A stretch of 41,114 nucleotides of DNA, taken from Chiloscyllium plagiosum. Its lineage: Eukaryota. The stretch covers positions 11,182,111 to 11,223,224 of the forward strand of contig NC_057754.1 in assembly GCF_004010195.1 (NCBI RefSeq). Direction: 5' to 3'. The position numbers and the translations under genes were made by a program. The notes beneath the pieces were generated by a model. It ran no database searches. It saw only the letters and a program-made list of their open reading frames with translations, and was not told the origin of the DNA. Numbering within the stretch: the first letter of the stretch is position 1; every line of letters starts with the position of its first letter. Shown in pieces: positions 1 through 41,114 of the stretch.

Positions 1-765
1 TTAGCAGGACTTCTACACTTAATTGTAAGGTCCTAGGGAGTGTTGCTGAACAAAGAGACCTTGGAGTCAGGTTCATAGCTCCTTGAAATTGGAGTCGCAG
101 GTTGATAGAACAGTGAAGATGTTTGGTATGCTTTCCTTTATTGGTCAGAGTATTGAGTACAGGAGTTGGGAGGTCATTATTGCAGCTGTACAGGACATTG
201 GTTAGGCCACTGTTGGAATAATGCATGCAATTCTGGTCTCCTTCCTATCGGAAAGATGTTGTGAAACTCGAAAGGATTCAGAAAAGATGTACAAGGATGT
301 TGCCAGGTTTGGAGGATTTGAACTATAGGGAGAGGCTGAACAGGCTGGGGCTGTTTTCCCTGGAGCGTCGGAGACTGTGGGGTGACCTTATAGAGGTTTA
401 CAAAATTATGAGGGGCATGGATAGGATAAATAGACAAAGTCTTTTCCCTGGGGCCGTGGAGTCCAGAACTAGAGGGCATAGGTTTAGGGTGAGAGGAGAT
501 ATATATGAAAGAGACCTAAGTGGCAACTTTTTCACGCAGAGAGTGGTACGTGTATGGAATGAGCTGCCAGAAGGTGTGGTGGAGGCTGGTACAATTGCAA
601 CATTTAAGAGGCATTTGGATGGGTATATGAATAGGAAGGGTTTGGAGGGATACGGGCCGGGTGCTGGCAGGTGGGACTAGATTGGGTTGGGATATCTGGT
701 GGGCATGGACAGCTTGGACCGAAGGGTCTGTTTCCATGCTTTAGATCTCTATGATTCTATGATTG
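1..765 (+). mobile_element. CR1/HER1-type LINE, 3' fragment (ORF2 C-terminus and 3' tail)
   Basis: ORF 225-680 has CR1 ORF2 C-terminal motifs (QFWSPSYRKD...LFSLERRRL.GDLIEVYKI...FFTQRVVRVWNELP); ends in a CTATGATT-type tandem tail. Confidence 0.92.
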
Positions 766-769
766 TGAC

Positions 770-1070
770 TTATATGCTTCTCAACCCTGTTCTCCTGCCT
801 TCTCCCATAACCACTCAGCTCCTCACTACTCGAGAATCTCTCCATCTCTGTCGTAAATACATTCACAGACTTGGCGTCCACAACCCTCTACGGCAACAAG
901 TTCCACAGAATCGCCATCCTCTGGCTGAAGATATTCCTCTTCATCTCAGTTCAAAAGGGCCATCCTTCACTCTGGGGCTGTGCCATTAAGTTCTAGTATC
1001 GCGTACTAGTTAAAACATCTTCCCCACAGTGACTGTATCCAGGCCTCTCAGTATTCTGTAAATTTCAATC
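770..1070 (-). mobile_element. Degenerate CR1 LINE 3' fragment
   Basis: Reverse complement resembles a CR1 ORF2 end and 3'UTR. Confidence 0.6.
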
Positions 1071-1072
1071 AC

Positions 1073-1335
1073 ACAGAGTCATCGAGTCAGACAGCACAGA
1101 AAACGATTGCTTGTTCCAACCATGTTCTACACCTCAAGTACTTCCACCTGCATGCATTTGGCTCATTTCTCTCTAAACTTTTCCTATTCATGTACTTATC
1201 CAGATGTCTTTTAAAAGTTGTAACTGTATCCGCATTCAGTGCTTTGTTTCACGTGTGGAATGAAATTCCAGACAATCCGTGTGAAGAAAAGAAACTTGCC
1301 CTTCATGTCTTTTTTAAAATTTTCCTTGTCTTACC
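1073..1335 (-). mobile_element. CR1 LINE 3' end, host of the LTR element (continues at 9680-9890 and 11009-11295)
   Basis: LINE tail and ORF2-end sequence breaks at 1335 and resumes colinearly at 9680 (cacc-tttaaaaatatg...) and again after 11009. Confidence 0.75.
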
Positions 1336-2041
1336 TGTTACAACACGGGGTAAACTCTCCTTAATTTTAAAAACGCCAACACAGAAAAGATTTATCCCGT
1401 GCAGTAATCTGTGCAAATTCAAGAGGCCAAGAATTATTTGAAGTAAAAATTAGCAACTTTATTTCTTCAAGTATAACAGAGATTAATTAACTAAACTATT
1501 TAAAACTCCATCCTCTAATCGTTTACCTTTCCCTTCCACGATACTAGTCTGATAAAACTCCCAAATAAGATTTACAAAAACCAAACTTCTTATCTCAAAA
1601 CAAGGTAGCTTTTGGTTCTTTTATTTGGATCTTTCTGTGTCTTTTCTTCTTGGGGATTCTGCTTCACAGCTCACTGATCGATAACGATACTTTTAAGAGA
1701 GGTATTTTTCAGGTAGTCTTTTTACATGCTGGTAGCTTAGCAGTTCTCTTAACTGTTCAATTTTCCCTAGTCTTAAACTCCCAAAGCATCAGATTGTGTT
1801 ATTGGCTTTTAAGATTGTCAATATACTCAATTCAAACTTGATTGGAGTTTGGTATTTTTCAGGGTATAATTTAAATTGATTGGCGTAATTCGAATTTCTT
1901 TTATCACTTCCAGGCAACCAGTTAATTTAGCTTTAGACCAAGTGTTACATTGTTATCTTATTGAGAACACTTGGTGCTGTCAGGTAGCTCTACCAACTTT
2001 TAACTCTCTTAAAAGTACAGTACACCCACATCTTCATAACA
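1336..2041 (-). repeat. 3' LTR of the Gmr1-like element
   Basis: TGTTA...TAACA termini; colinear with 8618-9679; adjacent to the pyrimidine tract cctcccccccacctt (minus-strand PPT). Confidence 0.92.
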
Positions 2042-2229
2042 CCTCCCCCCCACCTTAAGAAAATAATGAAAAGATGGCTTAGGTTTTGTTTCTCTCTACT
2101 TTTAAGCACATTTCCCTAAAATACAGATAACTTTAATATAAGTTCACCTTAACCACTTCCCATATATGTGTGTCGATGTGTATACATTAAATAAAAGACA
2201 AATCTCATCTAAACTCTCTCAGTTAAATC

Positions 2230-3590
2230 TGCGATAACGTGTCTGTGATTACATTCTTCCGACCGCAACATGTATGATTTTAAAATTTAAAGTCTGTACC
2301 ATAAGACTCCAACGAAATAGTCTCATATTCTTGTCATTAAAGCATCTAAAAATGCAAACAGATTGTGATCTGTGCATACAACCATCTCCAACACGTTTTT
2401 AGTGACAAACACATTAAAATGTTATAAGGCCAGTACCAAACTCAGTAGTTCCTTTTTGGTTGTTGAGTATTTCCCCGGTGGATGTTGATCCTCTTCGAAA
2501 AGTAACCAACTGGCAGTTCAATCCCATCTTCATCTTCCTGTAGAAACTCATATGTCACGAGCATCAATAGTGACTCTAAAAGGTTTTGAAAAGTTTGATG
2601 TAGCTGAAACTGGTTTGATGGTTAATATGGCTTTCAAATGGTTGAATGCCTCCTGGCATTGTTCTGTCCACCGAAACTTTGTGTTCTTCTTCAGCAGATC
2701 AGTTAGTGCTGCCACTACACTGCTGAAGTTTGGAACAAACATCTGATAGAATCCACTGAGTCCTAAAAATCAAAGCACCTCTTTCTTCATGGTTGGCTGT
2801 GGAAACTCCTCGATGGCCTTTGTCTTTGTATTCCGTGGGGGTCATCCCTCCATGACCAATGTTGTGTCCCAAGTACATCACCTCCGCTTTTGCGAGTTCA
2901 TTTTATTTAAGTTTATCACCAGTTTTGCTTCTTGTAGTTGTTCAAAGAGCTCTGCCAACAGTACCACGTGATCTTTCCAGGACTTACTGAAGATCGCTAC
3001 ATTGTCCAAATAGACCGCACAGTTTGTTAACCCAGCCACAACTCTGTTCATGAATCTTTGGAATGTGGCAGGTGTGTTCTTCATTCCAAAGGGCATCACT
3101 GATATAGCCCATTTGGGGTTACAAACGCAGAAATGTCATTCGACATCTCTGATAAAGATAGCTGCCAGTACCCATGCATTAAGTCCAACTTGGTGATGTA
3201 ACTGGCTTGTCTGACTTTCTCAATGCAGTCCTTCAATCTAGCAATTGGTAATGAGTCCAATTTTGTAACGGCGTTGACCTTCCGATAATCCATGCAGAAT
3301 CGTTGAGTCCCATCCGGTTTGGGAGCTAAGACGATCAGTGAACTCCGCTCGCTCTGGCTTGGTTCGATGATGTCCTCATTGAGCATGTCCTCCAACCCCA
3401 TCTGGACCTGTCTGGATTTGAAAGGATTAAGCCAAGAGCGATGTTGTTTTATTGGAGCAGTATTATGTACAGCATGTACTACAGCATTAGTCCTCCCCAT
3501 CTGATTCTTACATATGTCCTTATACTGCAGTAATAAATCTTTCAACTGCATTCCAAGACAGACAGACAGCCTACTAACCCCTCCCACTCC
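2230..3590 (-). pseudogene. Gypsy-type reverse transcriptase and RNase H (frameshifted)
   Basis: KPDGTQRFCMDYRKVN, KLDLMHGYWQ, MPFGMKNTPATFQR, YLDN (decayed YLDD), YLGH, FRWTEQCQEAF, IDARDI. Confidence 0.93.
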
Positions 3591-3719
3591 TCAAGGACTT
3601 CTTCATTTTTTAATCTGTTTTGAGGCGTATCAAAATCCACATCATCTGGATTTGATTCCTTACTTTGTGGGGCAGTAAATAACCTGTTCCTCCAGTGCTT
3701 TCTCTCTAGTATAATACAG

Positions 3720-4800
3720 TTTCAATATGTTCACATGACATACTCATTACCTTTTTTTTCTGTCTGGCATCTTTACTAGATAGTTCACCTTACTCAACTT
3801 TTTCTCAATTTGATAGGGACCACTAAACCTGGCTTTGAAGGGATCTCCTATCACTGGTAACTGTACTAAGACATCATCTCCTTGGGAAAACGTCAGAATC
3901 TTAGAGCTTTTATCTGCCGCCTGCTTCATTCTACACTGTGCCCTCTTTAGGTGCTGTTTAGCTAACTAACCTACTCAATTTAGTCTCTCCCTCACCTCCA
4001 ATACATAATATAAGTGTGAGATCTCTGACTTTGGTCCAGTCAATTTTTCTTTAATTAATTTCAAGGGGCCTCGCACTTCGTGACCGAGTATAACTCAAAG
4101 GGAGTGAACTGAGTAGATTCGTTTGGGTCATCTCTAATGGCAAACAGTATAAATGGGATACCTTGATCCCAATCATTCGGGTAACCCTGACAGTATATTC
4201 TCAACATGGTCTTCAAGGTGTGATCCCACCTATCTAAAGCTCCCTGGGATTCAGGATGATATGCACTGGATTTAGAGCGCTGTATACCAAAACTATCTAT
4301 AACCTCAAACAGCTTAGCAGTAAAATTTGACCCTTGGTCTGGTTGAATCTCTCTCTGTAACCCATACCGTGTGAAGAAAGCTACTAACTCCTCTTCTTGC
4401 CTTTATACTCCGTAATGAAACAGCCTCCAGAAATCTGTTACACACATCCATTATGGTTAACAAATATTGGTTCCCATTTTTAGTTCTCGGAAGGAGACCT
4501 ACACGATCAATTATAACCCATGTGAAAAGTACTTCAAATGCAGGAATCAGCAACCAAGGTGCTGGTTTTATTACCGCCATGGCTTGCCTACCATTTTGGC
4601 ATGTATGACACACATGGCAAAAGTTAACCACATCCTTGTGCATTCCAGGCCAATAAAAATGTTTTTGTACCTTAGCGTGAGTCTTTCGTACCCCTGGGTG
4701 TCCTCCTGCAGGTAGTTCATGTGCTACTCATAACACATCTGGTGCACTAAGGCCCATTTCTCCTCTGCAGTGGTCTCCATTTCTGCCTTGGGATTCTACC
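3720..4800 (-). pseudogene. Integrase with GPY/F C-terminal module (frameshifted)
   Basis: CHTCQ zinc-binding motif, IIDRVGLLPRTKNGNQYLLTIMD, AYHPESQGALDRW-like catalytic segment (~4200-4260), ARFSGPYQI. Confidence 0.9.
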
Positions 4801-5272
4801 AGAATATTCTCTGCCTCCTTTTCAGAATACACATCCACATATATATGTTTTATCGTCTTGTCTTGCTGTTGCAAGTCTCTTAACTTATCAGAAGTAAACA
4901 CTTCTGACTGACCTCTGCCTGTTCAGGTCTTTTTTACACCATTATGTCAAACAGCATATCTGCTAACTGAACCTCAACTCCTTCATCTTTCTCTTTACTT
5001 TTCACTTTGTGCTGTGACTTATGATTGTGGGATCTGGATACCACACAGTCTGGGAAAATATCAGGATATTTCTGTTTTAACTCCTCAGTTTCTTGGACTT
5101 CTCCACGAGATGGGGTGTCACTACCACCTTGGATCCTGCCAAATCATTCGCAAGAACAAACTGAATTCCTGAAATTGACACTCTGTCACTCACCCCCACT
5201 GTAACTTCCCCAGTCTTGAGTTTGCACTCCAACCTCATTTTACATAGGGGAATGCTAAATGTCTGTCCATCT

Positions 5273-5925
5273 CTCCCACACCACTCTCCCCTACATCAAA
5301 GACATCTTGGAAATGACTGCCAGACTACTCAGACCCCTTGGCATCATGGTAGCCCACAAAACCACCTACACAGTAAAACAGCAGGTAATGAACTTGAAAG
5401 ACCCTATACAGACAACAAGCAAAACTAATGTCATTCACAAAATACCATGCAAGAAATATAACAAACACTACATTGGACAAACAGGCAGAAAACTAGCCAC
5501 CAGGATTCATGAACATCAACTAGCTACAAAACGACATGACACTCTCTCAGTATTCTTACGTACAAATAAGGAAGGACACCACTTTTACTGGGACAACACA
5601 TCCATCCCATGGCAAACCAAACACAGACACTCACGAGAATTCCTAGAAGCGTGGTATTCTAACCAGAACTCTATCAACAAACACATCAAGTGAGACCCCA
5701 TCTATTACCCCCTGAGAAAAAGAACAGGAAATGACATCACCAACCTAAAGAAACCAAAACATATAAATAGAAAGCAAGAATTATCAGTAGTGCTCTGCCT
5801 GGAGGTCCACTGAAGATATTACCTCGTAGGCTGACAAAACTTCTGGAAATGAACCTTCCAGCTCAACGAGCAAACCTACATCCAGAACCTCAACCTGAGC
5901 TACAAATCTTTTCAAAACTCGCTAG
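5273..5925 (+). mobile_element. Penelope-like element 3' fragment (GIY-YIG endonuclease) inserted in the protease region
   Basis: ORF 5259-5693: LPYIKDILEMTARLLRPLGI...VIHKIPC...YIGQTGRKLATRIHEH...REFLEAW; decayed hammerhead-like CTGAAGA motif near 5810. Confidence 0.9.
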
Positions 5926-7342
5926 GGTCTATCCCACAAATTACCACACTCTCTCGGGTAACAGACCAGAGAGCGTACATGTTTGCTCGTCCCTATTAGT
6001 GATTGGCTAGATCCTGTATCTCTTAAAATTATAACTTCTTGTCCTTCTTCCCCTGTTCTTTCTGAGTAAACTTTACCCACAGTGACGAATTCTTTGTCGA
6101 GATCAGGTACTAACTCCATACCCAGCCCCTGACTAGGCTGTGCATCCTCCTGCAGCTCCTCGGTTCTTCTTAGGGTCTTCTTTACTATCTTCACTAATGC
6201 CACTGGCTTAGCTTCTTTTACCACACCTTTTCCCACAGCTCCTTCCTTTAACAACCAGCACTGTGACTTTATGCGCCCTACTTTACCACAGTGGAAACAC
6301 CTGAGGCCTTTCACCACCTTTCCACCCTCTTGGACTTCTTTTTTATCCTGTGGTAAATTCTTACCAGTGTTCTCTACTCTTGGTTTAGTAGTGTAGAATC
6401 TCCCCTTCTCCCAACTTCTATCCCTAAGAGGACGAAATTCTGGCTGGAAGCTTGTATTAGGCACCAACATGTACTCACCTGCTAATCCTGCTGCCCTTCT
6501 CAATTCCTGAACCTTCTGTTCCTCCACATGAATTCTTACCATCTCTGGAAGTGAGCTTTTAAACTCCTCCAGTAGAATAATCTCTCGTCGATCCTCAAAG
6601 GTCTTATCTATTTTCAAAGCACGATCAAAATGATTGTTTAGTTCTTTCGAACTAAACATAAATCTGACCTGGTTCCTCCTTTGTGTTTCTGAATCGCTGT
6701 CTGTATGCTTCTGGTACCAATTCATAAGCACTTAAAATAGCCTGTTTCACCTCTATGTAATCTCTTGACATCTCATCTGACAGTGCGGCAAATACCTCAG
6801 TAGCTCTGCCGATCAATTTAGTCTGAACTAGCATTACCCATAAATCCTCGGACCACTCCATCTGCCGAAGTAATTTTCAATGAAATAAAGAAGGCTGCAA
6901 CATCTTTCTCTCAAAATGTGCCAGAGTTTTGTAGTTGTCGCTACCTTCTTTTAAAATCTCCATCCTGTTAACTTGACTTTGCTGACTAAGTCGCAACTTC
7001 TCAAGGTCAAATTCCCCCCCCCTCCGCCCCCTAACCCCTCCCCTCTTTGCTCAGCTAAGAAACTTCTCTCTTCCTCTCTGTCTTAGTTATCTTGTAACTC
7101 CATTTTTCTCAATTGTAATTTAAGCTTTTCTGCCTCTGCTGCACTTGTCTGTTTCTCTGATAGACTTAAGTATTTGAGTAATTCCCTTCCAATTTCAGCT
7201 TTCCTTGTGTTCTTTGTTAAACCCAAATCTAATTTCTTTGCTAATTATAAAAGTATGGCCTTTTTCTTTCTTTCAAAACTTTTCTTGGCAAATTTGAGAA
7301 TCAAATTCAAATCCCAAAACTCTTTAGCCATTTTAAGAGCCA
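5926..7342 (-). pseudogene. gag (SCAN-like capsid, CCHC knuckle) and aspartic protease (frameshifted)
   Basis: WVMLVQTKLIGRA, AYELVPEAYRQRFR, IILLEEFK, CFHCGKVGRIKSQC knuckle, ILRDTGSSQSL protease motif. Confidence 0.9.
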
Positions 7343-8442
7343 GATAGAACATAGAACAATACAGCACAGAACAGGCCCTTCGGCCCACGATGTTGTGCCG
7401 AACATTTGTCCTAGCTTAAGCACCTATCCATGTACCTATCCAATTGCCGCTTAAAGGTCACCAATGATTCTGACTCGGCCACTCCCACAGGCAGCGCATT
7501 CCATGCCCCCACCACTCTCTGGGTAAAAAACCTACCCCTGACATCCCCCCATACCTTCCACCNNNNNNNNNNNNNNNNNNNNNNNNNNNNNNNNNNNNNN
7601 NNNNNNNNNNNNNNNNNNNNNNNNNNNNNNNNNNNNNNNNNNNNNNNNNNNNNNNNNNNNNNNNNNNNNNNNNNNNNNNNNNNNNNNNNNNNNNNNNNNN
7701 NNNNNNNNNNNNNNNNNNNNNNNNNNNNNNNNNNNNNNNNNNNNNNNNNNNNNNNNNNNNNNNNNNNNNNNNNNNNNNNNNNNNNNNNNNNNNNNNNNNN
7801 NNNNNNNNNNNNNNNNNNNNNNNNNNNNNNNNNNNNNNNNNNNNNNNNNNNNNNNNNNNNNNNNNNNNNNNNNNNNNNNNNNNNNNNNNNNNNNNNNNNN
7901 NNNNNNNNNNNNNACCTATTCTTCATTCCAGGCAACATCCTGGTAAATCTTCTCTGCACCCTCTCCAAAGCTTCCACATCTTTCCTAAAGTGAGGCGACC
8001 AGAACTGCACACAGTACTCCAAATGTGGCCTAACCAAGGTCCTGTACAGCTGCAACATCACTTCACGACTCTTGAATTCAATCCCTCTGCTAATGAACGC
8101 TAATACACCATAGGCCTTCTTACAAGCTCTATCCACCTGAGTGGCAACTTTCAAAGATCTATGAACATAGACCCCAAGATCCCTCTGTTCCTCTACCTCA
8201 CTAAGAACCCTATCGTTAACCCTGTATTCCGCATTCTTATTTGTCCTTCCAAAATAGACAACCTCACACTTGACAGGGTTGAACTCCATCTGCCACTCCT
8301 CAGCCCAGCTCTGCATCATATCTAAGTCCCTTTGCAGCCGACAACAGCCCTCCTCATTATCCACAACTCCACCAATCTTCGTATCGTCTGCAAATTTACT
8401 GACCCACCCTTCGACTCCCTCTTCCAAGTCATTAATAAAAAT
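7343..8442 (-). mobile_element. Relatively young 5'-truncated CR1 LINE (contains a gap)
   Basis: Open RT: FINDLEEGVEGWVSKFADDTK...RPHLEYCVQFWSP; TGTTCTA tandem tail. Confidence 0.93.
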
Positions 8443-8617
8443 CATCTGTCACTTTTAATGTAATCAAGCACTCGTCACTGAAATTAAACAAATTGTTTTA
8501 TTTAAAGGTCTCGGACACTAACTTGCAAGTGTTTAAATCTGCTGGGATTTTTTTGTACCCCCAGATCTACTCAAATCTGTCTAAACCAGTTCAGTTCACG
8601 GACCCAGGCACCCAAAA

Positions 8618-9679
8618 TGTTAGGACATGGGGTAAACTCTCCCTAATTTAAAACCAGCAAACAGAAAAGATTTATCCTGTAGAGTAATCTGTGAAAATTC
8701 AAGAGGCCAAGAATTATTTGAAGTAAAAATTAACAACTTTATTTCTTACAGTATAACAGAGAATAATTAATTAATAACTATTTACAACTCCGTCCACTAA
8801 CCTATCATTTACCTTCCCATCCACAATACTAGTTCGATAAAACACCCAATTAAGATTTACAAAAACAATTTTGTATGTCAAAATCAGGCAGCTTTCAGTT
8901 CTTCTATTTGGATCTTCCTGCGTTGTCTTTTCTTCTTAGGGATTCGGCTTCACGGGCTACTGATCGATAACTGTACTTTTTAAGATAGCTATTTTTTAGG
9001 CAGCCTTTTTGCATGCTGGTAGCTTGACAGTTCTCCTCTCTACTGTTCAATTTCCCCCGGTCTTATGCTCTCAAAGCATCGGATTGTTTTTTTTAGATTA
9101 GATTACATTAGATTAGATTAGATTACATACAGTGTGGAAAACAGGCCCTTTGGCCCAACAAGTCCACACCGCCCCGCCGAAGCGCAACCCACCCATACAT
9201 TTACCCCTTATCTAGCACTACGGGCAATTTAGCATGGCCAATTCACCTGACCTGCACATCTTTGGACTGTGGGAGGAAACCGGAGCACCCGAGGAAACCC
9301 ACGCAGACACGGGGAGAACGTGCAAACTCCACACAGTCAGTCGCCTGAGGCGGGAATTGAACCCGGGTCTCTGGCGCTGTGAGGCAGCAGTGCTAGCAGT
9401 GCTAACCACTGTGCCACCGTGCCGCCCACAAATGTGTCATTTGCTTTTAAAATTGTCAATTTACCCCATTCAAACCTGATTAGAATTTGGTATTTTTTGG
9501 TGTATAATTTAAACTGATTGGCCAAATTCAAATCTGTTTTGTCGTTTCCAGGCAACCAGCTAATTTAGCTTTAGACCATGTGTTACATTGTTATCTTACT
9601 GAGAACACTTGGTGCTGTCAGGTACCTCTACCCACTTTTAAATCTCTTAAAGGTACAATACACCTATATCTTCATGATA
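8618..9679 (-). repeat. 5' LTR of the Gmr1-like element, interrupted by a SINE
   Basis: Starts TGTTAGGACATGGGGTAAACTCTCC, colinear with 1336-2041; internal side reads TGGGTGCCTGGGTCCG on the minus strand (possibly a decayed tRNA-Pro PBS). Confidence 0.9.
9087..9427 (-). mobile_element. HE1-type tRNA-derived SINE
   Basis: Minus strand GGGCGGCACGGTGGCACAGTGGTTAGC A-box, GGTTCAATTCC B-box, V-SINE-like core, (AATCT)n tail; absent from the other LTR. Confidence 0.92.
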
Positions 9680-9884
9680 CACCTTTAAAAATATGTCCTC
9701 GACTCTTGAAATTCCTCACCCTAGGGAAAGTTCACTTGCAATTGACCTTATCCATACCCCTCAGGATTTTATAAAGATCTATATGGTCACCCCTCAATCT
9801 CCTCTGCTCCTATGGAAGATTTCCGAACTTATCCAGCCTCTTCTTATAACTCAGTCCCTTCATTCCGAGCAACATCCTGATAAA

Positions 9885-10687
9885 TCCTCTGCTGATGTAA
9901 TCAGAGTGCATAAGTGCTCATTCCCGGGATGTAACAAGATGTATACAAAAAGCAACCATTTAAAGGCCCACTACAGGTGCCACACAGGGGAGAAACCTTA
10001 CTCATGCACTTGGCCAGATTGTGGATGGCGATTTTCTCATTCAGATGAGTTATCCAGACACAAACGATCCCATTCTGGAGTGAAGCCATACCACATCTGT
10101 GAGAAGAAATTAGCCCGCAGCGATCACTTATCCAAACATGTGAAAGTACATCGGGGACTAAGAAATGGCAGAATAACTAGAACAGCCAGTTAACATTTGA
10201 CGGTTTGTCTCCTTTTATCGGAAAGTATACCCGAGCCATTGAACTGTAAATGGAATGTACAGAAGATATCACAGTTATTAATAGGTGTCCATAGTCTTTG
10301 AATGTGGTTGGGAATGGGTTTTAACACTCTTAGTTTGAAAAGTTATTTCTCGAAGTAACAAATGAATTGCATTTCTAATGTAAATTTTACTCATCCTCAC
10401 TTCAAAATTTCAGAAAGGTTGGTTGGTTCATATTTATCGTTGTAGTATAGACTCTTTGGGCTGATGAGATATCAGTGTAGAGGAATTAGTGTCAAGGACT
10501 TCATAGGTAAATATAATATTGAATTGATGAGATATAGATGGGAGACTTGAGAATTTCTTTACGCAACAAGTTGTTTATAATTTGGAATTCCTGAAAAGAT
10601 GTAGGTTCACGTAGCTTTTGGAAAAAGAAAGGGTTGAATGAGTATCTGAAGAAGTATATAAAATTCTTTTTAAAAGAAAAGATAAAA
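9885..10687 (+). pseudogene. KLF15: 5'-truncated processed pseudogene of a KLF15-like gene (three-finger domain to stop at 10193, plus 3'UTR)
   Basis: [21 protein letters not shown]...[48 protein letters not shown]; no intron; the first Cys of finger 3 is deleted; R>C and R>H CpG-type changes; N-terminal part of ORF 9693 is antisense LINE. Confidence 0.85.
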
Positions 10688-11008
10688 GGGTGGCAGGTGG
10701 CTCTGTAGTTAGCACTGCTGCTTCACAGCGCCAGGGACCCGGGTTCGATTCCAGCCTCAGGCGACTGTCTGTGTGAAGTTTGCACGTTCTCCCTGTGTCT
10801 GCGTGGGTTTCCTCTGGGTGCTCCGGATTCCTCCCACAGTCCAAAGATGTGCAGGTCAGGTGAATTGGCCATGCTAAATTGTCCATAGTGTTAGGTGCAT
10901 TAGTCAGAGGGAAATGGGTCTGGGTGGGTTACTCTTCGGAGGGTCAGTGTGGTCTTGTTGGGCCGAAAGGCCTTTTTCCACACTGTAGGGAATCGCATCT
11001 AAAAAATC
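10688..11008 (+). mobile_element. HE1-type SINE
   Basis: GGGTGGCAGGTGGCTCTGTAGTTAGC, GGTTCGATTCC, conserved core, AATCT tail. Confidence 0.92.
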
Positions 11009-11295
11009 TAAATCTCTTCTGAACTCTCTGCAGCTTAATAATATCCTTCCTATAACAGGGTGATTAGAACTGGATGCAGTACTCCAGATAAGGCCTCACC
11101 AACATCCTTGTCAACCTCAACATAACAACCCAGTTCCAACACACAAGGTCTGAACAATAAAGTTAACTATACTAAAAGCCTCCTTAACCACACTGTTTAC
11201 ATGTGATGCAGACATCAAAGAATTAGATAATTGAAACCGAAAGCCTCTCTGTTCTACAGACTACCCAAGACCCTACTTTTAATTGTATAAGTTCT

Positions 11296-11750
11296 ACCTC
11301 CCTTGAGGAGGGCAAGATATTCTCGGTGGTGGGGTCCAGTTGGAGTTGGCGGAAGTCTTTAAGGATGATGTGTTGTATGCACCACCTCCCACCCAGTATC
11401 CTGCAAGAACTCCATCCCATTCTCTGAATTCCTCCGAATGCTTCTGTTCGGACGAGAAGGCATTCCACTTGCGAGCTATTTTGAACAAGATGCGTTTCCT
11501 CCCTCTGTTATCCAGTCAGCCCTCCACCGGAGCATCTCCATTCTCCATTCCACTGCTCTAAACACTCCCCAAGGCAATAAAGACAGGGTCCCCCTTGTCC
11601 TCATCTACCACCCCCTTTCTCTGCATCCAACTCATCATCCTTAAAGACATCCACCAACTCTAACTTGACCCCCACCACCAAGAGCATCTTCCTGTCGCCA
11701 TCCCTCTCTGCCTTCCGCAAGGACCGTTCCTTTTTACAGTCCTTTTGCGC
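11296..11750. mobile_element. Penelope-like fragment with a short inverted segment
   Basis: RT C-terminal motifs (DRVPLVLIYHP); 11310-11370 is the inverse of ~11633-11695; the tail resumes at ~12890-13003. Confidence 0.75.
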
Positions 11751-11761
11751 AACCGGAAAAG

Positions 11762-12888
11762 ATGCAACGTCTGGATAAATGCGAGGTGATGCATTTTGGA
11801 AGGTCGAATTTGAAAGCTGAGTACAGGATTAAGGATAGGATTTTGGCAGTGTGGAGGAACAGAAAGATCTTGGTGTGCAGGTACATAGATCCCTTAAAAT
11901 GGTCACCCAATTGGGCAGGGTTGATAAGAAAGCATATGGTGTTTTCGCTTTTATTAACAGAGGGATTGAGTTAAAGAGTCGTGAGATCCTGTTGCAGCTC
12001 TATAAAACTTTGGTTAGACCGCACTTGGAATACTGCGACCAGTTCTGGTCGCCCTATTATAGGAAAGATGTGGATGCTTTGGAGAGGGTTCAGAGGAGGT
12101 TTACCAGGATGCTGCCTGGGCTGGAGGGCTTATCTTATGAAGAAAGGTTGACTGAGCTCGGACGTTTTTCATTGGGAAAAAGGAGGAACAGAGGGTACCT
12201 AATTGAGGTATACAAGTTAATGAGAGGCATAGATAGAGTCGATAGCCAGAGACTATTTCCCAGGGCAGAAATGGCNNNNNNNNNNNNNNNNNNNNNNNNN
12301 NNNNNNNNNNNNNNNNNNNNNNNNNNNNNNNNNNNNNNNNNNNNNNNNNNNNNNNNNNNNNNNNNNNNNNNNNNNNNNNNNNNNNNNNNNNNNNNNNNNN
12401 NNNNNNNNNNNNNNNNNNNNNNNNNNNNNNNNNNNNNNNNNNNNNNNNNNNNNNNNNNNNNNNNNNNNNNNNNNNNNNNNNNNNNNNNNNNNNNNNNNNN
12501 NNNNNNNNNNNNNNNNNNNNNNNNNNNNNNNNNNNNNNNNNNNNNNNNNNNNNNNNNNNNNNNNNNNNNNNNNNNNNNNNNNNNNNNNNNNNNNNNNNNN
12601 NNNNNNNNNNNNNNNNNNNNNNNNNNNNNNNNNNNNNNNNNNNNNNNNNNNNNNNNNNNNNNNNNNNNNNNNNNNNNNNNNNNNNNNNNNNNNNNNNNNN
12701 NNNNNNNNNNNNNNNNNNNNNNNNNNNNNNNNNNNNNNNNNNNNNNNNNNNNNNNNNNGGGACATTTAAGAGACTGCTGGACATGCATATGGTCACAGAA
12801 ATTTGAGGGTGCATACATGAGGATCAGTGGTCGGCACAACATCGTGGGCTGAAGGGCCTATTCTGTGCTGTACTGTTCTATGTTCTAT
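11762..12888 (+). mobile_element. CR1 LINE 3' fragment (contains a gap)
   Basis: KCEVMHFGRSN, RPHLEYCDQFWSPYYRKDVDALERVQRRFTRMLP; TGTTCTA tail. Confidence 0.92.
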
Positions 12889-13009
12889 GTCTGCTGGTAC
12901 ACCACCTCTCTCACCTCCATCCAGTGCCTCTATTCCTGGTGAACGGCTTTTGCCCAAAACGTCGATTTTCCTACTCCTCGGATGCTGCCTGACCTGCTGT
13001 TCCTTAGTG

Positions 13010-14450
13010 GGCTCTACCACAATCTGCTCCAAAAACATTCTTGCAGACATTCCACAAATTCTTTTTTCTTGATCTGCTGCAAACCTAAATTTCCCAGTCC
13101 ACCTGCGTTTTGAAGTCCCCCATGATTATTCCAATAGTGCCTTTTTTATGTGCCTTTTCTGTCTCCTGATTTATTTTCTTCCCCACATCCTGATGACTGC
13201 TAAGAGGGTTTTACGCAAGTTCCTTCAAGGTCTTTTTACCTTTGTGGTTCCTTAACTCTACCCACATGGATTCTCCCCCTTCTGATTCTATTTCACTTTT
13301 TTTTATTCATTTGTGGGACTTGGACACCATTAGCTGGCCAGCATTGATAGCCCATCCCTATTTGCCCTTGAGAAGGTGGTAGTGAGCTACCTTCTTGACT
13401 CGCTGCAGACCACTTGCTGTGGGTTGACCCACAATGCCAATAGGAAGGTAAATCCAGGAATTTGACCCAACAACTATGAAGGAATGGTGGTATGTTCCAA
13501 GTCAGGGTGGTGAGTGGCTTGGAGGGGAACTTCAGGTGGTGATGATCCCAAGCACCTGCTGCCCTCGTCGTTCCAGGTAGAAGTGGTCTTGGGTTTTTTG
13601 CTGTCAAGTTTGTAGATGACACAAAATGGATAGGAAAGCAAGTAGTTAGGGCGACACAATGAAACAGCAGAGATAGGGACAAGTTAAGCAAATGGGCAAA
13701 ACTTAGTAGATGGAATACAGTGTGGGGAAAGACAAAATTAAGGTTTAGGTATTTTGGCAGGAAGACAAAGGAGAAAAAACGGCAAAAAGCTGCAAGCAGA
13801 GAGAATTGTGGGTCTTGTGTTTGAAAGACAAAGAGATGGCATCCAGCAGGTAATCAAAGGTAAGTGGTCTGTTGGCCTTTATTTTAAAGGGAATGGGGTA
13901 TAAAAATAGGGATGTCTGCTGAAACTGGACCAAACACTAGTCACATCACACCCGGAATACTGTGAACAGTTTTAGTCTCCTTATTTTAGGGTAGGCAGAC
14001 CATAGCGTATTCAGGAGTTTGATCCCGGTCATGGGAGGATTTTCTCAGGAGATTGAGCAGACTGTACTCTTTGAGGTTTAGAAGGATGAGAGAAGACCTC
14101 TAAGAATATGATCCTCAGAGAGGTTTGGCAGCGTAGATTCAGAGAGATTATTCCTTCTTTGACGTCCAAGGACACAATCTCAGAGTAAGGAGTCACATAT
14201 TTAAGACCAAGGTATGGAGGAATTACTTCTCTAAGGGGGTACTGAATTGCAGGCCTGGAGAAGCTGGGCTGCTCAGTGTATCCAACTCTGAGATAAACAG
14301 GATTTTAATCAGTAAGGGATTTGAGGTTTATGGGATAAGGCAGGAAAGTCAAGCTGAGGGTTACCAGATCAGCCTTGATCTCATTGAATATGACAGCAGA
14401 CTCGCTGGGTTGAATTGTCCACTTCTGCTCCTATGTCTTATGGCCTTATC
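13010..14450. mobile_element. Mosaic of degenerate LINE fragments (minus 13010-13600, plus 13600-14450)
   Basis: KFVDDTK-like RT motif near 13605; CR1 tail TATGTCTTATGGCCTTAT ending ~14450. Confidence 0.7.
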
Positions 14451-14625
14451 AATTTTTTTTTTTCTTTTTCTGGGTTCTCACTTGCTTCCCTTTTTTTAAT
14501 GTTTTCAACTAATTTCGCAGGGTGTTCGGAAGATCTGGAGTGAAGAGAGTTAAAACCGAGCATCACTTCAGGATCTGACAGAGTCGCCCAGTTTGTTGCA
14601 GCCTGAATATCATTGGATTTTGAAC

Positions 14626-15615
14626 ATGGAAGAAAAAAGCACTGTTCACAGTAGGGAGAAACCGTACACATGTTGTACGTGTGGACAAGGCTTCAGCAGG
14701 TCATCTGCCCTATCACAACATAAATACAGTCACACTGGGGAGAGGCCATTCATCTGTTCCGAGTGTGGGAAAGGATTCACTCGATCGTCCACCCTGTTGA
14801 AACACCATCAGGTTCACACAGAGGACAGACCTTTTAAATGCCCTGAATGTGGAAAGTGCTATAAAAGATCTGAGGCCCTGAAGTTGCATCAACGTGTTCA
14901 CACTGATGAGAGACCTTTCACTTGCTCTCACTGTGGAGCTGGGTTCAAGCAAGCATGTGACCTCATTAATCACCAGCGGATTCACACTGGGGAGAGACCA
15001 TTCATCTGCTCAGAATGCGGGAAAACATTTGCACGGAAATCAATCCTGTTGAGTCACCAGCATGTTCACACAGAAGAGAGACCTTATAAATGCCCAGACT
15101 GTGGAAAGTGTTACAAAAGGTCTGGGGACCTGATGTTGCATCAACGTATTCACACTGATGAAAGACCGTTCAGGTGCTCTCACTGTGGGACTGGGTTTAG
15201 GCGATCATTCCAACTTGCTGTACACCAGCGATTTCACACTGGGGAGACGCCATTCACCTGCACTGAGTGTGGGAAGGGATTCGCTGTGATATCCAGCCTG
15301 CAGAAACACCAGCAACTTCACACAGAGGAGAGACCTTTTAAATGCCCAGATTGTGGGAAGTGCTTTAAAAGATCTGGGAACTTGGTGTCCCATCAACGTG
15401 TTCATACTGACGAGAGACCATTCAGGTGCTCTCAGTGTGGGTCTAGGTTCAAGTGGTCAACACAACTCACTGTACACCAGCGATCGCACACAGGGGAGAG
15501 GCCATACACCTGCACTGACCGTGGGAAGGGATTTGCTATGAAATCTGAGCTGCAGCATCACCAGCGATCTCACACTGGGGAGATACCATTCACGTGCACG
15601 TGGGATTCACTGTGA
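14626..15615 (+). CDS. Tandem C2H2 zinc-finger protein: 10 intact fingers, one degenerate, one frameshifted; terminal exon begins at 14521
   Basis: CxxC-12-HxxxH repeats with TGERP/TEERP/TDERP linkers; ATG at 14626; polypyrimidine tract and CAG acceptor ending at 14520. Confidence 0.88.
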
Positions 15616-15710
15616 AATCTAAACTGCTGTGTCATCAGTGAGTTTGTGAGCAAGGGACTGACTGGTTTTTACTCTGAATATATCCCTGCTTCATCATGTC
15701 CTTCCCTCAC

Positions 15711-16497
15711 TGCTGGAAGATCTAATGAACAATACTCTTGACCGTCTCTGAGAGACAACAGTGTATTTTTAGACAACCATGCAGCAGAGAAGCTTGTAGC
15801 TCTATAAAATTCAATTAATTTATGAAGTACTTCAACGATTAACAAGCTTTTAACCGCTAGAGATATCTCAATCAATATTTTTCACCACTCTGGGTTCTGC
15901 AATTCACCCCAAACATTATTACCCATCAGAGTTCGCAACTTGCTAGGTTGGAACTCTTCTTGATCCCTTCCCAATGCCTCCTGACATGGGGTATCTCTGG
16001 CAAAGATATTCTTCAAAGTTCTGTTGAAAATCAAGGATTTTCCTGGCCTGCTTTATGCACTGGTCTCTGTGTCAAAGAGTGTGGTGCTGGAAAAGCACAG
16101 CAGTCAGGCAGCATCAGAGGGGCAGGAGAATTGACGTTTCGAGCGTACGACCTTGATCAGGAATCTTCATCAGGACTTATGCTCGAAACGTCGATTCTCC
16201 GGCTCCTCAAATGTTGCCTGATCAGCTGTGCTTTTCCAGCAACACGCTCTCTGACTCTGATCTCCAGCATCTGCAGTCCTCACTTTCTATTGGTCTCTGT
16301 GCCAATTGTATGCCTTATTTGTAATTATCCATGCATGTGAGCAATCCTGAATGTTTTGTCCCTATTTGATACAGTTGGCAGTTACTGATTTTCTGCAATC
16401 TTAGCTCTTAGCAGAGCTGAATCACGAAGTGTAATTCTACTCACAGCCCATTGTATAGTCTGTTATCAGTTCCTGTTATCTTCAGCTTTATCCAATA
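15711..16497 (-). repeat. Putative 3' LTR of an env-bearing retroelement
   Basis: Termini TGCTGGA...TCCAATA (decayed TGTTGGA...TCCAACA); abuts a minus-strand polypurine tract AAAAGGGAGGAAGA (16498-16511) downstream of env. Confidence 0.65.
16072..16290. mobile_element. Fold-back Penelope-derived mini-element
   Basis: 11-bp TSD TGGTCTCTGTG (16061-16071, 16291-16301); ~70-bp inverted arms (~16076-16149 and ~16179-16250) with GAAACGTC hammerhead remnants. Confidence 0.8.
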
Positions 16498-16922
16498 TCT
16501 TCCTCCCTTTTAATTCAAAGGTTTATCTGAGGATCATCCCTACTGGGTTATTTGTCGTTCAGGGTACCTGCAGACAGTGGTGAGCATTACCTTCTTGCAG
16601 TGATGTATTCTCAGCATTACATTACTTTATTTCAGTTATTTGAAATCCATTTAGACCATTGCATTTACTAAAACTATAGTCATAAGTGTAATCAGTTTAC
16701 AATATCTTACTCACTTCCCTTTTCTGCAGAAAATATATTATTATAAGCTTTCAACGTCTTGCATATCAGTACAAATGAACAAATAGTGAGGAATGCCACT
16801 AACTAGCCACATCTATATTATTCCTACCCGATAGTAAGCAATCATGAGTTATCTTTTAGTGTCTGAGATCAATCCCTGTTGTCAATCCCTTCCATTTCTT
16901 AACTTTCAGTTTTTTTTTATTG

Positions 16923-17266
16923 TATAGAATCCCTACAGTGAGGAAACAGGTCCTTCAGCCCAACAAGTCCACACCGACCCTCCAAATAGTAACCCACCCA
17001 GACTTATTCCCCTGCCCTATATTTATCCCTGATGCATGCACCTAACCTAGGCATCCCTGAACACTATGGGCAATTTAGTATAACCAATCCACCTAACCTG
17101 CACGCGTTTGGACTATGGGAGGAATCTGGAGCACCCAGTGGAAATCTATGCAGACACTAGGAGAATGTGCAAACTCCACGCAGACAGTCGCCCAAGGCTG
17201 GAATCGAACCCGGGTCCCTGGCGCTGTGAGGCAGCAGTGCTAACCACTGAGCCACTATGCTGCCCC
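16923..17266 (-). mobile_element. HE1-type SINE
   Basis: A/B boxes and core on the minus strand. Confidence 0.9.
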
Positions 17267-17269
17267 AAC

Positions 17270-18535
17270 GTTTTGTTTGTTAAAACAATTGCAACAATAG
17301 GTATTGTATAACAATTACAGTAGAAAAATCACATGAAATGCAATTCTGATCCACGGATAGACTTGAATATTCAGTTCCTCATTTCAGGTTTTCCACGAGA
17401 AACGTGGAGCCTGCAAGTCAGTGTCTACGCCTTCTGTGTAAGCTTTAATCTTCTTTTCGTGCGTTGCCCATTAATGGATAACTTCTTTGTCTCGAAAATT
17501 GTCTTCAATCTGCAGTGAAGTGTGGAATAATGGAAGTCCAGGAGGTGCAAACTGCCGTAAAATTTCATCTACATCACTTGGGTGGACAGATAGAGCTATA
17601 TACAGTTTCTCATCGGGTTCTGGCTTAAACAGAATTTTGTGGCTAATAGTTAAGTCAGAAGACTTATTGCGGATCGCCACGTTTTGTTCATCTTGGGTGC
17701 ACCACGTCCTTCCTTTTTATTATCCTTGGGCTATCTTGGTGACATAGTAGGTTTCTCCCACTAAGGTATACTTAAAAGTTTGGTTCTTCACCAGCAGGAT
17801 AGACAATGATCAATTTTTGTAACAGAAAGATCCACACTGAGATAGCCCTTTTATCATTTCTTTCAGACATGCCCAGTGGTTCCCCTGGATTGAAGCCAAT
17901 ACATTCCTTTTTGGAATCCCTTTAGAACTGTAGCATGAGTTGCTGGGTTACTTTGTGATCCAGTTTCTTCTTGGTATTTACTCACATTATGAACTCGCAT
18001 TATGGATGTGTCAGATTGTCCTCATGTTGAGGTATATAAAGAACCACACCAATATAAAGCTGACCTTTATTATTGTCATACGTGCTTAAGACCTGGTTGG
18101 TGAAATTGAAGTTTCTGAGTTGACATGGGCATCTTTGTTCCCACCCAGGTCCTCAGTTGCTCATTTGACACCCAGTCCAGTACTCTATGAGCATCTAATT
18201 GCAGCATATTTGTGCTAACCATAGACAGAAGCCAGCTAATATGTTGAACAAAAACCTGTTGTATTATTGCAGGTTGCCTCATGAGCTATAATGTTGTTGG
18301 TAATATTCTGAAGTGTCTCAGCATTTTGGTGCTTAGGGCTATCTGTGCTGCTTGCTGGCATACCCTACACATTTTTCCTTGATCCTGGTGTTCTTGGCTG
18401 ACAATTATCCTTTTTTCCTCCAAGGAACTTAACTGATCCTTGAAGTCTGCTGTTTTAAGGGTGCTCACAGTGGCCAATCCCGATGCATAGCCTGCTCGTG
18501 CGAATTCTACCAACCCTCTCTTCCTCCTCCTCAAA
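17270..18535 (-). pseudogene. Decayed F-type class I viral fusion (env) glycoprotein
   Basis: Manual translation across frameshifts: RRRKR|GLVEFARAGYASGLATVS...NITNNIIAHEATCNNT...WLLSMVSTNMLQL...YIGVVLYIP...IMRVHNV...NHWAC...CG...W..*NEELNIQVYPWIRIAFHVIFLL*LLY...CCNC. Confidence 0.72.
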
Positions 18536-20098
18536 ATATATATGTTAGAAATTACAAGTGAGAAAGGAAAGATCACTTTTGATGGGGTTGTACTCGGCCC
18601 CCCAATAGTAAGATAGAAAGTGAGAAACAAATATATAGGGAGATCTCAACTATATGTAAACATAATAAGTTGAAATAATGGGGGATTTTTAATGTTCCAG
18701 GCATTGACTGGGACGGCCATAGTGTTAAAGTTACTAAGAATTTGTCAAATGTGTTCAATGAAATTTTCTTTATCAATATTTGGATACTGCTAGTAGAGAA
18801 GGAGCAAAATTTACACCTTTTGGGCAATAATGCAAGGCAGATGACTATAGTAAAAGTGAACGCTTTGGGTCTAGCAAACATAATTCTATTAATTTCAAAA
18901 TGGTTATGGAAGAAGATAAACCTTGCATAAAAATAAAAAGTTTTTAATTGGAATAAGGCATGTTTTAATGATACAAGACAAGAACGTTCAAAAGTTGATT
19001 GGAGTAGATTGTTCGCAGAGAATAGGTTGTCGGACAAGTAGGAGGCGTTCAAGCCTGCGATGCCGTGAGTTCAGCATGTTAGAGAGAAGGGTAAGGCTGG
19101 TAAGATTAAGGAACAATGAATGAGCAAAGATATTGAGATTCCAGTTGAGAATAAAAGAGAATCTTATTTTAAGTGTAGCAAACTTGGCTCAATTGAATCT
19201 GTTAATATGAGGAGTGCAGGGGCATTCTCAAGAGAGAAATTAGGAAGGCAGAGGGAATATGAGATGGCATTGGTAGATTAAGTTAAGGATAATCCAAAGA
19301 GATTGTACAACTACAGCAGTAAGAACAAGAGGGTAACTAGAAAGAGGATAGGGCCTCTTAAAGATCCAGGAGATTGTCTTTGTGTTGAACTCCAGGAGAT
19401 TGGAGACATACTAAATGAATATTTTGCATCGTTTTTGCTGTGGAGAAAGAAATAGAGTAGACAGTGCAGAGATATAAACATTGTTGTTTGAAGAACAGCT
19501 TGCATTACAGAAGAGAACATTGGGGAGGTCTTAGGGAATATAAAAGTGGATAAATCTCCAGGACCTGATTGCATGTATCCCAGAACTTTAAGGAAGAAAA
19601 TTATGCCTTGCAGAGATATTTGTATCATCTATAACTACGGTTCAGGTCGAGAGTTTGGTGCTGGAAAAGTGCAGCGGGTCAGGCAGCATCCACGGAGCAA
19701 GAAAATCAATGTTTCGGGCAAAAGTGGTGAGGTGTCTGATGACTGGAGAGTGGCTAATGTTGTTCCTTTGTTTAAGAAAGGCTTTAAGGTGAAACTGGAG
19801 AACTATAGACCTGTGAGTCTGACTTCATTTGTGGGTAAATCGGTTGGAGGTGATTACAAAAGGTACGATTTATGGATATTTAAAGATGTACAAATTGATT
19901 AGGGATAGTGAGCATGGTTTTATGTGGGGAAAATAGTTTCTCACAAACTTGAGGTTTTTGATGTTGATAATGGCAGAGCAGTAGACATTTATTTGGATTT
20001 TTGTAAAGCCTTTTGCAAGGTTCTGTACGGTAGACTAATTAGTAAAGTTACGTTACGTGGGATTCAAGGTAAACTTGCCAATCGGATGCATAATGGCT

Positions 20099-20915
20099 TG
20101 TTACAAAGTTGAGAGTGTGTATAGTCACTTGAAGAGAGGTGCTTTTTCTGAGCTGAGAGATTGTGACAGCATATGTCTGTCATTAGCCAACAAGTGCTGA
20201 AAATTGATACGTAACCATCTGTTTGGGGTTGTGTTTTGATGTTGAGGCAACTGGATTTGAATTTAACTAATTGATTTAAATTTTCTCAGGATACCACAAG
20301 CCATTTAAATTTGATTGTATTGAAAACGTCGGATTAATGAGAAGGTATGAATCTTGGGGACATAAAACGTCAGGGCATTTTAAAATTAGTCTGAGCTAAC
20401 TGCCTCCGTAGAAATAACCATCACAATCCTGTAAAAGAAATCTCTCAAAGGCATCGTCCATTAAAGGTACCAAGACATTTTATACAAAGATGCAGTAATA
20501 AAGAAAAATCATAGCAGATGACCCTGGGAGAAGACAGGGAATTGGAAAGACAGGAGGAAACACCAGAATTGGAAGGATGAAAGAAAGTAGTGGATTTGGA
20601 ACACCAGGAGAAGACAGCATAACAAACTGTTACCTTAAGGTAATTTGACGTTTAATAATTGTTATTGGATCAGTATTTTAATAGAGTTGGGGTCAGATAG
20701 TGATTTAGTTAAGAAAAAAGGGAGGTTTGGGTTTGTTAATAGTTTTTGTTTAGTGTTCACTGTTAGAATTAAGAAAATAAACTTACTATTTTTCTTTAAG
20801 CAGTGGAAATCGGGTTTTCTTTTGTTCACTCACACTTTTTAGCAGATTGCGAGATGAGCTGATCTGGGTGTTGTAGTTTAAAGTAGCAGAGGGGTTAGAC
20901 CTCCGCATCATAACA
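20099..20915 (+). mobile_element. Solo LTR related to the Gmr1-like LTRs
   Basis: TGTTA...TAACA termini, perfect 4-bp TSD GGCT (20095-20098, 20916-20919); both ends resemble the reverse complement of 1336-2041. Confidence 0.85.
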
Positions 20916-21751
20916 GGCTAATGGCAGGAGGCAGAGAGAAATGGTGGAGGGTTACTTTTCAGACTGGAGGCCTGTGACTAGTGGTGTTCCATAGTGATCG
21001 GTTCTGGGTCCTCTGTTTGTCGTTTATATAAATAACTTGGTTAAGAATAGAGAAGGCATGGTCAGTAAGTTTGTGGATGATAATTTGTGGCACAGTGGAC
21101 AGTGTAGATTACAAAGAGATCCTGATCAAATGGGTCAACAGGTTAAAAAATGGCAGATGGAGTTCAGTCTGAATAAAGGTGAGGTATTGCATTCTGGTGC
21201 AACAACCATGAATAGAACATATGCAGTTAGTGTTTTGGGTAGTGTTGTAGAACACAGGAACCTACAGTAGCAGGTACATGACTTTTTGAAGTTTGCGTCA
21301 CTCATTGACAGGGCGGTTTAAACAGTGTTTGACATGCTTGCCTTGTTTGCTTCGTCCTTTGCATGTAGAAATTATGTTTAGATTGTACAGGACATTGATG
21401 AGGATATTCTGGAATGCTGTGTCCAGTTCTGGTCGCCCAGTTATAGGAAAGAAATTATCAGGCTGGAGACAGTTCAGAATAGATTTACCAGGATGTTGCT
21501 TGGTATGGAAGGTTTGAGTTGTAAAGAAAGGCTGGCACTTTTTTTCACTGGAGCGTAGGAGGTTGAGAGGTGACCTGATTGAAGTTTATGAAATAATGAA
21601 AGATATGGATAGAGTTGGTGGCAGTTTTCCCTGAGATGGGGAATTTCAAGAGTCGGGGGCATATTTTTAAGGTGAGAGGACAGTTTTTTAAAACACATTA
21701 AAAGGCAATTTTTTTTAACACAGAGGGTGGTTTACGTTTGGAATGAATTTT

Positions 21752-22076
21752 TTAAAAAATTACATTCCCTATAGTATGGAAGCAGGCCCTTTGGCCCAAC
21801 AAGTCCACACCGACTCTCCGAACTAGACCCATTCCCCAACCCTATATTTATCCCTGACTAATGCACCTAGCACTATGGGCAATTGAGCATGGCCAGTTCA
21901 CCTGACCTGTACATCTTTGGGTTGTGTGAAGAAACCAGCGCACTCAGAAGAAACCCATGTAGACACTGGGAGAATGTGCAAACTCCACTCAGACAGTTGC
22001 CCGAGGTGAGAATTGAACCAGAGTCCCCAGCACTGAGAGGCTGCAGTGCTAACCACTGAACCATCGTGCTGCCCAT
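21752..22076 (-). mobile_element. HE1-type SINE
   Basis: Core and A/B boxes on the minus strand. Confidence 0.88.
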
Positions 22077-22476
22077 GCGGAAGTGATGGATGCAGGTACA
22101 ATTAGAGTTTAAAAGACATTTGGATGGGTTCATGAATTGGAAAGGTTTTGAGGGATATGGTCCAGGACCTTGCAGGTGGGACACGCTTAGTTAGAATTAT
22201 GTTCAGCATAGACTGGTTGGACTGAAGGGTGTGCTGCTATATGACTACATGTAAATTCACTACTACTGACTTGTTTCCTGTCAAAGAGCTGCCGGGTAGT
22301 GCTATTGCAGCAGGATGGTACTAATATGTACATCAGATTAAACACATCCTGGTCCTAGAGTATTTCTTCCATGTCTTCCAATACTATTCTTTCGCCCCCT
22401 GTATCTGTGTGAGATTTGCTACACCATGGCTCTCAGTTAGTTCCAGGAGTCATGATGATGGTAGTTGGTTGGCTTA

Positions 22477-22812
22477 CACTAAAATCCATGAGGGGCATAA
22501 ATAGGGTAAACAGACAAGGTCTTTTACCTGGGGTGGTGGAGTCCAGAACTAGAGGGCATAGGTTTAAGGTTAGATGGGAAAGTTTTAGAAGGGACCGAAG
22601 GGCCAACATTTTCATGTAGAGCATGGTGCGTGTATGGAATAAGCTGCCAGAGGAAGTGGTGGAGGCTGGTACATTACAGCATTAAAAAGGCATCTAGATG
22701 AGTATATAACTAGGGAGGATTTGGGGGCTAGATTAATTTAGCATATCTGGTTGGCATGGATGAGTTGGACCAAAAGGACTTTTTCCATGCTGCACATCTC
22801 TATGACTCTGAT
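22477..22812 (+). mobile_element. CR1 LINE 3' end
   Basis: MRGINRVNRQGLLPGVVESRTRGHRFKVR; similar to 405-765. Confidence 0.88.
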
Positions 22813-22819
22813 TTGAGTT

Positions 22820-24580
22820 TGAGAAAGTGAGGTATGCAGATGCTGCATATCAGAGTGGAGAGTTTGGTTCTGGCAGCATCAGAGGAGCAGGAGAATTGAC
22901 GTTGCGGGCAAAAGCCCTTCATCAGGAATGAGGCTTGTGAGCCAATGGGGTGGAGAGATAAATGGGAGGGGTGTGTGGCTGGGAGTAAGTTAGCTGAGAG
23001 TGTGATAGGTAGATGAAGATTGGGGTAATGGTGGTTGGTCGGAGAGGAAGGTGGAGCGGGTAGGTGGGAAGGAAGATAGACAAGTGATGAGGGCGATACA
23101 GAGTTGGAAGGTTGGATCTGGGATAATGTGAGGGGAGGAAAAATGAGGAAACTGGTGAAATCCATGTTGATGCTGTGTGGTTGGAGGGTCCCAAGGTGGA
23201 AATTGAGGCGTTCTTTCTCCAGGCATCGGTTGTGAGGTGATGGAGGTGGCCCAGGACCTGCATGTCCTTGACAGAGTAGGAGGGGATGTTGAAGTGTTCG
23301 GCCACAGGCAGTAGGATTGAGTGATGTGGGTGTTCCGGAGATGTCCTCTGAAGCATTCTGCAAGTAGGCGTCCTGTCTCCACAATGTAGAGGCGATCGCA
23401 ACGGGAGCAACAGATACAGTAAATGATGTGTGGAAGTGCAGGTAAACCTCTGATAGATGTGTAAGGCTCCTTTGGTGTCTTGGACGGAGATGAGGAGGGA
23501 AGGTGTGGGTGCACTTTTTGCAATTCCTATGATGGCAGGGGAAGGTTCCTGGAGGGGAGGGTGGGTTGATTGGGGGTGTGGACCTGAGAAGGGCATCGAG
23601 GAGGGAATGATCTTTATAGAAAGTGGATAGAAGTGGGGAGGGAAATATATCTCTGGTGGTGGAATTCATTTGTAGGTCGCGGGAATTGCGAAGGATAATG
23701 TGATTTATATGGAGGTTGGTGTGATGAAGGTGAGGACCGGAGGGGTTCGGTCCTCGTTGTGGTTGGAGGGATGGGGTCTGAGGGCAGAGGTGCGGGAAAT
23801 GGATGAGATGTGCTGGAGGGCATCATCAACTATGTGGGAGGGGGAAATTGCCATCTTTGAAGTCCATCTGGCGTGTACTATGGTAGTACTGGTCCTCCTG
23901 GGAGCAGAGGCTGAGGAATTGGGAATCCGGGATAGCGTTTTTACAGGAGGCAGGATGGGAGAAGGTGTAGTCCAGGTAGATGTGGGAGTCAGTGGGTTTG
24001 TAGATGTCTGTGTTGAATCAGTCACCATTGATGGAGTTGAAGAGATCGAGGGAGGGGAGGGGGGTGTCCGAGATGGTCCAGGTGAACTTGAGGTTGAGGT
24101 GGAATGTATTGGCAAAGCTGATGAACTGTTCAATCTCCTCGTGGGAGCACAAGGTCATGTCAGTACTGTCAGTCAGTCATCGATGTAGTGGAGGATAAAG
24201 TGAGGGAATGGTGCCAGTGTAGATTAGATTCCCGACAGTGTGGAAACAGGCCCTTCGCTCCAACAAGTCCACACCGACTCTCCAAAGAGCAACCTACCCA
24301 GACCTATTTCCCTCTGACTAATGCACCTAACACTGGGCAATTTAACATGGCCAATTCACCTGACCTGCACATCTTGGACTGTGGTAAGAAACTGGAGCAC
24401 CCTGAGGAAACCCACGCAGACACAGGGAGAATGTGCAAACTCCACACAGACGTCGCCCAAGGCTGGAATCAAACCTGGTACCCTGGTGCTGTGAGGCAGC
24501 AGTGCTAACCATAGAGTCACCGTGCCACCCCTAATTGTGGAATTGCGGAAGATGGGCTGTTCCACAACCGACAAAGAGAC
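22820..24580 (-). mobile_element. Penelope-like element (RT C-terminus, GIY-YIG, hammerhead-bearing tail)
   Basis: IIYCICCSRCDRLYIVETGRLLAECFRGH, PVAEHFN, DRTPPVLTF; CTGATGAAGGGCTTTTGCCCGCAACGTC on the minus strand near 22898-22925. Confidence 0.88.
24221..24530 (-). mobile_element. HE1-type SINE inserted in the Penelope element
   Basis: Core, A/B boxes, AATCT tail. Confidence 0.9.
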
Positions 24581-25415
24581 TGCTAACAGATGTTCTCGGT
24601 GCTCATGTTCAGGTTTGCAATGACCAATATTTTATAAAATGAAAGAATTGCACAATTGACACCTTTAGAAAATTGATGCCTGACCTTTATGGATGAGTCA
24701 CTGGGGGGATTTACAAATGATGCTCAGACATTTAGTAATCAAGACATAATCTCCCTTCATTTTGCTGAGCCTGTGCTTGGTGCATTGGTAGGGTATGGCC
24801 TGGGTTGGAGTATCTCTAGTCCCAAGGACGTACAGTAATTGACTGATTGAAGCTGTAGTTTTAACTCAGTGGATTAGAGAGTGTGGGACTGGATTGTTTC
24901 TGTTCTCCGCAGTCCACTGTGTTGCTCCATATGAAATTGAGGAAAGCCAATCATGATCAGGTTTGTGTAAATGAAAAATGCACAGATTTATGTCAGAATA
25001 TGGTCAGTTAATTGTTTTGTTCCTGTGTTTGTAAGGATATTGCTATCAGATGCTTGGACATAAATGTACTGAATGTTCACAGAATAGTTAATAACTCAAT
25101 AATATTTTCTTGCTATTAATGTTGCTATTAATAGGTGGAAATGTGTGACAAGAAAACAGTAAGTTATAGGAATATAGAAACGGGAAGAGTATATTCAGGC
25201 TATTGAGTCCACTTTAACATTCAATGAAATCAAGGCTGATAGGTGGCCTAACTCCATTTTCCTGCCTTTGACACATATCTCTAATACCTCTGCTTATCAA
25301 AAATGTATCATCTTAGGCTTAAAATTAACATGTATCAATTGCTAATTGTGTAAGAGAGTTCAAAACACATGCACTGTTTTGTGTGGAGGAGTGCTTCCTA
25401 ACATCTCTCCTGAAT

Positions 25416-26768
25416 AAATTCAGAATTCACACGACACTAGGTTATCGTCAAACAGATTTATTTGAAATCGCAATGTTTTGGAGAGCTGCTCCATCATCAG
25501 CTAAAGTGGAGGGAAGCTAACAGGCACAGAATATATATAATGTGTGGAGAGATAATGGCAATATAATCAGGTATCGGCAGATAATTATGGATAGTGTGAG
25601 TGGAGTGTCGGCAGGCTGAATAACAAGTCTTTCCAGGTGATCAAAAGCGTCAAGTGGTGTGAATAAACAACTGAATAGCAAGTGAAGGGATGATCTATGA
25701 GCCAATTCATTAAGGTAGAGAGGTAATTACCAAAAATCAAAAATAAAATGGTGTTCGAGAAAAACCAAATGGCTGGAATAATATGATAGATATCAGTCAC
25801 ATGACTGGGCTCTAACCAAACCATTCCTGAAGAAGGGCTCATGCCCGAAACCTCGATTCTCCTGCTCCTTGGATGCTGTCTGACCTGCTGCGCTTTTCCC
25901 GCAACACATTTTCAGCTCTAACCAAAGTAACAAGTAATCCAAACCTGTACAATCTAATTAAAGTAGAAAGATAATAAATTATCAAGGTGATGCTGTCAAA
26001 ATTGAACAATCAGGAAGATTTTACAAGCAGAACAGTGTGGTGGAGTTATGTGTAGTACGACATGAAGTCAAGATCACAGTTGAGGCCATCTTAATGGGTA
26101 TGGAACATGGCAATCAGTTTCTTTTGGCAATTCTGTTTTGTTGTGTATCTTGAAGGCTGCTTTGGAGCATGCTTACCTGAAGATCAGAGGCTGAATGTCC
26201 TTAACCGCTGGCTGGGAGGGAACATTCCTGTCTGGCAATTGTACATGGTGTCTGTTCATCCATTGCTTTAGCATCTGCATGGTCTCACCAATATACCATG
26301 CAGTGGGGCTTCCTTTCTTGCAGCATATACGGTAGACAACATTTGTTGTGTCACATGAGTTTATACCATCCACGTGGTGGGTGCTGTTCCCACATGAAAT
26401 GGTGATATCTATGTTGATGATCTGACATGTCTTGCAGAGGTTGCTGTGGCGGGCTTGTGTGGCATTGTGGTCACTGTTCTCCTGAAGTCTGGTTAGTTTG
26501 TTGCGAACGATGGTCTGTTTGAGGTTAGGTGGCTATTTGAAGGGAGAACTGGAGGCCATTTACACTATTTCTACTTATCTGTAGACATGTTTAATTCCCT
26601 AGAATTATCTTGCTATAATCTGCCTGCCTGTGTCTTTTGTGTCTGTGCACTTCCCTCCTTTTCACCCGATGAAGGATCAAAAGCTCTTTTTTTTTTCAAA
26701 AACAACCTGATGTCGTATGACTTCTGAATTTGTTCACCCCAGTCCAACACCGACACATCCATATTATT
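25416..26768 (-). mobile_element. Penelope-like element with inverted termini, inserted in an older minus-strand LINE
   Basis: NVVYRICCKKG...WYIGETMQMLKQWMNRH; 10-bp TSD TCTCCTGAAT (25406-25415, 26769-26778); left end is the inverse of ~26700-26732. Confidence 0.82.
25821..25914 (+). mobile_element. 94-bp hammerhead-containing insertion
   Basis: 12-bp direct repeats GCTCTAACCAAA (25809-25820, 25915-25926); core CTGAAGA-A-GGGC-TCAT-GCCC-GAAA-CCTC. Confidence 0.8.
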
Positions 26769-27172
26769 TCTCCTGAATGTATGGCTGTAATTCTCAGATG
26801 ATGCGCCGTTTCAACTCAGAGTCTGAGGTAAAACAAACCTGTAAGATCACCATACCCGGGTGTCAGCAAGTTCAAACGTTAGAATGGCAGTTACTGAAAT
26901 TCAAAATGAACTCTGTCAGTGTTACTGTTTCAAAATAAAGGCTGAAACTTTAATTGTGGAGACATGGAAACAATATGAATCCCAACCTCTGCAAACACAT
27001 GTCACTGGGAACCAGGCACATGTGTGGGTAAATGAAAAGCAGCCTTTCTGCTATTTCCTCTATTTCAAGTCCAGCATCACTAGTTTTCTCTTTTGAAGCA
27101 TGAACAGGACAACCCAATTGGAGTCTTTGCTGTAATCTGTAGTTTCATATGAGCATATTTGCGCTAAGTATC

Positions 27173-27250
27173 AGAAGGGTGGTCGAATGGTTCGGGCGCT
27201 GTTTTAAAAATCTAATGGGTTTGACTCTTGATTACTCCCTTGTCACAGTT
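27173..27250 (+). pseudogene. Decayed tRNA-Leu(TAA)-like gene
   Basis: 5' half aligns without gaps to the remembered vertebrate Leu-TAA sequence (about 32/45 by hand); the 3' half is poor. Confidence 0.45.
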
Positions 27251-27537
27251 TCAGACTTTAATGAGCTAACCATTTTCAACATTGTAAGAAATGTTTCCAA
27301 ACATACTTTAGAAAAGTACTTGATGGATTTTGAACTTTAAGTAAAAAGAAGTGAGATTTGCCCATTCATTATTATCCATCAGGAGGAGAGGTGGTTCGAA
27401 TGGTGATTCCTGGAAACACCACTATACACTCCTCGAGTCACGGGTCTTTTCATTCCATTGACATCAATTCTTCATAGAATTCAATTCATTAAATTTTGTC
27501 ACTGAGAATTTTTTTCATTATTGTTTAGTTCATGCGA

Positions 27538-27600
27538 GCAGAGTGTTGCAGTAAGAGTGACCTAGATGTAGGACCATACTTTGGGAACTGTACCCTGCTG
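27538..27600 (+). pseudogene. Highly decayed tRNA-iMet-like gene
   Basis: AGCAGAGTGttGCAG start and CCCTGCTG end; the middle is degenerate or deleted. Confidence 0.35.
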
Positions 27601-27722
27601 TTCATTATTTCACTAACACCTAGGTGAAATATCTGCTGCTCTGCACAATTTACTCAACTGCTTTGAGAGCAAGATAAATATGAGGTCTTGCCAAGATGAC
27701 ATGCCCTGCATGTTGCTCTTTT

Positions 27723-27803
27723 GGTGAGGTGGCCAAGAGGTTAAGACGTTAGACTGTTTGGATTGGTAAGGTCTTCTATAGGCCTGGGATTGACATCCTC
27801 ATT
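27723..27803 (+). pseudogene. Decayed tRNA-Ser(GCT)-like gene
   Basis: ggtgaggtggccaagaggttaagacgttagactgtt matches Ser-GCT at about 28/36 by hand; ends CATCCTC. Confidence 0.62.
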
Positions 27804-28292
27804 ACTGTTTTCAAAGATACTCGATGTTGCCGTCTTCATTGCATCTTACCATCTTGAGAGTATTTTGGACTGGAATTTGATTTTTGTCAATTTACCTCAC
27901 CAGAGATTTTGAACAGATTACACTACAGTAAATTAATTATCAAGAATTATAACCTGCCATCTAATCTCTATTCAAATGTTCATTCAAGTGGGATAATGTA
28001 AAGGAACAGGATTTTCTCTCCCATCATTCCTTCCAACTTGTCATATTATGGACCCCCATCGAATGAAACAGAAATAAGATAAATGAATAACAAGTGAGTG
28101 GTAGCGTAGGTTTTATCCAATGGAATTGTTGATGAGTATTTTAAGCTTACAGTCGACACAAGATTCTGATCAATATTTCCGACAGTCCTTATTAATCTGG
28201 TGGCGAGACAGATGCATGAGGAAAGATGTGAACACAGTGGACCAAAGACAACTTTCTATGCTGGAAGGTTCTATCCAGAGACCTGGAGTTGG

Positions 28293-28377
28293 GGTTCTGT
28301 GTCACAATAGGCAATGGGTTGGACTTCTAAGCAGTTGCAAATTCAATGGTTGTGGGCTCAAGTCCACTTTCATTGTA
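28293..28377 (+). pseudogene. Decayed intron-containing tRNA-Arg(TCT) gene
   Basis: ggttctgtgtcacaatagg...TTGGACTTCTA[28330-28340 intron]ATTCAAtGGTTGTGGG; anticodon TCT at 28326-28328; B-box and acceptor stem damaged. Confidence 0.72.
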
Positions 28378-29661
28378 GGTTTCAAATGAATCAATGATGT
28401 TCTGTGGAAATTGTCACTTCTTGTCATCCGGAACTCTAGTCCCTGCTGCTGACTAGAGGAAGTTCTTCACTGGCTCACGTAAGTTTTTAGAGAATAGACC
28501 AGAAACGACTGCTTGTCTGGCAAACCTGCATTGTTGATGAACAAATCCCAAATAACATCCCAGTCATACATTTAATTTGTCACCTTGAATATATTTAAAG
28601 TAGAGATCTTTAAATTTCAAGTTCCCAATGGTGTACTGATTTGGAAGAATGGATGGGACGAGGGAAACTCACTGAAGATTTTGATAAACCATAAAGTTAT
28701 AGAATGGTGAGCCGACTGAGACGGATTGAATGACCTATTTCTGTTCCAATATTCATATCATTCAGTGTTGCTTCAGGCAGGGAATTTTCAACAGTAAAAA
28801 ATGGAACATAGAACAGTACAACAAAAGTATATGGCAACCGCCATTCTAAACTAATCCGATTTGCCTGCTCATGGATCTATATCTCTCTATTTCCTGCCTG
28901 TTTATGTATCTGTCTAAATGCCTCTGAAATGTTGCTATCATGATGAAGACAATGGTGAATCTGCACCATTGAATTATCAAGTTCATTATTCTTATCGCAC
29001 TGCTGTCACCGCTGTAATAGGCAGTTCCTGTTGCAGCTTCAGATCAAACAGTGGAGGATTGTCACAGGCGCTCTCTCAGCCTGTATGCTCCTTCATGCAG
29101 GTTTCCAAGTGGCCACAGAAGTGTCTGTGTGAATGCTGGGAATTCACGGAGTAGATTTCTCACTTGCTGGTCTGTATTTGCTGAACATGATCTCCCGACA
29201 TACCAAATCCAGTTCTGGCCTCTTACTAAATTACAATTTTAACTGAAATTTAATTTATCTTCGGATTATATTCTTATACATTCAGTTGTCATGGAAGTTT
29301 TACGTGTCCTTGAATAAAATAATGGTGAAAGTTGATGACAGTGCGTGTAGTAAACATCATATTGTCTGAAGGAACTTTCCAGAGGAAGTTGGTCAAGTGT
29401 CACTGAATTGAATTCTATGAAGAATTGAAGACAATGGAATTAAAAGCCCCATAACAGCAGAGATGTAAAATAGACTGCGAGGAATTGGTTTCCAGACTCC
29501 AGGAGGGTGCACAGTACTCAGTGTCAGTGTTGGGATCAAATTAATGATCTACACTTGTCTAGCGAATGGACAATTTCAAAATCTAAATGAGGCAAAATTC
29601 ATAAGTAAACTAAACAATGCAGAATGACACAGAACTCCTCTTTATCAATGAAGTTTATTAT

Positions 29662-29921
29662 ACTTTATTCATTCATGGGATGAGGGCATCACTGGCTAGA
29701 CAGCATTCATTGCCCGTCCCTAATTGGTAGCTAATCCCAGAGTGTAACTAAGAATCAAATGCATTGCATAGCAGTTTCCTTCCCAAAAGGGCATTAATGA
29801 ACCACACCAGAATTCAAATTCCACCATTTGCTGTGCCTGAATTCCAACCCGAGTCCCCAGCACATGATCTGGGTCTCTAGATTAATCGTTTAGTGACGAT
29901 CCAAATAGGCCATCATTTCCC
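29662..29921 (-). mobile_element. Degenerate tRNA-derived SINE of a second family
   Basis: Minus-strand GATGGCCTA A-box-like start; tail shared with the repeat at 13300-13370. Confidence 0.55.
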
Positions 29922-30074
29922 TGTACGTCAATGTTGCATTGTGTTCTTTTCCTGAGCATTGTGACACTGAACCACAATACCATCATGGCAACACAGTGAG
30001 TAAGTACAAAAAGAGAAATGAGTATTTTTGCTTCAGATTTCCAGCATCTGCAGTTTTAGGGACTTTAAGCACTT

Positions 30075-30832
30075 GCATATAGTTCTTAGGGCTAAAAGGA
30101 TAAAAGGCGATGGGGACAAAGCAGGTTCGGGGTACTGAGTTTGATGATTTGCTATGATCGTATTGATTGGTGGAGCTTACTCAAAGGCTTTCAGATAACA
30201 ACACCAAAATTGGTGGTATGGTGGACAGCCAAGAAGGTTATCTAAGATTACAAAGACCTTTGAGTATAGGTGTTGAGAGATTATGCTGAGGTTGTACAGG
30301 ATGTTGGTGAAGTTACTTCTGGAGTATTGTGTCCAGTTCTGGGTGCCCAGTTATAGGAAGGATATTAAGCTGGAGAGGCCTCAGAAAATATTTACTGGGG
30401 TGTTGTCTGGAATGGAGGGTTTGAGTTATAAGGAGAACCCGGATAGGCTGGGACTTTTTGCATTGGAGCATTGGAATTTGAGGGATGACTTTGTAGAAGT
30501 TTATAAGATCATGAGAGGTGTACAAAAGGTGAACGACAAGTGCCTTTTCCCAAGGGTGGGGGATTTCAAGACTATGGGGCATATTTTTAAGGTGAGAAGG
30601 GATCAATTTTAAAAAAGCGACTTTTTTTTTACAGAGTGGTTAATGTGTGGAAATGAACTGCCAGAGAAAGCGGTGGATGCGGATGAACTTACATCATTTA
30701 AAAGATAATTGGATAAGAACATGAATAAGAAATATTTAGAGGGATGTGATCAGGGAGGTAGGACTAGTTTAGTTTGGGATTATGGTCTGCATGGACTGGT
30801 TGGACCGAAGGGTTTGTGTCTGTGCTGACTCT
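30075..30832 (+). mobile_element. CR1 LINE fragments
   Basis: ORF 30283: LEYCVQFWVPSYRKDIKLER...EVYKIMRG; 3' tail present. Confidence 0.85.
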
Positions 30833-30879
30833 GAAGGACCGTGACCTTCTCCCGCTCCTATTTTCTTTCTATGACGAGT

Positions 30880-31025
30880 CTCGCTCCTCTTTCACTCCAA
30901 TTGGTTGGTAGACCAAACGTTCCCAGTCGGGCTTCCACCTTTCCTTCTTGCTATTGGCCAAAATTATCTGTCAATCATCTTTCCGCCAGGCGCATGCTCG
31001 GTGGCGTCAGGGGGCGTCATAGAAT
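30880..31025. promoter_or_regulatory. Promoter-like motif cluster
   Basis: CCAAT boxes, CTGTCAATCA (reverse complement TGATTGACAG, PBX/PREP decamer) at 30968, GCGCATGCTC (NRF1-like) at 30990, two GCGTCA half-CREs, retained CpGs. Confidence 0.55.
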
Positions 31026-31049
31026 TGTTTGGACGGTTATAATGGAGGA

Positions 31050-34000
31050 TGTACAAAGTTAAATATCACACAACACCAGGTTAAAGTCCAACAGGTTTAA
31101 TTGGAAGCACACTAGCTTTTGGAGCGTCGCTCCTTCATCAGGGCTCAATCCTAACACAGAATTTATTGCAAAAATGTACAATGATGTAACTGAAATTATA
31201 CTTTGAAATATTGATTGTCTATTAAGCCTTTCATCTGTTAGAATACCGTGATAGTTTCACTTCTTTCATGTGTAAATCACAAACTTTTAAAAAAAATGTT
31301 GCATTCTCGGGTTAGCTGTTAACAATGGCGATAGCTAGACAATATGTTGAAGGTGTTGGCCCCCTGTGTTCTCTGTCTATGCCATGATGTTTAGATTGAT
31401 TCTAATCTAAAATGTGAGATAACGGAGTTTTACATGAATGCATGCAGTTTTTGAGCAAAGTACAGTGTAACCCTGAAAGTACAAATTCACTCCACAAAAT
31501 ATATGTGTGCATGTGGGTCTTTGTCTGAATGTCTGTGTGTGTCTGTCTGGGTTGTGAGTGTGAGAAAGTGTATGTGTGTGTAGTGAGGCAGAGTGTATTA
31601 AGTCTGTGAGGGGTGCATGTGGGAGTGTGTGTGTCGGTAAAGGTGTGTGGGGGTGTCTGTGCGCATCTGTGTGTATGTGTATATAGGAGTGCCAGTGTGT
31701 GTATGTGTAGGAGTATCTGTGTGTGTGTATAGTGCAATGGTGGTCACCTGTAATGTGACATGAACCCAAGGTCCCGGTTGAGGCCCTGCCTATGGGTACT
31801 GAACTTAGCTATCAGTCTCTGCTCGGCCACTTTTCTCTGCTGCCTGTCCCAAAGTCCACCTTGGAGGATGGTCACCTGAAAGTCCGAAGCTGAATGTCCT
31901 GGACCACTGAAGTGTTCCCCACTCCTGTCTGGGAGGGAACACTCTTTTCTGTTGATTGTTGTGCGGTGCCCATTCATCTGTTGTCGTAGCGTTTGCTTGG
32001 TTTCCCCAATGTACCATGCCTGCAACATATAAGATAGACAACATTGGCTGAGTCACGTGAGTACCTGCCATGTACAAGGTGGGAGGTGTTCCCACGCGTA
32101 ATGGTGGTATCTATGTCTACACTGACATGTCTTGCAGCGCCTACCATGAGAGGGTTCTATGGAGTTGGCCTGAGAGCCGGGCAGCTTGCAACGAACAATG
32201 ATCTGTTTGAGGTTTGGCGGTTGTTTAAAGGCAAGTAGTGGAGGTGTGGGGAAGGTCTTGGTGAGGTACTCATCCTCATTGATAATCAACAGACGGGAGT
32301 GTTCCCTCCCAGACAGGAGTGGGGAACACTTCAGTGGTCCAGGACATTCAGCCTCGGACTTTCAGGTGACCATCCTCCAAGGTGGACTTCAGGACAGGCA
32401 GCAGAGAAAAGTGGCCGAGCAGGGACTGATAGCTAAGTTAGGTACCCATAGGGAGGGCCTCAACTGGGACCTTGGGTTCATGTCACATTACAGGTGANNN
32501 NNNNNNNNNNNNNNNNNNNNNNNNNNNNNNNNNNNNNNNNNNNNNNNNNNNNNNNNNNNNNNNNNNNNNNNNNNNNNNNNNNNNNNNNNNNNNNNNNNNN
32601 NNNNNNNNNNNNNNNNNNNNNNNNNNNNNNNNNNNNNNNNNNNNNNNNNNNNNNNNNNNNNNNNNNNNNNNNNNNNNNNNNNNNNNNNNNNNNNNNNNNN
32701 NNNNNNNNNNNNNNNNNNNNNNNNNNNNNNNNNNNNNNNNNNNNNNNNNNNNNNNNNNNNNNNNNNNNNNNNNNNNNNNNNNNNNNNNNNNNNNNNNNNN
32801 NNNNNNNNNNNNNNNNNNNNNNNNNNNNCGCCTACCATGAGAGGGTTCTATGGAGTTGTCCTGAGAGCCGGGCAGCTTGCAACGAACAATGATCTGTTTG
32901 AGGTTTGGCGGTTGTTTAAAGGCAAGTAGTGGAGGTGTGGGGAAGGTCTTGGTGAGGTACTCATCCTCATTGATAATCAACAGACAGGAGTGTTCCCTCC
33001 CAGACAGGAGTGGGGAACACTTCAGTGGTCCAGGACATTCAGCCTTGGACTTTCAGGTGACCATCCTCCAAGGTGGACTTCAGGACAGGCAGCAGAGAAA
33101 AGTGGCCGAGCAGAGACTGATAGCTAAGTTAGATACCCATAGGGAGGGCCTCAACTGGGACCTTGGGTTCATGTCTATACACCATTGCACTATACACACA
33201 CACAGAAACACTCTCACATACACACAGGCACTCCTATACACACATACACACGGACACACATGAGACGCGCACACAGACACCCACACACAACCTTACAGAC
33301 ACACACGCTCCCACACTCATACATGCACCCCCTCACAGACTTAACTACACGCACACATACACTTTCTCACACTCAAAACCTCCAACCCAGACAGACACAC
33401 AGAGAGACAAAGACCCACATGCATACATGTATTTTGGGGGGTGAATTTGTACTTACAGGGTTACACTGTACTTTGCTCAAAAACTGCAAGCATTCATGTA
33501 AAACTCCGTTATCGCACTTTTTAGATTAGAGTCAATCTAAACATCATGGCATAGACAGAGAACACAGGGGGCCAACACAATCTCTCCACGCTTCAGGTCT
33601 CTATGCTACTTTCTCCCCACCCCCACCCTCCTCGAGCTTATCTCTCCACGCTTCAGGCTCTCTGCCTTTATTCCTGATGAAGGGCTTTTGCCCGAAACGT
33701 CGATTTTGCTGCTCGTCGGATGCTGCCTGAATTGCTGTGCTCTTCCAGCACCACTGATCCAGAACCTTCAACATTTTGTCTAGCTATCACTATTGTTAAC
33801 AGCTAACCCGAGAATGCAACTTCTTTTAAAAAAAGGTTTTGTGATTTACACCTGAAAGAAGTGAAACTATCACGGTATTCGAACAGATGAAAAGCTTAAC
33901 AGACAATCAATTTTTGAATGTATAATTTCAGTTACATCACACTGTAAATTTTTGCTATAAATTCTGTGTTAGGATTGAGCCCTCCACTACCACCTAATGA

Positions 34001-34114
34001 AGGAGCGTCGCTCCGAAAGCTAGTGTGCTTCCAGTTAAACCTGTTGGACTATAACTTGGTGTTGTGTGATATTTAACTTTGTACACCCCAGTCCAACACC
34101 GGCATCTCCAAATC
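31050..34114. mobile_element. Penelope-like element with long inverted arms (contains a gap)
   Basis: WYIGETKQTLRQQMNGH, EHFSGPGH, EQRLIAKF in both orientations; ~31050-31960 is the inverse of ~32975-34085; CA/TG-rich tracts; possible decayed TSD ATAATGGAGGATG / ATACTGGCCGATG. Confidence 0.9.
33670..33705 (+). ncRNA. Minimal type I hammerhead ribozyme motif inside a ~185-bp insertion (33579-33763)
   Basis: CTGATGA-A-GGGC-TTTT-GCCC-GAAA-CGTC with palindromic ACGT stem III; stem I is weak. Confidence 0.6.
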
Positions 34115-34339
34115 ATACTGGCCGATGGGTTGTGGGAGAGGGATGGAATTCAGCGGGTAGGTTGGGAGGTTTCATATGAACATCAAGGCTTTAAACTCTG
34201 AATTGGAAGCGAGTGGTTGGACTTTTAATCTGGCGACAGACGCTTGGATATTTTCCTTGATTTCGATGCCCCGATAACGGCCACTGTTTTTATGAGCCGC
34301 ACAGCCTATGCACAGCTGGACACCTGTCCCGCCTACTGT

Positions 34340-34480
34340 ATATGTCCCGTTTGTCCTTGGTCCGTGCTCCCGTCAATCACTCCCCTTGACCATGCGCAGA
34401 GATACAGATCGCGTGCCGTTTGTTTGTAACTTCTGCCGTCGGTAGAGGGCGAGATGGAGTCGTGCTGGCCCGGGTGATGT
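34340..34480 (+). promoter_or_regulatory. CpG-rich promoter/first-exon-like region of the downstream ZNF pseudogene
   Basis: CCGTCAATCA at 34370, CATGCGCA at 34391, high local CpG content, ~0.8 kb upstream of the ZNF remnants. Confidence 0.5.
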
Positions 34481-35189
34481 TAGTAATACTTTGTCCAGCT
34501 ACAGACTGGCCAACATCAGCAGCTCCCAGGTTTGTACTGCAGTTGGTGGGCCTCTCTTTCCCGAGAATAAGTCCAGAAATGCGTCCCCCATCGTGGGCAG
34601 CAAGTGAAGGGGACAGTGAAGAAAAAAATACCTTTGGGAGGAAATCAATGAGTCCTTTGATTTCTGGTGAGGAGGGATAACCTGGACAGTGAGGATTCAG
34701 AAACATCCACTGCAGGTTGCAAACCCGGAGGAGCAAACTTTGTCGGTCCTGGGTTTGCGGCTTTTCCCGGGAGCAGGTCACTTTCCGGAGCATGCCACCG
34801 TGTTGGTGAAGCAAGAGCATCAAGATCCCTGCATTTGGGAGAGAAAATGATTGCTTCTCATTCAGTTTAATCCCATTGTGCACACCGAGGCTTGAGAACT
34901 GAAACCAGCCAGAGTAAAAGTAAGAAGGAAATGGTGAATCAAGACATGAAGAGCTTTGTACTTTTCTTTTTCAGGCTGTAAGGCATGGAAGTTTTGCGGA
35001 AGGATAGCTTCAAACTTGATGTCCAGATCTGATAACGTTTCTTGATTCAAGACATTTCAAATGTCACTATCACTGGAAAAGCAGTTGGATATTTACCAAT
35101 GAATGAGAGTGTTCCAAAGCACTGAGACCTGAAAGAGCTAAAAACATTGCACATTTCAGAGCAGGAGTGTGTGGATGAGGTATAACTGA

Positions 35190-35952
<763 letters not shown>

Positions 35953-36869
35953 AGATTGTCCTGTCACATCCAGCATTGACGGTCTGACAGTGTTGGGTTT
36001 GTTTCTGCTTGTTTTGACAACCTCTATAAATGGCTGGAGTTTCATGTTTTGAGTGTGTGACTAATTCTTTTAACGGCTGCAGTGTCCCATTTTAAAATCA
36101 TCATTTTTCTCCTTTAATCAAGAACTCTCAGTATTGGAATGCCTTTGCAATAAAATTGATGAACTTTTACTTCAATCTTAAATTGATCACAGGCACGTAT
36201 GATCATTTGGCCCATATACCTGCACTGCCTTTTATCTAGTCTGCTCTACTATCTAGTACCAATCATCTCCCTTTTCCCGTATTCGTGCACATAATTATTA
36301 TCCAAAAAAAGTCCAGTGCCCCCTTGAACGTCTCAATTGAACATACCTCTACCACATTTCCAGACAGTGCATTCTATGTCCCAACAGCTTGCTTTGCGAA
36401 AAAAAATTCTTCTCACATCACCCTTGCTTAATTTTAAAGTCACTTTAAATCATTAATCTTTGCAAATTCTACACTTCAGTGTCTGAAAGGTTCCACTGAT
36501 TGACATCTCTGATGAAAATGTGCAGAATAATCCTCTCTGACAATTCTTACTAATACATTGCAGTCATTGACACTTCGTTTTGAAATTAAATTATCAAGGA
36601 ATCATGGAATCAAATTGTGAAATATTTTACAGACTATCAATAAAAGCGTTATCAATAAAAGCCTCATCAATCAACACTGATACTGATGACATCTGGGAGT
36701 CACGAGGTTCAATTGTTTATGACCCAGCAGCAGCAACCTTTTGAAAAAGTGGATCCCAAGACAAAGATTGTATTGAGACCTGATCAGCAGCAGATGAAAA
36801 AAGCCCTTGTAGACAACATAAATCTAACAGCTAGAAACTGTATCAGTTAAAAGTTGCCAATTCAGAGAG

Positions 36870-36940
36870 ATACATAGAGTCATAGAGATGTACAGCATGA
36901 AACAGACCCTTCGGTCCAACCCGTCCATGCCGACCAGATA
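36870..36940 (-). mobile_element. CR1 3' tail remnant (a similar remnant lies at ~37710-37780)
   Basis: Reverse complement of the tail at 695-765. Confidence 0.75.
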
Positions 36941-38587
36941 TACAGTGCAAATAAACACTGTATCAATAATGGTCAGAATGCTGAGCTGCCTCTGACAGTG
37001 GAAATCTACGTGCTGTGTATGATGGGATTCTTGGTGCAACCATAACCCCCTGAGATCAGTAGATGGGGAAGTGCTCATCGACCAAAGATGGTCTGCTCTG
37101 TTGAACATTACTATTAATATACTATTGAACATACTCATATCAAACAGACATCTTCCTGTTTCTATTTGACACACTCCTGCAGCTTCCTGTCATGGTTGAG
37201 TTGAATGATGACCATCCTTCCCACTGCATCGCCTGAGGTGGTTGATTGCTGACCAAGTAGAAATCCCCTTCCATTAACTTCATAAAATCTTCAGAAATTT
37301 ATTGAATATTGTAAGAAAAGCTGTTTTGGGAATGAAGAAAACTTTATGGTAAACGAGTGCAGGGGAGTGCAGCCCAGTGGGCTCCAACTTTGTCTCAGCA
37401 CAAGATCACTTTGAATCTACCCCCAGAAAATAAAGAATAGATAGTTTATTTTTAGTGCTGTAAATCACTATAGATGATAATTCATTTTGTCCTCAACACA
37501 CTAAGTCTCAGTGTCACCCACTGAGGCTCTACCAGTGCCTTGAAATCTGAGTTGTGGCTTGAGACTGCTTGTTATGAACTGTTCGTCAAATAGGCATCCG
37601 ACAGGGGAATGCAATACGTGGACCTGATTATCTTCATTTGGGTGCATATGGTCTCCCAGACGTACGTGTAACCAGAGATATGTGGAACTAAACCACACTT
37701 TCGAAGCAGGTAGAGTCATACAGCATGGAAACAGACCCTTCCATGCAACTCGTCCAAGCCGATCAAATTTCCCAAACTAAACATGCTAGGGAGTGATTAT
37801 TTTTCTCTGTCTATGAGTTGCCAAAAATCACTGTCCCTTTATTTGACTTTCAGCTCAGTATCATTTTGGCAAAACAATTAACTCTGTATCAACTCCACTG
37901 CTTTTTAAATCAAATGTCTGATGGAATGTGGTGATCCAGCCACCAATGATGGCTTGAAGGAATGGATTTGCAATGGTCTTATTCTTTCCATTATTTCTTC
38001 TTTATCCTTAAAGTCTTTGAATAAATGGTCAGTGACACACAGTCATTGCTTTTTTCAAAAATGCATCACCATCTGTGAATGATTTGTGTTTTGCTAGAAG
38101 ATTCAATGCAGACTGCACGTTTTGCAACTGGTTTCAATAAAAGAAAATCAACTGGTGAGCTTTTAAAATAGTCTGCACCTTGCCAACATTCTTCGTCTGA
38201 AGCATGCTTTATAAGAAAAATCCTTGAATTTACCCTACATCGTTTTGTGGTCGGGCGTCAAATTCCCGTTTTTACTTATTAATATACGTTGGTGGAAATG
38301 TAAAGCATAACTTCTTATCATTTAATGTTATGAACCGAAATGTATTTTCTAAATCCATGAGGAAGTTGTCCATTTTGGGTTTCTTTTTAGATGGTCCAAG
38401 TTCATCACATCTTTTTTGCTCCCCGTTGTAGTTCATGACGTCACTCTGCCTCTGGTCACGCGGCAGGTCGGCTTTAGGATCTGATCCTCAGGAGCATCCA
38501 CAGTGTTGTGGGTTGCTTTCACACGTGGAGGCACAGGAGGTTACTTCTGTGGTTGAGATTTGTTTCCACAGCCCCTGGTCAGCTCAT

Positions 38588-38728
38588 ATTTAGATTTAGA
38601 TTTAGATTACCTACAGTGTGGAAACAGGCCCTTTAGCCCAACAAGTTCACACCGACCCTCCGAAGAGAAACTCAACCCCCTATATTTACCCCTGAATAAT
38701 CCACCAAAGGGGCAATTCAGCATGGTCA
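38588..38728 (-). mobile_element. HE1 SINE 3' fragment
   Basis: TTTAGA tail repeats followed by cagtgtggaaacaggcc. Confidence 0.8.
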
Positions 38729-38866
38729 TATGTTGGGTATGGCAACGACCACATAATTTTTCTTCATCCTGCACAGCTTCATATATCAGCTCCTTGTATA
38801 TTTGTAACTAACTTGCCACCAGGAAACCTGCTTTGTCGTGCAATTATAGTCTATCTCGACCAAACT

Positions 38867-39195
38867 GGGCAACACGGTAGCCTCACAGCACCAGGAACCA
38901 GGGTTCGATTCCAGCCTCGTGCAACAGTCCGTGTGGAGTTTGCACATTCTCCTCATGTCTACGTGCATTCCCTCTGGGTGCTCCAGTGTCCTCCACAATC
39001 CAAAGATGTGCAGGTTAGGTGAATTATCATGCTAAATTGCCCATCATGTTCATGGATTTGTAGGTTAGGTGCATTAGTCAGGGGTAAATGTAGAGTAGGG
39101 GAATGTGTCTGGATGGGTTACTCTTTGGAGGGTTGGTGTGGACTTGTTGGGCCAAATGGCCTGTTTCCACACTGTAGGGATTCTATGATTCTATA
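38867..39195 (+). mobile_element. HE1-type SINE
   Basis: GGTTCGATTCC B-box, core, ATTCTATG tail. Confidence 0.88.
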
Positions 39196-40379
39196 AGTGT
39201 AGTGCCAGAGGGCATGCTGGGAGCTTAACTATATAAACAGAGAACAAACGGGAAGAAACTTATGAAGTTGAAGCATATTGCTTGTAGTTTTGTTCATACC
39301 CTGCAGTCATTCCCCACGCTGGTTCAGACATGAATGACAAGAGGATCAGCATGTCAGAGACAGCATCAACACACAGACATAGTTCACCATTATTAGGACA
39401 GACATCGATTGTGAACAACCTCAGAGTGTCACAAGAAACAGAGAGTCGTGGTAGACCTGATAGGCTAAATGGCTTCTGTCTGTGTGGGACTGATGCCACG
39501 CGTTTATGCCATCCCTCTCCTTGTCCCTGGGACAGCACAGCTGAGGGAGAAACAATGGCACATGTTTAACCCTCCCTTCTGCGTTTGATTCTCTGCAGCC
39601 CTGCAGCACAGGGCCGTGGGGATGAGGCTCAGTGAGGAAGTGTTTCACTCAGTTCTCTTAATCTGTGCAGATAGGGGTCAGATGTTAACTGCTCCTCGGT
39701 CGCAGCAAAGAAACGCTCACTTTGCAAAAGACTTTCTGCAGGATTGCTGTGTGAAGACAAATTCTGGATACCAAGCTTGTAAGTAGAAAAAGAATGATTT
39801 AAGTGTCAGCCAGTGGAGAGAGCCCGGTCCCTGGCGAAGGTACAGATAGCAGCGTTGCGGGACAAAGGAGACAGAATGATAAGCAGATGTCCTGGAAACT
39901 CTTTGCTGCTTGGAATTCCTTCAGCAGAGTCTCAACTGGTTCAGCATTGGACAGCATGGGCTGGTTGTGGCTCTTTAGGCTAGGGGTATGACCTTTGCTT
40001 TGGGCGTTGTGTAGTGTTGCTGTGTGAGAGGTCCTGGAATCAAAGTTGGCTCAAGCGCTCATTTTTTGTCGCCATTTTTGCAGTAATGCCTAATGAAGCT
40101 GCCTGAAGAAGCAGCTTCATTAAATGAGATCAGACTGCCTGAAGTAGGGATGAGACAAAGCTATTATTGCACGAACACAGCAAAGGAAAACACTTGTTCA
40201 AAGTGAAAACAAGTGTTTCAGGTTGTTTGCCCACATAATCCGACTCTGAATAAATCCTCCAACTGCATTAGTGCTCAGTTCTGAATGTGAAACTTTAGGA
40301 AGTGGGGTAGTGGAGTGTTTGGAGCTGAACAGGTTCAGATGAATGGTGCCATTTATAACGAATGTCAGTGATGAAGATA

Positions 40380-40760
40380 GATTGGAAAGTTGGGACAGAT
40401 CTCTTTGGAGAACAGAAAGATGAAAGCTGATCTGATTGAAGCTTTCCGAGTCATGAGGGGTCTGAACAGAGGAAATAAGAGAGTGAAAATTCTCCCAGAT
40501 CTGAAACGATTGAAAACGTTGAGGCAGAAATTTAAAGTCTTTAGAAAAATAAATGAAATGAGGAAGAATGTTTTCACACAGGGAGTGATTAGGGTCTGTA
40601 AATCACAGTGATAAAGAGTAAGATTCAATGAGCCTAAAAGAAAAGTTTATGGTTGTGTTAAACGTAACAATGTGCAGAGAAGTCAAAATTTTGGAGAACC
40701 TCCCAGATAAAGTGGGCTGCATGGCCTTCGTCTGTGCTGTGAAAGTTTTCTGATTCAATA
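40380..40760 (+). mobile_element. Old CR1 LINE 3' fragment
   Basis: SLENRKMKADLIEAFRVMRG...RKNVFTQGVIRV. Confidence 0.7.
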
Positions 40761-40942
40761 TGAAGTCAAAGTTGGACCAACAAAATGTGGAAAGTTAAGC
40801 AAAATGTTTATTCTACGGAACAGAATATTACACAACAATGAATGTCTTTTGATATCATGCTGATAGGTACATACCATATGCCGGATGGAAAACTTCCTTT
40901 TGAATTACTAAGCAATTTTTTTACAGCTGTGTAGCTCAGGTG

Positions 40943-41014
40943 AGTGGAGTGGCGCAGTGGGAGCATATTGGATGTGTAACCCTGCGATCAATGAATCAAA
41001 GCAATCCTCTCCTG
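40943..41014 (+). pseudogene. Decayed initiator tRNA-Met gene
   Basis: 72-nt ungapped match to the remembered vertebrate tRNA-iMet (about 50/72 by hand); anticodon mutated; no CCA. Confidence 0.75.
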
Positions 41015-41114
41015 TGTGACAGTTCCAGGAGCACTCCAATTTGTTATGCTTCCACTAAGTAGATGCAAATGGAGATCTCATCTTGATACATGGACCAAGT
41101 TTACACAGCTGAGG

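Follow-up and report, generated by a model that had tools for sequence, protein, structure and literature searches.

What retrovirus left the broken, F-like envelope gene that lies in a shark genome, and is that envelope really of the F type? The window analysed here, a stretch of 41,114 nucleotides from Chiloscyllium plagiosum (contig NC_057754.1, positions 11,182,111 to 11,223,224), had been predicted from its letters to hold, on the minus strand, the 3' end of a loki-like or otherwise undescribed enveloped retroelement. Our preferred reading, to which we give a probability of about 0.8, is that it carries the decayed 3' end of one old endogenous retrovirus (ERV) copy, whose family has a reverse transcriptase (RT) resembling that of snakehead retrovirus (SnRV; class III, clade Huo) and an env that likely encodes an F-type class I fusion protein. 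The parts of this copy, read against P0013, an uninterrupted stingray homolog of 745 residues, and against other copies of the family, are listed below in the order of the element.

22253..22495, minus strand: C-terminal remnant of the pre-cleavage (F2/SU-like) subunit (tblastn with P0013; copies L021 and L033 match at the DNA level; junction at 22249)
18536..22248, no strand: younger, non-proviral repeat block inserted in env just before the cleavage site (CR1-type pieces on the plus strand, and a SINE)
18466..18531, minus strand: RRRKR, a basic site of furin type (18531-18517; shared with the stingray and catshark homologs), followed by the predicted fusion peptide
17291..18516, minus strand: broken post-cleavage (F1-like) subunit with helical region, Cys-rich core, Trp-rich membrane-proximal region and start of the transmembrane (TM) segment (collinear with P0013)
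16924..17260, minus strand: SINE in the env cytoplasmic tail (multi-copy in the window, D6, D9, D15; absent at the equivalent place in other copies)
16856..16913, minus strand: last part of the env cytoplasmic tail, with the stop codon (copies L024, L028 and L036 match from 16913)
16498..16511, minus strand: polypurine tract (PPT; the same tract precedes the 3' LTR in copies L024, L032, L085 and L086)
15736..16497, minus strand: 3' LTR (matches both ends of full copies; ~545 bp without its insert)
16071..16288, no strand: high-copy palindromic element within the LTR (218 bp; matches on both strands)

The proposal that several small minus-strand reading frames join into one glycoprotein is borne out by the stingray protein: residues 290-715 of P0013 align collinearly with window positions 18531-17291 (tblastn, E 2e-48, 34-35% identity) through at least six frame changes, with stops and frame changes all along the post-cleavage remnant. 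The polybasic site, the Gly/Ala-rich peptide directly after it and all five of the N-glycosylation sequons originally named are present in minus-strand frames. So is the start of the TM segment; the CCNC said to follow it is not a real motif and most likely results from reading the TM end out of frame; at that place other copies and another frame of the window have hydrophobic residues. The pre-cleavage subunit, thought to be missing, persists in its C-terminal part, as residues 197-286 of P0013 match positions 22495-22253 (tblastn, E 7e-5). Between the two env remnants stands the repeat block of ~3.7 kb, at a place where env is uninterrupted in other family copies; it contains a SINE of family D6/D15 and an RT frame (19492-19902) that we take, from its motif, to be CR1-like. 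On the other side, the env tail resumes at about 16913-16856 beyond a second SINE (17260-16924), so that the true 3' untranslated region measures about 350 bases and not the 750 first estimated between the end of env and the PPT.

The PPT itself is where it had been placed. The unit that follows is a genuine dispersed LTR, with its edge at 15736; the end initially put at 15711 is rejected. Family LTRs run from TG to CA, and the window copy has one change at each end. A search with the clean LTR gave 49 matches from 40 of the 240 candidates scored, and among 16 LTRs lacking an adjoining PPT or primer site, four are flanked by exact 4-bp target duplications and four more by duplications agreeing at three of four bases, while no 5-bp duplication among the same 16 reaches four of five. 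The palindromic insert in the LTR, which shares 70% identity with its reverse complement, returned 7119 first-look candidates. The window copy retains the 3' LTR only, and neither its gag nor its pol was found across the window and the next 20 kb, in agreement with the original prediction. It is a dead fragment that encodes nothing functional today.

Fuller copies with two LTRs and pol, which the prediction had proposed to look for, do exist, and the window stretch (env, PPT, LTR) comes from the 3' end of an ERV family that is old and present in many copies. With the window itself excluded, the family gave 53 matches at 67-79% identity from 40 of 59 candidates scored, and pol lies upstream in 13 of the 17 env copies checked. 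LTR pairs flank five of the eight family copies examined, diverging by a K2P distance of 0.16-0.26. Between them lie a primer site for tRNA-Asn, remnants of gag, protease, RT, an RNase H-like region and integrase, then env and a PPT, with 4-bp target duplications outside; the paired TG...CA LTRs, short target duplications, tRNA primer site and PPT together place the family among the endogenous Retroviridae. The complement of the primer site equals the 3' end of tRNA-Asn(GTT) genes in five of the 14 loci scanned. The order gag-pol(PR, RT, tether, RNase H, IN)-env holds, gag being recognised by a weak zf-CCHC match (E 0.065) and by position. In the copy L021, Pfam reports RVT_1 above its cut-off, and zf-CCHC, rve and RT_RNaseH_2 below theirs. 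A separate Gypsy-like pol relic also lies in the window; it is 26-37% like the family pols and branches outside them.

The lineage of the virus was judged from RT: identities were counted by hand over 52 columns beginning at motif A, with the copy L035 as query and six references. The counts were 36 of 52 with SnRV, 27 with WDSV, 25 with foamy virus, and 22 each with HERV-L, Loki-Lch and Loki-Aro. The motif LPxGFH was read in three family copies, at the place where all 24 loki RTs examined have PFG, which occurs at none of 17 family loci. From this count and these motifs, and not from a tree, the family RT resembles the SnRV type of class III, clade Huo. An RT tree containing no named references (built without the L031 and L095 pieces, which are shorter than 95 residues, and with no piece from L135) gives families A and B a separate clade each, amid unnamed pols and those of frog and coelacanth. 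SnRV-like ERVs were previously known from a cartilaginous fish (PMC4422223), and clade Huo from all major vertebrate lineages (PMC6001957).

These data bear directly on the suggestion of a loki-like element, which we do not uphold. A first lokiretrovirus of cartilaginous fish would account for an F-like env, a hallmark of that group, and for top named RT matches labelled NYNRIN-like; the 2020 screen, with lokiretroviruses in none of six chondrichthyan genomes (PMC7947760 Fig. S1), has also been counted in its favour. The integrase-side neighbours of the family in databases carry the same name, through automatic labels, and the loki integrase is reported to be closest to CGIN1, so such names alone cannot separate the groups. 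Against lokiretrovirus membership, which we reject and consider largely refuted and very improbable, stand the RT count for both loki references, the missing PFG, and the pre-cleavage part of the one loki Env compared (Loki-Xtr), about 115 residues long versus 294 in P0013. Less probable still, to the point of being barely credible, is a cellular gene or an errantivirus-like element of the Ty3/Gypsy type. Invertebrate Gypsy elements with F-type env exist and the Gypsy-like relic lies elsewhere in the window, but that relic falls outside the family pols, and the linked pol is far stronger on the foamy and MLV RTs in the PDB (1e-26 and 1e-16) than on Ty3 (1e-14) and matches a pol with a tether and second RNase H; the LTR, primer site, PPT and target duplications exclude a cellular gene. 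A foamy-like ERV was likewise rejected, on its RT count and on the lack of any match to the solved foamy Env. A CCHC knuckle is seen in the family gag; foamy Gag is not known to have one.

The nature of the envelope was approached through its intact homologs. Hypanus sabinus XP_059838750.1 and Hemitrygon akajei XP_072911529.1 are uninterrupted, 745 residues long each and 96% identical; further database homologs come from the catshark Scyliorhinus torazame (XP_072331073.1, GCB63499.1 and GCB79950.1). All are annotated as uncharacterized only, and their identity to family pieces is 34-55% for the stingrays and 27-37% for the catshark. A homolog search with a 118-residue env piece found none among 285 candidates, and viral and metagenome contigs gave no useful intact relative (one match at 31%). 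At its N terminus P0013 has an ordinary hydrophobic signal; its pre-cleavage part measures 294 residues and its post-cleavage subunit 451. A second intact homolog, a solo open reading frame (ORF) elsewhere in the shark genome, has 464 residues after the cleavage site. With such lengths, and with neither CX6CC nor CXXC in these two proteins, a gamma-type Env (ISD, CX6CC, short TM subunit) is rejected; the original prediction was right in seeing the 3' end of an LTR retroelement that has an envelope and a long post-cleavage subunit not of gamma type.

The F-type layout is present: a basic cleavage site, a hydrophobic fusion peptide, two helical regions and a TM segment. In the ESM Atlas, the first match of the catshark homolog P0008 is a Fusion glycoprotein F0 cluster (score 0.95, 201 features; PF00523 on 47% of its members), a first-match score that shuffled proteins reach about once in 100; Baculo_F comes next, and eight of the ten best matches agree. 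For P0013, Baculo_F and Fusion_gly clusters lead the Atlas structure search with TM-scores of 0.34-0.44, below the threshold; for the full-length protein the feature score is 0.80-0.86 with coronavirus spike first. Pfam placed no fusion-protein family on the window frames, on P0008 to P0010, on P0013 or on two other env types; a PF00523 profile search of the shark's own genome returned nothing, as did its controls; and PDB sequence and profile searches with env met no fusion protein, a weak match to the end of HIV gp41 having E 0.18. AlphaFold models were poor (pLDDT 50 from 18 rows for P0008, 41 from 40 rows for P0013, two of its 42 rows having been dropped for C-terminal pieces misplaced by MAFFT), with only helices confident in both, and Foldseek with these models against BFVD and PDB had no match at E 0.001. 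The F-type claim is thus backed by the Atlas and by layout, and not by Pfam or PDB profiles or by Foldseek on these models; we regard an F-type class I fusion protein as likely.

Two other accounts of the envelope deserve weight. An SnRV-like pol could be joined to a foamy-like or epsilon-fish-retrovirus-like Env sharing a deep F-related core, through retroviral descent or env swapping; we hold this to be possible, if clearly less probable than our main reading, from which it differs mainly in naming and origin. The best PDB RT matches are foamy, the Envs of epsilonretroviruses belong to neither the gamma nor the beta type, and Fernandez et al. (2024; PMC11468914) describe a foamy Env core in common with paramyxovirus and pneumovirus F. 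The foamy Env in the PDB is, however, unmatched by sequence or profile, and the Atlas matches are F0 and Baculo_F. The signal and the pre-cleavage part of foamy Env are, moreover, unlike those of P0013. Alternatively, env may be an unrelated glycoprotein, class I-like and with long helices, whose resemblance to F is generic, as the blank HMM and Foldseek searches and the scoring of haemagglutinin and spike clusters in the Atlas would allow. The rarity of the top score among shuffled proteins makes this unlikely, as do the fit of a 451-residue subunit with a Cys-rich core to the F layout and the agreement of feature and structure rows, which count as one source.

If the envelope is indeed an F-type fusion protein on an SnRV-like virus, the ancestral virus would have made Env from a spliced RNA, and its basic site would have been cleaved by a host furin-type protease. 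Once released, the fusion peptide would refold together with the two helical regions, fusing membranes in the manner of paramyxovirus F. Such a virus probably entered the germ line many times, and the window copy would later have lost gag-pol and been split by the CR1 block, the SINE and the palindromic element.

The solo ORF (contig C6, 90924329-90926593, outside the window) is intact, single-copy and 754 residues long, and we consider it a candidate co-opted env gene. Its sequence is present in runs of four organisms, the most distant of which has no indels over 1889 ORF bases while the shared flanks do carry them. It also occurs in contig sets guessed to be RNA, with no holder listed as RNA, and is at most about one read deep in one true RNA run, of which 2/100 was read. 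An exact look-up of it and of two family-B pieces in a sequence collection found neither. At least three distinct env lineages, 22-28% alike, occur in the genome. We tentatively suggest, at somewhat less than even odds, that F-type envs are old and recurring in SnRV-like retroviruses of sharks and rays and that at least one has been domesticated, the solo ORF and perhaps the stingray protein being host genes from an F-type fusogen, syncytin-like or acting in restriction. A conserved single-copy homolog would qualify as a candidate captured fusogen, in a group rich in live-bearing species, and the intact homologs are natural foldable proteins for testing the fold. In the full-text literature (subscription journals and bioRxiv supplements lying outside its scope), we found no report of SnRV-like or shark ERVs that carry an F-like env, nor of sharks or rays that have co-opted an env of F type.

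F-like retroviral envelopes were previously known from lokiretroviruses and, structurally, from foamy viruses; if our reading holds, an F-like env on an SnRV-like pol in sharks and rays is a third retroviral lineage, one that screens baited with gamma- and beta-type Env would miss. It would bear on the open question of whether F-like Env is ancestral and gamma- and beta-type Env came later, for which four scenarios have been set out (PMC7947760). An F-like env is not diagnostic of lokiretroviruses alone, since the foamy Env core is also F-like (PMC11468914).

Compared with known systems, the family is closest in RT motifs to SnRV and the clade Huo class III ERVs, sharing 36 of 52 core positions. 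We take SnRV Env to have a long TM subunit without an ISD, and if that is right, envelopes of the F-like kind may be standard in part of clade Huo. CmiERV lineage I of the elephant shark (PMC4422223) is likewise an SnRV-like pol between two LTRs in a cartilaginous fish, but its env, read by eye from the supplementary DNA, is of gamma type, with an ISD-like stretch and the CX6CC that P0013 and the solo ORF lack; envelopes have therefore probably been swapped. Lokiretroviruses (Wang and Han, 2020; PMC7947760) share with the family gag-pol-env between LTRs, tether and RNase H, and an Env with a basic cleavage site, theirs resembling PF00523; the family differs in an RT that is not of loki type and in a longer pre-cleavage part. 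In RT the loki clade is sister to all other retroviruses, and some of its members carry an smc gene. Foamy virus Env (Fernandez et al., 2024; PMC11468914) is also a retroviral Env with a core like paramyxovirus and pneumovirus F; the family env is unmatched by sequence to the solved structure, and the family RT is closer to SnRV (36 versus 25 of 52). With the F proteins of paramyxoviruses and pneumoviruses and of baculoviruses and errantiviruses, the leading Atlas clusters, the family env has in common the basic site, N-terminal fusion peptide, long helices, Cys-rich core, C-terminal helix and TM segment, from which it departs by an extra N-terminal region of 200 residues and a likeness below Pfam detection.

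The envelope relic on the minus strand of the window belongs to family A, an endogenous retrovirus family that we place with snakehead retrovirus (SnRV) and that likely carries an F-type envelope. The motifs originally described are present on the minus strand at 18531-17291, where they fall in three reading frames broken by numerous stop codons. They go beyond chance, since this stretch has 53 matches (one of them itself) within the animal's own genome, 67-79% identical, from 40 of 59 candidates scored, and is collinear (E 2e-48) with residues 290-715 of P0013, a 745-aa protein without interruptions from the stingray Hypanus sabinus. The CCNC reported after the transmembrane segment is most likely an off-frame reading. 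The env tail is interrupted by a SINE (17260-16924) and reaches its end near 16856. The LTR proposed at 15711-16497 is real, with its extent corrected to 16497-15736, including a 218-bp palindromic insert. Of the supposed loss of gag, pol and the pre-cleavage subunit, the absence of pol holds, none from this retrovirus being found within the window or the next 20 kb, but a piece of the pre-cleavage subunit remains at 22495-22253, separated from the rest of env by a 3.7-kb repeat block. The original prediction was thus largely right in its observation and half right in its interpretation.

The window holds other repeats. A decayed Gypsy-like pol with RT, RNase H and integrase, unrelated to family A, lies at 2320-4883 on the minus strand, and C2H2 zinc-finger arrays with an 84-bp repeat lie at 14554-15615 (plus strand) and 35279-35912; some 120 bases lie between the LTR and the point where the open frame of the first array stops. 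Nested inverted and direct repeats at 31047-34088 (I2, I3, I5, I14, I16, D5; 93-99% identity) form a fold-back or DNA-transposon-like element, and an insert in another copy, L033, matches part of it.

Elsewhere in the genome, family A retains a retroviral structure: LTRs, primer-binding site, gag-pol remnants, env, polypurine tract and target duplications are all observed. Flanks were taken for 17 env-bearing copies; pol matches lie upstream of env in 13, and of the 8 inspected for LTR pairs, 5 have the window LTR at both ends. In copy L021, Pfam recognizes RVT_1 (E 1e-8); zf-CCHC, rve and an RNase H-like domain score below the cut-off, and the domains follow the order usual for retroviruses. 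The primer site complements tRNA-Asn(GTT): of 14 loci with the complementary motif, 5 are tRNA-Asn genes that end at it. Both edges were obtained at 19 of 30 LTR loci. Among 16 LTRs without polypurine tract or primer site (two being duplicates of each other and one a 3' LTR), four are flanked by a perfect 4-bp target duplication and four by one that agrees at three of the four bases; 5-bp and 6-bp duplications gave no signal at the LTR loci. The full copy on contig C3 is flanked by identical four-base sequences; that on C29 is not.

Every family-A copy seen is broken. LTR pairs are 16-26% diverged (K2P), or about 36-59 million years under the mammalian rate of PMC7947760; PMC4422223 assumes a shark rate ten times slower, under which the family would be implausibly old. 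Because these rates give such different ages, the age is large and uncalibrated. A near-identical 325-bp env fragment occurs in nine copies on C1, C4, C7, C11, C16, C24, C28, C31 and C39 (L037-L040, L055-L060), two of which are 99.7% identical over 393 flanking bases, and is apparently carried by a younger repeat.

The original prediction had proposed a loki-like or otherwise undescribed enveloped retroelement. The RT of copy L035 matches frog and coelacanth pols that carry the labels NYNRIN-like or Gypsy integrase-like, and against PDB it hits foamy virus (1e-26) ahead of MLV (1e-16) and Ty3 (1e-14). In a by-eye count over 52 columns from motif A, using the RT alignment supplied with PMC7947760 and the PDB foamy chain, 36 positions are identical with SnRV, 27 with walleye virus (WDSV), 25 with foamy virus, 22 with HERV-L, and 22 with each of Loki-Lch and Loki-Aro, the 2 of 24 lokiretroviruses counted. 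The PFG motif found in 24/24 lokiretroviral RTs of that alignment is seen in 0/17 loci, most being too decayed to show either motif; three copies have LPxGFH at this position. On the position count and this motif difference we reject lokiretrovirus identity, and by RT we place family A as an SnRV-like class III element of clade Huo (PMC6001957). In an RT tree of unnamed, frog and coelacanth pols, with no named references, family A and a second family, B, form separate, supported clades, and the Gypsy relic falls far outside both.

The env homologs are uncharacterized proteins only, from a catshark (3 matches among 1.84 billion representatives) and two stingrays; they are also the basis on which the host is taken to be a shark-type fish. 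In P0013 the N-terminus is hydrophobic, and the basic site is preceded by 294 residues and followed by 451; the latter part has 9 Cys, and the protein has neither CX6CC nor CXXC. The SnRV TM subunit may likewise be long. For the catshark protein, the top ESM Atlas match is a fusion glycoprotein F0 cluster (0.95, 201 features, PF00523 on 47% of members), followed by Baculo_F. The Atlas model of P0013 has Baculo_F and F0 clusters as top structure matches (TM 0.34-0.44), with weak feature scores at full length. The Atlas results favor an F type. Against it, Pfam, PDB-profile and Foldseek searches returned no match for env, and two AlphaFold models of the homologs are poor. We put the probability that this env is homologous to F-type fusion proteins at roughly 0.85, the F fold itself being putative. 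By analogy with class I fusion proteins generally, a cut at the basic site would release the peptide rich in Gly and Ala, and the helices of the N-terminal and membrane-proximal regions would fold together as a six-helix bundle. The additional N-terminal 200 residues, different between lineages, might bind the receptor. The virus probably invaded the germ line repeatedly, leaving solo LTRs and decaying copies; the window copy lost gag-pol and gained three later insertions.

P0013 as a query against the genome (63 matches from 60 of 632 candidates scored) brought out family B, which is younger, and one further, distinct ORF free of interruptions:

G000:C6:90924329-90926593 (L117:7730-9994, L131:1530-3794), solo env ORF, intact, 754 aa

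Family B (L111-L130, several contigs) has an env 25-28% identical to P0013 and an RT of LPQGFH type. Pol lies upstream at 7 of 9 loci, 4 loci have terminal repeats of 92-96% identity, and the copies seen have breaks or assembly gaps. The solo ORF is 24% like the stingray protein, with homology along 499 columns (hhalign 99.4%), and is single-copy except for one decayed relative (L134, G000:C6:10773671-10773950; 32-70% over pieces), which therefore gives it an ERV-lineage origin too. No pol or second LTR was found within about 18 kb upstream and 14 kb downstream; a splice-acceptor-like sequence directly precedes its ATG. It is present in twelve runs of four organisms and was compared in 4 of the 24 listed. 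One run has 11 differences in 2436 bases, and a middle one is 97-98% identical, with two gap letters unplaced in one contig. The most distant is about 92% identical, its contigs sharing both flanks. Divergence there is about 8% inside the ORF against an implied 18% or so in the flanks. Among the 40 differences listed of 329, 7 are indels within 539 flank bases, and 1889 bases of the ORF have none (P 0.011 with the flank indels taken as 3 events); the contigs' gap counts equal the listed flank indels. This comparison suggests selection on the frame, making the ORF a candidate co-opted env. The contig sets that contain it, presumed to be RNA, include unspliced upstream DNA, and the one true RNA run has about one read over it. 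The stingray homologs (P0013-P0015; 745 aa in two genera at 96% identity) may be a second case of co-option, but a young ERV family is just as probable because one species has a truncated 319-aa paralog at 95%.

The interest of these elements is carried by the origin of the env and the candidate co-opted gene, not by the dead window fragment. We found no F-like env on an SnRV-like or shark ERV in the literature searched, although bioRxiv supplements, outside our coverage, could list such elements. In a frog SnRV-like pol model (P0004), residues 1214-1291 comprise a signal-like hydrophobic segment together with an Ig-like domain (Pfam Ig_3, E 0.012); an Ig-domain env may begin here, or the gene model may be a fusion. 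The elephant shark SnRV-like ERV (PMC4422223) differs in having an ISD-like stretch and CX6CC in its env (DNA read by eye), and another SnRV-type pol is reported with a gamma-type env. SnRV-like pols thus occur with gamma-type and with likely F-type envs, at least two types, which implies a probable exchange of envs. F-like envs are likewise described for lokiretroviruses (PMC7947760) and, by structure, for foamy virus (PMC11468914).
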